Origin: an uncultured Actinomycetes bacterium
Lineage (GTDB): Bacteria; Actinomycetota; Thermoleophilia; Gaiellales; Gaiellaceae
Direction: 5' to 3'
Assembly (NCBI GenBank): GCA_963752845.1
Contig: CAVVZV010000003.1
Span: forward strand, 320,708-384,707
Length of the DNA: 64,000 nt
Shown: positions 1-64,000 of the stretch, one piece after another
How the letters are laid out: the number at the start of each line of letters is the position of its first letter
How positions within the stretch are numbered: position 1 is the first letter of the stretch
Notes under the pieces: model-generated
Seen by the model: only the letters and a program-made list of their open reading frames with translations
Database searches by the model: none
Told to the model about the DNA's origin: nothing
Made by a program: the position numbers and the translations under genes

Positions 1-1
1 C

Positions 2-247
2 GAGAGCGACAAAGACGATGATTTCGACCCGGACTCCGATCCGCTGCTGGAGAAGGCGATCGAGATCGTCGTCCAGACCCAGACCGCGTCGGTCTCGCTC
101 CTCCAGCGCCGATTGCGCGTCGGCTACACGCGCGCGGGCCGGCTGATCGACATGCTCGAGCGTCGCGGCTACATCTCGGGTTATGAGGGTTCGAAACCCA
201 GACGCGTATTGGTCGAAGAGCGTGAAATCGACCGGATTCCGGGCTAA
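2..247 (+). CDS. ftsK: DNA translocase FtsK/SpoIIIE, C-terminal end only (gene begins upstream of window)
   Basis: Own translation of frame 2 gives ...[59 protein letters not shown]..., which carries the FtsK gamma winged-helix signature. Stop TAA 245-247. Too short for the ORF track. Confidence 0.8.
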
Positions 248-342
248 CTTTTCACAGGCTCTTCACGTCTGATCACCAGGGGGTTAGCATCGACTTTCGC
301 ATCCCTCGGTAGCGAGGAAAACCTTAAGAAGGGGAGGAATCA

Positions 343-1389
343 GTGAAGGTAAGACGACTCTTGCCTTGGGCATCTGCGGTGCTTGCGCTGGGCGCGCTTG
401 CCACGGCAGCGTTCTCGGCATCTGCGGCGCCCAGCAAGTCCAATGCGCCGGCCGTTCGGGTCGCAATCGTGACCGACATCGGCGGTCTGAACGACAAGGG
501 CTTCAACCAGCTCTCGAACACCGGGCTCAAGAGAGCGGTCAAGGAGCTGAAGGTCGGGGGGCGCGCGTACGTCACGAACTCGGCCAACGACCGCCAGCCC
601 AACCTGCAGGCCGCGGCCAGGGACGGCTACAACCTCGTGATCCCGGTCGGCGTCCTGTTTGCGTTCGGGCCGATCGATGCGGTTGCGCCGAACTTCCCGA
701 ACACGAAGTTCGCGGGGGTCGACGTCAGCTTTGCGGATCTCAAGGAGAAGTCCCGGAACGTCCGTGGAATCCAGTTCAAGGAGCAGGAGGCGGGCTACCT
801 CGCCGGGTACATCGCCGGACTCCGCACGAGGGACGAGGGTGGCCGCGATGTCATCTCCGCGGTCGGCGCGAACAGGGTGCCGGCGATCGTGCGGTTCATC
901 GCCGGTTACCGGGCCGGCGCCAAGCGAGCCAACAGGCGCATCCAGGTGCTGGTCAACTACGCGAACGATCCGACCTTTGCCGACCAGGCGAAGTGCAAGG
1001 AGGCCACACTCGACCAGATCGAGCGCGGTTCCAGGGTCGCGTTCATGGTCGCCGGTGCGTGCGGACTCGGCGGGCTCCAGGCCGCCAAGGAGCGGAGGAT
1101 CTGGGGCATCGGCGTCGACGCCGACCAGTCCTTCCTCGGCAGGCACATCCTGACGAGCGCGACCAAGCGGGTCGATGTCGCGGTCTACGACATGATCAAG
1201 GCCTTCCAGCGGAATCCTGCCGGATTCCGGGGTGGCTTCAACTCGAACTACACCGTCAAGAACAACGGTGTCGGCTACGGCAAGCTCAGCCTGAGGCTCT
1301 CGAAGGCGAAGCGGGCCGAGTACACGAAGAAGGCGAACAACATCCGCAAGCTGATCGTCAGCGGCAAGATCACGCCTCCGGCGGCGTAA
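343..1389 (+). CDS. BMP-family (PnrA/Med-like) ABC transporter substrate-binding lipoprotein
   Basis: 348-aa ORF with a signal peptide, then VRVAIVTDIGGLNDKGFNQL, typical of basic-membrane-protein nucleoside binders. SD aaggggagg lies 6 nt before GTG 343. Confidence 0.85.
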   Translation: MKVRRLLPWASAVLALGALATAAFSASAAPSKSNAPAVRVAIVTDIGGLNDKGFNQLSNTGLKRAVKELKVGGRAYVTNSANDRQPNLQAAARDGYNLVIPVGVLFAFGPIDAVAPNFPNTKFAGVDVSFADLKEKSRNVRGIQFKEQEAGYLAGYIAGLRTRDEGGRDVISAVGANRVPAIVRFIAGYRAGAKRANRRIQVLVNYANDPTFADQAKCKEATLDQIERGSRVAFMVAGACGLGGLQAAKERRIWGIGVDADQSFLGRHILTSATKRVDVAVYDMIKAFQRNPAGFRGGFNSNYTVKNNGVGYGKLSLRLSKAKRAEYTKKANNIRKLIVSGKITPPAA

Positions 1390-1403
1390 CGCAACTGCCA
1401 GTT

Positions 1404-1434
1404 CCTAGGGGGCAGGCTCGTCCTGCCCCCTAGG
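1404..1434 (+). promoter_or_regulatory. Perfect 13-bp stem-loop between the SBP and ATPase genes (possible intra-operon attenuator or mRNA stabiliser)
   Basis: CCTAGGGGGCAGG-ctcgt-CCTGCCCCCTAGG read directly. There is no clear U-tract after it. Confidence 0.5.
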
Positions 1435-1444
1435 ATTGCTCGCG

Positions 1445-2980
<1,536 letters not shown>

Positions 2981-2983
<3 letters not shown>

Positions 2984-3177
2984 GACGTCGCTTGCGATGT
3001 CTCTGGAAGGCGCGGCCGTGAGACGTCGCTTGCGATGTCTCATTCAGGCCGTGCGGCTAAGGCATCGCTTGCGATGCCGTTTAGAGGGCATGCTGGCTTT
3101 GCCAGCGTGCCCGTTCCTTCTCCCGGACGGCCGTCTGCAATGACCGGTCGACACATTGGGAGCTGGGCGGTGCGGTC
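2981..3177 (+). repeat. Intercistronic modular stem-loop cassette, copy 1 (modules A, A, B, C, tail, SD)
   Basis: Module coordinates:
- Hairpin A GAGACGTCGC-TT-GCGATGTCTC at 2982-3003, and again at 3020-3041.
- Hairpin B GGCATCGC-TT-GCGATGCC at 3061-3078.
- Hairpin C GGGCATGCTGGC-TTT-GCCAGCGTGCCC at 3086-3112.
- Tail CGTCTGCAATGACCGGTCGACAC at 3132-3154.
The same modules recur at 6918, 18312 and 22611(-). Confidence 0.85.
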
Positions 3178-4404
3178 GTGAGCGCGAGCGGTGGTCTGCT
3201 CCCGCCTGACGTTCCGGATGCCGCTCCCAGCGTCGCCGCGCGGTTCGATCTCTACCAGCGGGCGGGCGGGATCATTACGCCGCTGCTCACGGCGCTCTTC
3301 GCCTTCTTCGTCGGGGGCCTCGTCGTCCTCGTAACCACCGGCAAGAACCCGCTCGACACGTACAGGGCGATCTTCGACGGAACCGGTCTCAACTGGCTGT
3401 TCCCGTGGGTGCGAGGCGAGGAGCGCGAGCTCGCCGCCCTGAATCTCCAACAGACCTTGATCTTGACGACGACGCTGATCCTGGCAGGCCTCGCCGTCGC
3501 ATTCGCTTTCCGGTGCGGCCTCTTCAACATCGGCGGTCAGGGTCAGTACATCGCCGGGATGGTCACAGCTGCCCAGGTCGGCATCTGGCTGCCGGACCTC
3601 GGGCACGTGCCTCACATGGTGCTCGCGGCCGGGGCGGGCGCTCTTGCTGGAGCGCTCTGGGCGGGGATCGCCGGGATCCTCAAGGCGACCGTCGGCGCCC
3701 ACGAGGTGATCACGACGATCATGCTGAACTGGACCGCGCTCTGGGTCGGCAGCTACCTCGTCGGCTTCGGTGGGCCGCTTCAGGACCCGGCGCAGGAGTT
3801 CGTGCCGGTGATGAAGGAGGTCTCGCAGGGAGCGAAGCTGAACGTCTGGTGGGGCGATCCCAGTGCGCAGGGCCTCCACATCGGGTTCTTCGTCGCCATT
3901 GCCGCGCTCATCGTGTTCTGGATCGTGCTCAACCGGACAACGCTCGGCTACCAGGTGCGAGCGGTCGGTTTCAACCCCGACGCGGCCAGCTACGGCGGGA
4001 TTAGCGTGGGTCGCAGCTACTTCCTCGCGATGGCGATCTCAGGTGCGTTCGCGGGCCTCGCGGGCAGCGTCGACATCCTCGGCTGGCTGTTCCGAGTCGA
4101 CCTTACGAGCATCCAGGTGTCGTCCACGATCGCGTTCATGGGGATCGCGGTCGCGCTACTCGGGCGGAACACGCCGGTGGGGATCTTCTTTGGGGCCCTC
4201 CTCTTCGGCGCGCTCCTGAACGGAACGTCGACTCGTAACCTCGACCCTGCCGTCTTCGAGCCCGAGCTTGCCGGCAACCTGACGCTGATCATCCAGGGGC
4301 TGGTCGTGCTCTTCGTCGGTGCCGATCTCTTGATCCTCTACCTCTGGCGCGCACGGCTCAGGCTCCGCCGGAAGCCGCCACCGGAGGTCGTGACGGAGCC
4401 GTGA
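3178..4404 (+). CDS. ABC transporter permease (BMP/nucleoside system, first subunit)
   Basis: 408-aa polytopic ORF with motif FRCGLFNIGGQGQY. GTGA start/stop overlap with the next gene at 4401-4404. Confidence 0.85.
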   Translation: MSASGGLLPPDVPDAAPSVAARFDLYQRAGGIITPLLTALFAFFVGGLVVLVTTGKNPLDTYRAIFDGTGLNWLFPWVRGEERELAALNLQQTLILTTTLILAGLAVAFAFRCGLFNIGGQGQYIAGMVTAAQVGIWLPDLGHVPHMVLAAGAGALAGALWAGIAGILKATVGAHEVITTIMLNWTALWVGSYLVGFGGPLQDPAQEFVPVMKEVSQGAKLNVWWGDPSAQGLHIGFFVAIAALIVFWIVLNRTTLGYQVRAVGFNPDAASYGGISVGRSYFLAMAISGAFAGLAGSVDILGWLFRVDLTSIQVSSTIAFMGIAVALLGRNTPVGIFFGALLFGALLNGTSTRNLDPAVFEPELAGNLTLIIQGLVVLFVGADLLILYLWRARLRLRRKPPPEVVTEP

Positions 4405-5630
4405 GCGTCGCGGCGGGCGTAGTCGAACGCGTGGGTGTCCGGATCGACCTCGCGAAGGTCCTCGGGATCGTCTCGATCGCCCTGGGGTTCCTTGCGTTCT
4501 GGGTCGCGCTGCCGCCGCTGACCACTCAGTCGGTCGCCGTCCCCGTCGCGCTCGGCGTCGGAGGCATCGCAGCGGGCCTTTGGTCCTGGCGTCAGGGTCA
4601 GACACGGCTGGGCTGGACCGGCGTCTGTGTCGCCTTGCTCGGGCTCCTGGGCGGGGTTTTCGCGACGCGCGCGGCCGAGGCCAACCTCGAGGTCGTGATC
4701 ACCTGGTCAGCCCTGACGGCGGCCACACTACGGTATGCGACTCCGCTGACTTTTGCTGCGATTGGCGGCCTGTTCTCCGAACGGAGCGGCGTCGTCAACA
4801 TCGGCCTCGAGGGAATGATGTTGATGGGCGCCTTCTTCGGGATCTACGGGGCTGACCGTACGAACTCCTGGGTCGCAGGCATCTTCATCGGCGCGGCCGC
4901 CGGCGCGGCGCTCGCGCTCGTTCACGCCTTCTTCTCTATCCACCTGCGCTCGGATCAGATCGTCAGCGGCACGGCAATCAACTTCCTCGCGCTCGGGCTG
5001 ACGGGGTATCTCTACATCGACCTCTACGGAACCGAGGGGACGGGTGAGATTCCGGCGGTGCCGGACGTCCACCTCGACTTCCTGGGGCGCATCCCGCCGG
5101 AAGGCCTGGGCAACTTCCTCGACCGGGCGTTCGGGCAGCTCAACCTGATGATCTGGCTCGCCCTCGCCACTGTCGTCCTCGCCTACATCGTCATCTTCAA
5201 GACCGCGATCGGGCTTCGGATCCGCGCCGTGGGGGAGCATCCGCGCGCCGCCGACACCGTCGGAATCTCCGTGTATGCCGTTCGCTACGCGGCCGTCACC
5301 CTCTCTGGCGCGCTCGCCGCGCTTGGTGGCGTCTACCTCTCGCTCGGGTTCGTCCACTCGTTCACCGAGAACATGACCGCCGGCCGAGGCTTCATTGCCC
5401 TGGCCGCGCTGATCTTCGGCAAGTGGCATCCGTTCGGCGCTCTCGGGGCGGCACTCCTATTCGGGTTCGCAAGCGCCGTCGCGCCTCGCCTCGAGAACGT
5501 GGAGAGCTGGGCGACCTACGGCACGCTCTTCCAGGCCCTTCCCTACGTGCTCACCCTGATCGCCGTCGCAGGGGTGATCGGACGCTCGATCCCGCCCGCC
5601 GCCATCGGGCGGGCGTACGAAAAGCAGTAG
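4401..5630 (+). CDS. ABC transporter permease (BMP/nucleoside system, second subunit)
   Basis: 409-aa polytopic ORF with motif FSERSGVVNIGLEGMML, typical of the partner permease. Confidence 0.85.
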   Translation: MSVAAGVVERVGVRIDLAKVLGIVSIALGFLAFWVALPPLTTQSVAVPVALGVGGIAAGLWSWRQGQTRLGWTGVCVALLGLLGGVFATRAAEANLEVVITWSALTAATLRYATPLTFAAIGGLFSERSGVVNIGLEGMMLMGAFFGIYGADRTNSWVAGIFIGAAAGAALALVHAFFSIHLRSDQIVSGTAINFLALGLTGYLYIDLYGTEGTGEIPAVPDVHLDFLGRIPPEGLGNFLDRAFGQLNLMIWLALATVVLAYIVIFKTAIGLRIRAVGEHPRAADTVGISVYAVRYAAVTLSGALAALGGVYLSLGFVHSFTENMTAGRGFIALAALIFGKWHPFGALGAALLFGFASAVAPRLENVESWATYGTLFQALPYVLTLIAVAGVIGRSIPPAAIGRAYEKQ

Positions 5631-5658
5631 CGACCGCCGCAGTCGCCAGAATCGCCGT

Positions 5659-6920
5659 GTGACCGGGCCGGACGAGGTCGAAAGGGCGCCCGCCGGCGAG
5701 GAGGCGTCGACGGTGGCTGCCCGGCTCGGCCGGTACCAGCAGGCCGGAGGCCTGGTGACCGCCCTGATCACCACGGTTGTCGCCTTTCTCCTGGCCGGAC
5801 TCGTGGTCGTTGCGACCACCGGGCGAACCCGCTCCCGGTCTACCGCGGAATCCTCGACGGCACCGGCCTCACCTGGCTTGTCCACTGGTTCGTCGACGTG
5901 CGGACGATTGGCGGGACGCACGACATCTATCCGACCGAGGCCGACGCGGTCGCGATCGCGGCGATCAATCTCCAGCAGACGCTGATCCTGACGACGACCC
6001 TGATCCTGACGGGACTCGCGGTCGCGTTCGCCTTCCGCTGCGGGCTCTTCAACATCGGCGGGCAGGGGCAGTACTTGGTGGGCGTCACGGTGGCGGTCGC
6101 GATCGGAGCTGAGCTCAGCGGCCTTCCTCGGGGGATCCACGTTCCGCTCGCGCTCGCCTGCGCCGTCCTTGCCGGCGCTGCCTGGGCGGGGATCGCAGGC
6201 CTCATGCGCGCCACCGTCGGCGCCCACGAAGTGATCACGACGATCATGCTCAACTGGATCGCCTTCTGGGTCGCGAGCTATCTCTTCAGCATCGGCGGCC
6301 CGCTCCAGAGCGACACGCAGCGCTCGGTCCCGATCTCGAACGATGTCGCCGACTCCGCCAAGCTGCACGTGCTCTGGGGCGGGGTTCAGGGCCTGCACAT
6401 CGGCTTTCTCCTCGCCCTCGGCGCCCTCGTTGTCTTCTGGGCGATCATGAACCGCTCGACGCTCGGCTTCGAGGTTCGTGCGGTCGGCTACAACCCCGAG
6501 GCTGCACGCTACGGCGGCATCAGCGTGGCCCGCAACTACTTCCTCGCGATGGCGATCGCCGGCGGGTTCGCGGGCCTTGCGGGCGCGATCGACCTGCTCG
6601 GTTGGCAGTACCGGTACGGCCAGATCGACGTCCAGCAGTCGGAGGTCGGCTTCGTCGGGATCGCGGTCGCCCTGCTCGGCCGCAACAAGGCACTCGGGAT
6701 CCTCTTCTCCGCGCTTCTATTCGGCGCCCTCCTGACCGGGACGAGCACCAGGAATCTCAACCCCGACATCTTCGATCCGGAGCTGGCCGGCAACCTGACG
6801 CTGATCATCCAGGGGCTCATCGTGCTCTTCGTCGGGGCCGATCTACTCGTCATCTCCGTCTGGAGGGCGCGGAAACGACTGCCGCTGCTGCGGCGTAAGC
6901 CGAAGGCGGTGGGCTCGTGA
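5659..6920 (+). CDS. ABC transporter permease, paralog of 3178..4404, with an apparent 1-nt frameshift near 5824
   Basis: ORF 5659..5985 (N-terminus ...VVATTG) and ORF 5898..6920 align end to end with the first permease. Shifting frame at ACCACCGGGCGAACCCG restores TTG-x-NPLPVYRGILDGTGL. NLQQTLILTTTLIL.GLAVAFAFRCGLFNIGGQGQY is shared with the first copy. Confidence 0.7.
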
Positions 6921-7017
6921 GACATCGCTTTCGATGTCTCTGTCAGGCCGTGCGGGCTTTGCTCGCGCGGCCGTCTGCAATGACCGGTCGACACGGTCGA
7001 AGCTCAGAGGTTCGGCT
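6918..7017 (+). repeat. Intercistronic modular stem-loop cassette, copy 2 (A, degenerate C, tail, SD)
   Basis: Module coordinates:
- Hairpin A GAGACATCG-CTTT-CGATGTCTC at 6919-6940.
- Degenerate C GCGGGC-TTT-GCTCGC at 6952-6966.
- Tail CGTCTGCAATGACCGGTCGACAC at 6972-6994.
- AGAGGTTCGGCT followed by GTG 7018. Confidence 0.8.
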
Positions 7018-8208
7018 GTGAGCTCGTGGACCCGTCGGATCGGATTCGCGGGCATCGGGATCGCGGCGCTCGGCGTTTGGCTGATGCTGCCGCCGGTCGG
7101 TGACGCGCTGCGCGACGCCACCGGGATCTACGAGGTCATTCCCGTCGCGCTCGGCATCTTCGCGATCGCAGCGGGGATCTGGGTCGTCAGCCGCGGCGAG
7201 CGGAAGGTCGGCTGGGCGGCGATCGGCTGCGGCGTGATCGGGATCGGCCTGGGCCTCGCGGCGGCGCAAGCGAGCGTGGCCGACAACGAGGCCGTGTTCG
7301 TCTGGTCGAGCCTGATCGCGGCCACGCTGCGCTGGGCGACGCCGCTGATCTTCGCCGCGATCGGCGGCATGTTCTCCGAGCGCAGCGGCGTGGCGAACAT
7401 CGCGCTCGAGGGCATGATGCTCGCGGGGGCGTTCTTCGGCATTTGGGGCGCCGTCCGCTTCGACCACTGGGCCATAGGCCTGCTGACTGCGATGGCGGCG
7501 GGTGGAGCGCTGGCCCTCGTCCACGCGTTCTTCTCGATCCACCTGCGTGCCGACCAGATCGTCAGCGGGACGGCGATCAACTTCCTGGCGCTGGGGCTGA
7601 CGGGCTACCTCTACATCGACATCTACGGCGACGAGGGCACGCCGACCGACCTCTCGACGATCCCCAACGTGCACCTCTCGTTCCTCGACGACGTGTATTT
7701 CCTCGGGCCGATCTTCGGGGACATGAACCTGATGATCTGGCTCGCCCTGGCGACGGTGGTCCTCTCCTGGGTCGTCCTCTTCAAGACCCCGATCGGGCTC
7801 CGCATCCGCTCCGTGGGGGAGCACCCGCGCGCGGCCGACACGGTCGGGATCTCGGTCTACAAGATTCGGTATGCCGCCGTCACCCTCTCGGGCGTGCTCG
7901 CCGCGCTCGGTGGCGCCTACCTCTCGATCGGGTTCGTCGGCTCGTTCGGCGAGAATATGACCGTGGGTAGAGGATTCATCGCGCTCGCGGCGCTGATCTT
8001 CGGGATGTGGAAGCCGTTCGGCGCCTTCGGCGCCGCGCTCCTCTTCGGCTTCTCGAGCGCGCTCGCCCGCTCGCTGCCGGAGTACTCCGAACAGGCTGCG
8101 CTTCTGTTCGAGACCCTGCCGTACGTCTTGACCCTGATCGCGGTCGGAGGATTGATCGGCCGCTCGATTCCTCCCGCCGCTATTGGCCGGCCTTACGAGA
8201 AGCAATAG
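7018..8208 (+). CDS. ABC transporter permease, paralog of 4401..5630
   Basis: Lies in the frame of ORF 6934..8208. Aligns with the 4401 protein (FSERSGVANIALEGMML; C-terminus RSIPPAAIGRPYEKQ against RSIPPAAIGRAYEKQ). GTG 7018 was chosen by alignment and by the upstream SD. Confidence 0.8.
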   Translation: MSSWTRRIGFAGIGIAALGVWLMLPPVGDALRDATGIYEVIPVALGIFAIAAGIWVVSRGERKVGWAAIGCGVIGIGLGLAAAQASVADNEAVFVWSSLIAATLRWATPLIFAAIGGMFSERSGVANIALEGMMLAGAFFGIWGAVRFDHWAIGLLTAMAAGGALALVHAFFSIHLRADQIVSGTAINFLALGLTGYLYIDIYGDEGTPTDLSTIPNVHLSFLDDVYFLGPIFGDMNLMIWLALATVVLSWVVLFKTPIGLRIRSVGEHPRAADTVGISVYKIRYAAVTLSGVLAALGGAYLSIGFVGSFGENMTVGRGFIALAALIFGMWKPFGAFGAALLFGFSSALARSLPEYSEQAALLFETLPYVLTLIAVGGLIGRSIPPAAIGRPYEKQ

Positions 8209-8542
8209 CGAGGGGCGGTCGATCAGCGCGAGCGCGGTTGCTTCCGTGCTGCTCGGGCTGGTGGCCGTCGCGACGATTCCGGCGGCGATCCTGTTCGCGG
8301 AGAGGTGGGAGCGGATCACGCTGCTCGAGTCGTCGGTGGCGATCGCACCGGCGTTCGTTCTCGGGCTCGCGGCCGTCTACCTCGGGCGGCGCGCGCGGCG
8401 GTCGATCGACCGGACCCTCGGCCGTGTCAGGGGCTACAAGCTGGCATTCGTCGGGCGGTTTCTCGGCTGGCTGGCGCTGTATATGGCGGTGACCGCGTCG
8501 ATCTCGGTCGCCACGTACTACGTGCTCCGGCAGATCGCTTAG
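8183..8542 (+). CDS. Hypothetical small membrane protein (start uncertain)
   Basis: 119-aa ORF with 3 predicted hydrophobic helices. It overlaps the previous gene by 26 nt if TTG 8183 is used. No family recognised. Confidence 0.4.
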   Translation: MAGLTRSNSEGRSISASAVASVLLGLVAVATIPAAILFAERWERITLLESSVAIAPAFVLGLAAVYLGRRARRSIDRTLGRVRGYKLAFVGRFLGWLALYMAVTASISVATYYVLRQIA

Positions 8543-8580
8543 TCGTTCGGGAAACACGTCTAGACTGAGCGCGCCGCCTG

Positions 8581-9330
8581 ATGTTCGAGATCGGCAACAG
8601 CCTCCGTGAGGCGCGCCTGCGCCAAGGCCTCGATTTTCCCGAGATCGAGCAGGCGACCAAGATCCGGCCCAAGTACCTCCGAGCGCTCGAGGACGAGCAG
8701 TTCGACATCCTCCCGGGCCAGACCTACGTCAAGGGCTTCCTGCGCTCGTACGCGGAGTACCTGGGTCTCGACGGCCAGCTCTACGTCGACGAGTACAACT
8801 CGCGCTACATCCACGTCGACGAGGAGACGCCGCTGCGAGCTCGGAGCACGTCGTCGCTCAGTCGCGCCGGACCGCGTTTCGAGACGAGCGTCCTGCTCGC
8901 CGCATTGGCTGCGATCGCAATCGTGACGCTGCTCGTCTTCGCCGCTTGGCGGTTCGGCAGCAACACGCCCGAGACTGCGATCCCCGATTACTCGACCCAG
9001 CCGCCGGCCGCGAGCCAGAACACGAAACCGAAGAAGCGCACTACGACGCCGCTTCGGAGAGCCAGGATGACGCTGACGGGCGCGCTCGGGGATAGCTGGG
9101 TCGAGGTGTACGCGAACTCGCCTTCCGGCCGGCTCCTCCACGAAGGAACGGTCGAGGCGGGCAAGAGCGTGCGGTTCGGCGTCGAGCGTGTCTACCGCCG
9201 GTACTTCGTCCGCATGGGCAGGCCGGGCAATCTGCGCATGACCGTGAACGGGCGCGTCCGCGAGCTTCCCAGAAGAGGGCCGGTCTACGTCACGGCCAGG
9301 CGAGTCACGGCTGGAACCCGCACGACCTAG
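8581..9330 (+). CDS. RodZ-like helix-turn-helix membrane protein (HTH plus DUF4115-like C-terminus)
   Basis: N-terminus MFEIGNSLREARLRQGLDFPEIEQATKIRPKYLRALEDEQFDILPGQTYVKGFLRSYAEYLGLD matches the RodZ/XRE signature. A single TM helix sits mid-protein. Confidence 0.7.
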   Translation: MFEIGNSLREARLRQGLDFPEIEQATKIRPKYLRALEDEQFDILPGQTYVKGFLRSYAEYLGLDGQLYVDEYNSRYIHVDEETPLRARSTSSLSRAGPRFETSVLLAALAAIAIVTLLVFAAWRFGSNTPETAIPDYSTQPPAASQNTKPKKRTTTPLRRARMTLTGALGDSWVEVYANSPSGRLLHEGTVEAGKSVRFGVERVYRRYFVRMGRPGNLRMTVNGRVRELPRRGPVYVTARRVTAGTRTT

Positions 9331-9376
9331 AGCGGCGGTCCTTGTCACGGGCACCGAGCTCGTCCGGGGCGGACGG

Positions 9377-10579
9377 GTGGACGAGAACGGGCCCTTCCTG
9401 GCGCGCGAGCTGTCCTCTCGCGGCGTAGAGCCGGAGCGGATCAGCGTGATCGGGGACCGGCCGGAGCGGCTCGAGGCGGCGCTCCGAGGCGCGCTGGAGC
9501 TCGATCTTGTCGTCATCTCCGGCGGCCTGGGGCCGACGCACGATGACCGTACGATCGAGCTGCTCGCCCGGGCTGCCAGCCGCGAGGTGCGCGTCGATCC
9601 GGCGCTCGAGAGCGAGATCGAAGGTGTTGTGCGCGGCCTCGCCGAGCGGTTCCGCCGGCCTTACGACGAGTTCGAAGCGGGCGTCCGCAAGCAGGCGACC
9701 CTGCCTGAAGGTGGGATCTCGCTCGGTCTCGCGGGCACGGCGCCGGGAGTCCTACTCCAGACCGGCTCGGCGCTGGCGATTGCGCTTCCCGGGCCGCCCG
9801 GTGAGCTGCAGCGAATCTGGCGCGCGGCGCTCGAGCGGCCCGAGCTCCAGGAGGTCTTCGCGCGGGCCAACAATCCGGCAAACCACATTCTCCGCTTCTT
9901 CGGGCTGCCCGAGTCCGCGATCGCCGGCGTCGTCGCGCAGGCCGGGGGAGAGGCCGAGGGGCTCGAGGTGACGATCTGCGCGCACGACCTCGAGGTGCAG
10001 GTCGACCTCGTGATCCCGCCGGGAAGCGAGGCGCAGGCCGATCGGGTGACGCAGGCGCTGCGCGCAGCACATCAGCGGGCGCTCTTCGCCGAGGACGAGC
10101 AGGCTGTGGAGGCAATAGTCCTCAACGCGGCGCGCGAGAAAGGGTTGACGATCAGCGCGGCTGAGTCGTGCACCGGTGGGCTTGTCTCGGCGCGGCTCAC
10201 GTCGATCCCCGGCTCGAGCGATGTGTTCGTGGGCGGCCTCGTCGCCTACGACGACCGGCTGAAGCTGGACGGCCTCAACGTCCCGGCGGAGATGCTCGAG
10301 CGGCACGGGGCGGTCTCGGCCGAGACGGCCGCAGCGATGGCGGCAGGTGCTCGGAGCACGCTCGGCGCGGATGTCGGGGTCTCCGTCACCGGGGTCGCGG
10401 GCCCCGGCGGCGGGACGCCGCAGAAGCCGGTCGGGCTGGTGTTCATTCACGCAGAGAGCCCCGAGTCCTCACACGGAGTCGAGCTGCGCCTGCCCGGCGA
10501 CCGCGGCGCGGTCCGGCGGCGAGCGGCCGCTTCCGCCTTGCATCTCCTTCGCAGACTGTTTGAGGCTCCAACGCAATGA
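9377..10579 (+). CDS. cinA: CinA (MoCF-type domain plus CinA/PncC-like C-terminal domain); true N-terminus probably upstream
   Basis: 400-aa ORF. The same frame upstream reads RAAVLVTGTELVRGGR (9329-9376), which is the conserved CinA N-terminus. No ATG/GTG/TTG occurs between the in-frame stop at 9245 and 9377. Confidence 0.8.
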   Translation: MDENGPFLARELSSRGVEPERISVIGDRPERLEAALRGALELDLVVISGGLGPTHDDRTIELLARAASREVRVDPALESEIEGVVRGLAERFRRPYDEFEAGVRKQATLPEGGISLGLAGTAPGVLLQTGSALAIALPGPPGELQRIWRAALERPELQEVFARANNPANHILRFFGLPESAIAGVVAQAGGEAEGLEVTICAHDLEVQVDLVIPPGSEAQADRVTQALRAAHQRALFAEDEQAVEAIVLNAAREKGLTISAAESCTGGLVSARLTSIPGSSDVFVGGLVAYDDRLKLDGLNVPAEMLERHGAVSAETAAAMAAGARSTLGADVGVSVTGVAGPGGGTPQKPVGLVFIHAESPESSHGVELRLPGDRGAVRRRAAASALHLLRRLFEAPTQ

Positions 10580-10751
10580 AGCCTTGTGCCGCCAGGCCGC
10601 GCTGGGCGGCGCGAGCCCGCGTCCTCAGTCGCACCCATATGGCACTGCATATGGGCGCTCCCTGCGTCCTTGGCTTGCACCACCCATCGCACCCTGGCGA
10701 CGAAGCATCATCACGTTGGAGCCTCTTGACGCAAAACCGACACGAAGACGC

Positions 10752-11303
10752 GTGAACTCGGCCGATAGCGTCTCGGGCGATGAGCGTCTACGCATCTTCT
10801 GCGGCCTCCGCCTGCCCAACGACGTCGTCGACCGGATCGAGGCCTGGCAGGCGGAGCATCTCCGCGACGGCAGGATCGTCCCCCGCGAGCATCTCCATGT
10901 CACGCTCGCCTTCCTCGGCGGCAGGCCGGCCGCCGAGCTGCCGTCGATCGCGGCAGCCCTCGAAGCAGCCGCGCGAGACGCCGAGGAGATCGTGTTCACG
11001 GCGCGCCGGTACCGCGAGACGCGCAGCGTCGGCATGCTCGTCCTCGACGATCCGACGGGGGAGGGCGGCCGGCTCGCCGCGCGGTTATTCGACGGCCTGG
11101 AGGCCCTCGGGGTCTACGAGCGCGAGCGTCGCGCATGGCTCCCGCACGTCACCGTTCTGCGGTTCCGGAGCCCGCCGCGGCTCGCCCCTCCCGTGCCCGA
11201 CCTCGGGGCCTTCAGTCCGTCCGACGCGGCGGTCTACCATTCGCGTCTGCGGCCGTCCGGTGCGCAGTACGCCGTACTCGAAACTGTTCTTCTAGGAGGT
11301 TGA
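10752..11303 (+). CDS. thpR: RNA 2',3'-cyclic phosphodiesterase (2H phosphoesterase, LigT/ThpR)
   Basis: In the frame of ORF 10347..11303. Two H-x-T motifs are present (HVTLAFLG and HVTVLRF). GTG 10752 was chosen as start; the longer ORF upstream is Arg/Pro-rich and unlikely to be coding. Confidence 0.7.
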
Positions 11304-11308
11304 TCGGA

Positions 11309-12379
11309 GTGGATCGCGCGGAGGCACTCGACACTGCTCTCGGACAGATCGAGCGCCAGTTCGGCAAGGGCGCCGTCATGCGGATGAACGACCGGGCCCA
11401 TGTGTCGATCGGCGCCGTCTCGACCGGATCGCTCTCCCTCGACCTCGCACTGGGGATCGGCGGCCTGCCACGCGGTCGCATCGTCGAGATCTTCGGCCCG
11501 GAATCCTCGGGCAAGACGACGCTCGTCTACCACGTCATCGCCGAGGCGCAGCGCCGCGGCGGGATCTGCGCGTTCATCGACGCCGAGCACGCGATGGACC
11601 CGCAGTACGCCCGCCGGATCGGCGTCAACGTCGACGAGCTGCTCGTCTCGCAGCCCGACAACGGCGAGCAGGCGCTCGAGATCTCCGAGCTCCTGATCCG
11701 CAGCGGCGCATTGTCCGTCGTCGCCGTCGACTCCGTCGCCGCGCTGACGCCTCGCGCGGAGATCGAAGGCGAGATGGGCGACAGCCACGTCGGCCTCCAG
11801 GCCCGCCTGATGAGTCAGGCGCTTCGCAAGCTCGCGGGCACGCTCAACCGGACCGAGACGATCTGCATCTTCACAAACCAGCTCCGCGAGAAGATCGGCG
11901 TCATGTTCGGCAACCCGGAGACGACGCCGGGCGGCCGCGCGCTCAAGTTCTACTCGTCTGTCCGCCTCGACATCCGCCGCATCGAGACGCTGAAGGAGGG
12001 GGTCGAGGCGATCGGGAACCGCGTCCGCGTGAAGGTCGTCAAGAACAAGGTCGCGCCGCCCTTCAAGCAGGCCGAGTTCGACATCATCTACGGCTCGGGA
12101 GTCTCCTGGGAGGGCACTGTCCTCGACGCGGGCCTGGAGCGTAAGGCCGTGCAGAAGTCGGGCTCGTACTTCAGCTTCGACGATGAGCGGCTCGGCCAGG
12201 GCCGGCAGAACGCGACGGCCTTTCTGCGCGAGCATCCCGACGTCACGCAGAAGATCCTCGAGCGGATCCAGTCCGATCTCGGCTCCGAGCAGATCGCATC
12301 GGCGCGACTACTGCCCCTCGCCGAGGGCGCGCCGGCCGAGGGCCCGGCGCCCGCGCCGGTCGAGGCCACGGCCGAGTAG
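11309..12379 (+). CDS. recA: Recombinase RecA
   Basis: [22 protein letters not shown] (Walker A) and canonical RecA sequence throughout. AGGAGG lies 9 nt before GTG 11309. Intact frame. Confidence 0.95.
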
Positions 12380-12383
12380 CTCC

Positions 12384-12815
12384 ATGGTTGAGCCGGGCGA
12401 CGCGACGGAGCTGGCGCTTCGTGCGCTCCGCCATCGCAGCCGCTCCCGGCACGAGCTCGAGCAGCGGCTCGACCGCGCCGGGGTCACGCCGGACGAGCGC
12501 TCTGCTGCGCTGGATCGCCTGACCGAGGCGGGGCTTCTCTCCGACGACAGGTTCGCCGAGGAGCGCGCTCGCGCGCTTGCAGGACGCGGCGCGAGTGACG
12601 CGCTGATCAGGCACGACCTCCGCCGGCAGGGCGTCGAGCATGCGGCGGTGGAGCATGCAATCGGCCAACTAGAGGCCGAAGACGAGCGCGCAGCCCGCGT
12701 CTTCCGGGCACGGGGCGGGGGGCCGAAGGCGCTGCGCTACCTCGCAGGCAGAGGATTCGCGGCTGAGACCCTCGAGCGCCTGGCGGATGGCGATCCTGCC
12801 GATCCGTTACACTAG
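12384..12815 (+). CDS. recX: RecA regulator RecX
   Basis: ATG 12384 lies 5 nt after the recA stop. ALRALRHRSRSRHELEQRLDRAGV and three RecX-type helical repeats. Confidence 0.8.
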   Translation: MVEPGDATELALRALRHRSRSRHELEQRLDRAGVTPDERSAALDRLTEAGLLSDDRFAEERARALAGRGASDALIRHDLRRQGVEHAAVEHAIGQLEAEDERAARVFRARGGGPKALRYLAGRGFAAETLERLADGDPADPLH

Positions 12816-13034
12816 GTGCTCTTCATTCACCATTTTGCCTGCACAGAGACGCTTTCTGAATCGACCAAAACGAACCCGATCACTGATGAGTACAACAACC
12901 AGCGATGCGGTGGAGGCGGCGCTAGCTAGAGCTCGCTAGCGGCACCGGACGGAGCGGCCGTCGCCGACGGCCGCGAATCAGAGCGCTTTGCTCAGGCCTG
13001 ATGGTGGGTGGTATATCGACCCCAAGGAGCGCGC

Positions 13035-14567
13035 ATGCTCTTCGCCGCCGGAATCGCTATCGGTCTCGTTCTCGGAGCGGCGCTGCTTGCGCTCCTGCTC
13101 AAGGTCCAGCACCGCTCAGGCCTCGGTGAAGCTGCGCGCAGGCGCGACGAGTTGATCGTCGCGGCGAAGCGAGAGGCAGACAATCTCCGGCGCGAAGCGG
13201 AGATCGAAGCGCGGGAGCAGGCGATGCGCTTCAAGGCCGATGCCGAGCAGGCGCTCACGGAGCAGCGCGGGCAGGTCGCGAAGCTCGAGGAGCGCGTTCT
13301 CGCGCGCCAGGACGAGCTCGAGAGCAAGTTGACCGAGCTCCTCCGCCGCGAGCAGGGCCTGGCCGACCGTGAGGTCCACATCAAAGAGCTCCAGCTGCAG
13401 CTCAAGGAAGCCAAGGACCAGGAGGTTCAGGAGCTGGAGAGGATCTCGAGCCTGACCGTCGGCGAAGCGAAGACCGAGCTCCTCGAACGCTCAGAGCAGC
13501 TGATTCGCCACGAACTCGCCCGGCGGGTGCGTCAGCTCGAGGAGGAGGCACAGATCGAGGCCAAGCGGCGGGCCCGAAACCTCGTCGCCGACGCACTTCA
13601 GCGGGTTGCGGCCAGCCATGCGGCCGAGACGACGTCGTCGGTCGTCGAGCTGCCCTCCGACGACATGAAGGGCCGGATCATCGGCCGTGAGGGCAGGAAC
13701 ATCCGGACGCTCGAGCACTTGACCGGGGTCGACATCATCATCGACGACACGCCGGAGGCGGTCGTGCTGTCCTCATTCGACGGCATCCGACGGGAGATCG
13801 CAAAGCTCACCCTCTCGAAGCTGATCGAGGACGGCCGCATTCAGCCGGCGCGAATCGAGGAGATGTACTACCAGTCGAAGGCCGAGATCGACGACCACAT
13901 TCGCTCGGCGGGGGAGCAGGCGGTCTTCGAGGCCAACTGTGGCGATTTTCATCCCGAGCTCATCAAGATCCTGGGCCGCCTGCATTACCGGACGAGCTAC
14001 GGACAGAACGTCCTCAAGCACACGCTCGAGGTCGTCCACCTGACCGGGATCATGGCGATGGAGCTCGAGGCGAGCAGCCGCACAGCGAAGCGGGCCGCAA
14101 TGCTGCACGACCTCGGCAAAGCGCTCACGCACGAAATCGAGGGATCGCACGCACAGATCTCCGCCGACTACGCGGCCCGGTACGGCGAGGCCGAGGCCGT
14201 CGTTCACGCGATCGCCGCCCACCACTACGAGGTGCAGCCGCAGACCGTCGAGGCGGTACTGCTGATCGCGGCGGATGCGATCTCGGGCTCGCGGCCAGGT
14301 GCCCGCGGGGACACGCTCGAGAACTACATCAAGCGACTCGAGGCGCTGGAGGAGATCGCGGCGCGCAAGAACGGCGTCGAGAAGGTGTACGCGCTTCAGG
14401 CCGGACGAGAGATCCGAGTGATCGTCAAACCCGGCGAGATCGACGACGACGACGCGGTGCTGCTCTCACACCAGATCGCCCGAGACATCGAGCAGGAGCT
14501 CGAATATCCCGGACAGATCAAGGTGACGGTGATCCGCGAGTCACGCGCGACCGAGCTGGCGAAGTAG
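13035..14567 (+). CDS. rny: Ribonuclease Y
   Basis: N-terminal TM helix, coiled coil, KH domain (GRIIGREGRNIRTLEHLTGVDIIIDD) and HD domain (MLHDLGKA). ATG 13035 is preceded by AAGGAG. Confidence 0.95.
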   Translation: MLFAAGIAIGLVLGAALLALLLKVQHRSGLGEAARRRDELIVAAKREADNLRREAEIEAREQAMRFKADAEQALTEQRGQVAKLEERVLARQDELESKLTELLRREQGLADREVHIKELQLQLKEAKDQEVQELERISSLTVGEAKTELLERSEQLIRHELARRVRQLEEEAQIEAKRRARNLVADALQRVAASHAAETTSSVVELPSDDMKGRIIGREGRNIRTLEHLTGVDIIIDDTPEAVVLSSFDGIRREIAKLTLSKLIEDGRIQPARIEEMYYQSKAEIDDHIRSAGEQAVFEANCGDFHPELIKILGRLHYRTSYGQNVLKHTLEVVHLTGIMAMELEASSRTAKRAAMLHDLGKALTHEIEGSHAQISADYAARYGEAEAVVHAIAAHHYEVQPQTVEAVLLIAADAISGSRPGARGDTLENYIKRLEALEEIAARKNGVEKVYALQAGREIRVIVKPGEIDDDDAVLLSHQIARDIEQELEYPGQIKVTVIRESRATELAK

Positions 14568-14622
14568 CTCAGGCGTCGAGAGCTGAAGCGCCACAAAACA
14601 GGCCGATACAGTTTCCAGAACG

Positions 14623-15951
14623 ATGCAGCGCTACCACGTCACAACTTTCGGCTGCCAGATGAACGCGCACGATTCCGAGCGGATCAAAGGCATGCTCGAG
14701 GAGCTCGGCCTCGGGGAGACCCAGGCACAGGAAGAGGCCGACGTCCTGGTCTTCAACACCTGCACGGTCCGCGAGAAGCCCGACCAGCGCTTTGCCGCGC
14801 ACCTCGCCCAGGCAAGGGCGCTGAAGGAGCGCGACCCCGACAAGGTGATCGCCGTCGGCGGCTGCTACGCCGAGGCTCAGCGCGAGCGCCTGTTCTCGCT
14901 CTACCCGTTCGTCGACGTCGCCTTCGGGCCCGGTTCGATCCCGCATCTGGGCCAGTGGCTGGGCGCGGGGGGCATCGGTGTTCCGCGAGGCCGATTCGGG
15001 CTCGAGCAGCGCACGTTCGCCGGGCAGCTGCCGATGCACCGGGAGCGGCGCTTCCAGGCCTGGGTGCAGGTCTCGATGGGCTGTAACTCCAAGTGCGCCT
15101 ACTGCATCGTCCCCGCCGTCCGCGGTCGGGAGCAGAGTCGCCGCCCCGGTGATGTGGTCGCCGAAGTGACGCTGCTCGCGCAGGAGGGAGTGCGCGAGAT
15201 TACGCTGCTCGGCCAGAACGTCAACTCGTACGGCCGCGACCTGCTCCCCGACGTCCGCACCGACTTCGGCGAGCTGCTCCGCGCCTGCGACGCGGTCGAG
15301 GGGATCGAGCGAATTCGCTTCACCAGCCCGCATCCGAAGGACTTCCGAGCGCCGGTGATCGCAGCGATGGCCGAGTGCCGGTCGGTCTGCGAGCACGCGC
15401 ACCTGCCGCTCCAGTCGGGCTCGAGCCGGATCCTGAAGGCGATGCGCCGCACCTACAGCCGCGAGCGCTTCGTCCGCCTCGCCGAGCGAGCTGCGCGCAC
15501 GCGATCCCGGACCTCGCCCTCTCGACCGACCTGATCGTCGGCTTCCCGGGGGAGACCGAGGACGATTTCCGGCAGACGCTCGAGGCCGTCGAGGAGGTCG
15601 GGTTCGACAGCGCGTTCACGTTCGTCTTCTCTCCCCGGCAGGGCACGGAGGCGGCGACGATGCCCGACCAGGTGCCGGAGGAGGTCAAGCGCGACCGGAT
15701 CGAGCGGTTGATCGACGTCGTCCAGCGCGTCGCGCAGGAGCGAAACGCAGGTCGTGTCGGCCGCGTCGAAGAGGTGCTCGTCGAAGGGCCGAGCCGAACC
15801 GACCCGAGCCTGCTCCGCGGTCGCACCCGGCGCAACACGACGGTCAATTTCGCGGGGACCGCGGCGCGCCGGCGAGCTCGTCGAGGTCTCGATCGAAGCC
15901 GCGACGTCGACCACCCTGCGCGGCACCGAGCTGGCTGCTGTTGCCGCCTAG
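14623..15951 (+). CDS. miaB: tRNA-i6A37 methylthiotransferase MiaB, with two apparent frameshifts (~15490, ~15865)
   Basis: FGCQMN N-terminus and radical-SAM MGCNSKCAYC. It continues in ORF 15375..16073 (AIPDLALSTDLIVGFPGETEDDF) and then in ORF 15754..15951 (GELVEVSIEAATSTTLRG, TRAM end). Confidence 0.9.
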
Positions 15952-16690
15952 GTCGCGCGACCTCGCCTGGGACGGGCTCCTCAACGCCCGCGACCTCGGC
16001 GGCCACCCGACCGAGGACGGCGGCGAGACTCGCTTCGGGCAGGTCGTCCGCGCCGACAGCGTCCGCCGGCTGACCGACGGAGGGTGGCAGGCACTCGTGG
16101 ACTACGGCATTCGGACGATCGTCGATCTTCGTTCGGACGAGGAGCTCGCGGCCGACCCGCCGGCCGAGCTCCCGGTCGAGGCCGTGCACGTTCCTTTCCT
16201 GGAGGACCGCGAGGACGTCTGGAAGCAGGTCGAGGCTGCAAGTCGCCGCGCCGCCGACCACACCGAGGCGACTCGCGAGGTTTACCTGATCTTCCTCGAG
16301 CACTTTCGGCCGAACGTCGCGGCAGCCGTGCGCGCGGTTGTCGAGGCGCCTGAGGGCGGCGTCGTCGTCCATTGCATGGGCGGCAAGGACCGAACCGGGC
16401 TCGTCAGTGCGTTTCTCCTGCGCCTCGCCGGCGTGGCCGTCGACGAAATCGCGGCCGACTACGCGCTCAGCGAGCAGCGCCTGCGCACCCGCCATGAGGA
16501 GTGGTTCTCAGCGGCCGCCGACGAGGCCGAGCTCGAGCGACTCCACCGGATCGCAGCCACCCCGGCCGCGTCGATGGTCGGCGTGCTCGAGGAGCTCGAG
16601 CGCCGCTACGGCAGCATCGAAGGCTTCCTGCGTTCCGGCGGAGCGCCCGACGACATCCGCGAGCGCGTCCGCGCGCGGCTCCGTGACTGA
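15941..16690 (+). CDS. Protein tyrosine/serine phosphatase family protein
   Basis: 249 aa with the active-site loop HCMGGKDRTG (CX5R) and N-terminal LLNARDLGG. TTG start. Confidence 0.8.
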   Translation: MPPRSRDLAWDGLLNARDLGGHPTEDGGETRFGQVVRADSVRRLTDGGWQALVDYGIRTIVDLRSDEELAADPPAELPVEAVHVPFLEDREDVWKQVEAASRRAADHTEATREVYLIFLEHFRPNVAAAVRAVVEAPEGGVVVHCMGGKDRTGLVSAFLLRLAGVAVDEIAADYALSEQRLRTRHEEWFSAAADEAELERLHRIAATPAASMVGVLEELERRYGSIEGFLRSGGAPDDIRERVRARLRD

Positions 16691-17614
16691 CGTCATCGCA
16701 ATCTTCGGGCCGACCGCGTCGGGCAAGAGCGCCGTCGCCGAGGCGCTGGCGGAGCGGATCCCTGCGCGGCTCGTCTCCGCCGACGCGATGCAGGTCTACC
16801 GCGGTGTCCCGATCCTCACGAACCAGTCCGAGTACCCGACCGAGCTGGTCGGGATCTGGGGGCTCGAGCACGAGGCGTCGGTCGGGGAGTACGCCGAGCT
16901 CGCGCACGCCGTGATCGACCGCGCACTCGAGGAGGGCCTGACGCCGATCGTCGTCGGCGGCACGGGCCTCTACCTCCGGGCGGCGCTCGTCGAGCTCGGC
17001 CTTCCACCGGCCCCGTCACGCGAAGCGCGAGCGCGCTGGGAGCGCAGCCTACGACGAGCTGGGGCCCGAGGCGGCGCACGACGCGCTCGCCGAGCGGGAT
17101 CCCGAGGCAGCGTCGCGAATCCATCCCAATGACCGTCGCAGAGTCATCCGGGCGCTGGAGCTGGCCGAGGCAGGCGCTTCGCTCGCGCCGAGCGAGGACC
17201 GGCTGTGGAGCGAGGAGGTGCGCCACCCGACCCTCCTCGTCGGCTCTCGACGTGCCGATGGACGTGCTCGAGCGCCGCATCCAGGAACGTGCGAGGACGA
17301 TGCTGGAGCGTGGCGCGGAGGCTGAGGCGCGCCGCGCCCTGGCCGGCCCGATCTCCTCGACGGCCCGGACGATCTACGGTCTCGAGGAGCTCGCCGAGCT
17401 GCCGCCAGACGAGGCGCTGGGGGCGCTCGTTCGCCGTACTCGTCGCTACGCGGCGTACCAGCGCAAGTGGATGCGACGGATTCCGGGCCTTGTTAGCCTG
17501 CCCGCCGATCGCCCTCCGGGCGAGGTGGCGGATGCGATTCTCGAAATGGCACGGCCTCGGCAACGATTACCTGCTGGTCCAGCGAGCCGATCTGGACGAG
17601 CCACTGACGCCTGA
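16683..17614 (+). CDS. miaA: tRNA dimethylallyltransferase MiaA, with two apparent frameshifts (~17047, ~17245)
   Basis: VIAIFGPTASGKSAVAE P-loop in the frame of ORF 16338..17132. A middle segment YDELGPEAAHDALAERDPEAASRIHPNDRRRVIRALE lies in the third frame. The end (LDVPMDVLERRIQER...) lies in ORF 17129..17614. Confidence 0.85.
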
Positions 17615-18314
17615 GCAGGTTCGCCGGCTGTGCGACTACCACTTCGGCGTCGGTTCCGACGGCGTGCTCGAGGTCATCTCGACGAACAGTGCCCGGGCCG
17701 ACATCGTGATCTGGAACCCGGACGGCTCGACCGCCGAGCTCTCCGGCAACGGCACGCGCATCGCCGCCCGGTGGCTGGCACGGCGGAGCGGGGCGGAAAC
17801 GGTCAGGATCTCGGTCGGCCCCCGCGAAGTTGTCGCGCGCATGCGCGGCGGCCTTCAGGTCGAGATGGAGATGGGCCGAGTGGAGGTCGGCGATCCCGAG
17901 AGGCTCGACGTCGGCGACGAGCCCGTGGAGCTGACTCCGGCCTCGGTCGGAAACCCGCACGCAGTTGTGCAAAGAGAGCCCGATCGCGAGACGCTTCTAC
18001 GCCTCGGCCCGCTGATCGAGAACCACGAGCGATTCCCGGAGCGAACGAACGTCCAGCTTGTGCGCGTCGACGGTCCGAGTGATCTGAGCGTCGGCGTGTG
18101 GGAACGCGGGGCGGGGGAGACCCTCTCCTCCGGGACGAGCGCCGTCGCCTGTGCGGCGGTCGCCGTCGCCCGCGGGTGGTGCACGAGCCCGGTGACCGTT
18201 CACCTGTCAGGCGGCGACCTCGTCGTCGAGCTTGACGACGACTGGAATGCGCGACTGACCGGACCGGCGCAGGAGATCTTCATCGGCGAGACGGCCGAGG
18301 AGTTCGGAGCGTGA
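17532..18314 (+). CDS. dapF: Diaminopimelate epimerase
   Basis: MRFSKWHGLGNDYLLV... in the frame of ORF 17205..18314, with SGNGTR and SGTSA active-site regions. Confidence 0.9.
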   Translation: MRFSKWHGLGNDYLLVQRADLDEPLTPEQVRRLCDYHFGVGSDGVLEVISTNSARADIVIWNPDGSTAELSGNGTRIAARWLARRSGAETVRISVGPREVVARMRGGLQVEMEMGRVEVGDPERLDVGDEPVELTPASVGNPHAVVQREPDRETLLRLGPLIENHERFPERTNVQLVRVDGPSDLSVGVWERGAGETLSSGTSAVACAAVAVARGWCTSPVTVHLSGGDLVVELDDDWNARLTGPAQEIFIGETAEEFGA

Positions 18315-18387
18315 GACAACGCTTGCGTTGTCTCCTTCAGCCCGTGCGGCTAAGGCATCGCTTGCGATGCCGCTTGGAGGTTCAGGC
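18312..18387 (+). repeat. Intercistronic modular stem-loop cassette, copy 3 (A, B, SD)
   Basis: Hairpin A GAGACAACGC-TT-GCGTTGTCTC at 18313-18334. Linker CTTCAGCCCGTGCGGCTAA. Hairpin B GGCATCGC-TT-GCGATGCC at 18354-18371. GGAGGTTCAGGC followed by GTG 18388. Confidence 0.85.
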
Positions 18388-19568
18388 GTGAGGTTCGCCC
18401 GCCGGCTCGACCAAGTGCCGCCGTACTTGTTCGCGGAGCTGGAGCGCAAGGTCTCCGCGAAGCAGCGAAAGGGGATCGACGTGATCAGCCTCGGGATCGG
18501 CGATCCCGATCTGCCGACCCCCGAGGTGGTCGTAGAGGCGGCCGCCGCTGCGCTGCGCGACCCCGGCACTCATCAGTACCCGAGCAACCAGGGCAGCCTG
18601 GAGTTCCGCGAGGCCGTCGCCGGCTTCTACCGCGAGCGCTTCGGCGTCGAGCTCGACCCGGCCTCGGAGGTGATGCCGGTGCTAGGCGGCAAGGAGGCCG
18701 TCGGGCACATCGCGATGGCGTGCCTCGACCCGGGAGATCTCTGCCTCAGCCCCGAGCCCGGCTATCCGCCGTACACGTCCGGTCCGGTCTTCTCCGGCGC
18801 CGAGGTGCACTACCTGCCCCTGACCGAGGAGAACCATTTCTTCCCGGAGCTCGGAGCGATCCCGGACGAGATCGCGCGACGCGCCAACCTCCTCTACCTC
18901 GACTACCCGAACAATCCCACCGGCGCGATCGTCCCCGATGGCGCCTTCGGGCAAGCCGTCGCCTTTGCCCGGCGAGCACGAACTGATCGTCGTCCACGAC
19001 AACGCCTACTCGGAGATCACTTTCGACGGCTACGTCGCGCCGAGCTTCCTCGAGACGCCGGGAGCCAAGGAGGTCGGGGTCGAGATCTTCTCGCTCTCGA
19101 AGGGCTGGAACATGACCGGCTGGCGCTGCGGGCTCGTCGCCGGGAACGCCGAGCTCATCGAGCGCTATCGGCAGCTGAAGACGAATCTGGACTCGGGCCT
19201 GTTCGAGGCGCTCCAGCGCGCAGCGGTGGTCGCGTTGACCGACGCAGCGGGACTTCCCTCGGCAGATGTCGGAGGTCTACCAGCGACGGCGCGACCTGCT
19301 GGTCGAGGCGCTCGCGCAGATCGGGCTCGACGTCGAGCCTCCGAAGGCGACGCCGTACTTCTGGGTGCGCGTGCCGGAGGGACACACGTCCGCGTCGTTC
19401 GCATCGCTCGTGCTCGATCAGGCGAACGTGGTCGTCTCGCCCGGGCCGGGCTACGGTCCGAGCGGCGAGGGATTCGTCCGGCTGTCGTTGACTGTCCCTG
19501 ACGAGCGGCTCGAGGAGGCCGTGCGACGAATCGAGAGCTCGTTGCGCGCGTCCATAATTCAGGCGTGA
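18388..19568 (+). CDS. Class I/II aminotransferase, LL-diaminopimelate aminotransferase-like, with two apparent frameshifts (~18970, ~19248)
   Basis: [16 protein letters not shown]...[14 protein letters not shown], then YPNNPTG. It continues in ORF 18938..19501 ([32 protein letters not shown]) and ORF 19266..19568. It sits adjacent to dapF. Confidence 0.8.
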
Positions 19569-20878
19569 CTGCCCGACAGCCGGACCCCGCCCCGGGCGCG
19601 CAACCGGAGCGGGGCTTCATCATCGCGGTGCTGCCCCAGGCGACCGATCCGGACCGCGAGCTCGCTGAGGTCGAAGAGCTGGCCCGGACCGCCGGCGTGG
19701 AGCCGATCGGCCGCCTGGTCCAGCACCGGGCTCAACCGGATCGCCGCTCGTACGTCGGCAAAGGCAAGCTCGAGGAGTTGAAGCAGTCGTTTCGCGGGGT
19801 CGGCGCCGAGTCGCTGATCGTGGACGGCGAGATCACGCCGGCGCAGCAGCGTCTGCTCGAGGATGCGCTGCATACGCGCGTCGTCGACCGTACGCAGCTG
19901 ATCCTCGACATCTTCGCCCAGCACGCCTTCAGCGCCGAGGGGAAGCTCCAGGTCGAGCTCGCCCAGCTCCAGTACAACCTGCCGCGCATGCGCGGCCTGT
20001 GGCAGCACCTCGAGCGTCTCGGCGGTGGGCTCGGGACGAGGGGGCCGGGCGAGTCGCAGCTCGAGACCGACCGCCGGCTGGCCCGCCGGCGGGTCACGAT
20101 CCTCCGGCGTCGACTCGAGGGCCTCCGCCGCCAGCGCGACACCCGCCGCCGCGAGCGGGTGCGGTCGGAGACGCCGACCGTCGCCCTTGCCGGCTACACG
20201 AACGTGGGCAAGTCGACGCTGCTCAACGCCCTGACCGACGCACAGGTCTCAGTGCACGACCGTCTGTTCGAGACGCTCGACCCAACGACGCGGGCGTTCG
20301 AGCACGACGGCCGGCGGTATCTCCTCACGGACACAGTCGGGTTCATCCGGCGGCTGCCGCACGACCTGGTCGAGGGCTTCGCCGCCACGCTCGAGGAGAC
20401 GCTCTCCGCCCAGCTCGTGCTCCACGTCCTCGACGGCTCGGCTCCGGACGAGGAGCTCGACCGCATGATCGCTGCGGTCGAGGAGGTGCTGGCGGAGATC
20501 GGCGCCGGCGAGCTCCCTGTCGAGCTGGTGCTGAACAAGATCGACGAAGTCGACCCGCTCGCCCGGCGAAGGCTGGCGAACCGCTTCCCGGGCGCCGTGC
20601 AGATTTCCGCCCTGTCCGGCGAGGGCTTGGCGGAGCTGCGGGCGCGGATCGCGGAGCGGTTCGCGGAGCGGTTCGAGCTCGTCCGCCTGCTCGTTCCCCA
20701 CGGCGAGGGGGCGAAGCTCGCCGAGCTCTACTCGCTGGGCACGCCGATCGACGAGCGTGAGGACACGGAGGAGGGCGTCTTCATCAGGGCGCGGCTCCCC
20801 CGCCGTGACCTGGCTCGCTTTGCGCCATATCTGATCGCAGAAACGTCCGCGACCGAGTCTCATAGGGCCTCGCAGTGA
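19565..20878 (+). CDS. hflX: GTPase HflX
   Basis: 437 aa with HflX N-domain, G-domain GYTNVGKSTLLNAL and DTVGFI. Intact. Confidence 0.9.
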   Translation: MTARQPDPAPGAQPERGFIIAVLPQATDPDRELAEVEELARTAGVEPIGRLVQHRAQPDRRSYVGKGKLEELKQSFRGVGAESLIVDGEITPAQQRLLEDALHTRVVDRTQLILDIFAQHAFSAEGKLQVELAQLQYNLPRMRGLWQHLERLGGGLGTRGPGESQLETDRRLARRRVTILRRRLEGLRRQRDTRRRERVRSETPTVALAGYTNVGKSTLLNALTDAQVSVHDRLFETLDPTTRAFEHDGRRYLLTDTVGFIRRLPHDLVEGFAATLEETLSAQLVLHVLDGSAPDEELDRMIAAVEEVLAEIGAGELPVELVLNKIDEVDPLARRRLANRFPGAVQISALSGEGLAELRARIAERFAERFELVRLLVPHGEGAKLAELYSLGTPIDEREDTEEGVFIRARLPRRDLARFAPYLIAETSATESHRASQ

Positions 20879-21310
20879 TCGAGCTCCCGGTCCGGCGCCT
20901 CCGGGATGACGCGAGCCTTCCGGCTCAGGCCTATGCCGGTGACGCGGGGTTGGATCTCGCCGCCTGCGACCGCCATGAGGTCGGACCGGGGGAGCGCATG
21001 GTCATCCCCACCGGCCTGGCGCTCGAGATCCCGGAGGGCTACGGCGGCTTCGTCCTTCCACGATCCGGCCTCGCGGCGCAGCATGGGATCACGCTCCTGA
21101 ACGCACCGGGCCTGATCGACGCTGGGTACCGCGGCGAGGTGCAGGTCGTGTTCCACAACACCGACCGCGAGCGAGACGTTCGTGGTCGAGCCGGGAATGC
21201 GGATCGCGCAGCTCGTCATCCTGCCGGTGCCGGAGGTCGCGCTCGTCGAGCGAGAAGAGCTGGCCTCGACCGAGCGGGGCGCGCGCGGCTTCGGCTCCTC
21301 GCGCGTCTAA
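20875..21310 (+). CDS. dut: dUTP diphosphatase, with one apparent frameshift (~21174)
   Basis: AGLDLAA...[28 protein letters not shown]. After the shift it reads [18 protein letters not shown]...[10 protein letters not shown], with stop TAA 21308-21310. Confidence 0.85.
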
Positions 21311-21313
21311 GGC

Positions 21314-21736
21314 ATGGGCGTCGAGCCGCGAATCCGCGTGTCGGCGATCCTGCGTCGCGAGGGCCGGATCCTGCTCTGCAGCCACGAGAAGGGTGGCAAG
21401 CAGTACTGGCTGCTCCCGGGCGGTGGCGTCAACTCGGGTGAGAGCCTCGTCGACGCCCTGCACCGCGAGCTGCTCGAGGAGGTGGGGATCCGGGACGAGC
21501 TACCGGTCGAAGGGCCGGTCGCGATCGTCGACTCGATCGCTCCGCAGCGAAGCTTCGCCGCCAAGCACGTCGTTCACATCATCTTCGCGGGCGACCTCGG
21601 CGAGCGGTCGCTCGAGACGGTCAGCTCTCAGGACGCCGCGGTGCGGGGCCATCGGCTGTTCGCAGCCGGCGAGCTGGACGAGATCGTGCTGCACCCGCCG
21701 ATCCAGCGCTTCCTGACGCGCTGGCGAGCCCGGTGA
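21314..21736 (+). CDS. NUDIX hydrolase
   Basis: Nudix box GGGVNSGESLVDALHRELLEEVG. Confidence 0.85.
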   Translation: MGVEPRIRVSAILRREGRILLCSHEKGGKQYWLLPGGGVNSGESLVDALHRELLEEVGIRDELPVEGPVAIVDSIAPQRSFAAKHVVHIIFAGDLGERSLETVSSQDAAVRGHRLFAAGELDEIVLHPPIQRFLTRWRAR

Positions 21737-21858
21737 CCCGGTCGTCTATCTCGGCCCGCTCTGGGTGCCGTAGCTGAGACACGCTTCCGGCACGAATTCG
21801 TGTGTCACAGGCGCGGGCCGGCCGACTATGCTCGCCGCGGGGAGGAGGCTGGGTGCAC

Positions 21859-22610
21859 CTAGGTGTACCTGCCTCCTCGGGTCCTGGCTCGCGAGGCGGA
21901 GACCGCATGGGCCTCGGCTTCGAGCGCATCCGCGAGCGGATCGAGCTCGTCGCCTCGCTGCCGGTTCGATGCGCCAGGGCCTCCGCGAGGAGCCAGTCGG
22001 CCAGCCACGGATTCCGAGGCAAGAGCGGCCCGTGGAGGTACGTCCCGATTGCTCGGCCGACGCGGCAGCCTTCGAAGCCGCTCTCGCCGTCATTGCCGAA
22101 CCCCGCGATGACCCGGCCCAGCGGCTCAGCTCCGTCGTCGAGGATCGTCCGGCCGGCGTGGTTCTCGAACCCGGCGAGCGTGCGCCGCCGCCCAGGCATG
22201 AGCTCGCACTCGAGCAGCACGTCGCCGATCATCCGCCGCTCGCCGGCCACCGTGTGGAGCGGGAGGAGTCCGATCCCGGGCAGCTCGTCCCCGCTTCGCT
22301 CCCGGTAGAAGCGCCCGAGCAGCTGGTAGCCGCCGCAGACCGCGAGCACCGCGGCGCCGCCCGCCACCGCCTCGACGAGACCCTCCTTGCCGGCCAGGTC
22401 ACGCGCGACGAGCGCCTGCTCCGGTCCTGGCCGCCGCCGATGTAGTAGAGGTCGTGCGCGCCGGGCTCGACCGGATCGTTCATCCCGATCGCGGCGACCT
22501 CCAAGCTCGTGCCCGCGCCAGGCCGCCCGCCTGGCGAGCACGGCGATGTTGCCGCGATCGGCGTAGATGTTGAGGTAGCTGGGGTAGAGATGGCCGACGC
22601 GGATCTTCAT
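21859..22610 (-). CDS. gatD: Lipid II isoglutaminyl synthase glutaminase subunit GatD (CobB/CobQ-like GATase), with about three apparent frameshifts (~22500, ~22423, ~21953)
   Basis: MKIRVGHLYPSYLNIYADRGN, AVCGGYQLLG, TYLHGPLLPRNP. The segment EVAAIGMNDPVEPGAHDLYYIGGGQDR lies in ORF 22229..22504. The C-terminus DELDPLADALEAEAHAV is restored in another frame, with stop at 21859-21861. Confidence 0.8.
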
Positions 22611-22770
22611 CGCCGAACCTCCTGACGGACAGCGTATCGACCGGTCGTTTCAGACGCCCGCGCAGGCAGGGACGGCGGGCACGCTGGCAAAGCCAGCATG
22701 CGCTCGAGACGGCATCGCAAGCGATGCCTGAGCTGCACGGGCTGAAGGCGACACCGCAAGCGGCGTCTCA
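22611..22770 (-). repeat. Intercistronic modular stem-loop cassette, copy 4 (A, B, C, tail, SD), in sense with murT-gatD
   Basis: The reverse complement reads ATGAGACGCCGC-TT-GCGGTGTCGCC, TTCAGCCCGTGCAGCTCA, GGCATCGC-TT-GCGATGCC (22711-22728), GCGCATGCTGGC-TTT-GCCAGCGTGCCC (22677-22703), CGTCTGAAACGACCGGTCGATAC (22634-22656), then CAGGAGGTTCGGCG-ATG (gatD start). Confidence 0.85.
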
Positions 22771-24145
22771 TGCCGCCTGCTCCCAGTAGGGCCGGGCGAA
22801 ACCGCGCTCGGTGACAATGCGGCGCAGTCCGAGCATCGCCGTGTACGTCGGGATCACGAACAACTCGCTTCCGCTCGGCGTCAGCTCGAGGCCGCGGTCC
22901 AGCGCTCGCCCGAGGTCCGGCTCCACTTCGATCGCGCCCTCGTCGAACCCCGCGTACTTGAAGCGCAGGGCGAGCTCGGCGGCGCGCTGACCGGTCACGA
23001 CGACACGCTCGAGACGCTCGAGCAGGGGCTCGAAATCGACGTCCCAGATCCACGAGACGTCGCGGCCGTCCGCGATCTCGTCGTTGAGCGCGATCAGGGC
23101 CCGGCGAGGCGCACCGCCGGCGACGAGCGTCCGGACGACCTCGTTCGCGCCGGCCGGATTCTTGACGAGCAGCATCAGCACCGTCCGCTCGCCGATGCGC
23201 AGACGCTCGAACCGCCCAAACGCGGCCGTGAAGCGCTCCAGGCCCGTTTTGATCTCGTCGCGCGACGCCCCGAGCACACGCGCCAGCGCTGCCGCGGCCA
23301 GCGCGTTGTAGACGTTGTAGAGCCCGGGGAGACGCAGCCGCACAGGCATCGATCCTTCGTCGTCGACCAGATCGAACGAGACCGCTTCCAGGCCCGTGTA
23401 GCTCGATCGACCGCGCGGTGAGGTCGAGCGCCGGACGGGCATGACCGCAGGCGGGGCAGCGGTAGTCGCCGAGGTGCCCGACGTATGCCGCCGCGTAGTC
23501 GTAGGGCGTGCCGCAGCGCAGGCACCACTTCGAGTCCGCGGCGTGCTGGAGCTCAGGCGCGGCCCGTCGCGGGTCATCCAAGCCGAAGACGATGCTGCTC
23601 GGACGGTCGCGCGCCAGGTCGCCCACCTGTGGATCGTCGCCGTTGACGACGAGCTCCGTGCCGTCGCCGAGCTCCGCCACGGCCCGGCGCCAGCGCTCGG
23701 CGACGAGCTCGAGCTCGCCGTAGCGGTCGAGCTGGTCGCGGAAGAGGTTGCCCAGGCAGAGCGCACGTGGGCGGACCCGACGGGCGACGTCGGGAAGCGC
23801 GGCCTCGTCGACCTCGAACAGGCCGAGCTCGGCCTCCCGGGCCGAGAGCAGCGTGGAAGCGACTCCCGAGATCAGGTTCGCTCCGGAGCTGTTGTGGGCG
23901 AGCCGCACCCGACCCTCGAGGATCTCGGCGACCATCGCAGTCGTCGTCGTCTTGCCGTTGGTGGCCGAGACGAGGGCCGCTCCCAGGGGGAGCCGCGCCG
24001 CCAGGCGCTCGACCGCCTCGGGCGCGAGGAACGTGAGCACCTTGCCCGGCACGGTCGTTCCACCGCCCGTTCGCGCGAGCCGTGACAGGCCTCCGGCCGC
24101 GCGCGCCGCGGCGACTCCGGCGGTTAGCGGAAGGCGGAGACGCAC
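22768..24145 (-). CDS. murT: Lipid II isoglutaminyl synthase MurT (Mur-ligase family), with one apparent frameshift (~23392)
   Basis: SATNGKTTT P-loop and a Cys4 ribbon CLRCGTPYDY...YRCPACG (ORF 22607..24145). The C-terminal half lies in ORF 22768..23766 (LPGLYNVYNALAAAA..., DUF1727-like end). Its stop is the TGA that opens the repeat. Confidence 0.85.
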
Positions 24146-24205
24146 GTCGTGAGCGTACTCACAGGCCCTGCTCGATGGGCGCCATTTAGCGGCGCTAGCC
24201 TACGC

Positions 24206-24233
24206 TTGCATCTGAGCGAATTCGCTCTATCCT
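24206..24233 (+). promoter_or_regulatory. Candidate sigma-70 promoter giving a leaderless mRNA, with a 14-bp palindrome in the spacer
   Basis: TTGCAT (24206-24211), a 16-nt spacer containing GAGCGAATTCGCTC (24214-24227), and TATCCT (24228-24233). The ATG at 24241 lies 7 nt downstream, and there is no SD. Confidence 0.4.
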
Positions 24234-24240
24234 TATTGCC

Positions 24241-24954
24241 ATGGCGCGAAGACCTGCGCGCGAGCTGCTGGAGGGCATCGACCGCGACGCGCTGGCCCGC
24301 TTCCAAGCCGGAATCCGGAAGCGCTACTCGGACGAGGACATCCTCGAGCAGCTCATCGACTCCGCCCGACGGTTGGGACGCTCGCCGTCGATGCGAGAGT
24401 TCACCGCCGACCCGGAGACCACGGTGCACCCGCAGACGGTGATCGAGCACTTTGGTAGCTGGAACGCTGCCAAGCGGGCCGCCGGGCTGGTGCCGCGCCG
24501 GTTCGCGACACGCGAGGAGCTCCTACGACTCCTGCGCGAGCTGGGAGAGACCCTCGGCCGCCCGCCGACGGCGCGGGACCTCGACGAGCATCGGCGCTCG
24601 ATGCCGTCGAAGTCCCTCTACTGGCACACGTTCGGTTCGCTCACGAAGGCTCTCCGTGAAGCCGGCTTCGACGTGCCGGTGGGGGAGGAACGGCTCGAGC
24701 GGGCAGTCGACCAGGGAACCGAGCTCGCCCTCGAGCTCGGCCACCTTCCGAAGTTCCAGGAGTGGGCCGCGGCGCGCAAAGAGGACCCGTCGCTCCTCAC
24801 CGAGTGGCAGGTGTACCGAATGTTCGACGTCCGCCGCGGCGCCTGGTCGACGTTCCAGTTCCTCATCCGGGAACGGCTCGTCGAAGACGGCTACGAGATC
24901 GGGCGAGACGGAAAGGTCTCAGCCAAGCGCGGCAAGCGCCGTCAGCAAGCGTAG
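24241..24954 (+). CDS. Hypothetical protein built from three homing-endonuclease-associated (HNH_repeat-like) repeats, with no nuclease domain
   Basis: Three ~50-aa repeats of the type LG(R/H)xP(S/T)xxEF...FGSWxxAxxxAG: RLGRSPSMREF..HFGSWNAAKRAAGL, TLGRPPTARDL..TFGSLTKALREAGF, and ELGHLPKFQEW...GAWSTFQFL. Confidence 0.55.
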   Translation: MARRPARELLEGIDRDALARFQAGIRKRYSDEDILEQLIDSARRLGRSPSMREFTADPETTVHPQTVIEHFGSWNAAKRAAGLVPRRFATREELLRLLRELGETLGRPPTARDLDEHRRSMPSKSLYWHTFGSLTKALREAGFDVPVGEERLERAVDQGTELALELGHLPKFQEWAAARKEDPSLLTEWQVYRMFDVRRGAWSTFQFLIRERLVEDGYEIGRDGKVSAKRGKRRQQA

Positions 24955-25710
24955 ACAGCTCTCGCGCTCGCCCGGAGCGCGCACGGCTGGAAGCGGCGTC
25001 TCCGTGAAGCGGTCGTCCGGCCGGAAGCGCTCGCACGTCACCTCGCGGCCTTCCTCGAGGCGGAGCAGCGTGCCCTCCTCGAGCTCGCGCTTGCGCAGCG
25101 GCAGCCGCATGAAGTACTCGCACCCTTCGAGCGCCTGCTTGGTCGAGGCGAAGAAGACCCCGTGAGGGCTGTCGCCGACCCAAAGCGGACGACCGACGCC
25201 GCGGGCGAGGTAGACGACGCCGGGCTCGCGCGCGTCCATCCAGGCGGCGGCCATCGAGCCGCGGAGCTGCTCCAGCGTCTCGCCCCGCGAACCGAACTCG
25301 TCGGCCAGTGCGAGGATCGCCGCGGTGTCGACGGACATCTCCGGGTGATCGCGCTCGAGGCCGTGCGTCTCGAAAATCTCGTCGTCGTTGACGATGACCC
25401 CGTTGTGAATCCCGACCACCTCGCCGTGCCGGACGGGGTGGTTGTTGGCCTCGATCGTCGGATGCCCCTTTGTGTAGTCGCGCACGTGGATCAGGACCTC
25501 CGACGCGTCCTGCGGGACCGCCAGCTCCTTGAGCAGCGCGCTGGCGCCCGCGCGGCGCTTGTGCACAACGGTGGGCCCGCCGGGGGAGCGGTGTGCATAG
25601 CCGACGGCGTCGGCGCCGCGCTCAGCGATGCCGGTGAGCAGCGCCTGGGCAGAGAGTGTTCTTGCGATTCCCGCACCCGGCTCGAGGCTATATCCAGCGA
25701 TTCCGCACAT
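24919..25710 (-). CDS. Stand-alone class II (Ntn) glutamine amidotransferase domain protein
   Basis: N-terminal MCGIAG nucleophile as in AsnB/GlmS, then HVRDYTKG..NNHP..HNGVI. 263 aa with no synthase domain. Confidence 0.75.
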   Translation of the reverse strand: MCGIAGYSLEPGAGIARTLSAQALLTGIAERGADAVGYAHRSPGGPTVVHKRRAGASALLKELAVPQDASEVLIHVRDYTKGHPTIEANNHPVRHGEVVGIHNGVIVNDDEIFETHGLERDHPEMSVDTAAILALADEFGSRGETLEQLRGSMAAAWMDAREPGVVYLARGVGRPLWVGDSPHGVFFASTKQALEGCEYFMRLPLRKRELEEGTLLRLEEGREVTCERFRPDDRFTETPLPAVRAPGERESCLRLLTALAALG

Positions 25711-25864
25711 GGTCTGATCTTAGGAACGGCCCCTGACGGCCTCACGTGCCCTTGTCCGCAAACACGCGACGCCCTCGAGAGACCCCGTTCCTTATGACGC
25801 CTATAAGTCCGTTCGGTTAGTGCCGGGCGGCGGTTCGGGCTTGGAGTCGCGCGGGGCGGCCTGC

Positions 25865-26925
25865 TCAGCCGACGGATTCGATCTCGTGCAGCCGCGAGAG
25901 GCGCTTGAGCGCCTGGCCTTCGATCTGCCGGACGCGCTCGCGCGTGAGGTCCAGGCGCCGTCCGATCTCCTCGAGCGTCTTCGGCTCCGAGTTGTCGAGC
26001 CCGTAGCGGAGGATCAGTACCTTCCGCTCGCGCTCGCCGAGCGCCGCCAGAGCGCGCGCGCGAGCGCCTGGCTGCGCAGCAGCACCTCGACCTGCTCGTC
26101 GGGGCTGGGCCCGTCGCCGGCGACGAAGTCGCCGAACACCGCATCCTCCTGGTCACCGACGGGTTGATCGAGGCTCGTCGAGGCGTGCGCTGCCGCCTTG
26201 ACCTCCTTCGCCTGATCGAGCGGAAGGCTCGCCTCCTCGGCGATCTCCTCGAGCGTCGGCTCCCGCCCGAGCTGCGTCCAGAGGATCCGCTCGGCCTTGT
26301 TCAGCTTCTGCAGGCGCTCGACGATGTGCACGGGCATCCGAATCGTCCTGGCCTTGTCCGCAAGCGCCCTGGCGACGGCCTGGCGGATCCACCACGTCGC
26401 GTAGGTCGAGAACTTGTACCCGCGCCGCCAGTCGAACTTCTCAACCGCGCGGATCAGGCCGAGGGTGCCCTCCTGGATCAGGTCGAGGAACGGCAGTCCC
26501 TGGTTGCGGTAGTTCTTCGCGATCGAGACGACCAGGCGGAGGTTCGACTGGATCATGCGCTGCTTTGCCTGCATGTCGCCGCGCTCGATCCGCTTCGAGA
26601 GCTCAACCTCCTGCGCCGCGGTCAACAGCGGATGCCGGCCGGCCTCGCGCAGGAACAGCTGAAGCGCGTCGGTCGTCGTCTCGACGAAGACCGGCGCGGG
26701 CGGCGGTGGAGCCGGCTCCGGTGCGCGCTCCTCTTCGATGATCTCGATCCCACGTTGCTCGAGCTCCTGACGGAAGGCCTCGAGCTCGAGCGCGTCCAGC
26801 TCGAGCGGCTCGAGCACCTCGTGAAGCTCCTGCTGTCGCACCGCGCCGCCCATCTGCTCGGCAGCTTCGAGCAGGTGCCGCACGTCATCGCTACCGAGGA
26901 CGGCTTCGATCTCAACCGTTGTCAT
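25865..26925 (-). CDS. RNA polymerase principal-type sigma-70 factor (RpoD/SigA-like), with one apparent frameshift (~26049)
   Basis: Regions 1.2 to 3 lie in ORF 26014..26925 ([35 protein letters not shown]). Region 4 ([46 protein letters not shown]) is recovered by shifting frame, with stop at 25865-25867. Confidence 0.9.
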
Positions 26926-27244
26926 GCGCGCTTGTTTGTCTTTTCCACGAGCGGGGCGACGTCAAACAGGGACCGGCTTTGCCCTTCCGAGCGGCGAGGG
27001 CGAGCATAGCCCAGATTCTTTCTTGTGTCCTTCATGCTCGGGCTCGCGGCTTGAGTTGACTCAAGAGACAAATCCTCGTGCCGGCTCAGCTCCTCCGACC
27101 TCGATGCCAAGTGCCGGAGCCAGTGCACGCTAACCGGTGTTATGTCAAGTTCGAGGAGAAGTGGCGAAACGCGCCCTTCCTCCCCAGCTCGTCGAGGCTC
27201 GGCATTTTCCGCGGGGTCGCGGAGCGGCCGGCGACCTTCGGACC

Positions 27245-27298
27245 ACAAAAAAGTTCTGCCACCAGCTGTACCCGTGGGCACCTCCGGTGGCAGAACTT
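27245..27298 (-). terminator. Intrinsic terminator (13-bp stem followed by U6)
   Basis: The minus strand reads AAGUUCUGCCACC-(22-nt loop)-GGUGGCAGAACUU followed by UUUUUUG. Arms at 27251-27263 and 27286-27298; A-run at 27247-27252 on the plus strand. Confidence 0.7.
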
Positions 27299-27470
27299 TC
27301 GCCGAGCCGATTTCGCTTTCGTCCACCGATCGCATTGACTTTCGCCTTCCGGCTACAGCCTTCACGATCGGCTTCGGCCTACTCGCGTCCCGTACTCGAC
27401 GCAAGGAGGACAATACGGTCGTCCCACGTGAGATTCAAGACCTTGGAAGCGCCGAAAAGTGAAAAGTCTT
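27299..27470 (-). ncRNA. Candidate small RNA or structured leader terminating at 27245 (class unknown)
   Basis: Non-coding, lower-GC stretch with several stems:
- CUUGCGUC-GAGUACGG-GACGCGAG.
- GCCGAUCG...CGAUCGGU, with an alternative GCCGAAGCCGAU...AUCGGCUCGGC.
- GGCU-GU-AGCC.
- GAAA-type loops.
It ends at a clean terminator. The 5' end is not defined. Confidence 0.3.
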
Positions 27471-27491
27471 CGCTCTTTGCAAACTTTTCTT

Positions 27492-27532
27492 TTTTCCACA
27501 TTTCCACAGCCATCTCTGCAACCTGTGGATAA
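27492..27532. promoter_or_regulatory. Cluster of three DnaA-box-like 9-mers
   Basis: TTTTCCACA (27492-27500), ATTTCCACA (27500-27508), and the reverse complement of TTATCCACA (27524-27532, a perfect consensus). AT-rich 9-mers are rare in this GC-rich context. Confidence 0.3.
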
Positions 27533-27569
27533 CTCGGTTCACGTTACGATCCACGTCGTGCACCTGCGC

Positions 27570-27764
27570 ATGCCCAGCTTCGACCGTGGCGTGACTTCCT
27601 TCCTGTGGGCGTTCGGACTCGGGCTTTTCCTGTGGCTCGGCATGCTCGCGATCGGCGTCTCCGGGGCGACGGCGTTCATCATCTCGGTGCTCTCCGCGTG
27701 CGCGATCTTCCTCTTCGTCCGCCTCTACGGCGAGGACGAGGTCCGCCAAACTCGGCGCCCCTAG
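27570..27764 (+). CDS. Small membrane protein (64 aa, two TM helices)
   Basis: MPSFDRGVTSFLWAFGLGLFLWLGMLAIGVSGATAFIISVLSACAIFLFVRLYGEDEVRQTRRP, within ORF 27459..27764. No family recognised and no SD. Confidence 0.45.
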   Translation: MPSFDRGVTSFLWAFGLGLFLWLGMLAIGVSGATAFIISVLSACAIFLFVRLYGEDEVRQTRRP

Positions 27765-28279
27765 TACTGAATCAGCGAGTAGAGCGGGTACTTGTTCACC
27801 CGCTCGCGGCCGCCGAGGAAGCCGAGCTCGATGATGAAGCACACCCCCACGACCTCGCCGCCGAGCTGCTCGACGAGCCCTCCGATCGCTTCAACCGTTC
27901 CCCCCGTTGCAAGCACGTCGTCGTGAATCACCACGCGCGCGCCGTCCGCGATGGCGTCGGCGTTCAGCTCCAGCGCGTTCTGGCCGTACTCGAGGGCGTA
28001 GGTTGCGCTGACCGTCTCCGGGGGCAGCTTTCCGGGCCGCCGGGCCGGGACGAACCCACACGGAACCTCCTTGGCGATTGCGGCGCCGAGGATGAAGCCT
28101 CGCGCCTCGGCCCCGAGGACCAGGTCGGGACGCCGCTCGCGCGTCCAGCCGGCGAGCTCCGTGATCGTCTGACTCAGCGCCTCCGGATCTCGCAGCAGCG
28201 GACTGACGTCTTTGAAGCCGACCCCCGGCTCCGGCCAGTCCGGAACCTCACGGACACGAGTCTTGAGGTCGATCGTCAT
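27761..28279 (-). CDS. apt: Adenine phosphoribosyltransferase
   Basis: 172 aa from MTIDLKTRV, with PRPP motif VVIHDDVLATGGT. ATGA overlap with the upstream MerR gene stop. Confidence 0.9.
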   Translation of the reverse strand: MTIDLKTRVREVPDWPEPGVGFKDVSPLLRDPEALSQTITELAGWTRERRPDLVLGAEARGFILGAAIAKEVPCGFVPARRPGKLPPETVSATYALEYGQNALELNADAIADGARVVIHDDVLATGGTVEAIGGLVEQLGGEVVGVCFIIELGFLGGRERVNKYPLYSLIQY

Positions 28280-28968
28280 CAGGAGGGGACACCTCGTAAG
28301 GCCCGCCAGAAGAGCAGCTGGGCGAGCTCCTGGGCCAGCTCCGCGAGCAGTAGCAGGTCCTCGACACCCGCCTGCCGGCGCTCGGGGTTTCGGGAGCGCA
28401 GCGACGGCGTCACGATCGCAGCGAGGAGCCCGACCTCGCGGTCGGCCGCGGTGCGAAACGCGCGAAGATGACGAGCGTCGACTCCGAAGCGCGCCAACTT
28501 CGCGCACACCGCGGCGATGTCGGCCTCGCCTTCCACAAAGCGGCGCTCGCCGCCCTCGACCCGCGACTCGATCAGCCCATACTCCTCGAGCTCGCGCGCG
28601 AAGCCCGTCGTGACGCCTGCCCGCTCGCACAACTCCCCGAGCTCGATCTCGTCTTGCTCGCCCCCGCCCGCCGATCGACCCCGGCGCCGGCGCTTCTTCC
28701 CGGGCGCCGAAGCAAGCTCCTGCCTAATCACCCGCAGGGGCAGGAACTCGTCGCGCTGAAGGCGCAGGATCGTGCGCAGCCGCTCGACGTCGTCGTCCGC
28801 GTAGAGCCGGTAGCGGCCGGGAGTCCGCCGCGGGGCGAGCAAGCCCTGGTCCTCGAGATACCGGATTTTCGAGATCGAGATGTCCGGGAACTCCTCCTGG
28901 AGCAACGTGCAGACCGCCCCGATCGTAAGCGGCCGGTTCTCCTGCGGGGTGACGGTCGTCGCGCTCAT
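28279..28968 (-). CDS. MerR-family transcriptional regulator (FtsR/Rv1828-like by position)
   Basis: TIGAVCTLLQEEFPDISISKIRYLEDQGLLAPRRTPGRYRLYADDDVERLRTILRLQRDEF is a MerR HTH. ATGA overlap with the FHA gene stop at 28965-28968. Confidence 0.8.
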   Translation of the reverse strand: MSATTVTPQENRPLTIGAVCTLLQEEFPDISISKIRYLEDQGLLAPRRTPGRYRLYADDDVERLRTILRLQRDEFLPLRVIRQELASAPGKKRRRRGRSAGGGEQDEIELGELCERAGVTTGFARELEEYGLIESRVEGGERRFVEGEADIAAVCAKLARFGVDARHLRAFRTAADREVGLLAAIVTPSLRSRNPERRQAGVEDLLLLAELAQELAQLLFWRALRGVPS

Positions 28969-29426
28969 TTCTGCAGGAAGGTCAGCCGGTACTTGCCGAT
29001 CTGGAGCTCGTCGCCGTCGGCGAGCTCGGCGCTCTCGATTCGACGTCGGTTGACGAACGTCCCGTTCAGGCTGCCCTGGTCCTCGATCACGAATCGGCCG
29101 TCGTTTCGGCGCAGCACGGCGTGGTGGCGCGAGACCGTGACGTCGTCGAGGAAGATGTCGCAGTCCGGCGACCGCCCGATCGTCGTCGCCTCCGCCTGGG
29201 GGATGAAGTGCTCCCCCGCGCGGCCGCCGCCGGAGCGGACGACGAGCGCCGGTCCCTCCATCCCGAGGTCTTCGAGCGGCGACGATTCCTCCAGCTCGTC
29301 CGGCTCGAAGGCCATCGTCGTGTCTTCGGCGACGGCCTCGCGTACGAGAGCAGCGCCGCACTTCGAGCAGTAGTTGGCGGCCTCAGGGTTCTGAAAGCCG
29401 CACTCGGGACAGTAGACGTGGCTCAT
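28965..29426 (-). CDS. FHA-domain protein with an N-terminal zinc ribbon (GarA/OdhI-like position)
   Basis: CPECGFQNPEAANYCSKCG followed by an FHA core (TIGRSPDCDIFLDDVTVSRHHAVL...GSLNGTFVN). Confidence 0.85.
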   Translation of the reverse strand: MSHVYCPECGFQNPEAANYCSKCGAALVREAVAEDTTMAFEPDELEESSPLEDLGMEGPALVVRSGGGRAGEHFIPQAEATTIGRSPDCDIFLDDVTVSRHHAVLRRNDGRFVIEDQGSLNGTFVNRRRIESAELADGDELQIGKYRLTFLQK

Positions 29427-29433
29427 CGGGCGG

Positions 29434-29688
29434 CTAGGCCTCGATCGACGGCGTCGCTTTGCCGGCGAGGATCTCGGTCAGCCGGTCGACGTCGACCTCG
29501 CTGAGCGGGCTCTCCCCTGCTCCGACCTGCCGCTGGAGCCGCGCGACCAGTTCGGCGCGCAGGATGTCGATCTTCCCGTGCAGAATCCGGCGCCGGTACG
29601 AAACCTCCTGCTCCTCCCGCTGGAGGTCGTCGATCAGCTCCTTGAGGTCGGAGTCGGAGAGCGTGGCGAGGTCGGGCAAGGGTTCCAA
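29434..29688 (-). CDS. Small coiled-coil protein with an RsiG-like E-x3-S-x2-R-x3-H-x3-D motif
   Basis: 84 aa, TTG start with GAAAGG upstream. The motif is E26-S30-R33-H37-D41 within REEQEVSYRRRILHGKIDILRAEL. Confidence 0.55.
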   Translation of the reverse strand: MEPLPDLATLSDSDLKELIDDLQREEQEVSYRRRILHGKIDILRAELVARLQRQVGAGESPLSEVDVDRLTEILAGKATPSIEA

Positions 29689-29761
29689 GTCGGGCCTTTC
29701 GTTCGGAGGTCAGTTAATCAGGCCGACGGCTAAGGGTCAACTTGACGTTGAGCTTTGGCGC

Positions 29762-32273
29762 TCAGGTGGGCACCTCCTCGCCCTCCCTGAGCACGGTTTC
29801 GACCAACTCGCGCAGTTCGCGCTCCAGCTCGGCGGACGTATGTTCGTCGTTTCCCTCCGCGTACACATGTACGACCGGCTCGTCGGGGTCGGGCAGCACC
29901 TGGGCCCACCCACGTTCGTCGAACACCTTGATGCCGTCGCTCAGGTCGACGTCGCGGTCCTTCAGGCGTTCGGTCAGCACGCGCATGACCAGACCCTTTT
30001 GCGCCCAGGGGCAGGGGACGCGGCGATGGACGACGTGAGATTCCGGCAGCTCGGACACGAGCTCGGAGAGCGGCCGGTCGATCGGGGCGAGCAGCTCGAG
30101 CAGCTTGCACAGGCTCGCCATCGCGTCGTAGGCGGGCAGGAACTCCGGGAAGAGGTAACCGCCGCCGACTGCCCCCGCGAAGATGACGCCGTTCTCCGAC
30201 GCCGCCTTCGTGAGCGCGGCGAGCGAGGCCGGGGTCCGGATGACTTCGAGCGGGCTGTCCTGGACGAGGCGATCGACCTGGCTCGTGACGGTGACCGGGA
30301 AGGCGAGCTTGCCGCGCTTCCCGTTGCTGCTGATCAGACGGAGATAGAGGAGCAGCGCCTGCTCGACCGGGATCTCGCGCGCCTGGTCGTCGACCAGGTA
30401 CAGCCGCTCCGCGGCTCGGTCGAAGACCACCCCGAGGTCGGCTCCGACAGCGCTGACGAGCCGCTTCGTCTGCCCGACGAGCTCGTTCAGGGTCGGCGCA
30501 TCGGCGGTCGGCTGGTCGGGCCGGAACGTGTGCGAGCCGACAGCCTCGACTCCGAGCGGGCCGAGCAGCGAGCGGAAGCACGAAGGAGGCGGCTGAGTAG
30601 CCGTAGTCGATCACGACCTTGAACGAGCGGGTGCGGATCGCATCGACATCGAGGCCGGACAGGAGGTCGTCGGCGTAACCCTCTCTCGCCCGGGCGGGGT
30701 ACGTGATCCCACCAACGTCCGGGGCGGCCATTCGCCTGAACTCCAGCCGGGTGAAGTGCTTCTCTACCTCCTTCTGCAGCGAGTCGGTCAGCTCGATCCC
30801 GGGAGGCTCGAAGAACTGGATCTTCAGGACCTCCGGGTCGGTCGGACTGATTCCGACATGGAGGCCCCCGTCGTAGCCGTGGCTCTTCAACAGATGGCGC
30901 CCGACCGGCGAAGGCAGCACGCGCAGATCGGCGACCTCCACCCCGGTCGAGGTCAGGCCCGAGATCATCGCCCGCTTGATCATGCGGCAAGCGTCCGGCG
31001 CTTCGCGGCTGGCGACGACGCGCGCACTGCGCTTGAGCGCCGTCCCGAAAGCCGCGGCGACCCGAAGTGCCGCCTCTGGGGTGAGATCGACGTTAACGAG
31101 GCCGGCGACGCCCTCGGCCGAGAAGAGATGAGACGACGCGCGTGACTCGAACACGAGATTCTCGAAGACCTGCGAGCCCGACTCCACCTCCTTGAAGGGA
31201 TAGATCCGCACACCCGGCATCACCACGGACTCGGCGCCGATCGTCACCTCGTCGCCGATCGCCACTTCCTCGTGGATGCGGACATGGGAGCGGATGTCGC
31301 AGGAGCGGCCGACGATCGCGTTCTCGATCAGCGCGCTACGGCCGACATGGGTTGAAGCGTCGATCACAGACGCGACCGTCCGGGCGCGGTCCCGCAAGGT
31401 GACGCTCGCCGAGAGGACTGAGTACGGACCGACCGTCGCGTCCGTTGCGATCCGGCAGTAGTTGCCCACGAACGCCGGCGCCTCGATCCGATCGAAGTCG
31501 TCGATCTCGACCCCTTCCCCGATCCACACGTTGCCCCGCAGGCGGATACCCGGAATTTCCAGCTGCACCCGCTCGTCGAGCGCGTCGAAGTTCGCCTGCC
31601 GGTACTGGGTGAGGTTCCCGATGTCCTGCCAGTACCCCTCCGCCACGAACCCGTAGACCGGCCGCCCCATCTCCAGCAGCAGCGGGAAGAGCTCCTTGGA
31701 GAAGTCGTACGGACAATCGGCCGGCACGTGGTTCAAGACCTCCGGCTCGAGCACGTAGACCCCGGTGTTGATCGTGTCCGAGAACACCTGACTCCAGGAC
31801 GGCTTCTCGAGGAAGCGCTCTACCCTGCCGTCGCTGTCCGTGACGACGATGCCGAACTCGAGCGGGTTCTCGACCGACTTGAGCGCGATCGTGGCGGCAG
31901 CGCCGCGCTCGCGATGAAAGTCGACCACCTTGGTGAGGTCGAAGTCGCAGAGTGCGTCGCCGGAGATGACGAGGAAGGTGTCGTCGAGCCTCCCACTCGC
32001 GAGCCGGACCGAGCCCGCCGTGCCGAGCGGCGACTCCTCGACCGAATACTCGATGTTCATGCCGATTGAGCTGCCGTCGCCGAAATAGCTCCTGATCGGC
32101 TGCGGCAGGAAGGCGACCGTGACGATTACGTCTTCGATGCCGTGGTGCCGCGCCAGCTCGAGGATGTGCTCCATGCACGGCTTGCCGACGATCGGGACCA
32201 TCGGCTTGGGCTGATTGGACGTCAGGGGCCGCAGCCGCGTCCCCTCCCCGCCCGCCATCACGACCGCCTTCAT
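29762..32273 (-). CDS. Bifunctional sugar-1-phosphate nucleotidylyltransferase (ManC/GlmU-like, with LbH) / phosphohexomutase, with one apparent frameshift (~30570)
   Basis: [18 protein letters not shown]..., hexapeptide repeats, then a PGM/PMM-like region. The C-terminal part ([17 protein letters not shown]...) lies in ORF 29762..30430. Shifting frame at CCGCTCGCTGCTCGG joins the two parts. Confidence 0.8.
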
Positions 32274-32818
32274 GCGGCCCTTCGGAGAGCGGAGGCGACG
32301 TAGAACGCGCCCGCGAGCATCGCCAGCGCGAGCCCGATCCAGAACAGAACGTACGGGAAGTCGGTTCCCTCACTCGTCACGAGCATCAAGGCCAGTGAGG
32401 CGTACAGCACCCACGTGGCGACCTTGCCGAGAAAGCTGACCGAGAGCTCATAGCCGCGAGGCACGATGAGCTTATACCCGGCAAGTAGCACGAGATCACG
32501 AGCCAAGATCAAGAGGAGTGCGAGCCAGGGAAGCCGGCCGTGGTACCACAGGAGCACGACCGCAGCGTCGATCATCAGCCGGTCGGCGAGCGGATCGGCG
32601 ACGGTGCCGAAACGCGACTCGACGTGCCAGCGGCGCGCGAGCCAGCCGTCGACCTGGTCGGTGACGGCCGCGGCCGCGAACACGATCGCCGCGGGCCAGC
32701 TCTTGCCACCGTCGGCGCCGGCCTCGAGGGCGATGAACACCGGGATCGCGGCAAAGCGGGCGATGGTGAGCGCGTTCGGGATCTGTGCCATGCGGGCGGT
32801 GAGGACGCGCTCGGCCAT
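32270..32818 (-). CDS. CDP-alcohol phosphatidyltransferase (PgsA-like)
   Basis: [26 protein letters not shown] fits D-x2-DG-x2-AR-x8-G-x3-D-x3-D. Start ATG 32818 (alternative 32791). The rest of ORF 32270..33520 is not credible as coding. Confidence 0.85.
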
Positions 32819-32893
32819 GGGGACAAGGATAGATCCTTGCTTTCGAGCCGACTCTCGGCGCTCGGTGGGCCGAACGTGTGACGATCTCTCCCA

Positions 32894-33910
32894 ATGGCCG
32901 ACACCGAACGAGTCAGGCTCCCCGGGTTCGTCAACGCTCACAGCCATGCGTTTCAGCGGGCGCTGCGCGGACGCCGCACCGGCGGTGACTTCTGGGCCTG
33001 GCGGGAGGCGATGATCGCGGAGGCCGAGCGGCAGACTCCCGAGCTGGTCCGCAGCGAGTATGCGGAGACCTACCGCGAGATGCGCCACGCGGGGTACACG
33101 GCCGTGGGCGAGTTCCACTATCTCGGCCTCGCCGAAGCCCGCGCCGCCATCGCCGCCGCCGAGGATGCCGGCATCGAGATCACCCTTCTTCTCACCGCCT
33201 ATGCTCGAGGCGGCAGTCCGCGGTTCCGGCAGGCGTCGCTGGACGAGTACATCCGTCAGGTCGACGAGCTTCGCGACGAAGGTCACCGCGTTGGCTGCGC
33301 CCCCCACTCCGTCCGCGCCTGCCCGCCCGACTGGCTCGAGGGAATCGGACGCTACGCCGCGGCGGAAGAACTGCCGCTGCACGTCCACGCCGACGAGCAG
33401 CCGCGCGAGATCGACGAGTGTCTCGCCGAGCACGGAATCCGCCCGATCGAGCTGCTCGACCGCAGCGGGTGCCTGGGCCCCCGCACAACCGTCGTCCACG
33501 CGACCCACGCCGACGACCACGAGCTCGATCTGCTCGCGGCCTCCGGTGCCCGCGTCTGTGTCTGCCCGACGACGGAGGCCAATCTCGGTGACGGCTTCGC
33601 CCCGCTCGAGCGACTGCGGGAACGGGGAATCGGTCTCTGCATCGGCTCAGACTCGAACGTCCGGATCGATCCGCTGGAAGAGCTGCGAGAACTGGAGACG
33701 ACCGCCCGCCGGAGCTCCGGACGACGCGAAGTCTGTGACGCCGAGACGCTGCTCGGCTTCGGCGCCGACGAAGGTGCTGCCGCGCTCGGCCTGGACTCCT
33801 GGCCCGAGATCGAGATAGATCCTGACCACCGCTCTCTCCGCCGCCTCGACCGCGCCGACCTGCTCGACGCGCTCGTGTTCGGGTGCAGCGCCGACGTCGT
33901 CGTGGGCTAG
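32894..33910 (+). CDS. Amidohydrolase-superfamily protein (formimidoylglutamate deiminase / guanine deaminase-like)
   Basis: LPGFVNAHSHAFQRALRGR metal-binding HxH, with later HVHADEQ and HATH motifs. Confidence 0.7.
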   Translation: MADTERVRLPGFVNAHSHAFQRALRGRRTGGDFWAWREAMIAEAERQTPELVRSEYAETYREMRHAGYTAVGEFHYLGLAEARAAIAAAEDAGIEITLLLTAYARGGSPRFRQASLDEYIRQVDELRDEGHRVGCAPHSVRACPPDWLEGIGRYAAAEELPLHVHADEQPREIDECLAEHGIRPIELLDRSGCLGPRTTVVHATHADDHELDLLAASGARVCVCPTTEANLGDGFAPLERLRERGIGLCIGSDSNVRIDPLEELRELETTARRSSGRREVCDAETLLGFGADEGAAALGLDSWPEIEIDPDHRSLRRLDRADLLDALVFGCSADVVVG

Positions 33911-33929
33911 GTCTAACCGGCGGCGGGCG

Positions 33930-34142
33930 CTATGCCCGCCGGCGCTGGGCGATTTGCGAGTCGGCCGGTCGGAGCATCGTGTAGAGCAGCAGCCCTATGA
34001 ACGGGACGACAAGCATGCCGATTGCCCAGGCGGCTTTACCTCCGCCGGAGAGGTCAGGTCGCCGGAACACATCAATGACGGCACGCACCCACAGGAGCAG
34101 GAAGACCGCGATCACAACGCCGAGAACGACCCGTATGAACAT
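33930..34142 (-). CDS. PLD nuclease N-terminal domain (PLDc_N) small membrane protein
   Basis: 70 aa with two TM helices and KAAWAIGMLVVPFIGLLLYTMLRP, typical of PLDc_N. Confidence 0.65.
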   Translation of the reverse strand: MFIRVVLGVVIAVFLLLWVRAVIDVFRRPDLSGGGKAAWAIGMLVVPFIGLLLYTMLRPADSQIAQRRRA

Positions 34143-34187
34143 GCCTTGAGGGTGACTCTACGCTGAAAGCTCTCCGGGGCGGCGGGA

Positions 34188-34601
34188 GTGAGTGCCTACA
34201 TGACGTACGCTCGCCCCGTGACCGACGAGCGCCATGAAGAGGGGCTGAGCGCGTATGCCAGCCAGTTCGGGATTCCCCCCGAGCAGGTCTCCGACTACCT
34301 CGCGGAGCGGTTCGGCGAGCGCTTCGCGCGCGAGGCGATCAACGCCGCCGGGGGCGCCTGGACGGACGACTGCCTGAGCCTGCGCGATCGCAGCCTGATC
34401 GTCGTCGCCGGCCTGATCGCCCAGGGTGGAGTCGAGGACCGCCTGCGCGGCCACGTCCGCTGGGCCGTCGAGCACGGCTCGAATCGCGACGAGCTCGAGG
34501 CGCTCACGACGCTCCTCGCCGTGTACGTCGGCTTCCCCCGCGCGTCCGCGGGGATGGAGATCGTGCGACAGGAGCTCGACCGAATCGAGGAGGGCACATG
34601 A
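34188..34601 (+). CDS. Carboxymuconolactone decarboxylase (CMD/AhpD-like) family protein
   Basis: LSLRDRSLIVVAGLIAQGG...HVRWAVEHGSNRDELEALTTLLAVYVGFPRA. Confidence 0.7.
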   Translation: MSAYMTYARPVTDERHEEGLSAYASQFGIPPEQVSDYLAERFGERFAREAINAAGGAWTDDCLSLRDRSLIVVAGLIAQGGVEDRLRGHVRWAVEHGSNRDELEALTTLLAVYVGFPRASAGMEIVRQELDRIEEGT

Positions 34602-35497
34602 GCGAAGAGGCACCGACCGCACCGGCCCCGACCGTCGTCGAGGAGGGCATCACCGAGATCGCGCCCGGCGTCTGGGTGATCCCGGACCGCCGAGTGCCGC
34701 TTGTGCCGAACATCGGCATCGTCGTCGGCGAGGACGCCGTGCTGGTCGTCGACACGGCGATGGGGCCGGGCAACGGCAGTCGCGTCCTGGCCGCGGCGAA
34801 GGAGAAGGCACAGGGCAAGCCGCTGCTGGTCACGGTCACGCACTTCCATCCCGAGCACGGTTTCGGCGCTCAGGTCTTCCGCGACGAGGCGAGGATCGTC
34901 TACAACCGCGACCAGCGCCAGGAGCTCCAGAACAAGGGAGCCGACTACGTCGAGCTGTTCAAGACGTTCGGCCCGGCGGTCGCGGGGGCGCTGGAGGGCG
35001 TCGAGCTCGTCGACCCGCACGACGTCTACGACGGCGAGACCGAGCTCGACCTCGGCGGCCGGCGGGTGCAACTCCGCACCTGGGGTGTGGCCCACACGCG
35101 CAGCGACCAGATCGTGTGGCTTCCGGACGAGCGCATCCTCTTCACCGGCGACCTCGTCGAGGAGCGGATCTTCCCCATCTACCCCTACTTCCCGCCCGAC
35201 GACGCCGACGTCGACGGGGGCCGCTGGATCGACGTTCTCCGCCGGCTCGAGGAGCTCGATCCTGCAGTCGTCGTGCCAGGGCACGGGGCGGTCGGCGACG
35301 CGGGTGTGATCGCGGTCGCTCGGCAGTTCCACGAGGCGCTCCGCGACGAGACGCTCCAGCTAGCCGCCGAGGGGCTCGACGTGGAACAGGTGGTCGCCCG
35401 CCTGGAGCCGGAACTGCAGGCGCGCCACCCCGACTGGGAGCAGCCGGAATGGATCGGCTTCGGCATCCGCTCCTTCTACGCCCGCAAGGACGACTGA
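34598..35497 (+). CDS. MBL-fold metallo-hydrolase
   Basis: LLVTVTHFHPEHGFG (HxHxxH-type motif), later WGVAHTRSD and VPGHG. Confidence 0.75.
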   Translation: MSEEAPTAPAPTVVEEGITEIAPGVWVIPDRRVPLVPNIGIVVGEDAVLVVDTAMGPGNGSRVLAAAKEKAQGKPLLVTVTHFHPEHGFGAQVFRDEARIVYNRDQRQELQNKGADYVELFKTFGPAVAGALEGVELVDPHDVYDGETELDLGGRRVQLRTWGVAHTRSDQIVWLPDERILFTGDLVEERIFPIYPYFPPDDADVDGGRWIDVLRRLEELDPAVVVPGHGAVGDAGVIAVARQFHEALRDETLQLAAEGLDVEQVVARLEPELQARHPDWEQPEWIGFGIRSFYARKDD

Positions 35498-35610
35498 GCG
35501 CGACCGAACCTCGTTGACAAGCTTCTCGGGCTGTGGTCAGATCGTCCAGCGACCCTGGCCGGCGCGCCGATCGGGCGTCGCCCCGGCACTGCGTCTACCA
35601 AGGAGGGACC

Positions 35611-36732
35611 GTGAGGAACCATGGTCGTTTGGCGACCACCCTCGCAGCTGTCGCGCTCATCGCTTTGATTCTCGGGGCCGCGGGCTGCGGAGGAGACGAC
35701 GACGACAACGAAGCGGCGTCCACGACGGAGTCCGTCGCCACCGAGACGACGGGCGGCGACACCAGCGAGACGGGCGCGATTCCGGAGGGCTACTCGGGCG
35801 TCGAGGCGGACCTCCCGACCGAGTACGCCGCGCCGGAGATGCAGTCGGGCACGAGCTGCAAGATCGGCTTCCAGAACCCGGTGGCGGCCAATGAGTTCCT
35901 GGGCTTCGTCCAGAGGGCCGTGATCGCGAAGGCGAAGGGGTACGGCTGCACGGTCGTCGCCCTCGACGACGCGCTCAGCCCGGACAAGCAGGTCTCGAAC
36001 ATGCAGCAACTGCTCGGGCAGAACGTGAACGCGATCATCTTCTACCCGCTCGACCCGAGGGCGACCGCGCCGGTGCTTCGCCAGGCGCAGAACAAGAACG
36101 TCCCCGTGATCGCGATCGACGCGAGCTTCGGCGACACGAAGGCCGTCCCGTTGATCGCGACCCAGGTGTGGCAGGGGCGTGACATTCAGGCATACCTGCA
36201 GGCGAATGCCCTTGCCGACGAGAAGTCCGACGCGAACGTGGGCCTAATCGGCATCGGGATCCCGGTGCCGGCGATCAAGTACCTCACGGAGCGACAGAAG
36301 CACTTCGTCGAGGAGAAGGGCATGACGGTCGTCGACACGCAGGACAATCCTTCCGACGATGTGACCGGCGGCGAGAAGGCAGGCAACGCGCTGCTCCAAC
36401 GCAACGAGACCGTGGACTCCGTCATCGGCTACAACGACCCGTCGGCGTTGGGGGCAGTCATCGCGGCCCGCGCGACCGGCAGGGACATCACAGTGGTCGG
36501 CCTGAACGGCTCGAGCGACGGGATCGAGGGCGTCAAGAGCGGCAAGCTGATCGCCACGGTGCAGGTCGACCCGATCGGCATCGGCTCCCAGACCGCCGTC
36601 GCCGCCTACAGCTTGATCACGAAGCAGAACACTCCGCTGCCGCCGATCGTGATCCGGCCGGGAGTGCTCGTGACCCAAGACAACGTCGACGACCTTGCGA
36701 GCTGGAGGGCGCAGCTGGCCGAGATCGAGTAG
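35611..36732 (+). CDS. Sugar-type (RbsB/periplasmic-binding-protein) ABC substrate-binding lipoprotein
   Basis: GTG 35611 follows AAGGAGG. Lipobox LGAAGCGG. PBP-type fold sequence. Confidence 0.8.
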   Translation: MRNHGRLATTLAAVALIALILGAAGCGGDDDDNEAASTTESVATETTGGDTSETGAIPEGYSGVEADLPTEYAAPEMQSGTSCKIGFQNPVAANEFLGFVQRAVIAKAKGYGCTVVALDDALSPDKQVSNMQQLLGQNVNAIIFYPLDPRATAPVLRQAQNKNVPVIAIDASFGDTKAVPLIATQVWQGRDIQAYLQANALADEKSDANVGLIGIGIPVPAIKYLTERQKHFVEEKGMTVVDTQDNPSDDVTGGEKAGNALLQRNETVDSVIGYNDPSALGAVIAARATGRDITVVGLNGSSDGIEGVKSGKLIATVQVDPIGIGSQTAVAAYSLITKQNTPLPPIVIRPGVLVTQDNVDDLASWRAQLAEIE

Positions 36733-36829
36733 CGCGCCGGGTCAGCGGCGGGGCGGTCGCAATCGCCCCGCCGCACGGCGCTTGTCGAACGGCTCAGGCC
36801 GCCTGAGCGAGCCCGTCTACCAGGAGCAG

Positions 36830-38326
36830 ATGACCGAGGATCCGTTCTTGCAGGCAACGGCGTTGGACAAGCGCTACGGCGGTGTCCACGCCTTGCGAGG
36901 GGCACGCATCGCCGTCTATCCCGGCGAGGTGCACGCGCTCGTCGGCGAGAATGGCTCGGGCAAGTCGACGCTGCTCAAGATCCTCTCGGGCCAGATCAAG
37001 GCTGACTCGGGCACCGTGCTGCTCGGGGGAGAGCCGGCGGCGTTTCGCAACCCAAACGACGCGCTTCGCGGCGGTATCGCCACCGTGACACAGGAGACGA
37101 CGCTGGCGCCCGACCTCTCGATCACCGAGAACGTCTTCCTCGGCCATCGCATGATGCGGCGAGGGCCGCTGATCGACTGGCGGGCAACGCGACGCCGTGC
37201 ACGCGAGGCTGTGCGCCGGCTCGGGCTCGACGTCGATCCGTCGCTGCCGGTCCGACGGCTGCGCCCTGACCAGCAGCAGATGGTCGAGATCGCCCGGGCA
37301 CTCTCGATCGACGCGCGCATCCTCGTCCTGGACGAGCCGACCAGCTCGCTCACCGACGACGAGGTCGCGTCTCTGTTCGCGCTCGTCCGCAACCTGAGGG
37401 ACGAAGGGGTCGCGATCATCTTCGTCTCGCATCGCTTGAAGGAGGTCTTCGACCTGGCCGACCGGATCACTGTGCTCCGCGACGGACGGACGGTCGGCGA
37501 GGCGCCGGCGGCCGAGCTCGACAGGCCGGCACTGATCCAGTTGATGGTCGGGCGCGCGCTCGAGGAGATGGAGCCGCCGGCCGCGCAGGAGCGAAGCGGT
37601 CCCTCTGCGCTTCGACTGCGCGGGCTGACGCTGCCGCGCGCGTTCTCGGAGATCGACCTCGACGTCGCGCCGGGCGAAATCGTCGGCCTCGCCGGGCTCG
37701 TAGGCGCTGGCCGCAGCGAGTTGCTCGAGACGGTGTTCGGCCTGCACCGTCCGAGCGCCGGGACGGTCGAGGTCGAAGGCTCGCCGGCGTCGTTCCGGAG
37801 CCCGCGCGACGCGATCCGTGGCAGGGTGGCGTTCGTCCCCGCCGACCGCAAGGTCCAGGGACTCGTCCACGAAATGAGCGTGCGGGAGAATCTCGTGATG
37901 GCCTCCACGTCGCGCGTCGCCAGAGTCCGGCGTCCGGCCGCGCGGCGAGAGCTCCGGGTCGTGCGGGAGTCCTTCCAGGGGATGCGCATCCGCGCCGGCT
38001 CTCCTCGCGTCCCGGTGGCGACGCTCTCCGGAGGCAACCAGCAGAAGGTTGTGCTGGCGAAGTGGCTCGCGACCTCGCCTCGTGTGCTGATGCTGGACGA
38101 GCCCACGCGAGGGGTCGACGTCGGCGCGAAGGCCGAGATCTACCAGCTCCTGTTCGACGCGGCGGAGAGCGGCGTCGGCGTACTCGTCTCCTCGTCGGAG
38201 AACCCGGAGCAGCTGACGCTCTGCGACCGCATCCTGGTCATGTTCCGCGGTCGGATTGCCGCCGAGCTCTCGCGTGACGAGGCCACCGAGGCCAGGATCG
38301 CGTACTTCGCCGGCGGTCACCGGTGA
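36830..38326 (+). CDS. Sugar-type ABC transporter ATP-binding protein (two ATPase domains)
   Basis: ATG 36830 follows CAGGAG. GENGSGKSTLLKIL, and LSGGNQQKV in the second half. Confidence 0.9.
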   Translation: MTEDPFLQATALDKRYGGVHALRGARIAVYPGEVHALVGENGSGKSTLLKILSGQIKADSGTVLLGGEPAAFRNPNDALRGGIATVTQETTLAPDLSITENVFLGHRMMRRGPLIDWRATRRRAREAVRRLGLDVDPSLPVRRLRPDQQQMVEIARALSIDARILVLDEPTSSLTDDEVASLFALVRNLRDEGVAIIFVSHRLKEVFDLADRITVLRDGRTVGEAPAAELDRPALIQLMVGRALEEMEPPAAQERSGPSALRLRGLTLPRAFSEIDLDVAPGEIVGLAGLVGAGRSELLETVFGLHRPSAGTVEVEGSPASFRSPRDAIRGRVAFVPADRKVQGLVHEMSVRENLVMASTSRVARVRRPAARRELRVVRESFQGMRIRAGSPRVPVATLSGGNQQKVVLAKWLATSPRVLMLDEPTRGVDVGAKAEIYQLLFDAAESGVGVLVSSSENPEQLTLCDRILVMFRGRIAAELSRDEATEARIAYFAGGHR

Positions 38327-39405
38327 GCTCGGACGCCACCGTGCGCGAGCCGGCGCGGCATACGCTGGGGAGCCTGGCGGCGGGTATCTGGACGGCCGCG
38401 AACCGCTACGCGGTCGTGTTGCTCCTGCTGATCGGGATCTTCTGCTTCTTCTCGCTGACGCAGCCCGACTTCTTCTCTCAAGCGAACATCGAAAACCTGT
38501 TGACGGGCAGCTCGATCCTGTTCGTCGTCTCGATCGGGATGACGTTCGTCGTCCTCACGGGCGGCATCGACCTGTCCGTCGGCTCGCTGCTCGCACTCTC
38601 GGGGATCATCCTCTCGGAGCTGTTCAACGACGTCGGCCTGCCGGCGCCGCTGGCCGTGCTGCTCACGTGCTTGGCCGCGGCCCTGATCGGCGGCGCCGTG
38701 AACGGCGTGCTGATCGGCAGGCTCGGGCTCTCCTTCTTCGTCGTCACCCTCGGGACGCTGTCGATCTACCGCGGCCTGGTGAACATCTGGTCGAACACGG
38801 AGACCACGTACATCTCGTCGAGCTTCATCGACGGGATCGCCTTCTCCAAGCTTCTCGGCATCGCGTACCCGATCTGGATCATGCTCGCGACCTATCTTGT
38901 TGCGCTCGTGGTTCTGCGCTGGACCTACTTCGGCAGAGACGTCTACGCCGTCGGCGGCAACATCACCGCCGCCCGCCTCTCCGGCATCAATGTCGCGCGC
39001 ACCCTGATCACCGTCTATGCGATCGCCGGCCTCTGCGCGGGAATCGGCGGCGTGATCCAGGCCGCACGGCTGGGCGCGGCGAGCCCGCTGGTCGGCGAGG
39101 CGACGCCGCTCGACGCGGCGGCGGCCGTCCTGCTCGGCGGCACGAGCTTCCTCGGCGGCGTCGGCGGCGTCACCGGGACTGCGGTGGGGGTGCTCTTCAT
39201 CGGGACGCTCCAGAACGGACTGTCGATCTCGGGCGTCTCCAGCTTCTGGCAGCAGGTGGTGACCGGCTTGATCCTGATCCTGGCGATCTCGATCGATCTG
39301 CTGCAGCAGCAGGGCACCGGTGGGCCGCTGCGTCGGCTCAGAGGCTTCGGCCACGGGCCGACGTCGACGTCGGAGCCGAGGCTCGAGGAGGGCAAGGCGC
39401 CGTGA
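38323..39405 (+). CDS. Sugar-type ABC transporter permease (RbsC/AraH family)
   Basis: 360-aa polytopic ORF with TGGIDLSVGS. GTGA overlaps at both ends. Confidence 0.85.
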   Translation: MSSDATVREPARHTLGSLAAGIWTAANRYAVVLLLLIGIFCFFSLTQPDFFSQANIENLLTGSSILFVVSIGMTFVVLTGGIDLSVGSLLALSGIILSELFNDVGLPAPLAVLLTCLAAALIGGAVNGVLIGRLGLSFFVVTLGTLSIYRGLVNIWSNTETTYISSSFIDGIAFSKLLGIAYPIWIMLATYLVALVVLRWTYFGRDVYAVGGNITAARLSGINVARTLITVYAIAGLCAGIGGVIQAARLGAASPLVGEATPLDAAAAVLLGGTSFLGGVGGVTGTAVGVLFIGTLQNGLSISGVSSFWQQVVTGLILILAISIDLLQQQGTGGPLRRLRGFGHGPTSTSEPRLEEGKAP

Positions 39406-40207
39406 CCGCGTCGCCGTACTTCGCCGACCTGACGTCCACCCGGGTGCAGGAGCTCCTCGACTCGCCGAAGACGCCCGTGCTGCTGTGGCCTGTTGGGTCG
39501 ACGGAGCCGCATGGCCCCCACTCGCCGCTCGCGACCGATCCGATCATCTCGATCGGGATCGCCGAGCGCGTGGCCCGGCGCTTGGCGGACGATCCGCGAA
39601 CTCGCCGTGCTGATCCTGCCGACCTTGTCCTACGCCGTGACGCGCTACAGCGCGGGCTTCGCCGGCGCCATCCACGTGAGCGAGGACACGCTGAGGACGC
39701 TGATCGTGGACGTGTGCGCGTCGCTCGCCGGCCAGGGCTTCCCGCACGTCGTGCTCGTGAACAATCACTTCGAGCCCGAGCACGTCCAGACGCTCCACCG
39801 CGCTCTCGACGAGCTGGACGAGCGCGGCATCCGCGCCGGCTACCTCGACCTGACGCGGCGGGAGCGCGCGCAGCGGCTAACCGATGAGTTCAAGCTCGGG
39901 GAGTGTCACGCGGGGCGATACGAGACCTCGCTGGTGCTCGCGCAGACGCCCGGGCTCGTCGACCGCGAGGCGATGGCGAAGCTCCCGTACGTCGGGCGTG
40001 AGCCTGCCGGAGGTGATCGCGGCCGGCATGAAGGACTTTCGCGAGATGGGCCTCGCGGAGGCCTACTGCGGCGCGCCTGCCGAGGCGACCGTCGAAGAGG
40101 GCGAGGCGACGTACGACACGCTCACGGAGATGACGATCGAGCTAATTCGTGCGCTCGTCGCCGGCACGGGCGGACGCGATCGATCGGGCCTGTTCGGCCG
40201 TCTGTGA
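39402..40207 (+). CDS. Creatininase/creatinine amidohydrolase-family protein, with two apparent frameshifts (~39585, ~39995)
   Basis: LLWPVGSTEPHGPHSPLATD (frame of 38256..39887), then LILPTLSYAVTRYSAGFAGAIHVSEDTL...NNHFEPEH...ECHAGRYETS (ORF 39493..40224), then VSLPEVIAAGMKDFREMG...(ORF 39884..40207). Confidence 0.75.
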
Positions 40208-40234
40208 GCCGACCGAAGAGCTAGGACGACGCCG

Positions 40235-42379
40235 ATGGCTTCAGCGACCACTGTGGATCCCGTCACCTTCGAGATCATCCGTCACAAGCTCTACAGCGTG
40301 ATGGACGAGGCGATCATCGCGCTCGAGAACGTCTCGGGGTCGCCGATTACGAACGAGGGCCACGACCTGATGGCCTCGCTCTACAAGGCCGACGGGGGCC
40401 TGATGGTCGGCGGTGTCGGCTTCCTCCACCACCTGACGAGCGCGGCGCAGGCCGTGAAGCACATCCTTGCCACCTACGCAGACGACCCGGGGATCAACGA
40501 GGACGACGTCTACTTCCTCAACGACGCCTACACCGCCGCGCTCCACCCGCCCGACGTCTACCTGATCTCGCCGATCCACTTCGAAGGGCGGCTGAACGGC
40601 TTCGCCGCGAACTTCGTCCACGTCACCGATATCGGCGCAATCGATCCCGGCGGCTTCTCGCCGAGTGCGCGCGACAACTACCAGGAGGGCTTCCAGTCGC
40701 AGGGGCTGAAGCTGGTCGAGGGCGGCCGCATGCGGCGCGACGTCCTCGACACATTCCTGAACATGGTGCGTGATCCCGGCATGACCCAGCTCGACCTCAA
40801 GTCGCAGCTCGCGGCGAACCACGTTGCGAAGCAACGGATGCTCGAGCTGTACGCCGACTACGGCGCCGACGTCGTCGAGGCTGTCTCCGAGGAGCTGATC
40901 CGCCAGTCCGAGCAGCTCGTTCGGAACAGGCTCTCGGAGCTTCCCGACGGCGAGTGGCGTGCGCGCGAGTACATCGACATGCCGGGCGCGAACGCGACCG
41001 TCGAGCTGACCGCGATCAAAGAGGGAGACACGCTCACCTACGACTTCACCGGCTCGAGCCCCCAGGCCGAGCTGGGCGTCAACTGCTCGTACTGGGCGAC
41101 GTGGGGCGGCCTCTTCGCGCCCATCTTCCCGCTCCTCGCATGGGACGTGACCTGGAACGAGGGCGTCACCCGGCCGATCAAGCTGATCGCGCCCGAGGGG
41201 ACGATCGTCAACTGCGTGCGACCGGCGCCGATCTCGATCGCCACGGTCGGGACGATCCAGATCGTCAACAACCTCTCGACGCTCGTGCTCTCGAAGCTGT
41301 TCGGAGCGAGCGAGCGTTACGCGAGCCGCGCCACCGCGGTCTGGCACGGGAGCCACGCCCATGTCGAGACGCATGGGTTCACCGAGGACGGCGAGTTCTT
41401 CGTGGCACCGCTGACGGACACGTTCTGCGGCGCCGCCGGCGCGCGCGCCTTCGCGGACGGCGTCGACATGGGCGGCGAGATCCCGAACATCGTCTCGCGC
41501 TGGGCCAACGTCGAGAGCCAGGAGCTGAACACGCCGATCCGCTATCTGTTCCGACGCGCGGTGCCCGACTCGGGCGGCCCTGGGAAGTATCGTGGCGGCG
41601 TCTGCCACGAGTACGCCTTCGTCCCGAACCGGACGAGCGGGCCGATGGGGCTCGTCCTCTTCGGCAAGGGCACGCGGGCGCCGATGAGCCTCGGCCTCTT
41701 CGGCGGCTATCCGGGCTGCAACGTGGGCTACACGACCTTCCGCAAGGGCAACGTCGACGAGCTCCCCGACCGGCTCGAGGCGCTGCGCGGGGAGGAGCAG
41801 ATCGAGCAGTCCTGGGGCCACGTCGAGCTCGACGAGGGTGACATCCAGTACGTCCGCTTCATGGGCGGCGGCGGCTACGGCGACCCACTCGACCGAGACC
41901 CGGCGCTGGTGGCGAGTGACGTGCTGGCCGGTCTCGTCACCGAGGGCCCGGCGCGGGACATCTACGGGGTCGTCCTGGACGGCGAGTCGGTGGACGTGGA
42001 CGCGACCCGTGCGAGGCGCGCCCAGCTGCGCTCGGAACGAGTCGGACGCGAGCTGGGGCCTTCGGAGCGCGCCGACGTGCCGCGCAGCGGGATGCGCCTG
42101 TCCGAGTACCTGCAACGTACCGCCGCCGGGACCACGCAGTGCACCTGGTGCGGCAACGAGGTCGCTCCGGCGGGCGCCGATTGGAAGGACCACGCCGTCC
42201 TGCGCCGGCTCCCCGTGGAGCGCGCCGGCCCGCACCGTGTCCCAGCCGGCGAGTTCTTCCTGATCGAGGCGTGCTGCCCCGCCTGCGGCACGCTGCTCGA
42301 CACCGAGCTCGCCGCGGGCGACGACCCCTACCGGCACGACCGCGTCCAGCGGTGGCCCGAGCCCGGGGCCAGCGTCTGA
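40235..42379 (+). CDS. Hydantoinase B/oxoprolinase-family protein with a C-terminal Cys4 zinc-ribbon extension (acetone-carboxylase-gamma-like)
   Basis: VDPVTFEIIRHKLYSVMDEAIIALENVSGSPITNEGHD is the HyuB signature. The C-terminus carries CTWCGNEV...LIEACCPACGTLLDTEL. Intact at 714 aa. Confidence 0.8.
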   Translation: MASATTVDPVTFEIIRHKLYSVMDEAIIALENVSGSPITNEGHDLMASLYKADGGLMVGGVGFLHHLTSAAQAVKHILATYADDPGINEDDVYFLNDAYTAALHPPDVYLISPIHFEGRLNGFAANFVHVTDIGAIDPGGFSPSARDNYQEGFQSQGLKLVEGGRMRRDVLDTFLNMVRDPGMTQLDLKSQLAANHVAKQRMLELYADYGADVVEAVSEELIRQSEQLVRNRLSELPDGEWRAREYIDMPGANATVELTAIKEGDTLTYDFTGSSPQAELGVNCSYWATWGGLFAPIFPLLAWDVTWNEGVTRPIKLIAPEGTIVNCVRPAPISIATVGTIQIVNNLSTLVLSKLFGASERYASRATAVWHGSHAHVETHGFTEDGEFFVAPLTDTFCGAAGARAFADGVDMGGEIPNIVSRWANVESQELNTPIRYLFRRAVPDSGGPGKYRGGVCHEYAFVPNRTSGPMGLVLFGKGTRAPMSLGLFGGYPGCNVGYTTFRKGNVDELPDRLEALRGEEQIEQSWGHVELDEGDIQYVRFMGGGGYGDPLDRDPALVASDVLAGLVTEGPARDIYGVVLDGESVDVDATRARRAQLRSERVGRELGPSERADVPRSGMRLSEYLQRTAAGTTQCTWCGNEVAPAGADWKDHAVLRRLPVERAGPHRVPAGEFFLIEACCPACGTLLDTELAAGDDPYRHDRVQRWPEPGASV

Positions 42380-44484
42380 TGGAGTACGTGGTCGGCATCG
42401 ACATCGGCGGGACCTGCACCGACTGCGTCGTCGTCGACGGCGAGGGGAACGTCACCCTCGGGAAGGCGTTCTCGACGCCGCCAGACTTCTCCGCCGGGAT
42501 CCTGGATTCGCTCGGCATCGCCGCGGAGCAGCTCGGCACCGAAGCACGGGAGCTGCTCGCGCGCACGGGGCTTTTCCTGCACTCGTCGACGGTGGCCGAG
42601 AACGCCGTGATCGACGAGACGCTCGCCCGCGCTGGCGTGATCACGACCCGCGGGTTCGAGGACACGCTCTTCGCCATGCGCGGCGGCTACGGCCGTTGGT
42701 CAGGGCTGACGGAGGACGAGAAGCGGAATCCCGTCGACACGGACAAGCCGCCGCCGATCGTTCCTCGCTCGCTCGTCGTCGGCATCCACGAGCGGACGGA
42801 CGCGAACGGCGACGTGAAGGCAGCCGCGACTGAAGGCCAGATCGAAGCGGCGGTGCGGACGCTCGTCGCGGAGGGGGTAGACGCCATCGCGGTCAGCACG
42901 TTGTGGTCGTTCGCAAACCCCTCGACGGAGCGCCGGGTCGCAAAGGTGGTGCAACGGATCGCGCCCGGTGCCTTCCTCACTCTCTCGCACGAGATCGCAC
43001 CGGTGGTGGGCGAGTACGAGCGCACCTCCACCGCGGCGCTCAACGCGCGCCTCGGGCCCGTGGTGCAGGGCTACCTGGACAACCTCCGCGCGAAGCTGGT
43101 CGAGCAGGGCTTCTCGGGCCAGCTGCTTGTCGCGCAGGCGTACGGCGGGCTGCTGCCGGTCGACGAGGCGGCGACGCGTCCGGTGGGGATGATCGAGTCC
43201 GGCCCGGTCAGCGGCCTCGTCGGCTCGCAGCGCCTCGGCGAACAGCTCGGGCTGCGCAACATCATTGCGGCCGACATGGGCGGCACGACGTTCAAGGTCG
43301 GGACCGTTCGCGAGGGGCTGATCGAGTACCAGCGCGAGTCGATGGTGCTGCGCTACCACTACGCGCTCCCGAAGATGGACGTGGTCTCGCTTGGGCTCGC
43401 CGGCGGCAGCATCATCTCCGTCGACGAGCGGACGGGCACGCCACGCATCGGCCCGAAGAGCGCGGGCTCGTATCCGGGGCCGATCTGCTACGCGCACGGC
43501 GGCGCCGAGCCCACGATCACCGACATCGACGCGATCCTGGGCTACCTGAACCCGGACTACTTCCTCGGCGGCCGCGCCAAGCTCGACGTCCCGAAGGCAC
43601 GGCGACTCTTCGAGCAGAAGGTCGCGGAGCCGCTCGGGCTCGACCTGACAGCTGCCGCCGCAGCGATGTACAAGCTCGCGAACAGCCTCTTCTTCGACCT
43701 CCTGCACAAGACGACGGTGCAGCGCGGGCTCGATCCACGTCGCTTCGCGCTCTTCTCGTTCGGTGGCACCGCGGGCATGCACGTCGGCGCGTACGGCGAG
43801 GACCTCGGTGTCTCGACGATCGTCATTCCGCACTCGGCGTCCGTCCACGGCGCCTTCGGCCTTGTCATGTCGGACATCGCCCACGAGGACCAGATCACGC
43901 GTCCGCTGCGGGCGCCGTTCGACCTCGCCGCGATCGAGGAGACCTACGACCGGCTGGAGGCGCGGATCACGAAGCAGCTCGAGGCGGAGGGCTTCGAGCG
44001 CAGCCAAATGCGGCTCCACCGCGCGGTCGACATGCGCTACCGCCGCCAGGTTCACATCGTGACCTCGCCCTTCGTCGGCGACGACGTGAGCCCGGGCTCG
44101 CTCGAGCAGACGATCGAGCTGTTCGAGCGTCTCTACGAGGAGAAGTACGGGCCGCAGTCCGCGTACCGGGAGGCGGGCATCGAGCTCGTCAGCTTCCGCG
44201 TCCGCGGCGTCGGCGTCGTCGGCAAGCAGGAGCTTCACGTCGAGGAGCTCGGGGGCGAGGATGCATCGGCGGCCCTCGTCGAGCGGGTCGAGGCGTGGGT
44301 GGACAAGGCCGGCGAGCTCCAGGAGGTTCCCGGCTACGACTTCGAGCGCCTTCGCCCCGGCAACGCGGTTCCGGGGCCCGCGATCGTCTGGACGCCGATC
44401 ACGACGCTCGTGATCCCGCCCGGCCAGGCGGCGCGGCTGGACGAGCACCGGAACCTCGTCCTCTCGATCGCTGATGCGGGATGA
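42379..44484 (+). CDS. Hydantoinase A/oxoprolinase-family protein
   Basis: MEYVVGIDIGGTCTDCVVVD is the HyuA N-terminus. TGATG overlap with the previous gene. In the frame of ORF 42139..44484. Confidence 0.85.
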   Translation: MEYVVGIDIGGTCTDCVVVDGEGNVTLGKAFSTPPDFSAGILDSLGIAAEQLGTEARELLARTGLFLHSSTVAENAVIDETLARAGVITTRGFEDTLFAMRGGYGRWSGLTEDEKRNPVDTDKPPPIVPRSLVVGIHERTDANGDVKAAATEGQIEAAVRTLVAEGVDAIAVSTLWSFANPSTERRVAKVVQRIAPGAFLTLSHEIAPVVGEYERTSTAALNARLGPVVQGYLDNLRAKLVEQGFSGQLLVAQAYGGLLPVDEAATRPVGMIESGPVSGLVGSQRLGEQLGLRNIIAADMGGTTFKVGTVREGLIEYQRESMVLRYHYALPKMDVVSLGLAGGSIISVDERTGTPRIGPKSAGSYPGPICYAHGGAEPTITDIDAILGYLNPDYFLGGRAKLDVPKARRLFEQKVAEPLGLDLTAAAAAMYKLANSLFFDLLHKTTVQRGLDPRRFALFSFGGTAGMHVGAYGEDLGVSTIVIPHSASVHGAFGLVMSDIAHEDQITRPLRAPFDLAAIEETYDRLEARITKQLEAEGFERSQMRLHRAVDMRYRRQVHIVTSPFVGDDVSPGSLEQTIELFERLYEEKYGPQSAYREAGIELVSFRVRGVGVVGKQELHVEELGGEDASAALVERVEAWVDKAGELQEVPGYDFERLRPGNAVPGPAIVWTPITTLVIPPGQAARLDEHRNLVLSIADAG

Positions 44485-44732
44485 TTTCAGCGGTTCGAAT
44501 CCGATCGATGGTTGCCGGTCCGCTGCCACCGCGCTGCCACCGGCGCGAATTCGGCCACTCGCGGGACGACCCTGCCGCTTCGCTCCGTGGCGCGCTTCCT
44601 GGACGTTTGGGCCACGTTCGGGCCGGGCGGCCTGACCGAAACAGCCATCTAGCCAGCCGAAGCCGCCGGCGATAGCTTCACGCTGGTCGTCGAGAGTTCG
44701 ACCGCGCCTAGGGTCCGCGGCGCAACCAGTTC

Positions 44733-45128
44733 TTAGGTGGCTGCAGCTGCCGGAGGAGCTTTTCCCGCCCAGTACCGGTTGAGGGCTCCCTGCACCTTCA
44801 CGAACCAGACGATCGCCGGGATGATCAGGATCGCGCCCGGGAAGAGCCAAAGGCCCGTCCAGCCAGTCATCGGCGGCTCCTGCCCGTCCTTGTTGTACAT
44901 CTTGCCGACCTCCGACGGGATCACGAACGCCATCACGGGGTTGATGACGATCCAGATGACGAGGCCGAGCACCCCGCCGAGACCCGCTCCCGTGTGTTGC
45001 TTCATTTCCTCCATTGTCTTGAAGACCCAGTACCAGGCGTAGAAGCCGAGCGTGATGATGAAGAGGAGAATCCCGAAGCCGATCCCGCGCGGACGGCCGA
45101 GTGGGCCGGTATTGCCGGAAGTGCTCAT
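44733..45128 (-). CDS. DUF4234-like membrane protein
   Basis: 131 aa. ILLFIITLGFYAWYWVFKTMEEMKQHTG is typical of DUF4234. Strong SD GGAGGAGG. Confidence 0.7.
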   Translation of the reverse strand: MSTSGNTGPLGRPRGIGFGILLFIITLGFYAWYWVFKTMEEMKQHTGAGLGGVLGLVIWIVINPVMAFVIPSEVGKMYNKDGQEPPMTGWTGLWLFPGAILIIPAIVWFVKVQGALNRYWAGKAPPAAAAT

Positions 45129-45179
45129 TCGTTTCCTCCTCCGTTGGTACTACGACTGGACCACGCTCCGGGGCTGGGG

Positions 45180-45473
45180 TCAACTAGATGGGATCGCCAG
45201 TTCGGCAAGCTCGTTGCCCTGCGTCTGGCGAGAGTGGCCTAGACCGGCGAGGAATAAGGAGGAGTCGATAGGCTCGCTTGAGCCGTTCGGTCCCAGCCGA
45301 TCCAGGATGGGAGAGGACCGAATGGCAGGCTTCACCTCAAGCTCGAACGCGAAGACGGGACACCCGCTGACCCGCCGACACTCCAGGCAGCGGATCAGCT
45401 CTGGAGCGCTGATGCAACGGCCCTTGCAGGCGCGTTCGAGCGCTCGGCACCCGGCCGGGTGCAGCTCAACCAC
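45180..45473 (-). CDS. Hypothetical Cys-rich protein (weak call)
   Basis: Part of ORF 45180..45629 downstream of the usp stop. VVELHPAGCRALERACKGRCISAPELIRCLECRRVSGCPVF..., GTG 45473. It lies between usp and the DUF4234 gene on the same strand. No family recognised. Confidence 0.3.
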   Translation of the reverse strand: MVELHPAGCRALERACKGRCISAPELIRCLECRRVSGCPVFAFELEVKPAIRSSPILDRLGPNGSSEPIDSSLFLAGLGHSRQTQGNELAELAIPSS

Positions 45474-45537
45474 GACTCGCCCGCCACTACCTACAGTCAG
45501 CGTTTGTGTACGGCCGCCGGCCGCCTCTTGCCGGTCG

Positions 45538-45963
45538 CTAGCTCGGTTCGTGAACGACGACCACCGGCCTCTTCGACCGGCGGACCACGTCGGCCGACAC
45601 GCTTCCGAGAAGCGAGCCGGCGATGCCACCGTGGCCCCGGGTCCCGACGACGACGAGGTCGGCGTCCCGGCTCTCGGCGATCATCGCGATCTCCTCGGCT
45701 GCGTCGCCCTCGAAGATCTCGAACTCGGCCTCGACTCCGGCCTCCTCGGCCATCGTCCTCGCGGCGTCCAGGGCTGCGCGGGCTCGGTCCAGGTGCTCGC
45801 TGAGCTTGTGCTTGTAGACGGAGCCACCCAGGAGGTCGGATACCTGCGCAGTGACGGCTACGACCAGCACCTTCGCGCCCAGCCGCTTGGCGAGGTCGAA
45901 GCCCTCCGAGAGGGCCGCGTCGGAGCCCTTGGACCCGTCCGTTCCGACGACGATCGTTGCCAT
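45538..45963 (-). CDS. Universal stress protein (UspA family)
   Basis: MATIVVGTDGS...DLVVVGTRGHGGIAGSLLGSVSADVVRRSKRPVVVV. SD GGAAGGAGGG. Confidence 0.85.
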   Translation of the reverse strand: MATIVVGTDGSKGSDAALSEGFDLAKRLGAKVLVVAVTAQVSDLLGGSVYKHKLSEHLDRARAALDAARTMAEEAGVEAEFEIFEGDAAEEIAMIAESRDADLVVVGTRGHGGIAGSLLGSVSADVVRRSKRPVVVVHEPS

Positions 45964-46065
45964 CGGTCCCTCCTTCCGTTCGCCTGGACCAGGACGTTCC
46001 GGGCCGAACCGCGCACACCCTACAGCGACGAAGACCCGGCCTGAATCGTGACGCCGGGCCTGTAG

Positions 46066-46143
46066 GTGGCGTTCACCTTCAAGCTCGAGCGGCTCGACGA
46101 GAGGCCCACGGCAGATGGCCGAGGTCCTCGGACGCGAGAATGA
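46066..46143 (+). pseudogene. Truncated 5' fragment of a small conserved ORF (duplicate of the 46913 N-terminus)
   Basis: VAFTFKLERLDERPTADG..., with stop at 46141. Nucleotides TTCACCTTCAAGCTCGAGCGGCTCGACGA match TTCGCCTTCAAGCTCGAGCGGCTGGACGG at 46919-46947, with about 4 substitutions in 29 nt. Confidence 0.4.
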
Positions 46144-46187
46144 CACTAGTGTTGGCGTGGCCCAGTTTTGGAGAGCGGAGGTAATTC

Positions 46188-46856
46188 GTGCGATTGGAAC
46201 TCGGCAGCGCTGTGCATTGCACTGATGGGCCCTTCGGTGAGATCGCCGACGTCGTCGTTGATCCGACCAAGCGGCGCCTCACCCACTTGGTTGTCGAGCC
46301 CCACAACGATCACGGCTCTGCGAGGCTCGTGCCGATCGAGCTCGTCAGCGCCCAAGAGGGGCCGCCTCCGGCTGTCGCGCTCCGATGCACCGTGGAGGAG
46401 GCCCGCCGCCTCGAGCCCGTGAATGAGTTCGCCTACCTCCGACTCGGCGAAGCGCCGAAAGAAGATCCGGGATGGGACATCGGCATCGAGAGCGTGCTCG
46501 CGCAGCCGTACTACGGCTACGGCCCCTACGGCTACGACACGGGAGCGATCGAGCCCGACCCCCACATCTCGACGACGTACGACCGCATCCCCAAGGGAGA
46601 GGTCGAGATCCGGCGGGCAAGCGAGGTCACTTCAGCCGATGGTCACCACCTTGGCCACGTCGACGGGTTCCTCGTCGACAGCGAGGACGCCATCACCCAC
46701 TTCGTTCTCGAACGAGGCCATCTGTGGGGCAAGCGGGAAGTGACGATCCCGATGGGCGCAGTTGCTCGTGTTGACACGGACGCGGTCACGCTGACGCTCA
46801 CGAAGGACGAGGTCGGCGAGCTCCCGTCTGTCCCTGTTCACCGCTGGCTGGGCTAA
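46188..46856 (+). CDS. PRC-barrel domain protein (two PRC-like barrels)
   Basis: VHCTDGPFGEIADVVVDPTKRRLTHLVVEP, and a second VTSADGHHLGHVDGFLVDSEDAITHFVLERG. SD GGAGG before GTG. Confidence 0.65.
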   Translation: MRLELGSAVHCTDGPFGEIADVVVDPTKRRLTHLVVEPHNDHGSARLVPIELVSAQEGPPPAVALRCTVEEARRLEPVNEFAYLRLGEAPKEDPGWDIGIESVLAQPYYGYGPYGYDTGAIEPDPHISTTYDRIPKGEVEIRRASEVTSADGHHLGHVDGFLVDSEDAITHFVLERGHLWGKREVTIPMGAVARVDTDAVTLTLTKDEVGELPSVPVHRWLG

Positions 46857-46912
46857 GCCGCCTGCCGGGCGACATGCTCGGTGTTCCGTCCGGTCCCGGA
46901 CAGGAAGACTGG

Positions 46913-47320
46913 ATGACCTTCGCCTTCAAGCTCGAGCGGCTGGACGGAACGCCGGCCGAAGCCCCGTCGTTCCAGACCACCGTGCTCTCGTGGAGTCCCG
47001 GCGACACGATCCCGCTCGGTGTGAACAGGACGCTCCAGGCGGTTCGCGTCCGCGACAACCACGCCGACCAGGCGTCGGTACTCGTGGTCCGCGCCGGCGG
47101 CCTCGAGCACCGCTCGCCGGATGCGCTTCGGCATAGCTATGCCACGTTCGCAATCGCCGCGGGCGTGTCGCTGTTCGAGTTCGCCCGGTTCATGGGCACG
47201 TCGGTCGAGCAGATCGACAAGACCTATGGCCACCTACTGCCGGACGCGCTCGACCGGACGCGGCAAGCGCTCGACGTGTTCGCGCTAAGCCAAGAAAGAG
47301 ACGCCGAGCGCGCTCTCTAG
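46913..47320 (+). pseudogene. Chimeric ORF: a small hypothetical protein fused to the 3' remnant of a tyrosine recombinase (integrase) gene
   Basis: The N-terminal part is MTFAFKLERLDGTPAEAPSFQTTVLSWSPGDTIPLG...VLVV. From about 47100 it reads ALRHSYATFAIAAGVSLFEFARFMGTSVEQIDKTYGHLLP, the integrase C-terminal catalytic box (H-x-x-R ... Y). The N-terminal two-thirds of an integrase is absent. Confidence 0.65.
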
Positions 47321-47382
47321 CAGCAGTCGCAGCAGCTGCAGTCGCAGTCAGGGCCGCAACAGTCGCAATCACATGCGCGCAT
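47317..47382 (-). CDS. 21-codon polycysteine micro-ORF (MRACDCDCCGPDCDCSCCDCC)
   Basis: Hand translated. SD GGGAAGGAGG ends 6 nt before ATG 47382-47380. 10 Cys and 5 Asp in 21 residues. Stop TAG 47319-47317. Below the ORF-track size cut-off. Confidence 0.45.
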   Translation of the reverse strand: MRACDCDCCGPDCDCSCCDCC

Positions 47383-47442
47383 CCAGAGCCTCCTTCCCGC
47401 CGTTTGGGCCACCTGTGGGCCACGCCGCCGCGAGCATTTGAG

Positions 47443-47517
47443 TCGGGGCGCCCGGATTTGAACCGGGGACCTCTAGTCCCCCAGACTAGCGCGCTAACCA
47501 GGCTGCGCCACGCCCCG
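47443..47517 (-). tRNA. tRNA-Pro (anticodon GGG)
   Basis: Manual cloverleaf:
- Acceptor stem CGGGGCG/CGCCCCG.
- D stem GCGC/GCGC.
- Anticodon stem CTAGT/ACTAG, with loop CTGGGGG.
- T arm CCCGG-TTCAAAT-CCGGG.
- Discriminator A.
No CCA is encoded. Confidence 0.9.
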
Positions 47518-47657
47518 TCCGCCCTACGATAGCGCCTCGGCGCAGCCCTCTTTCCCGAGTCACGAAATCTGAGCAAACAGCGCGCGAATCGCTGCACTCG
47601 ACGCAAGGCTTCAAGCCGAAACGCGTCTTGAAATCGAGGTCATCGTTTCGTCTCCGG

Positions 47658-47746
47658 TTGTCCACACCCCTGAAAATGCGGCTTCAGGGACACCGCCTGG
47701 GCAGCCACGTTGCCTGCACCGACGATATCCACAGGCCTGTGGAAAA
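47658..47746. promoter_or_regulatory. Cluster of three DnaA-box-like 9-mers, including a perfect 16-bp palindrome
   Basis: TTGTCCACA (47658-47666), ATATCCACA (47725-47733) and the reverse complement of TTTTCCACA (47738-47746). The last two form TCCACAGGCCTGTGGA (47728-47743). Confidence 0.3.
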
Positions 47747-47936
47747 ATCTGGGAATAATCGAGAACAGCAAGACAAAGCGGAGAAGTCGCCGGCGCCGCC
47801 GCCGGGACAGTTCGTCTCGAACGACCTCGAACGGGAAACGGCGCGCTTCATCGACGAGGTCAAGGAGCTCGCGAAACGCCGCAAGAAGCGCGCAGCCGAG
47901 GAGCGGCGCGGGCCGCCGCGGCCTGAAGACGATTAG
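47739..47936 (+). CDS. Hypothetical small basic/acidic protein (weak call, start uncertain)
   Basis: C-terminal part of ORF 47628..47936: ...FVSNDLERETARFIDEVKELAKRRKKRAAEERRGPPRPEDD. GTG 47739 is a possible start. No family recognised. Confidence 0.25.
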   Translation: MEKSGNNREQQDKAEKSPAPPPGQFVSNDLERETARFIDEVKELAKRRKKRAAEERRGPPRPEDD

Positions 47937-48232
47937 CGCTCGAGGCGGCGGTAGAGACGGTCGATCAGCTCGGGCATCTGCTCGAGCTTCTGTGTGATCA
48001 GGCGCAGCCGGTATTCGCGAAAGTGCTCGGGCTCGACCTTGAGCGACTTGGCCAGGCGGCGGACGATGTCATCGGACGGAACCGGCCGGTTGCCGTGGAC
48101 CAGGTGATTGAGGTAGCCCGCCGAGAGCTTCGTCTGCTCGGCCAGCCCGCGATAGGTCACGCCTGACTCCTGCATGAGGCGCTCGAGCGTCGGGCCGAAG
48201 GGCTCTGTGCTGAAGCGTCGGCGGCGGGCCAC
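47933..48232 (-). CDS. XRE-family helix-turn-helix transcriptional regulator
   Basis: TYRGLAEQTKLSAGYLNHLVHGNRPVPSDDIVRRLAKSL. GTG start overlaps the proS stop (TAGTG). Confidence 0.75.
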   Translation of the reverse strand: MARRRRFSTEPFGPTLERLMQESGVTYRGLAEQTKLSAGYLNHLVHGNRPVPSDDIVRRLAKSLKVEPEHFREYRLRLITQKLEQMPELIDRLYRRLER

Positions 48233-49905
48233 TACCCGGGTATTCCTACCTGGTTTTCAAGCTCGGCGACGGGTACGCGTCGCTCCTCGCCGGTGGCACG
48301 GTCCCGAATGTCGACGCCGCCATCCTCGAGCGTCTTCTTGCCCACCGTGACCCGCGTCGGACAGCCGATCAGGTCCGCGTCGGCGAACTTCTCACCGGGC
48401 CGCTGGTCGCGATCGTCGAGGAGCACGGAGCGGCCTCCGTGTTCCAGCGCCTCTGCGACCTCTTCCGCCTGCTCTTCGAGGCCGGCGAGCGCGATGACGT
48501 GGACGTCGTAGGCTGCGAGCGCGGCGGGCCAGATGATCCCGTGCTCGTCGTGGTGCTGTTCGACAATCGCGGCCATCGTCCGCGCCGGCCCGATTCCGTA
48601 GCTGCCCATGATCAGCGGCTTCTCGGTTCCGTCCTCATCGAGGAACGTCGCACCGAGCGGACTGGAGTATGTGGTCTCGAGCTTGAAGACATGTCCCACC
48701 TCGATCGCGGTCTGCAGCCTGAGCGCTCCCCCGCAGTTGGGGCACCTGTCGCCCTCGCGCGTCACACGGATGTCGGCGAAGCTCGGCTGGTAGTCGCGGC
48801 CTGCCTCGACGCCGCGCAGATGCCGGCCGCTCTCGTTCGCACCGGCGACGAACTGGCCCTCGCGCAGCGTCTCGTCGGCAACGACGTCGACGGCGACGCC
48901 GACCGGCCCGATCGAGCCGGGCTCGGCGCCGAAGGTGTCGCGGATTTCCTCCTCGGTTGCCGGCCGGACCGCCCCGCCGAGCACTGCCGCCAGTTTCTCT
49001 TCGTCGAGACGGTCGTCGCCCCGGACGAGGCTCAACACGACGCGTCCGTCGTAGACCACGGGCATGGCCTTGGAGGTGGCGGCCGCGTCGATTCCCAGGA
49101 GCCCGGCCAGGGCGTCGATCGTCGCCGTCCCCGGCGTGTCGACCGGCTCGGGAGCTTCGAGCGGCGGCGGAAACTCCGGTGCCCGTGGGATGCCGCGCGC
49201 AATCTCGAGGTCTGCGGCGTAGTCGCCGTTCTCACACGTCACGAGGACGTTCTCCCCTGTCTCGGCCGGAGCCAAGAAGTCGCGGCTCCCGCTGCCGCCC
49301 ATCATCCCCGACTCCGCCTCCACCGCATAGAACTCCAGGTCGCAGCGCTCGAAGATTCGGTGGTAAGCCTGGAAGTGAAGCTCGAAGCTGTGATCGAGCC
49401 CCTCTTCGTCGCGGTCGAAGCTGTAGGAGTCCTTCATGATGAACTCGCGGACGCGGAGCAGCCCCCCGCGCGGGCGCGGCTCGTCCCGATCCTTCGTCTG
49501 AAAGTGGTAGAGCATCTGTGGGAGCTCGCGATACGAACGGATCTCCCGCGCGTGGAAGGTGATTGTCTCCTCATGGGTCAGCGGCAGCACGAGCGGCCGG
49601 CCATGCCGGTCGCTCAGCTTGAAGAGCTCCGGAATGTCGTAGCGGCCGGTTGCCTGCCAGAGCTCTGCCGGCGTCAGGACGGGCATCAGCATCTCCTGGG
49701 CGCCGATCGCGTTCATCTCCTCGCGGATGATCTGGACGACGTTCTCGTGCACCTTCCAGCCGAGCGGCAGGAAGGTCCAGATGCCGGCGCTCACCTGCCG
49801 GATGTAGCCGCCTCGCACGAGCAGCCTGTGGCTGACCGCCTCGGCGTCGGCGGGATCCTCACGCAGGGTCGGGAGGAAGAGCTGAGAGGCGCGAGTTATG
49901 GGCAC
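48232..49905 (-). CDS. proS: Proline--tRNA ligase
   Basis: 557 aa, class II aaRS (RPRGGLLRVREFIMKD, GSYGIGPAR). Intact. Confidence 0.95.
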   Translation of the reverse strand: MPITRASQLFLPTLREDPADAEAVSHRLLVRGGYIRQVSAGIWTFLPLGWKVHENVVQIIREEMNAIGAQEMLMPVLTPAELWQATGRYDIPELFKLSDRHGRPLVLPLTHEETITFHAREIRSYRELPQMLYHFQTKDRDEPRPRGGLLRVREFIMKDSYSFDRDEEGLDHSFELHFQAYHRIFERCDLEFYAVEAESGMMGGSGSRDFLAPAETGENVLVTCENGDYAADLEIARGIPRAPEFPPPLEAPEPVDTPGTATIDALAGLLGIDAAATSKAMPVVYDGRVVLSLVRGDDRLDEEKLAAVLGGAVRPATEEEIRDTFGAEPGSIGPVGVAVDVVADETLREGQFVAGANESGRHLRGVEAGRDYQPSFADIRVTREGDRCPNCGGALRLQTAIEVGHVFKLETTYSSPLGATFLDEDGTEKPLIMGSYGIGPARTMAAIVEQHHDEHGIIWPAALAAYDVHVIALAGLEEQAEEVAEALEHGGRSVLLDDRDQRPGEKFADADLIGCPTRVTVGKKTLEDGGVDIRDRATGEERRVPVAELENQVGIPG

Positions 49906-51039
49906 TTAATCCAGTGGAATCAAGGAGGCTTCGGCCATCGCCAGCGCTGCCGGCTTGGCCATCTTGAGGCGCTTGGGACGGGGCATGCCCTCGGCGATCC
50001 AGCGGTCGATCTCGTGGAAGAGCTCGTCGATCAGGATGTCCGAGGACGCCTTCTTCAGCACCCGGCCGTGGGCGTAGATGAACCCGACGTCGCGTCCGCC
50101 GGCGATCCCGAAGTCGGCGTCGCCGGCCTCCCCCGGTCCGTTCACCGCGCAGCCCATCACCGCAACTTCGAACGGCTGCGTGTACCCACGGAGGCGCTCC
50201 TCGACGACGACGGCGAGGTTTTCGACGCCGACGTTGTCGCGGCCGCAGGACGGGCAGGCGATCATCACCGGACCGCGCTCGCGAAGGCCGAGCGCCTTGA
50301 GGATCTCCCACGCCGTCTCAACTTCCTTGACAGGGTCGGCGGTGAGCGAGACGCGGATCGTGTCGCCGATGCCGTCTGCGAGCAGCGACCCGATCCCGAC
50401 GGCGCTCTTGATCGAGCCCGTGAACGGCGTCCCCGCCTCGGTCACTCCCAGGTGCAGCGGATACGGCACCCGCGCGGCGAGCATGCGGTAGGCGCGGATC
50501 ATTGTCGGAACGTGCGTTGCCTTCACCGAGATCTTGAAGTCCTGGAAGTCGAGTCGCTCGAGCAGCTCGACCTCCTCGATCGCTGCGGCGACGAGCGCCT
50601 CGGCCTGGTCCCGCTGGGCGAGCGGGTAGAGGTGCTTGGGAAGCGAGCCGGAGTTGGCGCCGATCCGCATCGGAATCCCAGCCCTCTTCGCCGCCTCGAC
50701 AACCTCGGCGACCTTGTCTGGTCCTCCGATGTTGCCGGGGTTGATCCGGACGGCCTGCACGCCGGCGTCGATCGCGCGCAGGGCAAGGCTGGCGTTGAAA
50801 TGAATGTCCGCGATTACGGGGAGCGGCGAGAGGCGGACGATCTGTCTCAGCGCGTCGGCGTCTGCGATCTTCGGCACCGCGCAGCGCACGACCTCGCACC
50901 CCGCTGATGCGAGCGCGGCAATCTGGGCCGTGGTCGCCTCGACGTCGCGCGTCGGCGTCAGCGTCATCGACTGGACGACGACGGGCGCCCCGCCGCCGAT
51001 CTGAACGTTGCCTACATTGACGCTGCGTTCGCTGGGCAC
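49906..51039 (-). CDS. ispG: 4-hydroxy-3-methylbut-2-en-1-yl diphosphate synthase (IspG/GcpE)
   Basis: VQIGGGAPVVVQSMT...RINPGNIG...CPSCGR. Intact. Confidence 0.95.
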   Translation of the reverse strand: MPSERSVNVGNVQIGGGAPVVVQSMTLTPTRDVEATTAQIAALASAGCEVVRCAVPKIADADALRQIVRLSPLPVIADIHFNASLALRAIDAGVQAVRINPGNIGGPDKVAEVVEAAKRAGIPMRIGANSGSLPKHLYPLAQRDQAEALVAAAIEEVELLERLDFQDFKISVKATHVPTMIRAYRMLAARVPYPLHLGVTEAGTPFTGSIKSAVGIGSLLADGIGDTIRVSLTADPVKEVETAWEILKALGLRERGPVMIACPSCGRDNVGVENLAVVVEERLRGYTQPFEVAVMGCAVNGPGEAGDADFGIAGGRDVGFIYAHGRVLKKASSDILIDELFHEIDRWIAEGMPRPKRLKMAKPAALAMAEASLIPLD

Positions 51040-51048
51040 ATCCCCAGG

Positions 51049-51777
51049 TTAGTCGTGGCCGACCTCGAATGTGGAGTCGACAATTGGAGCAGCGAGGTCT
51101 CCGGCGACCGCCGGCCGCACGGTCCACCGATAACCGCCGGGAGTGAACCGAACCCGCGCTGGGAGCTTGACCTGCGGCGTACGCGTCCGCGTCCGATAGA
51201 AGGCCCGGCCGTTACGAAGGAAGGTGACTTGGTAGAAGGCAGCGCCCGCTTGCGGCGGCCAGGAGAACGTTCTGGCCGGCGCGAACTTCGGCTGCTCCCG
51301 CCGCCTGGTCGGCGTCGAGCGCCGCGTCTCACTCTTGGGGGGAGCGGCCGGCTTGGGCTCGGGCTTCGGCCTTGCGAGGGGACCATGCTTCGGCTCGTTT
51401 TTCTTCACGGCCGGTTTCTTCCTGGCGGCCGGCGGCTGCGTGCTCCGCGGCGCAGGCTGTGGGCTTCGCGTCGGCGAGGGAGACGGCTCGACGGTCTGGC
51501 TCCGGTCGCCTCTCGCGGCGAACGTCGGACGGTCGACGTTGGGCACCACGGTCAACACGATGACCACGAGGATGAACGCGGCGGCGATGCCGAGACGCCC
51601 GAAGATCGCGGCGGCCGGGAACTGACGGCCACGGCCACGTCGCGGTGAGGGCTCGACCGGGACGGGGGCCGGCCACGGATGGTCGGGCAGCGCGGCGCGG
51701 GCCCCGGCGGCGAGCTCGGGGTCCACCAGGACGAGCTCCGGGCTAATCGGCTGGGCAGCGAGCTCTCTGGGCTCCAC
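51049..51777 (-). CDS. Hypothetical single-pass membrane protein with a Pro/Lys-rich linker
   Basis: 242 aa. TM helix LGIAAAFILVVIVLTVV, a low-complexity P/K/A region, and a C-terminal ~70-aa domain (FSWPPQAGAAFYQVTFLRNG...YRWTVRP). Confidence 0.5.
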   Translation of the reverse strand: MEPRELAAQPISPELVLVDPELAAGARAALPDHPWPAPVPVEPSPRRGRGRQFPAAAIFGRLGIAAAFILVVIVLTVVPNVDRPTFAARGDRSQTVEPSPSPTRSPQPAPRSTQPPAARKKPAVKKNEPKHGPLARPKPEPKPAAPPKSETRRSTPTRRREQPKFAPARTFSWPPQAGAAFYQVTFLRNGRAFYRTRTRTPQVKLPARVRFTPGGYRWTVRPAVAGDLAAPIVDSTFEVGHD

Positions 51778-51826
51778 GATGGCTCCTCCTTCCGGAGCGT
51801 AACGCTCCGTGGAGACAATGCTGGCG

Positions 51827-53044
51827 TTAGCCGCCGGTTCGCCCGGCGATGTCGTTGGAGAGGCCGATGAAGAACAGGGTCAGAACGAGCGCGATCCCGA
51901 CGACCGAGACGCGTTCATAGACCTCGCGACCCACCGACCGGCCCCGCACGCCCTCGATGATCGAGAAGGCGATGTGACCACCGTCGAGCGGCAACAGCGG
52001 CAGCAGATTGAGCAGGGCCAGCGAGAGGCTGATCAGGCCCAGGACCCAGAAGTAGGTCTCGAATCCGCGTTCGAGCGCGCTCGAGGAGCCGCGAACGATG
52101 CCGATCGGGCTCGAAATCTCCTCACGGCCCGACCCCTGGACCAGGCGGAGGAGCACGCCGCCGATCTCTTTCGTCACCAGGCCGGTAAGCCGCAGCGACT
52201 CCCAGGCAGCTAAGTGGAGAGGAATCGACTCGAATTCGGGGCGAATACCGACCCGGTAGCGGCCATCGGTGTCCTCGAACGCGCGAACGGGCGGCAGGAT
52301 GACGCGGCGCCCGTCCCGCACGACCGTGATCCGAAGCGGCTTCCCGTCCGAGTCGTTGATCGTCTCGAGCATCCCGACGTACCCGACCCGCTCGCCGTTG
52401 ATCGCCACCACCCGGTCGCCGGGCTGAAGCCCGGCCTGCTGCGCCGGCCGGCCCTGCTCGAGCTCGGCCACCGTCGTCGTCCCGCGTCCTGGACCCAAGG
52501 CGAGCAGAAGCGTGAACGCGAGGATGGCGAAGAGCAGATTCGTGCCGGGGCCCGCGCCGATCACGAAGATCTTCTTCCAGGTCCCTTGTCGCCAGTAGGC
52601 GTCCATGCCGAGGCCGTCGCTGAGCTCTGTGAGACCGCGCTCGACCGCCTTGCGTGCCCCTGGGGACAGCTCCGTCTCTTTGGCGGCGCCCTCGAGCGCG
52701 ACCAACGCGCCGGCCGCGAGGTCGAAGTCGCCCTCGGCGAGAAGTCGCTTGAGGCGCTCGCTTGGCGCGTGGAGCTGCGGCGCCTCAGCCAGTGCCCGGC
52801 CGAAGTGCGCGTCCACGTCGGACGGCGCCGGGCGATGCATTCCCGGGATCTTCACGTAGCCACCGAGCGGAATCGCCCCGACCCCGTACTCGATGTCGTT
52901 GCGTCGCACCTTGGCGATCGCGGGCGGGAAGCCGATGTAGAACTTCCTCGGGCGCATGCCCACGAGGCGCGCCGTATAGAAGTGGCCGGCCTCGTGCACG
53001 AGCACGAGGAACGCGAGGCCGAAGATCGCGATCAGTGAGTTCAT
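51827..53044 (-). CDS. M50-family site-2 protease (RseP/Rip1-like) with a PDZ domain
   Basis: HEAGHF zinc motif at the N-terminus and LLNLLPLLPLDGGH near the C-terminus. Confidence 0.9.
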   Translation of the reverse strand: MNSLIAIFGLAFLVLVHEAGHFYTARLVGMRPRKFYIGFPPAIAKVRRNDIEYGVGAIPLGGYVKIPGMHRPAPSDVDAHFGRALAEAPQLHAPSERLKRLLAEGDFDLAAGALVALEGAAKETELSPGARKAVERGLTELSDGLGMDAYWRQGTWKKIFVIGAGPGTNLLFAILAFTLLLALGPGRGTTTVAELEQGRPAQQAGLQPGDRVVAINGERVGYVGMLETINDSDGKPLRITVVRDGRRVILPPVRAFEDTDGRYRVGIRPEFESIPLHLAAWESLRLTGLVTKEIGGVLLRLVQGSGREEISSPIGIVRGSSSALERGFETYFWVLGLISLSLALLNLLPLLPLDGGHIAFSIIEGVRGRSVGREVYERVSVVGIALVLTLFFIGLSNDIAGRTGG

Positions 53045-54102
53045 GCGAGTGCCATACCCCGCTCGGCAACGCTCCTAGCCCCCGCGTCGGCCTCGATCAG
53101 CTCATCGAGGTCACGAGCCGGCGCGCCAGTGCTCTGCTCGAGCGTCTCTTCGACGACCTCGGCAATACCGAGGAAGGGCAGCCGGCCGTCGAGGAAGGCG
53201 GCCACGGCGACCTCATTGGCGGCGTTGAAAGCGCATGGATAGGTACCGCCCAGCTCCCCTGCCTTCCGGGCCAACCCGAGCAGCGGGAACGCGTCGGCGT
53301 CGACGGGCTCGAACTCCAGCGTCAGGCCGGAGGCGAGATCGAGCGGCTCGACCTCGACTGCCGCCCGCTCGGGATACGTGAGCGCGTAGGAGATCGGCAC
53401 GCGCATGTCCGGGTAGCCCAGATGCGCCAAGGCGGCGCCGTCTCGGAACCTGACGAGGGCGTGGACGACCGAGGTTGGCTGGATCACCACTTCGATCCGG
53501 TCGTACGGGAGCCCGAAGAGAAAGTGCGCCTCGATCACCTCGAGCCCCTTGTTGGCGAGCGTCGCGGAATCGACGGTGATCTTCGGGCCCATCCGCCAGG
53601 TCGGGTGTGCGAGCGCATCCTCAGGTGATACGTCCTCGAGCTCAGACCGGTTGCGGCCCCGGAACGGCCCGCCCGAGGCGGTGAGCACGAGCGAGTGGAC
53701 GCTTTCGGGGTCGCGGCCCTCCAGGCACTGGAAGACGCCGGAGTGCTCGCTGTCGACCGCCAGCAGGCGTCCTCCGCCCCGCTCCCGGGCCGCCACCGCC
53801 AGGTCGCCCGCGGCGACCAGGCTCTCCTTGTTGGCGAGCGCCAGGTCGATCCCGCGCTCGAGCGCCCAGAGCGTCGCCGTGACTCCGGCAAAGCCGACGA
53901 TCGCGTTCAGGACGACGTCGGGCTCGGCCTGCTCGAGCAGCTCGGTCGGATCGCCGCCCACCTGGGTCAGCGGAGCGAGGCCGTCGATCGGTTGGGAGCC
54001 CGATGCAGCGGCAGCGAGCTCCAGCCCGGGATTGGCCTCGATCACCTGCAGTGCCTGGCGTCCGATCGAGCCGGTGGCCCCGAGTACGGCGACGCGTTTC
54101 AT
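53041..54102 (-). CDS. dxr: 1-deoxy-D-xylulose 5-phosphate reductoisomerase
   Basis: MKRVAVLGATGSIGRQAL...LANKESLV...DSEHSG. Confidence 0.9.
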   Translation of the reverse strand: MKRVAVLGATGSIGRQALQVIEANPGLELAAAASGSQPIDGLAPLTQVGGDPTELLEQAEPDVVLNAIVGFAGVTATLWALERGIDLALANKESLVAAGDLAVAARERGGGRLLAVDSEHSGVFQCLEGRDPESVHSLVLTASGGPFRGRNRSELEDVSPEDALAHPTWRMGPKITVDSATLANKGLEVIEAHFLFGLPYDRIEVVIQPTSVVHALVRFRDGAALAHLGYPDMRVPISYALTYPERAAVEVEPLDLASGLTLEFEPVDADAFPLLGLARKAGELGGTYPCAFNAANEVAVAAFLDGRLPFLGIAEVVEETLEQSTGAPARDLDELIEADAGARSVAERGMALA

Positions 54103-54145
54103 GCGGGAAGTCTAGGGACGAGGTACGCGTCTACGGCGTGTGGAT

Positions 54146-54937
54146 CTACGTCGCGCCGAAGGCGACGAGAAGGTAGTAGGAGGCGACAGCGGTGAAAAGG
54201 AGGGCGTCGAGGCGGTCGAGCACGCCGCCGTGGCCGAGCAGCAGCCGTCCCGTGTCCTTGAGGCCCGCGTCACGCTTGAGCCCCGATTCGAACAGATCGC
54301 CCATCGGCGCCGCCACTGCGATCGCACCGCCGAGGACGAGCGACTGCGTCACGTCGATGAAACCCTCCTCGTACAGCGCAAAGAAGGGGACGAGGACGGC
54401 GGCGATCGTGCCGGCGGCGAGGCCCTCCCAGGTCTTTCCAGGCGACGTTCGCGGCGCCAACTTGTGCCGGCCGATCAGCCGTCCGGCGACGTAAGCGGCA
54501 GTGTCCGCGGCGAACACCGCCAGCAGCACGGTGAAGGCGGCGAGCGCGCCGTGCTCGGGGATCTCGCGGATGAGAATCATGTGCGCAAGGCCGAGGCCGA
54601 TCCAGGCCCCTCCGAGCACGGTGGCCGCGATCGAGAGCGTGGTCGGCTGCACTCCTGCGAGGCCCTTGAACACGAACGCGAACCCAAACGTGCTCAGGAA
54701 TCCCGCCAGCGCCCATTCCGGGCCCCACTCCGCGCCGACGAGCGCGGCCAGGGTGCCGGCATAGCCCGCGAGGACGACAGGGCGGAGCGCACGCGTCATC
54801 CCGTAGAACTCGTGTAGTCCGAGTACCCCGGCCAGGGCTGCCAGCCCGAAGACCCACCAGCCGCCCGCCCAGATCAAGACGAGGATGAGCGGCAGCAGCA
54901 GCGCCGCGACGACGACTCTCGAGACGAGGGGGCTCAT
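54146..54937 (-). CDS. cdsA: Phosphatidate cytidylyltransferase
   Basis: Polytopic, with C-terminus KRDAGLKDTGRLLLGHGGVLDRLD. ATG 54937 was chosen (ATGA overlap with the uppS stop). Confidence 0.85.
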   Translation of the reverse strand: MSPLVSRVVVAALLLPLILVLIWAGGWWVFGLAALAGVLGLHEFYGMTRALRPVVLAGYAGTLAALVGAEWGPEWALAGFLSTFGFAFVFKGLAGVQPTTLSIAATVLGGAWIGLGLAHMILIREIPEHGALAAFTVLLAVFAADTAAYVAGRLIGRHKLAPRTSPGKTWEGLAAGTIAAVLVPFFALYEEGFIDVTQSLVLGGAIAVAAPMGDLFESGLKRDAGLKDTGRLLLGHGGVLDRLDALLFTAVASYYLLVAFGAT

Positions 54938-55675
54938 CGAGCGCCGAACCGGCGTTTTCGCCCGGCGTACTCCTGTATCGCGGCCCGAAGATCGTCGGCG
55001 CCGAAGTCGGGCCACAGCCGCTCGGTGAAGACGAGCTCCGAGTAGGCAAGCTGCCAGAGGAGGAAGTTCGAAATCCGCAGCTCGCCCGACGTGCGAATCA
55101 GCAGATCCGGCTCCGGCAGGTCAGGCGCATACAGGTGCGCGGCGAGCACGTCCTCGTCGATCTCCTCCGGCCGCAGGTCGGCCCGGACGATCTTCTTCGC
55201 TGCTTCGGCCAACTCCCCCCTCCCGCCGTAGTCGAAGGCGATCCACAGCTGAAGGCGGTCGCGTGAAGCCGTCTCCGCCTCCAGGTCCTCCATCTGCCGG
55301 CTGAGCTCCCCCGAGACGCGATCGCGGCGCCCGATGAATCGCGTCCTCACCCCCTGCTCGGCCAGGTCGGGGAGCTCGCGTCGGATCGTCTCGCCGAAGA
55401 TCTCCATCAGCGAGTCCACCTCGGCGGGCGGGCGGAGCCAGTTCTCCGTCGAAAACGCGTAGACGACGAGCGAGTCGGATGTTGAGGTCGATCGCCGCTT
55501 CGACTGTCCGCCGCAGTGCCCGGGTGCCCTCCCGGTGCCCGGCCTCGACCGGCAGCCCCTTGGCTGCAGCCCAGCGGCTGTTGCCGTCCATGATGATCGC
55601 CACGGAGCTCGGGCCCTCGCCGAGCTCGAGCGGCGGTTCGCGGCGGCCGAAGAGACGGGCCAGCAGCCCGCGCAC
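54934..55675 (-). CDS. uppS: Undecaprenyl-diphosphate synthase (cis-IPTase), with one apparent frameshift (~55472)
   Basis: [12 protein letters not shown] in ORF 55121..55675. YAFSTENW is recovered by shifting frame. The remainder ([20 protein letters not shown]) lies in ORF 54934..55419. Confidence 0.85.
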
Positions 55676-55681
55676 CGAGGG

Positions 55682-56231
55682 CTAAACCTCCGTGATCTCG
55701 GCTTCTTTGCGCTTCAGCAGGTCGTCGATCTTCTGGACGTGCTCATCCGTCAGCTTCTGGACGCGCTCCTCGGCGCGGCGCTCGTCGTCGGCGCCGACGC
55801 TCTGCTCCTCCTTGAGGTGGTGGATGACGTCGCGGCGGATGTTCCGCACCGCGACTCTCCCCTCCTCGCCGATCTGCCGCGCGACCTTGACGAGCTCCTG
55901 TCGGCGCTCCTCGGTGAGCTGCGGAATCGGGAGGCGGATGAGCTTGCCGTCGTTCGAGGGATTGAGGCCGAGGTCGGACTCCTGGATCGCCCGCTCGATC
56001 TCCTTCATCGAGTTGGGATCGAACGGCTGGACAGTGAGCATCCGGGGCTCGGGGACGTTGATCGTGGCGAGCTGCTGCAAGCGGCGTCTTCTGGCCGTAG
56101 TAGTCGACCTGCACCCGATCGAGCAGGGCGGCCGAAGCTCGGCCGGTGCGGATCGAGTTCAGCTCGCCGTGCGTCGACTCGACGGACTTGTCCATCCGGC
56201 GAGTGGCGTCCTGAATCAGCTCGTCGATCAT
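55682..56231 (-). CDS. frr: Ribosome recycling factor, with one apparent frameshift (~56081)
   Basis: N-terminus [33 protein letters not shown] lies in the pyrH frame. The remainder ([20 protein letters not shown]...) lies in ORF 55682..56080. SD GGAGGG before ATG 56231. Confidence 0.9.
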
Positions 56232-57017
56232 GCAGTTCCCTCCGGGGGTCGAGATGATCGTGCCGACGCGCTCCCCGAGCGCAACCCGCCTGATGTTGCC
56301 CTCGGCGAGCGCGAAGACGTAGATCGGGAGCCCATTGTCCATGCACAGCGAGAGCGCCGTCGTGTCCATCACGCGCAATCCGCGCTCGATCGCCTGAAGG
56401 TGGGTCAGCTCGGGGAGCAGCTCGGCATCGGGATCGTGGCGGGGATCCCCTTCGTGCACGCCCTCGACGGCGTGCTTGGCCATCAGGATCGCCTCGGCGC
56501 CGATCTCCAGTGCCCGCAGCGCGGCGGCGGTGTCGGTGGTGAAGAACGGGTTGCCGGTGCCGGCGGCGAAGATGACCACGCGCCCCTTCTCGAGGTGGCG
56601 GATCGCCCGCCGCCGGATGTACGGCTCGGCCACCTCGGAGACCTGGATCGCCGACATGACGCGCGTGTGGAGCTCGCGGCGCTCGAGGACGTCCTGAAGG
56701 GCGAGCGCGTTCAGGACCGTGGCGAGCATGCCCGCGTAGTCCGCAGTCGCCCGGTCCATCCCCTCCGCGGCCGCGGCCATGCCGCGGTAGATGTTCCCGG
56801 CCCCGACCACGATCGCGATCTCGACGCCGCGCTCGTGCAGCTCGGCGATCTCCTCGGCGATCTGCTCGACCTCGTGCAGGTCGAGCCCGTACTCCTTGTC
56901 GCCCATCAGGGCCTCGCCGGAGAGCTTCAGCAGGACCCGCCGGAAGGCCGGCCTGCCTGCCGTCTCTGCGTCAGCCGGCAAGGGCGTAGCGCTCGTACTC
57001 GAGGACTTCGAGCTCAT
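56228..57017 (-). CDS. pyrH: UMP kinase (3' end inferred; no in-frame stop as sequenced)
   Basis: [34 protein letters not shown]. As written, the frame runs straight into frr. Removing one C from the C5 run (56244-56248) gives ...STPEGTA-TGA overlapping the frr ATG. Confidence 0.85.
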
Positions 57018-57768
57018 GCTCCTCGAGCGCCTTGGCGACGGTCTTGCCCGTGTCGTGGATCCACTCCTGGTCGGGCAGGACGGTCTGGCCGAAGAACCGC
57101 TTCGAGAGCATCCCCTCGACGATCTTCTCGCGATGCTCCTCGGGGCGGGACTGCACCTCCGGCAGCTTCTCGAGGATCTCGAGCTCGGTCGCGAGGTCCT
57201 CCTCGGAGATCTCGTCGCGGTGGGCGTACAGCGGCGCCGCGAAGGCGATGTGCATCGCCAGCAGCCGTGCGACCTCCGCCGGCCCCTTCGCCCGCACGAG
57301 CACGCCGATCTTGTTCGCCGGCGGGTGGACGTAGGCCGCGAGCACTTCGTCGTCGCCCTGCTTCTCGAACCGCGCCGCGCCGCGACGACGATGTTCTCGC
57401 CGAGCTTGCCGACGAGCTCCTGCCGCTCCTCCTCGAGCCGGTCGGCCGCGTCCGGGCCGTCCTGCTCGACGGCGTCGAGAACCTTCTCGCGCGAACGCCC
57501 GGAACTCGTCGTTCTTCGAGACCGGCTCGGTCTCGCAGCCGACGGCGACGAGTGTCCCGACGCGCTCGTCGACCCGCGCGAGGACGATGCCCTCGGTCGT
57601 CTCGCGGCCGGCGCGCTTGCCGGCCTCTGCCATCCCGCGCTCGCGCAGGAGCCTCTTGGCGGCGTCGAGGTCGCCCTCGGTCTCCTGGAGCGCGCGCTTG
57701 GCGTCCATCATCCCCGCGCCGGTCTCGTCGCGGAGCTGCTTGACGAGTGTCGCCGGAATCTCAGCCAT
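56971..57768 (-). CDS. tsf: Elongation factor Ts, with two apparent frameshifts (~57482, ~57385)
   Basis: [27 protein letters not shown]... The middle segment [33 protein letters not shown] lies in another frame. SD GGAGGAG before ATG 57768. Confidence 0.9.
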
Positions 57769-58694
57769 CGGCCTTCTCCTCCGTCTGCTCCGTCGGCCTC
57801 CGCGGCCTCGGTCTCGGCGGCGCTCTCCGCCTGTGCCACGGGCTCGCTGCTCGGCCGGCGGCTCGTCTGCAGCGCGGCTCGGCTCCGGCGCTCCTCGGCC
57901 GGCTCGGGCTCGGCCTCCGGCGCCGGGCTCGGGCTCGGCCTCCGGCGCCGCCTCGGGCTCCTCGGGCTGGCCGTTGGCCGCGGCAGCCGCCTCGAACTCC
58001 TCCGGCCGCACCTGCGACTTGCCCGCCTCGATCGCCTCGGCGATCGCGCGGATCACGAGGCTGCACGAGCGGATCGCGTCGTCGTTGCCGGGGATGACGT
58101 AGTCGGCCTCGTCCGGATCGCAGTTCGTGTCGACGAGGCCGATGATCGGGAGGCCGAGGCGACGCGCCTCGCGCACCGCGATCTGCTCCTTGCGGAGATC
58201 GATCGACGAAGACTGCGTCGGGCTGGCGCTTCAGGTCGGCGACCCCGCCGAGATTCGCCTCGAGCTTCTCGAGCTCGCTGAGCATCGTCAGCCGCTCCTT
58301 GGCCGGCAGCAGGTCGAGCTGGCCTTCCTCGTTCAAGCGCCGGAGCTCGTGCATGCGCTCGATGCGCCCGGACATCGTCCGCCAGTTCGTGAGCAGGCCG
58401 CCGAGCCAGCGGTGGTTGACGTACGGCATGCCGACCCGCGTGGCCTCCTCGGCGATCGAGTCCATCGCCTGCTTCTTGGTGCCGACGAACAGCATCGTCC
58501 CGCCTCGGCTCGCCGAGGTCGCGGGCGAACTCGTAGGCGTCGTCGAGCAGCTGCGCGGTCTGCTGGAGGTCGATGATGTAGATGCCGCCGCGCTCCGTGA
58601 AGATGAAGCGGCGCATCTTCGGGTTCCAGCGTCGGGTCTGGTGGCCGAAGTGGACGCCGGCCTCCAGCAGGTCCCTCATCGAGACGACTGACAT
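57761..58694 (-). CDS. rpsB: 30S ribosomal protein S2, with at least two apparent frameshifts (~58515, ~58200) and an unresolved acidic tail
   Basis: [27 protein letters not shown] (ORF 58053..58694), [18 protein letters not shown]...NHRWLGG (ORF 57761..58495), and [22 protein letters not shown] (ORF 56971..58176). The exact stop is uncertain. Confidence 0.9.
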
Positions 58695-58819
58695 GTTGGG
58701 TCTCCCCCTTGGTTCGTTTTGCGTTCCAGCCGGCGGGACGGACGTGGAACCCGCTCAGGACGGGCACCGCCACTCCGCTTGTCCGCCGGGTCGAAGGTCC
58801 CGGTTGAAGCCGGAGGATG

Positions 58820-59731
58820 TTAGCGGAGCGCCGTCAGGTAGCGGGTGAGATCGTCCGGTAGAGGCGATTCCACCTCGACACGAGCGCCCGTGAAGGGATG
58901 CGTGAACGCCAGTCGCGTCGCATGGAGGAATTGGCGGCCCAGTGCGGGATCAGGGACGCCGTAGACCGGGTCGCCGACCACGGGCAGGCCGATCGCCGCG
59001 AGATGAACGCGGATCTGGTGGGTTCGGCCCGTCTCGAGCCGCACACGCAGCAGAGCATCCTGGTCGAGCAGCTCGACGAGCTCGAAGTGGGTGACGGCGT
59101 CGCGCGGTCGTTCCGTGTCAAGCGACTGCCTGGTCGGATCGCGCCGGTCACGGCCGATCGGCGCCTCGATCCGGCCGGTGCGGGAGCGGGGACGGCCGCG
59201 GACGAGGGCGAGGTACTCGCGCTCGAGCTCGCGCCTCTGGACCAGCCGTTTCAGCCGCTTGTGCGCCTCTTCTGAGCGGGCGACGACGAGGAGGCCGGAC
59301 GTGTCGCGGTCGAGGCGATGCACGATTCCCGGCCGCTCCTCCTCTCCACCTGCGGCACCGAGCTCCAGCACGCCGTGGACGAGCGTGCCGGTTCCATGTC
59401 CCGCGGACGGATGGACGACGACGCCTGCCGGCTTGTCGACGACGAGAAGATGCTCGTCCTCGTAGGCGACGCGCAGTCCGACATCCTCCGGCGCGAGCGG
59501 CGGGGGGTCCTCGAGCGGATCGAACTCGATTCGCTCGCCGCCGGCGAGCCGGTCGCTCTTCTCCCCGGCGGCGCCGTCGATGAGCACCGCTCCCTCTGCC
59601 AGCAGCCGCTCGGCGGCTGCCCGCGAGCCCACCTCGGGCAGGCCCGCGAGAAAGCGGTCGAGCCGGAGCCCGGCCGCCTCGCTAGGAACGATCCGCCGAG
59701 ACGTCGATCGTTCGGGCACTGCGCGGCTCAC
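58820..59731 (-). CDS. rluD: RluA-family 23S rRNA pseudouridine synthase (RluD-like)
   Basis: S4 domain, then HRLDRDTSGLLVVA and GRTHQIRVHLA. Confidence 0.9.
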   Translation of the reverse strand: MSRAVPERSTSRRIVPSEAAGLRLDRFLAGLPEVGSRAAAERLLAEGAVLIDGAAGEKSDRLAGGERIEFDPLEDPPPLAPEDVGLRVAYEDEHLLVVDKPAGVVVHPSAGHGTGTLVHGVLELGAAGGEEERPGIVHRLDRDTSGLLVVARSEEAHKRLKRLVQRRELEREYLALVRGRPRSRTGRIEAPIGRDRRDPTRQSLDTERPRDAVTHFELVELLDQDALLRVRLETGRTHQIRVHLAAIGLPVVGDPVYGVPDPALGRQFLHATRLAFTHPFTGARVEVESPLPDDLTRYLTALR

Positions 59732-60299
59732 GGTCGGCGAGCAGGAGCGCGCCGATCAGCACGGCGACCCCGGCGACGATGAAGGAGTCCGCGAGGTTGA
59801 ACGCCGGCCAGAAGCGGAAGTCGAGGAAGTCGGTGACATGCCCGAGTCGCACCCGGTCGACGAGGTTCGAGAGGCTGCCTCCAAGCAACAGTCCCAGGGC
59901 GACTGGCAGGATCGGATGTCGCCCGCCCGACCGGGCGAAGAAGATGAGCATCCAAGTGACGGCGACGCCGGTGAGGACGATCACGCCGAGGGTTGCAGTC
60001 GGAAACAGCCCGAATGCGATCCCGGAGTTCTGGACGTGGTGGATCGAAAGCGGTCCAGCGACGTCGGTCGACTCGCCTAGAGCCAGCGACGAGGAGACGA
60101 TTGCCTTGGTCGCCTGGTCGGCCGCAATCGCCGCCCCGGCGACGGCTACAAGGCCGAGCCATTGCCAGAGCCCGGCCCCGAGCGAACGCCCGGCGCCCCA
60201 CTGAGGGACGACGCCGTTGGTCGCAGACCCGACCCGGATCTCCGAGGCGGGCCTGGACCCCTCCCCTACCGTTCCTCTTTCCGTTTGCAATCGATGCAC
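59682..60299 (-). CDS. lspA: Lipoprotein signal peptidase II
   Basis: NSGIAFGLF and FNLADSFI motifs. The only in-frame starts are GTG 60299 and TTG 60290. Confidence 0.85.
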   Translation of the reverse strand: MHRLQTERGTVGEGSRPASEIRVGSATNGVVPQWGAGRSLGAGLWQWLGLVAVAGAAIAADQATKAIVSSSLALGESTDVAGPLSIHHVQNSGIAFGLFPTATLGVIVLTGVAVTWMLIFFARSGGRHPILPVALGLLLGGSLSNLVDRVRLGHVTDFLDFRFWPAFNLADSFIVAGVAVLIGALLLADREPRSARTIDVSADRS

Positions 60300-60568
60300 A
60301 ACGTCGCCCAGGGCATCGCCTCGAGTCGCTCCGGCGGGATCTGGGCGCCACAGTTGACGCAGGTGCCGTACGTGCCCACCTCGATCCGGGCGAGTGCGGC
60401 GTCAATGGCGGCAAGCAGGCGTCCGTCGCTCGCTTCGAGCGTGTAGTCGATCTCCCGGTCGACCGTGTCGGTCGCCGTGTCGGCCATGTGTTGGTCGGCG
60501 CTGCCCGATACCAGCTCACCGGTCTCTTCCTCGAGCGATCCTGGATTCTCCTTCTGGAGATACTCCAA
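60266..60568 (-). CDS. DksA/TraR-family C4 zinc-finger protein
   Basis: CVNCGAQIPPERLEAMPWATLCIDC. Confidence 0.85.
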   Translation of the reverse strand: MEYLQKENPGSLEEETGELVSGSADQHMADTATDTVDREIDYTLEASDGRLLAAIDAALARIEVGTYGTCVNCGAQIPPERLEAMPWATLCIDCKRKEER

Positions 60569-60637
60569 CGTCTCGACGACCCCCTGGCGCTTCTCTACCA
60601 GCAGCTCGCGGAAGTGCTCGAGTGTCGATCGCGGTGC

Positions 60638-60910
60638 TCATTGCGTGAGGCGCCGCTCGGCTTCCGCCGTCGTGAGGCCGGCGACCTCGACCGTCTTGTC
60701 CCGCGAGCCGTGGCCGGAGACAAGGCGGAGGTTCGTGGACGCGAGTCCCAACGTGTCGGCGAGCATGACGAGGGTCGCCTCATTCGCCTTGCCGCGCTCG
60801 GGAGGAGCGCTGACGCGAAGCTTCCAAGCATCCCCGTGGCGGCCGACGATCCCCGGTTTGCCAGAGCCGGGAATCACGCGCAGCCGCAGGTAGGTGGAGG
60901 GTCGTTCCAT
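60638..60910 (-). CDS. DUF167 (YggU-like) protein
   Basis: LRLRVIPGSGKPGIVGRHGDAWKLRVSAPPERGKANEA. Confidence 0.8.
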   Translation of the reverse strand: MERPSTYLRLRVIPGSGKPGIVGRHGDAWKLRVSAPPERGKANEATLVMLADTLGLASTNLRLVSGHGSRDKTVEVAGLTTAEAERRLTQ

Positions 60911-60919
60911 GTTCTGATT

Positions 60920-61354
60920 CTAGGCTGCGGCGACTTCGTCGGCGCCGTCGAGCTCTTCCACGGTGGAGAGCGCCGTTCTGAGCAGCTCACGCAGACGCCG
61001 GATGTCGCCTTCGAGCCGCGCGCGCTCGGCGGTGGCGGCGAAGGTGATCCGGCGAGCCTCGACGTGCGCTTCGCCGACGATTCGCTCGGCGTCGCGCCGT
61101 GCTGCCTCGCGTTGCTCCTGCGCAGCCGCCTCCGCCGAGACGAGCGTCTTGCGGAGGAGGGTCTCGAGCTCGCGGTGCCGCTGAAGGTCGGCTTCGAGCT
61201 GCTCGATCCGGTCGGCGAAGTCCGCGCGCTCACGCCAGACCTCCTCGAAGCTGGCGGCAGTCTCGTCGAGAACCTGTTCGACGGCCGCACGCCGATAACC
61301 CCAAAACCCTCGACTGAGCGAAACGTGACGGATCTCAGCAGGGGTGAGTGCCAC
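60920..61354 (-). CDS. DivIVA-domain protein
   Basis: MALTPAEIRHVSLSRGFWGYRRAAVEQVLDE followed by a coiled coil. Confidence 0.85.
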   Translation of the reverse strand: MALTPAEIRHVSLSRGFWGYRRAAVEQVLDETAASFEEVWRERADFADRIEQLEADLQRHRELETLLRKTLVSAEAAAQEQREAARRDAERIVGEAHVEARRITFAATAERARLEGDIRRLRELLRTALSTVEELDGADEVAAA

Positions 61355-61668
61355 TAGTTCAACCGCCCAAGCAGGTTGACGACGATCGAGCTCGCGATCC
61401 AGAGCGTGAAGATCGCGATGATCGGCGATAGGTCGAGTGGGCCGAGCGGCGGCAGGATCCGGCGGAAGATCCGCAGGTAGGGCTCGACCACGTCGTAAAG
61501 GAATCGCTGGATCCTGCTCATCCAGATCGAGTACGGCAGCCGGACCCAGGACATCAGGATGTAGGCGAAGATCAGCAGGAAGTAGACGAGCGTGAAGACC
61601 CGCACGAAGTTCTGCGCCGACGAGACCCAGTCGGCGAGCAGGATCGAAGCTGCGCTCACCGCACTCAC
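61354..61668 (-). CDS. YggT-family membrane protein
   Basis: C-terminal 104 codons of ORF 61354..61968 (FAYILMSWVRLPYS...LSPIIAIFTLW). GTG 61668 chosen; the upstream part is Arg/Ser-rich and not credible. Confidence 0.8.
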   Translation of the reverse strand: MSAVSAASILLADWVSSAQNFVRVFTLVYFLLIFAYILMSWVRLPYSIWMSRIQRFLYDVVEPYLRIFRRILPPLGPLDLSPIIAIFTLWIASSIVVNLLGRLN

Positions 61669-61728
61669 GGCTGCATTTTCTGCCTTTCTCGCGGTTCCCC
61701 TGCGCCCATAGGATCGGGCTAGCAGCCG

Positions 61729-62911
61729 ATGACGCTCGCCGAGCTCGCCCTCACTGTGACCTTGCTCGGGGGACTCGGGCTCGTGGCGAATCGCTTCGGG
61801 CTCTCCGCGATCCCCGCCTACCTGCTCGCCGGGCTGCTGCTCGGTCCCGAACGACCCCAAGCAGCTGGCCCTGGTCGAGCCGTCCGAGGTGACGGAATTC
61901 GTCGCCGACCTCGGCCTCGTCTTCCTCCTCTTCTTTCTCGGCCTCGAGTTCACGCTCGACCGGCTCACCCGCAGTCAGCGACACGCCGTGCTTGGCGGCG
62001 CGATCGACTTCGCCGTCAACGCCGGGCTCGGTCTTCTGATCGGCGTAGCGGCGTTCGGCTTCGACTTCGCGGCGCTCATCCTCGCCGCGGCGATCTATGT
62101 CTCCTCGTCCGCGATCGCGGTCAAGGGCCTGATCGATTTCAGGCGCCTCGCCGACGACGAGACGGACCTGGTGCTCGCCATCCTCATCGCCGAGGATCTT
62201 GTCCTCGCCTTCGTGCTCGGCTTCGCCTCGGGCGCCGGAGCGGAGGTCACCGAGACACTCGCCCTCGTCGCCAAGGCGGTCGGGTTCGTCGCCGTGGCGC
62301 TTGCCGCCTCGAAGTGGCTCTCGAACCCGATCGATCGCGTCCTCGACCGGCTACCGCGTGAGTTCTTCCTGCTTGCCGTCGTCGCCCTTGTCGTCGGCAT
62401 GAGCGCGATCGCCCAGGAGCTCGGCCTGTCCGAAGCCATCGGAGCGCTCATGGCCGGCGTCGTTCTCTCCGAGACTTCGGTCCGCGGGGAGATCGAGGAG
62501 CGCTTCTTCAGCTTCCGCGACGTCTTCGCGGCGCTCTTCTTCTTCGTTTTCGGGCTCTCGATCGACGTCGCTGCGATCGACGAGGTCGGCTGGATCCTCG
62601 CCGGCGCGGTTGCCGTCACGCTGGTGGGGAAGATCGGCGGCACGCTGTGGGCCGGACGAGTCGGCGGCTTTACCCGTCGGCAGAGCTTCAATGCCGGCGT
62701 AGGTTTGATCGCGCACGGAGAGTTCACGATCATCCTTGCGCAGCTCGCGGCCGAGAATCCGGCTATCCCCGACGCTCAGCAGACCCAGCTGGTGGCATTC
62801 GCGGGCCTCTACGTCCTGATCACGGCGACGATCGGCGTCGTCCTGATGAAGGAGTCGAAGGTCCTCAGCCGCCGGTTGTTCCCGGCGCCTACACTCGCCG
62901 AAGGGAGGTAG
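61729..62911 (+). CDS. Cation:proton antiporter (CPA2/Kef-type), with one apparent frameshift (~61849)
   Basis: MTLAELALTVTLLGGLGLVANRFGLSAIPAYLLAGLLLGP (ORF 61729..), then DPKQLALVEPSEVTEFVADLGLVFLLFFLGLEF (ORF 61889..62911). Confidence 0.85.
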
Positions 62912-62918
62912 AGGAACG

Positions 62919-63422
62919 ATGCCGATCGATCTTCGTGAGACGCGCTTGCCGGGCATCGGAGTCAAGTTCGGCTTCCGGCTCGATGCGGGCGGCCGAATCG
63001 CGCTGATCCAGCACAACGACGGCAAGAGGGAGCTCTACTGGTACAAGCGCGCCGACGACGATGAGCCCAGCGCCGTGATCACCCTCGACGACGACGAGGC
63101 ACGCCAGCTCGGCGCCATCCTCGGCGGCGCCTACGAACGGCCCAAGATCGTTGAGGACCTCGAGATGGCGCTCGGCGAGCTGCAGATCGAGTGGGTGCCC
63201 GTGCCCGAGACGAGCCCTTGGATTGGCAAGACCCTGGCGGAAGCCCAGTTCCGCGCCAAGACCGGGATCACGATCATCGCGATCCTGCGTGAGCCCGAGC
63301 CGGTCACGGGCGCTCAGCCGCACGACGTCATCCAAAGCGGCGACACGCTCGTCACCGTCGGCAAGGCCGGTCAGTACCCCGCCTTCTACCGGCGGCTGGA
63401 ACGCGGCGACGAAGCCGGCTAG
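62919..63422 (+). CDS. TrkA-C/RCK_C antiporter regulatory subunit (KhtT-like)
   Basis: MPIDLRETRLPGIGVKFGF... and a C-terminal TrkA-C region (GKTLAEAQFRAKTGITIIAILRE). Confidence 0.8.
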   Translation: MPIDLRETRLPGIGVKFGFRLDAGGRIALIQHNDGKRELYWYKRADDDEPSAVITLDDDEARQLGAILGGAYERPKIVEDLEMALGELQIEWVPVPETSPWIGKTLAEAQFRAKTGITIIAILREPEPVTGAQPHDVIQSGDTLVTVGKAGQYPAFYRRLERGDEAG

Positions 63423-63424
63423 CG

Positions 63425-63982
63425 CTAGGCCTGGTTAAAAAAGCCGCCGCGCTCTAGGAGTTGAGCGCGCTGCTCGGCGGAGACCTCGACGTTCGCCGGC
63501 GTCAGTAGGAAGACCTTGTCGGCGATCCGCTGCATCCCGCCGTCGAGAGCGTAGGTCAGCCCGCTCGCGAAGTCGATCAGCCGCTTCGAGAGCTCCGAGT
63601 CGACGCCCTGGAGATTGAGGATCACGGGTGTGTAGTCCTTGAAGCGGTCGGCGATCGTCTGGGCGTCGTTGAAGCTCCGCGGGACGACGAGATGGACGCG
63701 CACGGCGGAGCCAGGCTGCGCCGGAACCGAAGCCAGCTCCGGCCGCCTCCGCGGCCGCAAAGTCGCGGTCCGCGCGGCAGCGGCCGCCGGCTCGGTATCA
63801 GTCCAGTCGTCGAAGTCTCGACCCCCGCGCTGCGCCGAGAGCCGTCGGACGTTCGGGCGCTCCGCGTACGTCCGTTCGAGCTCCTCGTTCGTGACGTACC
63901 CGTCCTCGTCCCATTCCTCGTCGTCCACCTCGGCGATGCCGAAGTAGACGAGAGTCCGGTTCCAGACGTCTGAAAGTCCCAT
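63425..63982 (-). CDS. sepF: Cell division protein SepF
   Basis: VVPRSFNDAQTIADRFKDYTPVILNLQGVD...RLIDFASGLTYALDG. Confidence 0.9.
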   Translation of the reverse strand: MGLSDVWNRTLVYFGIAEVDDEEWDEDGYVTNEELERTYAERPNVRRLSAQRGGRDFDDWTDTEPAAAAARTATLRPRRRPELASVPAQPGSAVRVHLVVPRSFNDAQTIADRFKDYTPVILNLQGVDSELSKRLIDFASGLTYALDGGMQRIADKVFLLTPANVEVSAEQRAQLLERGGFFNQA

Positions 63983-64000
63983 TGAGCAGGGGATCTTAGC

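Follow-up and report, generated by a model that had tools for sequence, protein, structure and literature searches.

Four gene junctions in the window (the whole 64,000-nucleotide stretch of Gaiellaceae DNA analyzed here) are occupied by copies of one hairpin cassette. The original prediction had proposed four intergenic copies sharing hairpins A, B, and C, a linker, and a tail, each with the polarity of its flanking genes; all four are present where it put them, with those parts in common and that polarity throughout. It had also named the genes of each flanking pair, and Pfam agreed: ABC ATPase/BPD_transp_2 permease (copy 1), permease/permease (copy 2), DAP epimerase/class I-II aminotransferase (copy 3), and MurT_C/GATase_3, the latter GatD-like (copy 4). 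The sites were right, but the ends were not. The true ends are RTGA tetranucleotides, which give the following extents.

2980..3181, forward strand: copy 1, from the stop of the ABC ATPase gene to the start of the permease gene, with RTGA ends
6917..7021, forward strand: copy 2, between two permease genes, with GTGA on both sides
18311..18391, forward strand: copy 3, between dapF and the aminotransferase gene, with GTGA on both sides
22607..22771, reverse strand: copy 4, between murT and gatD, with ATGA on both sides

Chance expectations were obtained from dinucleotide-preserving shuffles of the window. The hairpin B 18-mer (GGCATCGCTTGCGATGCC) has three exact sites in the window and, at ≤3 mismatches, 10 matches (0.17 expected). 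The hairpin A pattern has five sites, with 10 matches at ≤3 mismatches (0.49 expected), the tail pattern has three sites (0 expected), hairpin C has two exact sites (0 expected), and the linker has three exact sites. A covariance model scan, suggested along with the prediction, was run unfiltered across all 64 kb with a model built from 110 related units. It scored the same four sites only (78, 67, 65, and 42 bits, and A hairpins at 27, 21, and 20 bits), so four is the full count for the window; the next match (19 bits; E = 0.02) lies inside a hydantoinase gene. Rfam, searched over the window at the gathering threshold, returned tRNA only and no family for the cassettes, whose best match in a permissive search reached 16.7 bits against a threshold of 37.

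The layout of the full element was derived with RNAalifold from nine full-length copies (window and related metagenome-assembled genomes [MAGs]). It consists of hairpin A, an outer stem around hairpins B and C, and the tail; the 5′ arm of the outer stem is the linker, GGCCGTGCGG, and its 3′ arm sits immediately 5′ of the tail. The outer stem carries compensatory changes (pair 36:121 is GC in seven copies and CG in two; pair 43:114 is GC in eight and AU in one). With the linker as one arm of a stem around B and C, the full element amounts to two two-hairpin units, one nested in the other: the inner unit (B plus C) interrupts the loop of the outer unit's second hairpin. The outer unit is uninterrupted in copy 2 (A, GGCCGTGCGGGC-TTT-GCTCGCGCGGCC, tail), where the hairpin originally read as a degenerate C is in fact the intact outer hairpin, with a 5′ arm that forms the linker in other copies. 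Hairpin A is itself a diverged B-type hairpin. The building block, about 65 to 110 nt long, has three parts: a short hairpin of type B or A whose loop is GCUUGC, a 12-bp hairpin that covaries, and the tail GTCTGMAATGACCGGTCGA.

Copy 1 is made up of a short remnant (hairpin A, a Shine-Dalgarno-like GGAAGG, and GTGA) followed by a full nested element. Its parts are as follows.

2982..3003, forward strand: first A hairpin, GAGACGTCGC-TT-GCGATGTCTC, with a CUUG-type loop and one G.U pair; its first bases overlap the upstream TGA stop
3020..3041, forward strand: second A hairpin, found with the hairpin A pattern
3047..3056, forward strand: outer-stem 5′ arm, GGCCGTGCGG (RNAalifold, nine copies, compensatory changes)
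3060..3079, forward strand: hairpin B, AGGCATCGCTTGCGATGCCG (pattern search and RNAalifold)
3086..3112, forward strand: hairpin C, with a 12-bp stem and a 3-nt loop, the second hairpin of the inner unit
3123..3132, forward strand: outer-stem 3′ arm, CCGGACGGCC (RNAalifold)
3133..3154, forward strand: tail, GTCTGCAATGACCGGTCGACAC, in which an ATGA (3140-3143) acts as stop/restart and frame reset

Copy 2 is a single un-nested unit with a Shine-Dalgarno-like AGAGG, and a small hairpin (7001-7009 with 7016-7024) covers its downstream GTG. Copy 3 looks like the full element less a deletion between two GGAGG motifs, and copy 4 is a full nested element.

Copy 2, forward strand: hairpin A, 6919-6940; second hairpin, 6946-6972; tail, 6973-6994
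Copy 3, forward strand: hairpin A, 18313-18334; outer-stem 5′ arm, 18340-18349; hairpin B, 18353-18372; GGAGG, 18376-18380
Copy 4, reverse strand: hairpin A, 22769-22748; outer-stem 5′ arm, 22742-22733; hairpin B, 22729-22710; hairpin C, 22703-22677; outer-stem 3′ arm, 22665-22656; tail, 22655-22634; GGAGG, 22622-22618

Relatives of the cassette were collected by two scans of large DNA collections, both keyed on hairpin B patterns. Species-representative genomes (linker plus B) yielded six loci, all in Gaiellaceae or unclassified Actinomycetota MAGs, and metagenomes (B 20-mer) yielded at least 120 contigs, mostly from soil judging by JGI and GenBank record names. Genes in these loci were called with a simple codon-bias (codon log-odds) caller, which missed frameshifted genes. 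About 130 further copies among the matches listed included 31 in sense between co-directional genes, 32 in antisense, 17 between convergent genes, and 5 between divergent genes. The idea that the family is specialized for intra-operon junctions in sense orientation therefore needs to be divided: it is borne out for the nested subfamily with hairpin A (11 of 11 independent sites, window and related MAGs) and fails for the generic unit (B, second hairpin, and tail), which occurs in both orientations and in various contexts. Intact tRNA genes follow immediately downstream of four generic units among the matches listed, and these units have a duplicated fragment of the tRNA 5′ part on their other side. 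Several form tandem arrays, and the nesting of unit in unit is repeated, the second-hairpin loops of other units serving as sites in either orientation. For upstream genes in sense, the first bases of the element, T(G/A)AGGCATC or TAGGCATC, very often contain the stop codon.

The 12-bp hairpin downstream of B varies in sequence with compensatory changes. Across 110 generic units among the matches listed, 10 of 17 predicted pairs of this second hairpin covary, and one of them, in the same matches, occurs as CG (49), AU (33), GC (15), and UA (11). Hairpin B covaries too, in copies that had not been selected by B sequence. The second hairpin is usually followed by one of two tails; the motif GTCTAA/GTTTAG after it was considered as a 3′ target duplication and rejected, being part of the element.

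Evidence of insertion comes from an Actinomycetota MAG contig (L002) whose DapF and aminotransferase are 92 to 95% identical to the window proteins. Its dapF/aminotransferase junction is empty and reads ...GAGTTCCA GTGA GATTCGCC (longer form, ...GAGGAGTTCCA GTGA GATTCGCCCGCC), and the window at this junction reads GTGA, 73 nt, GTGA. Given the single GTGA in L002, copy 3 is a 77-nt insertion with GTGA duplicated. The murT/gatD junction that holds copy 4 is filled at the orthologous site in L002, and at 4401-4404 of the window the permease1/permease2 junction, a paralog of the copy 2 site, has its GTGA intact. The left and right purines match at eight related sites (ATGA with ATGA or GTGA with GTGA), and one related locus (L001) has a 13-nt duplication spanning GTGA. 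The window contains about 12 overlaps of 4 nt, four of them occupied and about eight empty.

In all four copies, the left end is an RTGA whose TGA is the upstream stop, the right end is an RTGA whose RTG is the downstream start, and the two are linked by a stop-free frame or by a chain of mini-open reading frames (mini-ORFs) joined at RTGA. The statement that no ORF explains these segments was half right: they are not gene-like, but a stop-free bridging frame runs through every copy. Single ORFs bridge copy 2 (34 amino acids [aa]), copy 3 (26 aa), and copy 4 (54 aa), and copy 1 is crossed by three mini-ORFs (2980-3021, 13 aa; 3018-3143, 41 aa; 3140-3181, 13 aa) joined at GTGA and ATGA overlaps. 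A-type copies have GGAGG 7 to 8 nt 5′ of the rebuilt start.

Eleven independent A-type or nested sites were compared (window copies 1 to 4, L001, L003 to L006, L008, and L021), a small sample selected in part via the search pattern. At all 11, the last mini-ORF terminates on the downstream start, and at 9 of the 11 the chain is unbroken from the upstream stop; the exceptions have lost the 5′ link, L003 through CTGA and L006 through a 2-nt insertion that leads to an early TAA. Variants of 78, 102, and 162 nt all keep the frame, as do those having 6, 8, or 9 codons past the tail, and L008 carries compensating +1 and −1 indels. The tail ATGA stop/restart is used by copy 1 and L006, and in the tail motif GTCTGAAATGACC all three frames are stopped or passed beside one ATG. 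Of 13 generic units among the matches listed whose upstream stop is part of RTGA, 9 are bridged, including an antisense example (L025) with GTGA sites 113 nt apart, or 2 modulo 3. At two further loci (L053 and L101), the downstream ORF reads from ATGA straight through the element.

These counts overstate the number of independent tests, since the shared frame partly reflects descent from one master copy and only about four to six length variants are independent. Control insertions of 1 to 2 nt gave alternative chains that re-phase through the tail ATGA, so this control says nothing about the bridging test. The tail is equally conserved in antisense copies and in copies between convergent genes; translation is thus not what the tail ATGA evolved for. 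The GGAGG of the element could by itself start downstream translation, without bridging, and translation of the mini-ORFs is a prediction from their sequence.

We consider the segments to be, with a probability of roughly 0.65, copies of a non-autonomous inserted element of Gaiellaceae, mobile or formerly mobile, which is a mosaic of hairpins and preserves coupling at stop/start overlaps. The A-type subfamily occupies the 4 nt (RTGA, usually RTGAG) in which the stop and start of translationally coupled genes overlap. After insertion, RTGA stands on both sides, the left copy as the upstream stop and the right copy as the downstream start, and the element would supply a GGAGG Shine-Dalgarno motif 7 to 8 nt before the rebuilt start and a stop-free frame from the left RTG to the right TGA. 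At the tail (TGAAATGA or CAATGA), ribosomes in other frames would be ended or passed and then restarted in the frame that finishes on the downstream start. With these three components, ribosomes may re-initiate, cross the insert, and reach the downstream start, keeping translational coupling. The comparisons above establish the repeat family, its nesting, insertion with RTGA duplication, and the preserved frame; insertion was probably close to neutral. Target polarity and the differential survival of insertions would explain the sense orientation, and copies may persist in stop/start overlaps because both signals are rebuilt and ribosome traffic stays continuous.

We know of no transposase for mycobacterial interspersed repetitive units (MIRUs), the repeats that this element resembles most in behavior. 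Passages of PMC3184786 and of PMC12548453 (citing Supply et al. 1997) describe MIRUs as 40- to 100-bp elements inside mycobacterial operons whose filled sites carry tetranucleotide direct repeats and whose internal ORF overlaps the neighboring stop and start (−4 spacing); insertion is thought there to be tolerated because coupling is kept. The repeats described here are likewise 40 to 100 nt or more in length, belong to an actinobacterial lineage, and lie within operons in sense orientation (4/4 window copies; 11/11 A-type sites). They have tetranucleotide repeats (RTGA on both sides of filled sites; a single GTGA at the empty L002 junction and at 4401-4404) and an internal ORF overlapping the flanking stop and start (in full at 9/11 sites; at the 3′ end at 11/11), and tandem copies occur in both. 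In contrast to MIRUs, their host belongs to Thermoleophilia (Gaiellaceae) rather than Mycobacterium, the window element is built of nested two-hairpin units with strong covariation and carries its own GGAGG and frame-resetting ATGA motif, and the wider family, in which target duplications are often long, is also found in antisense, at tRNA genes, and between convergent genes. Compared thus by behavior and not by sequence, the element appears to work like a MIRU, and membership by descent is unlikely given the Gaiellaceae host. The prediction had not recognized the cassette as a described element. The family does appear to be undescribed (literature searches on the element sequence and on Thermoleophilia or Gaiella repeats returned no description), but its behavior, given the likeness to MIRUs, is not unprecedented.

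Direct repeats flanking copies of the wider family range from 4 to 5 nt up to 49 nt. Among the matches listed, target direct repeats of ≥12 nt anchored at the 5′ end of the element occur in 18 of 95 copies (1 of 95 with a control anchor), and a few of these 18 are tandem element units. In L086 and L025, the last 29 to 30 nt of the upstream gene are duplicated, including the Shine-Dalgarno motif and GTGA; orthologs of this junction are plain overlaps (GTGA in L004 and L024, TAATG in L026). Overlapping 3′ ends of convergent genes appear, from the sequence, to be duplicated in L113 and L102, and 43 to 49 nt of tRNA-Pro are duplicated in L120. The duplicated piece is in each case what both neighbors need. 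Two readings fit: duplications of variable length are made at insertion, or long ones are always made and are recognizable only where both copies are constrained. Some junctions also show an inverted copy of the target, and microhomology to the CTNAGG end of the element marks the junctions.

Long target duplications of variable length are not expected from classical DDE or HUH transposition, and Pfam found no transposase (including Y1 transposase), reverse transcriptase, or integrase among about 60 ORFs of the 64-kb window. We tentatively raise the possibility that the family integrates by a mechanism not described for bacterial small repeats and that its A-type members are portable "translational coupling cassettes." Variable duplications (4 to 5 nt to at least 45 nt) would then rebuild whatever both neighbors had shared. 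For overlapping genes, this would be the stop, the Shine-Dalgarno motif, and the start; for convergent genes, their overlapping 3′ ends; and at a tRNA gene, its 5′ half. The process could be templated, replication-based, or target-primed, and the A-type cassette would bring its own Shine-Dalgarno motif, frame reset, and stop/start overlap.

REP elements in some Escherichia coli operons, and Correia elements in Neisseria, act in mRNA as processing sites, 3′-5′ exonuclease barriers, or attenuators. The cassettes might likewise be cis-acting RNA structures selected in operon mRNAs, with attenuators setting the expression ratio of the two flanking genes. The fold of copy 1 is very stable (−119.5 kcal/mol; z = −6.9), the loops are of the CUUG type, and all 11 A-type copies are in sense. 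Wobble pairs are one-sided (77 G.T versus 3 A.C in 90 distinct stems among the matches listed), as they are again in the nine-copy RNAalifold alignment, which indicates that one particular strand of the element folds; in the window copies, this G.U-tolerant top strand is the mRNA strand. However, generic units among the matches listed are antisense as often as sense (32 versus 31), so the strand-specific fold has no general mRNA function. Copy 3 is missing from a close relative and is thus dispensable, and the hosts are unrelated operons, regions upstream of tRNA genes, and convergent gene ends. Intrinsic terminators (G+C-rich hairpin plus T tract) are as frequent as in shuffles, with the C hairpin of copy 1 scoring weakly, and Rfam offers no match. 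An RNA role in operon mRNAs is possible for sense copies but unlikely to account for the family, as it leaves unexplained why half of the copies are antisense and yet a single strand folds. The strand asymmetry is compatible with single-stranded DNA as a stage in movement or with a transcript made from the element itself.

Another explanation is compatible with the inserted, coupling-preserving element that we prefer: REP- or PATE-like units moved in trans by an HUH/Y1 transposase (RAYT or IS200/IS605-type TnpA), with a nick beside hairpin B and insertion 3′ of a short target motif. The loops of REP hairpins are known to receive insertions, and in the present family the loops of some units hold other units, in either orientation. 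The hairpins are strand specific (G.T tolerated, A.C avoided), NNAG is conserved directly 5′ of hairpin B, targets resemble the 5′ end of the element (CTNAGG or RTGAG), and terminal inverted repeats are absent. This explanation is nonetheless improbable. A GTAG tag is found in only 3 of 123 aligned copies among the matches listed, the units are in direct tandem or nested rather than in inverted REPIN doublets, and the 64-kb window has no Y1 transposase. Moreover, direct repeats of 4 to 49 nt surround many copies, whereas HUH single-strand transposition leaves no target direct repeats.

The cassettes share with REP, BIME, and REPIN sequences their G+C-rich extragenic hairpins of 20 to 40 nt in mosaic clusters, strand asymmetry, and a preference for co-directional and convergent intergenic regions. 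The membership in REP/BIME that had been suggested nevertheless does not hold: the cassettes lack a GTAG or CGTC tag (the four bases before hairpin B are NNAG), alternating orientation, and terminal inverted repeats. BIMEs have the mosaic character in common with them, but the units here are direct tandem or nested and do not alternate, target duplications are present, and no RAYT gene lies in the 64-kb window. CGTC-tagged REPs were also considered; as characterized in passages of PMC3733652 (AT pairs at the stem start and a CCA tail), they do not fit.

MITEs such as Correia/NEMIS, ERIC/IRU, and YPAL are similar as small non-autonomous inserts that often abut or overlap stop codons and fold in mRNA, but the present element has internal hairpins only, without terminal inverted repeats and without a fixed TA or short target duplication. 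PATEs derived from IS200/IS605 have subterminal hairpins, insert 3′ of a fixed tetra- or pentanucleotide, and leave no target duplication. The comparison with them points both ways: the hairpins here are strand specific and the target resembles the 5′ end of the element, but target duplications are present in this family. Rickettsia palindromic elements resemble those copies that are read in frame with a neighboring ORF (L053 and L101); they lie inside coding regions and add peptide segments, whereas the usual site here is a gene junction.

Small genes for arginine- and cysteine-rich peptides (MRRRLRCL...RLRHRLRCR...) would account for the open frames, for starts that overlap the upstream stop, and for a recurring peptide motif. 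This is very unlikely, since the mini-ORFs have rare codons and a GC3 of 0.54 to 0.67 (0.84 to 0.92 in the flanking genes), indels such as those in L008 change the peptide completely while the hairpins stay, stem substitutions are compensatory, and antisense copies encode unrelated peptides. The idea was dropped when the 54-aa peptide had no match among 5.8 billion predicted proteins.

The location of copies 1 and 2 in a region with a permease pair duplicated at 71 to 81% identity might suggest that larger blocks were duplicated locally, but this can be dismissed almost entirely: copies 1 and 2 lie at non-equivalent positions of that region, the paralog of the copy 2 site is the intact GTGA at 4401-4404, copies 3 and 4 have unrelated flanks, and the element is found at other loci in other MAGs.

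If the coupling-preserving reading is true, the family is an apparently independent second case of a selfish repeat that colonizes stop/start overlaps with coupling kept, an idea that in passages of PMC12548453 has until now concerned MIRUs alone. With 4 of about 12 overlaps in the window occupied, such elements could shape the operon architecture of soil actinobacteria that are abundant though uncultured. Nesting, the frame-reset tail, and long target duplications distinguish the element from the described kinds, its behavior being MIRU-like, and in the wider family the long variable duplications and the nesting into its own hairpin loops raise the question of the mechanism of movement. As compact bridging cassettes with a frame-reset motif, the copies would be usable in studies of termination-reinitiation.

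Such repeats can also confuse gene calling and assembly in Gaiellales MAGs. Several genes in the window look frameshifted (the aminotransferase gene, murT, a permease gene, and rpsB-tsf), and the assembly seems indel-prone. Single-base errors inside the cassettes are possible, yet the four cassettes agree with nine copies from other assemblies.

Eight 4-nt stop/start overlaps in the window are without an element, five of them reading RTGAG (R, purine), so that about one-third of such junctions there carry the element. The unoccupied overlaps lie at the following window positions:
4402, 19566, 28967, 34599, 38324, 53043 and 54936, unoccupied overlaps
11301, unoccupied overlap, TTGA

At copy 2, which lies between two permease genes and contains a bridging mini-ORF, a 9-bp hairpin (7001-7024; AGCTCAGAG / CTGTGAGCT) takes in the GTG codon that starts the downstream permease gene, along with the Shine-Dalgarno-like motif. 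Judged from the sequence, this arrangement would make downstream initiation dependent on a ribosome coming from the mini-ORF. In this region a BPD_transp_2 permease gene pair occurs as a tandem duplicate (3178-5630 versus 5659-8208; 71 to 81% nucleotide identity). The leading gene of the downstream pair (5659-8208) switches frame around 5659-5898, a sign that it is frameshifted or a pseudogene.

An antisense element is read in frame by the downstream ORF at an ATGA junction on two contigs (L053:3990-4150 and L101:5200-5360); the ORF would gain an N-terminal extension of ~45 aa if translation begins at the overlap. The orthologous site on a third contig (L030:11030-11095) is without the element.

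Generic units, the building blocks of the hairpin repeat, also directly precede intact tRNA genes (two for Pro-GGG, one for Ser-GGA, and one for Gln-TTG) on four contigs:
L120:1300-1511, unit upstream of a tRNA gene
L098:9143-9330, unit upstream of a tRNA gene
L124:3150-3407, unit upstream of a tRNA gene
L075:4329-4520, unit upstream of a tRNA gene

The far side of each of these units carries a duplicated piece of the tRNA 5' half, and in L120 and L098 the second hairpin is followed by a 12-nt inverted copy of tRNA sequence spanning the insertion point.

Tandem arrays were found on five contigs, with a period of ~100 to 130 nt, corresponding to one element plus the duplicated target piece:
L025:250-640, two or three units
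L126:1170-1480, two or three units
L038:5690-6010, two or three units
L108:430-760, two or three units
L123:3400-3700, two or three units

Through recombination between the long direct repeats, the element could multiply or be cut out precisely. Units are also nested: at L077:1980-2130, an outer tail-type unit harbors a reverse-oriented inner unit in the loop of its second hairpin, and nesting is therefore not orientation specific.

Several housekeeping genes in the window appear frameshifted or fused, as would be expected if the assembly is prone to indels or if these are genuine pseudogenes:
18388-19565, aminotransferase, C terminus (19263-19565) in a different frame
22607-24145, minus strand, murT, N- and C-terminal parts in separate ORFs
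56974-58203, minus strand, end of rpsB and tsf in a single open frame

Just past murT, an ORF (24262-24951) encodes a pair of HNH_repeat domains, a type of repeat linked to homing endonucleases. No other ORF in the window has any mobile-DNA flavor.

Follow-up and report, generated by a model that had tools for sequence, protein, structure and literature searches.

The closest described counterparts of the elements considered here are the MIRUs of mycobacteria, whose units measure 77 and 53 bp. MIRUs (Supply et al. 1997, as summarised in PMC12548453 and PMC2734929) are described as short repeated units (about 40–100 bp) that are dispersed, and sometimes arranged in tandem, in the intergenic regions of operons (PMC2734929) and as bearing a co-oriented ORF whose start lies over the upstream stop codon and whose stop lies over the downstream start codon, with a −4 spacing (PMC12548453). 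A second precedent is provided by IS1549 and IS1634, which are flanked by direct repeats of variable length (8–514 bp) for which there is no mechanistic model (PMC2266710).

The window, i.e., the whole stretch of 64,000 nucleotides analysed, derives from an uncultured member of the Gaiellaceae and harbors four cassettes at operon junctions (Table 1). Their eight junction pentamers, read directly, lie at the coordinates given in the original prediction; all four cassettes start with RTGAGAC and end with RTGA(G/A). As had been claimed, the TGA of the left junction is the in-frame stop codon of the upstream gene, and the RTG of the right junction is the start codon of the downstream gene as well as of its orthologues. 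Pfam identifies the flanking ORFs as real genes, with the pairs being ABC_tran/BPD_transp_2, BPD_transp_2/BPD_transp_2, DAP_epimerase/Aminotran_1_2, and MurT_C/GATase_3 for cassettes 1–4, respectively. Several frameshifts occur within the window and are probably assembly errors.

Table 1. Positions of the cassettes, their component parts, and the paralogous empty site in the window
Feature	Position	Strand	Description
Cassette 1	2980–3182	+	Between ABC ATPase (1436–2983) and permease (3178–4404); recent insertion
Cassette 1 junctions	2980–2984; 3178–3182	+	ATGAG; GTGAG
Cassette 1 mini-ORF chain	2980–3021; 3018–3143; 3140–3181	+	13, 41, and 13 codons
Cassette 1 head hairpin A, first copy	2982–3003	+	GAGACGTCGC TT GCGATGTCTC
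Cassette 1 head hairpin A, second copy	3020–3041	+	Own GTGA just before; repeat family D11
Cassette 1 hairpin B	3061–3078	+	GGCATCGC TT GCGATGCC; preceded by CTAA
Cassette 1 hairpin C	3086–3112	+	GGGCATGCTGGC TTT GCCAGCGTGCCC
Cassette 1 D tail	3132–3154	+	CGTCTGCAATGACCGGTCGACAC; internal ATGA (3140–3143) is stop of mini-ORF 2 and start of mini-ORF 3
Paralogous empty site	4401–4404	+	Plain GTGA overlap (GTGAGC) of the first permease pair; paralogy D1–D5
Cassette 2	6917–7022	+	Between permease (5898–6920) and permease (7018–8208)
Cassette 2 junctions	6917–6921; 7018–7022	+	GTGAG; GTGAG
Cassette 2 head hairpin	6919–6940	+	
Cassette 2 variable hairpin	6946–6972	+	
Cassette 2 D tail	6972–6994	+	
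Cassette 2 AGAGG	7006–7010	+	
Cassette 2 mini-ORF	6917–7021	+	34 codons; GTG overlaps upstream TGA, TGA overlaps downstream GTG
Cassette 3	18311–18392	+	Between dapF (about 17532–18314) and aminotransferase (start 18388)
Cassette 3 junctions	18311–18315; 18388–18392	+	GTGAG; GTGAG
Cassette 3 head hairpin	18313–18334	+	
Cassette 3 hairpin B	18354–18371	+	
Cassette 3 GGAGG	18376–18380	+	
Cassette 3 mini-ORF	18311–18391	+	26 codons
Cassette 4	22606–22771	−	Between murT (stop 22770–22768) and gatD (start 22610)
Cassette 4 junctions	22771–22767; 22610–22606	−	ATGAG; ATGAA
Cassette 4 head hairpin	22769–22750	−	
Cassette 4 hairpin B	22728–22711	−	
Cassette 4 hairpin C	22701–22677	−	
Cassette 4 D tail	22656–22634	−	
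Cassette 4 GGAGG	22622–22618	−	
Cassette 4 mini-ORF	22771–22607	−	54 codons

The cassettes share a small set of modules. The head hairpin pattern matches 11 times in the window (0.13 expected), while modules C and D match two and three times, respectively, with none expected for either; the head matches at 24926 and 5463 (minus strand) are due to chance, both being within coding sequence. Cassette 1 consists of a head-only unit followed by a composite unit, and the stem of its first hairpin A includes the GA of the upstream stop codon. The loop of an outer hairpin in this cassette contains a nested second element headed by hairpin B, and in the fold of the equivalent cassette 4 the outer stem encloses hairpins B and C. 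Cassette 3 has no D tail and looks truncated at its 3′ end. In cassettes 2–4 the right start codon is preceded, at a distance of 7 nt, by a GGAGG or AGAGG. Cassette 1, the youngest of the four, has no well-placed Shine-Dalgarno sequence and none at all within 15 nt of the start codon.

All four cassettes are copies of a single family of interspersed repeats, mosaic and rich in hairpins, which is widespread among the Gaiellales (Thermoleophilia, Actinomycetota). A single internal 18-mer query, requiring an exact match to hairpin B and yielding a small sample, retrieved at least 118 stretches with the same modular layout, mostly from MAGs of Gaiellaceae/Gaiellales. The full unit comprises a 5′ (C)YRA, usually CTGA, a first hairpin, a second hairpin of variable sequence, and the conserved tail GTCTGAAATGACCGGTCGA, beyond which operon copies have an additional 20-nt stretch bearing the Shine-Dalgarno sequence. 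Family members contain two to four hairpins and may be nested or truncated; the units are 38–161 nt in length and occupy, besides the four operon junctions of the window, further ones in related genomes. Tandem arrays, in which neighbouring units are direct repeats, occur at three loci (L007, L095, and L045), and the modules are also found between unrelated genes and beside tRNA genes. Across 28 copies, 94.7% of the cells in the hairpin alignment are paired and eight pairs show double changes; none of 500 shuffles matches this, and slid controls reach 24–52%. G-U pairs favour the sense strand, e.g., −65.1 vs −53.9 kcal/mol for cassette 2. Literature searches returned no papers on the sequences of the repeat itself and nothing relevant on Gaiellales repeats.

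As to terminal inverted repeats, the head and some tails show only a weak 6–7-nt resemblance (GCATCG), which is inconsistent across copies. Covariation between a 5′ CTRAG and a 3′ CTYAG is seen in some type II copies and not in type I, and is not claimed. The repeats do not have the ends or the duplications of a MITE derived from a DDE transposon; the 3′ ends (GGTCGAYNC..., or heterogeneous in type II) do not repeat the 5′ end CTGAGGCATCGC in inverted form, and the duplication length is not fixed, ranging from 0–5 nt up to 63 nt. No link between the element and a transposase was found.

The proposed specificity for operon junctions applies to part of the family. The GAGAC-head subfamily, to which the cassettes of the window belong, is found only at such junctions (eight of eight independent loci), whereas, with all members of the family taken together, only about one in ten of the sampled heads resides there. 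Outside operons, a subset of type I copies ends in NTGA 13 nt after GGTCGA (six independent loci).

Comparison with relatives shows what the junctions look like when empty. Plain 4-nt overlaps occur in orthologues of all three junction types singled out for comparison (ABC ATPase/permease, dapF/aminotransferase, and murT/gatD), and both orthologous and paralogous empty sites consist of a single RTGA overlap, showing that the cassettes are insertions into stop/start overlaps that leave both ORFs intact. Across the sites compared, empty ones carry one RTGA and filled ones carry two. At dapF/aminotransferase, all 27 empty junctions of Gaiellales relatives read RTGA(G/A) followed by a conserved second-codon context, and three other metagenome contigs hold a different family member at the same place. 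The murT/gatD overlap is empty in three lineages, reading GTGAAG (L199–202), GTGAAA (L207), and GTGAGG (L208), and is filled by the composite of cassette 4, with a period of 161 nt, in L203–206. The ATPase/permease junction is empty in seven of seven relatives, including a 98%-identical one in which three contigs (L209–211) read TTGAGC. The junction orthologous to that of cassette 2 is a 4-nt overlap, GTGAAC, in L215. Filled and empty alleles are both present among close relatives. The nine plain overlaps reported earlier for other gene pairs of the window are all present, with those at 4401 and 38323 reading GTGAGC.

In all four cassettes, the left RTG and the right TGA are the ends of an open in-frame mini-ORF (26, 34, or 54 codons) or, in cassette 1, of a chain of 13+41+13 codons whose joints are all RTGA overlaps (ATGA at 2980, GTGA at 3018, ATGA at 3140, and GTGA at 3178). 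The mini-ORF recreates the stop/start overlap at both ends, so that the operon can probably still be translated. The sub-unit periods in the window (38, 122, 38, 101, 77, and 161 nt) are all 2 mod 3 and keep the frame open. Co-oriented ORFs with −4 overlaps are found in the four window cassettes and in nine of the ten cassettes overall whose head TGA is the RTGA stop of a gene, where the chains of 4-nt overlaps reach a long coding ORF; L135 behaves likewise. The frame is kept in 10/10 RTGA-left copies vs 2/5 CTGA-left copies (Fisher p=0.022), and in seven copies GGTCGA and the right RTG lie exactly 32 nt apart despite the diverged sequence of this stretch. In a genome of 68% GC, open frames of 26–54 codons are not rare. 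Outside operons, 17 of 18 type I copies reach the tail ATG in frame or its ATGA; since most of these copies are thus competent for a relay, the in-frame property comes in part from the family consensus and not from selection acting on each copy. The earlier idea that the GGAGG of the element simply replaces translational coupling is not supported, as all copies have an in-frame mini-ORF or chain and cassette 1 has no well-placed Shine-Dalgarno sequence. Some operon copies (L138, L186, and L039) have CTGA on the left and hence no canonical start, so a relay is not indispensable where a good Shine-Dalgarno sequence is available.

The explanation that we consider probable is that a mosaic repeat family has inserted at RTGA overlaps, where a putative mini-ORF relay maintains translation. 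Upon insertion, the 5′ TGA of the element would come to end the upstream gene, with the preceding base keeping or forming a start codon, while the original RTGA would remain at the right end and serve the downstream gene as its start. A ribosome terminating on the upstream gene could then re-initiate at the overlapping RTG, translate the mini-ORF while melting the hairpins on the way, stop at the TGA lying over the next start, and re-initiate there. We infer from this arrangement of starts and stops that the insertion would be translationally transparent, as proposed for mycobacterial MIRUs, with the mini-ORFs presumably translated and the relay of likely importance.

The flanks of the wider family bear on how the second RTGA arises. 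In all contexts, including non-coding ones, the 5′ consensus is (C)YRA, mostly CTGA, with counts of 31 for CTGA, 19 for CTAA, 13 for CCAA, and 12 for CCGA, vs 8 for ATGA and 6 for GTGA. At least ten single copies are flanked by direct duplications of the host flank of 14–63 nt, and the flank similarity of 18 of 78 cassettes is above the 99th percentile of the controls. The long duplications end 3–5 nt short of hairpin 1, such that (C)YRA lies outside them and no YRA follows the right copy, and each restores an intact gene on one side, with examples being the 5′ 44 nt of tRNA-Pro (L015) and the C-terminus of a sigma factor (L010). In the nine relay cassettes, the similarity between own left and own right flanks, relative to a cross-pair control, gives no significant duplication beyond RTGA (p 0.12–0.30), and L074 alone is clearly similar (14/20).

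A further, more tentative possibility is that these repeats constitute an undescribed Gaiellales family of very small mobile elements built for translational transparency, with their own 5′ stop (CTGA), a stop/restart tail, an optional Shine-Dalgarno tail, a GAGAC subfamily confined to RTGA overlaps, and an unusual type of mobility. Two frames of the conserved tail GTCTGAAATGACC contain TGA and the remaining one contains ATG, and a ribosome arriving in any frame could stop and restart there. The combination of a constant head end, a heterogeneous tail end, and variable flank duplications of 0–63 nt points to an unusual mode of movement. In place of a classical MITE or IS200 mechanism, this may involve copying primed at a target TGA (target-primed or by template switch) or an enzyme similar to that of IS1549/IS1634 acting in trans.

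The original prediction, a duplication of RTGA(G), is only in part borne out, and we think it rather unlikely that a simple target-site duplication, in which a transposase makes a staggered cut within RTGA(G), duplicates 4–5 nt, and inserts a body beginning after TGAG, accounts for both RTGAs. The insertions do lie at RTGA overlaps, and the change from one RTGA to two agrees with such a cut, as does an RTGA at the right junction of 9/9 relay copies and 5/7 CTGA-left operon copies (binomial p about 1e-4, assuming 40% A after starts). An A or G at position −4 is almost confined to operon junctions, as expected if this base belonged to the old start codon. However, the left TGA is part of the family's own 5′ consensus: in nearly all copies and regardless of context, hairpin 1 is preceded by TGA or a transition variant of it, which lies outside the long duplications, and the length of these is itself not fixed. 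The left and right R differ in four of nine copies, including cassette 1, a recent insertion that the 98%-identical relative lacks, and the murT/gatD site reads GTGAAG when empty vs ATGAG at its filled left junction. The fifth base is likewise unsupported as part of the bracket, and its enrichment is not significant. A right-side G is found in three of four window cassettes and seven of nine relay copies overall, which is not clearly above background given that about 4/9 of the plain junctions in the window have it, while the left-side G opens the hairpin stem and the A at the empty murT/gatD site indicates that the G there is not target-derived. The second RTGA may stem from duplication, from a TGA borne by the element, or from microhomology.

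Somewhat less likely still is an element without targeting, which would land anywhere with variable duplications, as IS1549 and IS1634 do (PMC2266710), the RTGA bracket merely reflecting the survival of intact, coupled copies. The long, variable, gene-restoring duplications fit this scheme, as does the location of most copies outside operon junctions. Yet of the 25 heads that follow a co-directional stop codon by no more than 50 nt, 14 have that stop exactly at −3 to −1 or at −1, including copies without a coupled downstream gene, where any nearby site would be harmless. Moreover, the equally viable order of RTGA followed by a (C)TGA-hairpin is never seen, and the dapF junction has been hit at least twice.

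The alternative raised at the outset, single-strand transposition of the IS200/IS605 or REP/RAYT kind, has a hairpin-ended element inserting beside a fixed TGA(G) without duplication and carrying a second TGA at its other end, and we regard it as very unlikely here. The strand-specific hairpins with G-T pairs, the short conserved motif adjoining hairpin 1, the six non-operon type I loci ending in NTGA, and the lack of duplication beyond TGAG in cassette 1 are all in its favour. The long, variable flank duplications are not a product of such chemistry and argue against it, and insertion beside a fixed tetra- or pentanucleotide without duplication is not what the family displays. In addition, the 3′ ends are heterogeneous, the arrays are direct rather than inverted, and about 1.3 Mb of loci contains no head-to-tail pair around a gene (0.3–3 kb apart) that could represent an autonomous element or a Y1 (HUH) partner.

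It is scarcely credible that the cassettes are native cis-regulatory RNAs of these operons (attenuators, processing sites, or terminators) rather than insertions, since their stable hairpins with sense-strand covariation and the weak T-rich run after hairpin C of cassette 1 are outweighed by their absence from close relatives at all four junctions, the same modules between unrelated genes and beside tRNA genes, terminator-like sites that number 2 vs 2.0 expected from shuffles, and Rfam searches that found only tRNA-Pro at the gathering threshold and, at E≤1, nothing in 2900–7100 and only a chance-level 19-bit match to whalefall-1 (gathering score 37) at 18313–18334. The inserted hairpins may nonetheless have a secondary regulatory effect.

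If the relay works, a selfish repeat can colonise the 4-nt overlaps of operons, the most constrained non-coding positions of a compact genome, without breaking coupling, and this ability would have arisen independently of mycobacterial MIRUs. The cassettes offer a natural system in which to study how ribosomes terminate and re-initiate across strong hairpins and can serve as presence/absence and copy-number markers for an abundant uncultured soil lineage. For annotation, cassettes of 80–200 nt with extra apparent starts and stops in Gaiellales operons should be read as insertions and not as gene-boundary errors, while the long variable flank duplications bear on how such duplications form in bacteria.

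Among known systems, the family shares with IS1549/IS1634 the long variable target repeats (14–63 nt here, 8–514 bp there; PMC2266710), and IS1549 is itself actinobacterial. Those insertion sequences, however, are 1.5–2 kb long, end in terminal inverted repeats, and encode a DDE transposase, whereas the present elements measure 40–160 nt and have no convincing inverted termini. Proteobacterial REP/BIME sequences and REPINs are likewise imperfect, GC-rich palindromes located outside genes and carrying a short conserved motif at the hairpin foot; they are also similar in their mosaic combinations, in their high copy number in some lineages, and in their transcribed inter- or post-genic positions. 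Unlike them, the Gaiellales repeats have (C)YRA rather than GTAG at the hairpin foot, direct units rather than the inverted pairs of REPINs, no RAYT partner seen, and flank duplications; the mini-ORF relay is not a REP feature. The likeness is closest to MIRUs, with which the family has in common short units (40–100 bp class) that are dispersed or sometimes in tandem, lie co-oriented between operon genes, contain an ORF whose two ends share 4 nt with the adjacent stop and start, have periods of 2 mod 3 (38, 77, 83, 101, 122, and 161 here), and are read as insertions that preserve translation of the downstream gene. It differs in its strong GC hairpins and its mosaic, nestable structure, in the location of most members outside operon junctions, in bringing its own 5′ stop (CTGA), in a conserved tail that offers stops in two frames and an ATG in the remaining one, and in the many copies with long variable flank duplications. 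Likened by described architecture, the family is a soil-actinobacterial counterpart of MIRUs that looks unrelated to them; as its hosts are Gaiellaceae/Gaiellales and not Mycobacterium, it is to be regarded as a MIRU analogue unless homology is shown.

The cassettes entered operons at RTGA overlaps, the 4-nt junctions at which TGA closes the upstream gene and RTG opens the downstream one. Direct reading of the sequence bore out every junction coordinate claimed for the four window copies in the original prediction, and the plain RTGA overlaps that it reported elsewhere in the window are present. Orthologous junctions in related metagenome loci favor insertion because the empty sites are plain overlaps. 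Among 80 loci with a dapF relative, 27 have the aminotransferase gene directly downstream, joined by a single 4-nt overlap, RTGA(G/A), at whose RTG the conserved N-terminus M-R/K-F-A begins; in three other loci (L135, L138, and L186), this junction is filled by a different, B-head type I member of the family. The murT/gatD genes meet in plain overlaps in L199-202 (GTGAAG), L207 (GTGAAA), and L208 (GTGAGG), and in L203-206 the site is filled by the same 161-nt-period composite as copy 4. The ATPase/permease junction is a plain overlap in 7/7 relatives: three contigs (L209-211) with a 98% identical permease have a cassette-less TTGAGC, which makes copy 1 recent, and the others read GTGAGC or GTGACC. 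For copy 2, the paralogous in-window permease pair has a GTGA overlap at 4401 (GTGAGC), and the orthologue in L215 reads GTGAAC.

Window coordinates of the four cassettes and of neighboring features
Feature	Start	End	Strand	Flanking genes (Pfam)	Mini-ORF codons
Copy 1	ATGAG, 2980	GTGAG, 3178	+	ABC ATPase / permease	13, 41, 13
Copy 2	GTGAG, 6917	GTGAG, 7018	+	permease / permease	34
Copy 3	GTGAG, 18311	GTGAG, 18388	+	DapF / class I/II aminotransferase	26
Copy 4	ATGAG, 22771	ATGAA, 22610	minus	MurT / GatD	54
BPD_transp_2 pair 1	3178	5630			
BPD_transp_2 pair 2	5898	8208			
Split housekeeping gene	22768	24145	minus		
Split housekeeping gene	21621	22610	minus		
Split housekeeping gene	18388	19568	+		
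tRNA-Pro	47442	47517	minus		

The BPD_transp_2 permease genes form two paralogous tandem pairs with 71-81% DNA identity over long blocks, and only the second carries a cassette at its internal junction. Several housekeeping genes are split over reading frames. murT is divided between two of them, its N-terminal half sharing the frame of ORF 22607-24145 and its C-terminal half using the one that ends at 22768; gatD, against 250-aa orthologues, has residues ~35-63 out of frame and a shifted C-terminus; and the Pfam match of the aminotransferase is confined to residues 31-196. The split frames probably stem from indel errors in long-read MAG assembly and not from pseudogene formation.

The repeat is far above chance in the window, with 11 matches to the head hairpin pattern against 0.13 expected, and two to module C and three to module D against 0 expected. 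The cassettes have a mosaic structure assembled from four modules: head hairpin A (GAGACNNCGC-TT-GCGNNGTCTC), hairpin B (GGCATCGC-TT-GCGATGCC), hairpin C (GGGCATGCTGGC-TTT-GCCAGCGTGCCC), and tail D (CGTCTGCAATGACCGGTCGACAC). Hairpin A is a variant of B (GAC...GTC in place of GGC...GCC), and the G following TGA is thus the first stem base. Copy 2 consists of A, a variable hairpin, and D, and copy 3 of A and B with nothing beyond. In copies 1 and 4, a B+C element is nested in the loop of the variable hairpin, and when copy 4 is folded, B and C fall inside an outer stem; copy 1 has an additional head-only unit.

A genome-collection scan with an internal 18-mer of hairpin B matched at least 118 stretches, most from Gaiellaceae, Gaiellales, and related Actinomycetota soil MAGs. 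The family has two main types: type I, with a head, a sequence-variable hairpin 2, and the tail GTCTGAAATGACCGGTCGA, and type II, with a head and a hairpin followed by GTCTAAAC or GGGCTAAC. The A-B-C-D composite of copies 1 and 4 recurs at L004, L047, L067, and L074 and has therefore spread as a unit. The two type I hairpins are strongly supported: across 28 copies, paired cells make up 94.7% and compensatory changes occur in 8 pairs, values reached by 0/500 shuffles, with slid controls 24-52% paired. G-U pairs are numerous on their sense strand. No Rfam family matches the repeat, and its sequences do not occur in the literature searched.

At eight loci (L007, on the minus strand, L095, L045, L036, L039, L090, L001, and L110), 2-4 units are arrayed in tandem with a period of ~100-110 nt that includes non-repeat spacer; these loci are VNTR-like, reminiscent of MIRU-VNTRs. 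Between two co-directional genes, L038 (minus strand, oriented position ~5915) carries a tail-only fragment, CTGA GCTGACGGGTCGACAC...CAGGAGCC...TAGATGAGC, so the family includes head-only as well as tail-only fragments. Copy density varies strongly among lineages: the 64-kb window carries four cassettes, whereas ~330 kb of Gaiellales DNA fetched via genes (L119-L215) has one copy outside the targeted junctions, in L156.

In all four window copies, the left RTG and the right TGA are connected by an open frame in register, a feature missed by the original prediction. Copy 1 contains a chain of three such mini-ORFs, joined at GTGA 3018 and ATGA 3140. The unit periods (38, 122, 38, 101, 77, and 161 nt) are all (6/6) 2 mod 3, as required if a mini-ORF is to overlap each neighbor by 4 nt. 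Stop-overlapping starts were traced from every head whose preceding TGA/TAA stops a coding ORF in frame. Nine of the ten RTGA-left cassettes (L004, L042, L067, L074, L075, and the window copies) lead into a long coding ORF via 4-nt overlaps and an open mini-ORF; the remaining one, in L002, has no downstream gene. CTGA- or CTAA-left heads have no overlapping start. RTGA-left copies are in frame in 10/10 cases (L135 included) versus 2/5 CTGA-left operon copies (Fisher p=0.022). Seven operon copies keep the right RTG at exactly 32 nt from GGTCGA although only about half of the intervening sequence is conserved, as expected from frame maintenance. AGAGG or GGAGG lies 7 nt upstream of the start in copies 2-4, and copy 1 has no Shine-Dalgarno closer than 15 nt; replacement of translational coupling by a Shine-Dalgarno, as originally suggested, lacks support. 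The frames suggest a possible translational relay through the mini-ORFs.

In the predicted fold of copy 2, AGCUCAGAGGUUCGGCUGUGAGCU (window 7000-7025) forms a small hairpin pairing GCUCA near the Shine-Dalgarno with UGAGC of the stop/start overlap. Such a structure could mask the downstream start unless the mini-ORF is translated. Liang, Rudd and Deutscher reportedly found in 2015 that terminating ribosomes of E. coli are hindered by REP hairpins at most ~15 nt from a stop codon; by analogy, a hairpin containing the GA of the stop codon may also modulate output of the upstream gene.

The RTGA bracket does not behave as a simple RTGA(G) target duplication, and five observations complicate that picture. 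(i) The four bases 5′ of hairpin 1 are CTGA (31), CTAA (19), CCAA (13), CCGA (12), ATGA (8), or GTGA (6), a consensus of CTGA and transition variants found whether the context is coding, non-coding, or antisense; a purine at −4 is almost confined to operon junctions. (ii) The left flank is directly repeated immediately right of the element in 18/78 cassettes (>99th percentile of cross-paired controls), at least 10 of them single elements whose repeats copy host DNA: the tRNA-Pro 5′ part over 44 nt in L015, a sigma-factor 3′ end over 63 diverged nt in L010, and 15-21 nt in L008, L043, L021, L087, and L005. These duplications end 3-5 nt short of hairpin 1 and no YRA follows the right copy, so (C)YRA travels with the element. 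(iii) R is the same on the left and right in only 5/9 relay copies, the recent copy 1 being among those that differ. (iv) The base after TGA at the empty murT/gatD site is A, not G, and G also follows RTGA in ~4/9 plain junctions. (v) Beyond RTGA, own-left/own-right similarity is no higher than in cross pairs (p 0.12-0.30), L074 excepted. The most economical reading is that the right RTGA is the original junction and the left TGA the element's own, preceded by the old start's first base or a selected purine. A tendency of the head end to join at TGA must still be assumed, because the stop exactly abuts the hairpin in 14/25 heads lying ≤50 nt downstream of a co-directional stop, and the equally harmless RTGA followed by a CTGA-hairpin is never seen.

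Family elements also lie just upstream of tRNA-Pro(GGG) in L015 (tRNA at 5515-5589, minus strand), L051, and L088, each with a partial copy of the tRNA 5′ part on its left (44, 21, and ~12 nt, respectively). The differing extents imply that the same tRNA gene was hit independently at least twice and was restored intact each time. No element accompanies the tRNA-Pro of the window. Downstream of an intact tRNA-Asn, two different MAGs (L028, ~6330-6480; L116, ~5050-5200) share an apparent second tRNA-Asn-like copy whose anticodon-loop region is apparently interrupted by a type II element; ARAGORN calls the first gene and not the second.

As for movement, copying primed on the target TGA, either target-primed or by template switching, is speculative and would account for the constant head, variable tail, and variable duplications. 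Direct repeats that are long and variable have been documented for IS1549/IS1634, with no mechanistic model (PMC2266710). No autonomous partner element occurs in ~1.3 Mb of loci. A classical IS200/IS605 or REP/RAYT mechanism is excluded by the length and variability of the duplications and by the heterogeneity of the 3′ ends; with the lack of inverted termini added, so is a classical MITE. The original prediction stands in part: insertion into RTGA overlaps holds, and simple duplication, Shine-Dalgarno replacement, and IS200/IS605-type insertion lack support.

MIRUs are 40-100-bp units dispersed in the M. tuberculosis genome, often in tandem (PMC2734929), and the architecture of the Gaiellales cassettes agrees with their descriptions. 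Unlike MIRUs, the Gaiellales family (i) belongs to a different actinobacterial class, (ii) is hairpin-built and mosaic, (iii) lies mostly outside operons, (iv) brings a stop codon of its own and a tail that offers TGA in two frames and ATG in the remaining one, and (v) has long flank duplications. Judged by its architecture, the element is best regarded as an intercistronic mobile repeat of a new, MIRU-like form.

Follow-up and report, generated by a model that had tools for sequence, protein, structure and literature searches.

What does a 21-codon open reading frame built largely of Cys and Asp codons do beside a tRNA gene in the genome of an uncultured Gaiellaceae bacterium? An earlier note on this DNA had offered two readings, a metallothionein-like micro-protein and an orphaned polycysteine regulatory ORF. 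We read the minus strand of the window, that is, the whole 64,000-nt stretch analyzed here, and recovered the structure described in that note. A Shine-Dalgarno (SD) sequence, GGGAAGGAGG (47389..47398, minus strand), with the core AAGGAGG at 47395-47389, is followed by the 6-nt spacer ctctgg (47388-47383) and then by an ATG (47382-47380) that opens a frame of 21 codons plus TAG (47317..47382, minus strand), reading ATG CGC GCA TGT GAT TGC GAC TGT TGC GGC CCT GAC TGC GAC TGC AGC TGC TGC GAC TGC TGC TAG. The encoded peptide, MRACDCDCCGPDCDCSCCDCC, contains 10 Cys and 5 Asp among its 21 residues, with Cys-Cys pairs at residues 8-9, 17-18, and 20-21. Comparable SD sequences precede the Usp (GAAGGAGG-N5-ATG) and DUF4234 (GGAGGAGG-N6-ATG) genes of the same window. 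The gap between the ATG and tRNA-Pro(GGG) (47442-47517, minus strand; ARAGORN and Rfam RF00005, 62.7 bits) measures 59 nt, as against the ~60 nt first estimated, and the coordinates bear out the claim that the stop is shared through a CTAG (minus TAG 47319-47317, plus TAG 47318-47320) with the plus-strand ORF 46874-47320. A co-directional gene is missing 3' of the micro-ORF, again as the note had it: the next minus-strand gene is Usp (45538-46146), and two plus-strand genes lie in between. Over this region Rfam matched the tRNA alone, and a sigma-70 promoter and terminator scan, with a consensus that may not fit this phylum, found no site around the micro-ORF. The Cys density, which had been deemed very unusual, is indeed exceptional: among 571 SD-plus-ATG ORFs of 10-45 codons in 951 kb (the window and the fetched loci), at least 30% Cys was reached only by the window ORF and 21 relatives, and by 0 of the 549 others. 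Cys-dense stretches in locus L021 are out-of-frame readings of an 841-aa gene, without SD or ATG.

A codon-degenerate search of metagenome contigs for ORFs of the CDCDCCGPDCDC type yielded 10 contigs with the arrangement SD-ATG-(2-3 codons)-CDCDCCGPDCDC-TDCDC-stop; their surroundings represent three or more contexts without homology to one another. The SD, the in-frame ATG, the C-terminal TDCDC, and the immediate stop were present in 10/10, though they lay outside the search pattern; these ORFs vary by synonymous changes, and their flanks are unrelated. Overall, the micro-ORFs that the earlier note had suggested seeking in relatives were found in 25 other loci, but a Cys micro-ORF adjoins tRNA-Pro in none of 80 ProS-anchored loci (from Gaiellales and others), so the window ORF stands outside the conserved proS-tRNA-Pro neighborhood. 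The family consensus is MRACDCDCCGPDCDCTDCDC, and diverged members paired with a regulator read MSCCDCDCGDGCC, MKRSCCDSGCCGGCCDCC, MAGCDCDCGPECEGCDCGC(C), (M)FCCDSDCCEGDDCC, (M)SCCDCDCDCGSGCC, and (M)SCCCEGCDCDCC. These peptides have 13-21 residues and 37-48% Cys, with both CxC and CC motifs in 14/14 distinct sequences, and conservation extends beyond Cys to the Asp and Gly-Pro positions. Homology between the window copy and other members is confined to the SD and the ORF (67-76 nt). In the comparison of the window with L101, a pair chosen independently of peptide sequence, five differences are synonymous and three non-synonymous (pS 0.52, pN 0.056), while the flanks are 24-26% identical, that is, at random identity; L093 and L097 differ by six synonymous and zero non-synonymous changes. 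The window changes T16S and D17C leave the Cys content equal or higher, ORF length equals that of L101, and the C-terminus reads SCCDCC as opposed to the consensus TDCDC(C). Substitutions across homologues are mostly synonymous. Out-of-frame length variation or loss of ATG and SD, the signs that would have spoken against a gene, were not seen: 26/26 loci retain a start codon and, 4-8 nt before it, the SD (GGAG/GAGG), and lengths always differ by whole codons (GGCTGCTAG versus GGCTGCTGCTAG, for instance; L107 versus L108), whereas an 11-nt repeat directly after the stop of L107-L111 varies freely in copy number. Collectively, this comparison of sequences indicates that the micro-ORF is a genuine, conserved protein-coding micro-gene belonging to a family under purifying selection.

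Nothing resembling this family turned up in existing collections. The 51-codon open frame had no match in a 5.8-billion-cluster protein index, nor did the 31-aa GTG-extended ORF in an exhaustive phmmer search of 1.84 billion protein representatives; at a cutoff as loose as E = 10 the peptides had no match in Pfam, NCBIfam, or PDB, metallothionein families included, and their pattern had 0 matches in viral contigs. The literature, within an incomplete coverage that makes absence no proof of novelty, provided no prior description. These 13-21-residue peptides rich in Cys and Asp (or Glu) are therefore a family never annotated before and missed by gene callers. As to their hosts, one regulator partner is assigned to Gaiellaceae and the other members lie on soil-metagenome contigs; at least some of the family comes from Gaiellaceae.

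In one of the contexts (A) of the relatives, the gene adjacent to the micro-ORF encodes an ArsR/SmtB metalloregulator, matching NF033788 with 95 bits (cutoff 55) and Pfam HTH_5. Loci anchored on this protein were fetched via seven regulator homologues, 61-81% identical to the query and representing seven lineages, and 15/15 of them carry a divergent, SD-led, Cys-rich ORF of 13-21 codons. An inverted repeat, AT(C/T)GA-N6-TC(A/G)AT, occupies a fixed position in 17/17 of the intergenic regions between ArsR gene and sORF, which span 40-66 nt, and overlies the regulator start codon. Elsewhere in 962 kb this repeat occurs at two sites only, each immediately preceding a paralogous arsR in L020 (48% identical) that is followed by arsM (NF008823, 283 bits, cutoff 263). 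The paired regulator has invariant C11, C12, C53, and C55, that is, an N-terminal Cys-Cys and a Cys-x-Cys in helix alpha-3, and is devoid of alpha-5 His/Asp/Glu ligands. Among solved structures it comes closest to 6j0e, 'Arsenic responsive repressor ArsR' (E 6e-15), in an alignment that includes the CC pair; SmtB, CzrA, NmtR, and CadC are weaker matches. The Cys pattern fits As(III)-type as well as CadC-type sensors, leaving the predicted inducer ambiguous. Metal-related neighbors were absent from contexts B and C and from the window.

Since the family usually adjoins a metal- or arsenic-sensing repressor, its likeliest product is a very small peptide that binds metal(loid)s. With moderate confidence we favor the reading that the micro-gene encodes a mini-metallothionein that would sequester a thiophilic metal(loid) and would normally be derepressed by it. 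Without inducer, the ArsR/SmtB repressor would sit on the inverted repeat and keep the micro-gene off; a thiophilic metal(loid), likeliest As(III)/Sb(III) and alternatively Cd, Pb, Zn, or Cu(I), would bind the thiolate site of the repressor and relieve repression; and the peptide would then sequester the ion via 8-10 thiolates, as a ribosomally made mimic, in effect, of a phytochelatin. The window copy is an extra one, without regulator, at the edge of a degraded element. Repression at the repeat, the nature of the inducer, metal binding, and expression of the window copy are what we infer from sequence, and peptides as short as these, at 13-21 residues, might not be stable in vivo. The metallothionein-like reading of the earlier note thus gains support from purifying selection, divergent ArsR/SmtB pairing, and the operator-like repeat, with metal binding still putative.

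How does such a module compare with known systems? Phytochelatins, (gamma-Glu-Cys)n-Gly, are made by an enzyme rather than on ribosomes and bind Cd and As(III), and synthetic phytochelatins, (Glu-Cys)n-Gly, are laboratory constructs; the peptides described here resemble both in being very short and in alternating Cys with an acidic residue, but the Cys-Asp peptide belongs to a natural gene with its own sensor. They are also comparable in size and Cys density to the smallest known metallothioneins; fungal Cu-metallothioneins have 25 residues. MymT, the Cu(I)-binding peptide of Mycobacterium tuberculosis, has ~53 residues; copper-sensing repressors control it, and it is not known to have a divergent ArsR/SmtB partner. 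It is likewise a small, Cys-rich actinobacterial peptide, cytoplasmic and metal-sequestering, with a gene that long went unannotated, yet the family shares no sequence similarity with it. MymT is named as a mycobacterial metallothionein (PMC11672702, PMC7387436). Metallothioneins are marked by low molecular weight, very high Cys content, and Cys-x-Cys and Cys-Cys motifs (PMC12193353), all of which the family peptides display; metal-thiolate clusters and induction by metals, further marks of the class, are putative here. In the smtA-smtB layout, a peptide gene diverges from that of an ArsR/SmtB repressor with the operator-promoter in between (PMC7387436); the family shows the cyanobacterial arrangement, in which the genes for a small Cys-rich peptide and an ArsR/SmtB sensor point away from each other and an inverted repeat lies in the short stretch between them, but the window copy does not, as neither an ArsR homologue nor the operator motif is found within its 64 kb. 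Chromosomal and plasmid copies of bacterial metallothionein genes are on record, including bmtA on plasmids (PMC12193353), and the extra copy in the window similarly resides on mobile DNA, in this case an island. On the other hand, the peptides differ from SmtA in having 13-21 residues instead of 56, no His, no room for the SmtA fold, and no sequence similarity, and the paired regulator, with its CC and alpha-3 CxC and an As(III)-responsive ArsR as nearest relative, differs from the Zn sensor SmtB. Homology to the BmtA/SmtA family was not detected: Pfam, NCBIfam, and PDB gave no match at E <= 10, and the 1.84 billion representatives gave none either. 'Metallothionein' is therefore used as a functional analogy, not as a statement of homology.

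The window copy itself lies in an integrated element. The chimeric ORF 46874-47320 ends in the C-terminal remnant of a tyrosine integrase (47084..47320, plus strand; residues 71-148, native TAG 47318-47320), as had been surmised: it matched no Pfam family at E <= 0.01, but tblastn with residues 71-136 retrieved L090 (86%), L010 (79%), L016 (74%), and L081 (70%), and the full-length L090 homologue (368 aa) has the same ...AL* ending. Toward the tRNA, two direct repeats of 8 nt, arranged as GTGGCCCA-cag-GTGGCCCA with AAACG next to them (47405..47423, minus strand), form a pair that has analogous pairs after tRNA-Pro in L010, L020, L023, L031, L007, L004, and L081, and by that analogy may be an arm-type recombinase site of the element. 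The micro-ORF sits between the native stop of the truncated integrase and this repeat pair, inside the insertion. Indeed, homology of the window to the sibling strains L081 and L085 (92% nt identity) ends exactly at the tRNA-Pro 3' end, and tRNA-Pro(GGG) is the integration site and may also supply read-through transcription into the micro-ORF. The link to tRNA-Pro drawn in the first reading is thus real but indirect, the ORF lying outside the core genome, in strain-specific DNA inserted there. Neither the PRC-barrel protein nor the 148-aa chimeric ORF had an exact match in look-ups, so no second copy of this island was found. The far end of the island was sought without result: in the window the tRNA 3' end occurs just once, and the genes left of the integrase remnant are common to no relative. 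An integrase-anchored viral scan returned one locus, L090, without the micro-ORF.

This setting raises the main alternative, in which the family is functional and the window copy a silent relic on the margin of an integrative element that has decayed, cargo severed from promoter and operator whose degradation is yet to come. We regard this as a serious but unlikely reading. Of the integrase, 78 residues remain, joined to unrelated sequence, similarity of this copy to other members stops at the SD and ORF, the promoter-like TAGGAT/TGTACGAT element and the operator that accompany the ORF in other contexts are missing, and the C-terminus departs from the consensus. A copy in a decayed element, lacking operator, ArsR gene, and promoter-like site, may therefore be silent, and with neither operator nor recognizable promoter its expression would need read-through from tRNA-Pro. 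Against silence, the copy retains a perfect AAGGAGG-N6-ATG, an intact frame, and the length of L101; T16S and D17C, which lose no Cys, stand alongside five synonymous changes; and no terminator-like site was found between tRNA-Pro and the ORF, so read-through is possible.

Somewhat less credit goes to a real family with a role other than sequestration, be it that of a metallochaperone or co-factor handing the metal(loid) on to the ArsR sensor or an exporter, of a thiol/redox buffer, or of a RiPP-like precursor, e.g., one with Cys-Asp thioether crosslinks installed by enzymes encoded elsewhere; we consider it improbable. Sequestration is deduced from composition and neighborhood only, a transporter gene of the EamA family is convergent to the regulator gene in L091, L101, L102, L112, and L114, and some radical-SAM thioether peptides likewise have alternating Cys and Asp as their substrate pattern. 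Yet none of the contexts has a conserved maturase, radical-SAM, or peptidase gene beside the ORF, and just 1-4 residues precede the first Cys, leaving no leader peptide for a RiPP enzyme. A precursor of the ranthipeptide/SCIFF type was rejected for want of both leader and adjacent maturase. Direct binding by a mini-metallothionein would be the simplest fit to the pairing with a metal(loid) sensor and to 38-48% Cys.

The second reading of the earlier note, a cysteine-responsive leader ORF in which stalling at Cys codons controls a downstream gene, now appears very improbable. In mycobacteria, polycysteine LL-sORFs are leaderless first cistrons of cysteine-metabolism operons, for which two consecutive Cys codons suffice, and they act in cis, ribosome stalling unmasking the SD of the next gene (Canestrari et al., 10.1101/834739). 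The window ORF, with three Cys-Cys pairs and 10 Cys codons, surpasses that requirement and resembles this class as an unannotated, Cys-dense actinobacterial micro-ORF with consecutive Cys codons, missed by gene callers. In L103-L111, moreover, a co-directional gene follows the ORF (in L103-L106 with its own SD and a start ~70 nt past the ORF stop), and the ORF might conceivably have a cis-regulatory role in these lineages. But the SD 4-8 nt upstream in every member predicts a 5' UTR and not a leaderless transcript, and the ORF usually stands alone, with a metal sensor as its partner. Downstream of it lies a convergent gene in the window, in L101, L102, and L112-L115, and in context C, where a terminator with an 11-bp stem comes after the ORF; in context B a tRNA comes next. 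No cysteine- or sulfur-metabolism gene lies near the ORF in the window and the examined contexts; the RNA fold of 47270-47445 is no more stable than shuffles (z = -0.24) and offers no masking duplex, nor has the window a next gene to mask; and stalling alone would not demand the conservation of Asp, Gly, and Pro positions seen here.

Least credible of all is a chance ORF in a (GCA/GTC)n-like repeat, that is, antisense or frame-shifted Ala- or Gln-rich DNA, for although TRF reports imperfect repeats at 47319-47347 with periods of 9 and 15 nt, a repeat search gives one 21-nt pair in the region, out-of-frame Cys-dense stretches do occur in such DNA (L021), and the plus strand reads QQSQQLQSQ past the stop in the integrase frame, a non-coding simple repeat is refuted by the same peptide, SD, and start codon in 25 other loci with unrelated flanks, by mostly synonymous substitutions, and by lengths bound to the frame, unlike those of the post-stop repeat of L107-L111, nor is the repeat a degraded integrase tail, because the L090 homologue ends in the same ...AL*.

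Gaiellales are an abundant, poorly studied order of soil actinobacteria, and to our knowledge almost nothing is known of the metal and arsenic biology of this dominant soil lineage. There is perhaps an even chance that the order possesses a minimal sense-and-sequester module, in which thiolate peptides of 13-21 residues would be combined with a dedicated ArsR, sensing As(III) or soft metals, and its operator, regulator-less copies spreading on elements that integrate at tRNA genes. The list of known bacterial metallothioneins is short, comprising SmtA/BmtA, the Pseudomonas MTs, and MymT; if the mini-metallothionein reading is true, a new and extremely small family joins them, and its peptides would be the smallest metallothioneins known. 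Gene-caller length cut-offs evidently lose conserved families, as no called homologue exists in collections of 5.8 billion clusters and 1.84 billion representatives. The peptides are short enough for chemical synthesis, and metal(loid) stoichiometry and affinity are therefore directly testable; sensor, operator, and peptide would, under the same proviso, make a compact part for arsenic and heavy-metal biosensing and bioremediation. Lastly, copies lie by tRNA genes and by remnants of integrases, which suggests that strains may exchange metal-binding capacity as cargo of ~70-210 bp.

The micro-ORF, as read from the sequence, extends on the minus strand from the ATG at 47382 to the TAG at 47319-47317, encodes the peptide MRACDCDCCGPDCDCSCCDCC and is led by the Shine-Dalgarno (SD) sequence GGGAAGGAGG (47398-47389, minus strand), 6 bases before the ATG. 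Its stop overlaps that of a converging plus-strand ORF (46874-47320, TAG at 47318-47320) through a common CTAG, and no co-directional gene lies downstream in the window. The description of SD, ATG, peptide, TAG and shared CTAG in the earlier note proved exact. On the same strand, tRNA-Pro(GGG) (47442-47517) lies 59 nt upstream of the ATG, preceded by pyrH-frr-uppS-cdsA-dxr-rseP-ispG-proS and an XRE-type HTH gene, which places the micro-ORF at the end of a conserved housekeeping block. The source genome of the window is Gaiellaceae-like (Thermoleophilia): its ProS reaches a best identity of 78% among 80 related loci, most of them labelled Gaiellaceae, Gaiellales or Thermoleophilia. The MFE fold of 47289-47398 (minus strand) pairs the SD region with a TCTCTTTCTT tract 3' of the stop and draws the whole ORF into one long hairpin.

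None of 5.8 billion protein clusters had three 5-residue words in common with the micro-ORF frame, and HMMER, run exhaustively against 1.84 billion representatives, returned no match either; gene callers have thus never annotated this peptide. Pattern matching, as suggested in the earlier note, was run with a codon-degenerate DNA pattern for CDCDCCGPDCDC, which excludes the SD, the ATG, the last five codons and the stop; it retrieved 10 metagenome contigs, all with an SD, an ATG 2-3 codons before the core, the core itself, TDCDC and a stop (peptide MRACDCDCCGPDCDCTDCDC and variants starting MRKA, MLKA, MRSA or MSA). The features outside the pattern are therefore kept in 10/10. By their flanks, the loci represent three contexts (A, B and C) unrelated to one another, across which homology is limited to ~55-113 nt spanning SD and ORF. 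Codon changes are mostly synonymous, with 6 synonymous and no non-synonymous differences between L093 and L097 (L-numbers denote fetched relative or metagenome loci). The window and L101, a pair chosen without regard to peptide sequence, show 5 synonymous and 3 non-synonymous changes (pS 0.52, pN 0.056) between flanks of 24-26% identity; the window peptide equals that of L101 in length and departs from it by T16S and D17C.

In context A, the micro-ORF diverges from an ArsR/SmtB metalloregulator gene 43 nt away (NF033788, 95 bits, cutoff 55; Pfam HTH_5). Searching in reverse from the regulator alone yielded seven homologues with 61-81% identity to the query, at 15 loci, and each of the 15 carries a divergent, SD-led, Cys-rich ORF left uncalled in the source annotations. 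The encoded peptides are MRACDCDCCGPDCDCTDCDCC, MSCCDCDCGDGCC, MKRSCCDSGCCGGCCDCC, MAGCDCDCGPECEGCDCGC with or without one further C, (M)FCCDSDCCEGDDCC, (M)SCCDCDCDCGSGCC and (M)SCCCEGCDCDCC, and these ORFs differ in length by whole codons. Directly after the stop in L107-L111, an 11-nt tandem repeat (GTTCTCAGCCG / GTTCTCTGCTA) lies in the next 40-90 nt (e.g. L109 ~2300-2385) and varies in copy number among near-identical strains; the sole internal length change of the ORF there is one TGC codon. On the 3' side, a convergent VWA-domain or uncharacterised gene ends in L101, L102 and L112-L115, and an 11-bp-stem terminator follows the ORF in context C. In L112-L114, the SD (ATGAAAGGAGG) itself contains an in-frame ATG on the minus strand, ~35-50 nt upstream of the ArsR start; the product could comprise 14-15 residues from GTG, or 20 residues starting MKGG(P/A)V.

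Frames with 6-7 Cys per 20 residues are frequent out of frame in GC-rich genes; a stretch with 10 Cys in L021 is internal to an 841-aa gene and devoid of start signals. The same strong SD precedes real genes of the window (Usp, GAAGGAGG-N5-ATG; the DUF4234 gene, GGAGGAGG-N6-ATG). The 951 kb made up of window and fetched loci contain 571 SD-led ATG ORFs of 10-45 codons, of which only the micro-ORF and its relatives reach at least 30% Cys. Length variation out of frame, named in the earlier note as the mark of a simple trinucleotide-like repeat, was not seen, all differences in ORF length being whole codons. A chance repeat as the origin of the micro-ORF is excluded by conservation. We regard it as almost certainly a real, selected coding gene.

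The paired regulators invariably have C11-C12 and C53-x-C55 and lack the alpha-5 His/Asp/Glu cluster. Among solved structures, 6j0e ('Arsenic responsive repressor ArsR'; E 6e-15, CC pair aligned) is the closest, with weaker matches to SmtB, NmtR, CzrA and CadC. CadC is a Pb/Cd sensor of the ArsR family with a four-Cys site (PMC11672702). From this Cys pattern and these matches, As(III)/Sb(III) is most likely the inducer, with Cd, Pb or Zn as less likely candidates. An operator-like inverted repeat, AT(C/T)GA-N6-TC(A/G)AT, overlaps the regulator start codon in 17/17 intergenic regions, with an additional copy directly upstream of the ORF SD in L112-L114. Its only two other occurrences in the 962 kb examined are adjacent (L020 8333-8366, AT(C/T)GA-N6-TCGAT), directly upstream of an arsR paralogue (48% identical, same Cys pattern, CC...CQC) that precedes arsM, an arsenite methyltransferase gene (NF008823, 283 bits, cutoff 263; genes at ~8390-9570). 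We propose this L020 pair as a candidate operator of the ArsR subfamily in Gaiellaceae.

The window copy has a different setting. Nine contigs encode an HTH protein identical to that of the window in DNA ~92% identical, and in those reaching the tRNA, homology stops exactly at the tRNA-Pro 3' end. The inserts starting there differ between L081 (3790-3900), which holds another integrase end, and L085 (1800-1900), each with an individual pair of short direct repeats spaced by about one helical turn. tRNA-Pro(GGG) downstream of proS is an integration hotspot in Gaiellaceae. Similar pairs, often ending AAACG, follow tRNA-Pro in L010, L020, L023, L031, L007 and L004; with repeats of 7-9 nt spaced ~11 nt apart, the pairs at these inserts look like arm-type recombinase sites. 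The window has GTGGCCCA-cag-GTGGCCCA at 47405-47423. The converging 148-aa ORF, without a Pfam match at E <= 0.01, is chimeric: residues 1-70 (MLGVPSGPGQEDWMTFAFKLERLDGTPAEAPSF...) are not integrase-related and residues 71-148 form a tyrosine integrase C-terminus, with similarity confined to residues 71-136 (L090 86%, L010 79%, L016 74%, L081 70%). The full-length L090 homologue (368 aa) likewise ends ...AL*, which identifies TAG 47318-47320 as the native integrase stop. Given the order tRNA-Pro, repeat pair, SD, micro-ORF and converging integrase stop, the micro-ORF sits at the inner edge of a degraded integrative element; it is absent from all related elements examined. Just downstream of the tRNA, 47429-47448 is 75% identical to 47449-47468 (T-arm and 3' end of the tRNA), a similarity that may stem from an older att duplication or be due to chance.

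All regulator-less copies are near tRNA genes (within 60-260 nt). In context B the neighbour is tRNA-Leu(CAG), 56 nt downstream of the ORF; L094 has tRNA-Thr(CGT) and L097 has tRNA-Met(CAT), at 192 and 255 nt upstream, respectively. A repeat pair with 11-nt spacing is also present in L094, and its positions 234-441 have ~200 nt in common with L097 266-450, beside different tRNAs, comprising a promoter-like TAGGAT/TGTACGAT, SD, ORF and intrinsic terminator. L093 (~1620-1670) and L094 (37-109) are 99% identical downstream and diverge inside tRNA-Thr, of which L093 retains only the 3' 47 nt, an att-like partial copy adjoining the micro-ORF cassette; this implies another insertion at that tRNA. 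Collectively, these arrangements suggest that regulator-less copies move with elements integrating at tRNA genes. Known bacterial metallothionein genes, too, have chromosomal as well as plasmid copies (PMC12193353).

Neither an ArsR homologue nor the operator motif was found within the 64-kb window, and no promoter-like site was found at the micro-ORF. Since no terminator-like site separates it from tRNA-Pro, unlike in many relatives with a strong hairpin directly after this tRNA, read-through from tRNA-Pro appears the most plausible route to expression. The chances that this copy is expressed are even, and it may be silent.

As to function, smtA-smtB combines a metallothionein gene and a divergent ArsR/SmtB repressor gene with the operator-promoter in between (PMC7387436), and the micro-ORF/ArsR pair has the same arrangement. 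The micro-gene would stay repressed as long as the thiolate site of the repressor is empty; once a thiophilic metal(loid) bound there, the peptide, whose CxC and CC motifs supply 8-10 thiolates, would capture the ion. In alternating Cys with an acidic residue, the peptide also resembles phytochelatins. Both CxC and CC are listed as metallothionein motifs, whereas SmtA (56 aa) and Pseudomonas metallothioneins (~70 aa) far exceed the 13-21 residues of these peptides (PMC12193353). The peptides have no match among the known metallothionein families, and the metallothionein label denotes functional analogy, not homology. We consider this metal(loid)-binding mechanism rather probable; alternatively, the peptide may have a role other than sequestration, e.g. 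as chaperone or redox buffer. A RiPP precursor is unlikely, as a leader peptide is absent and a maturase is missing from every context. The orphaned cysteine-responsive regulatory sORF of the earlier note is not supported: in mycobacterial cysteine attenuation, a leaderless ORF forms the first cistron of a cysteine-metabolism operon and an RNA duplex masks the next SD (10.1101/834739), and the micro-ORF has only consecutive Cys codons in common with these attenuators, being SD-led, usually without a downstream gene and locally folded no more stably than shuffled controls (z = -0.24).

Pfam, NCBIfam, PDB and the literature that could be searched gave no prior description of the peptide family. 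The logic of a metal sensor coupled to a thiolate peptide is already known; the novelty lies in the family of peptides, their size, their probable link to arsenic and their mobile copies.
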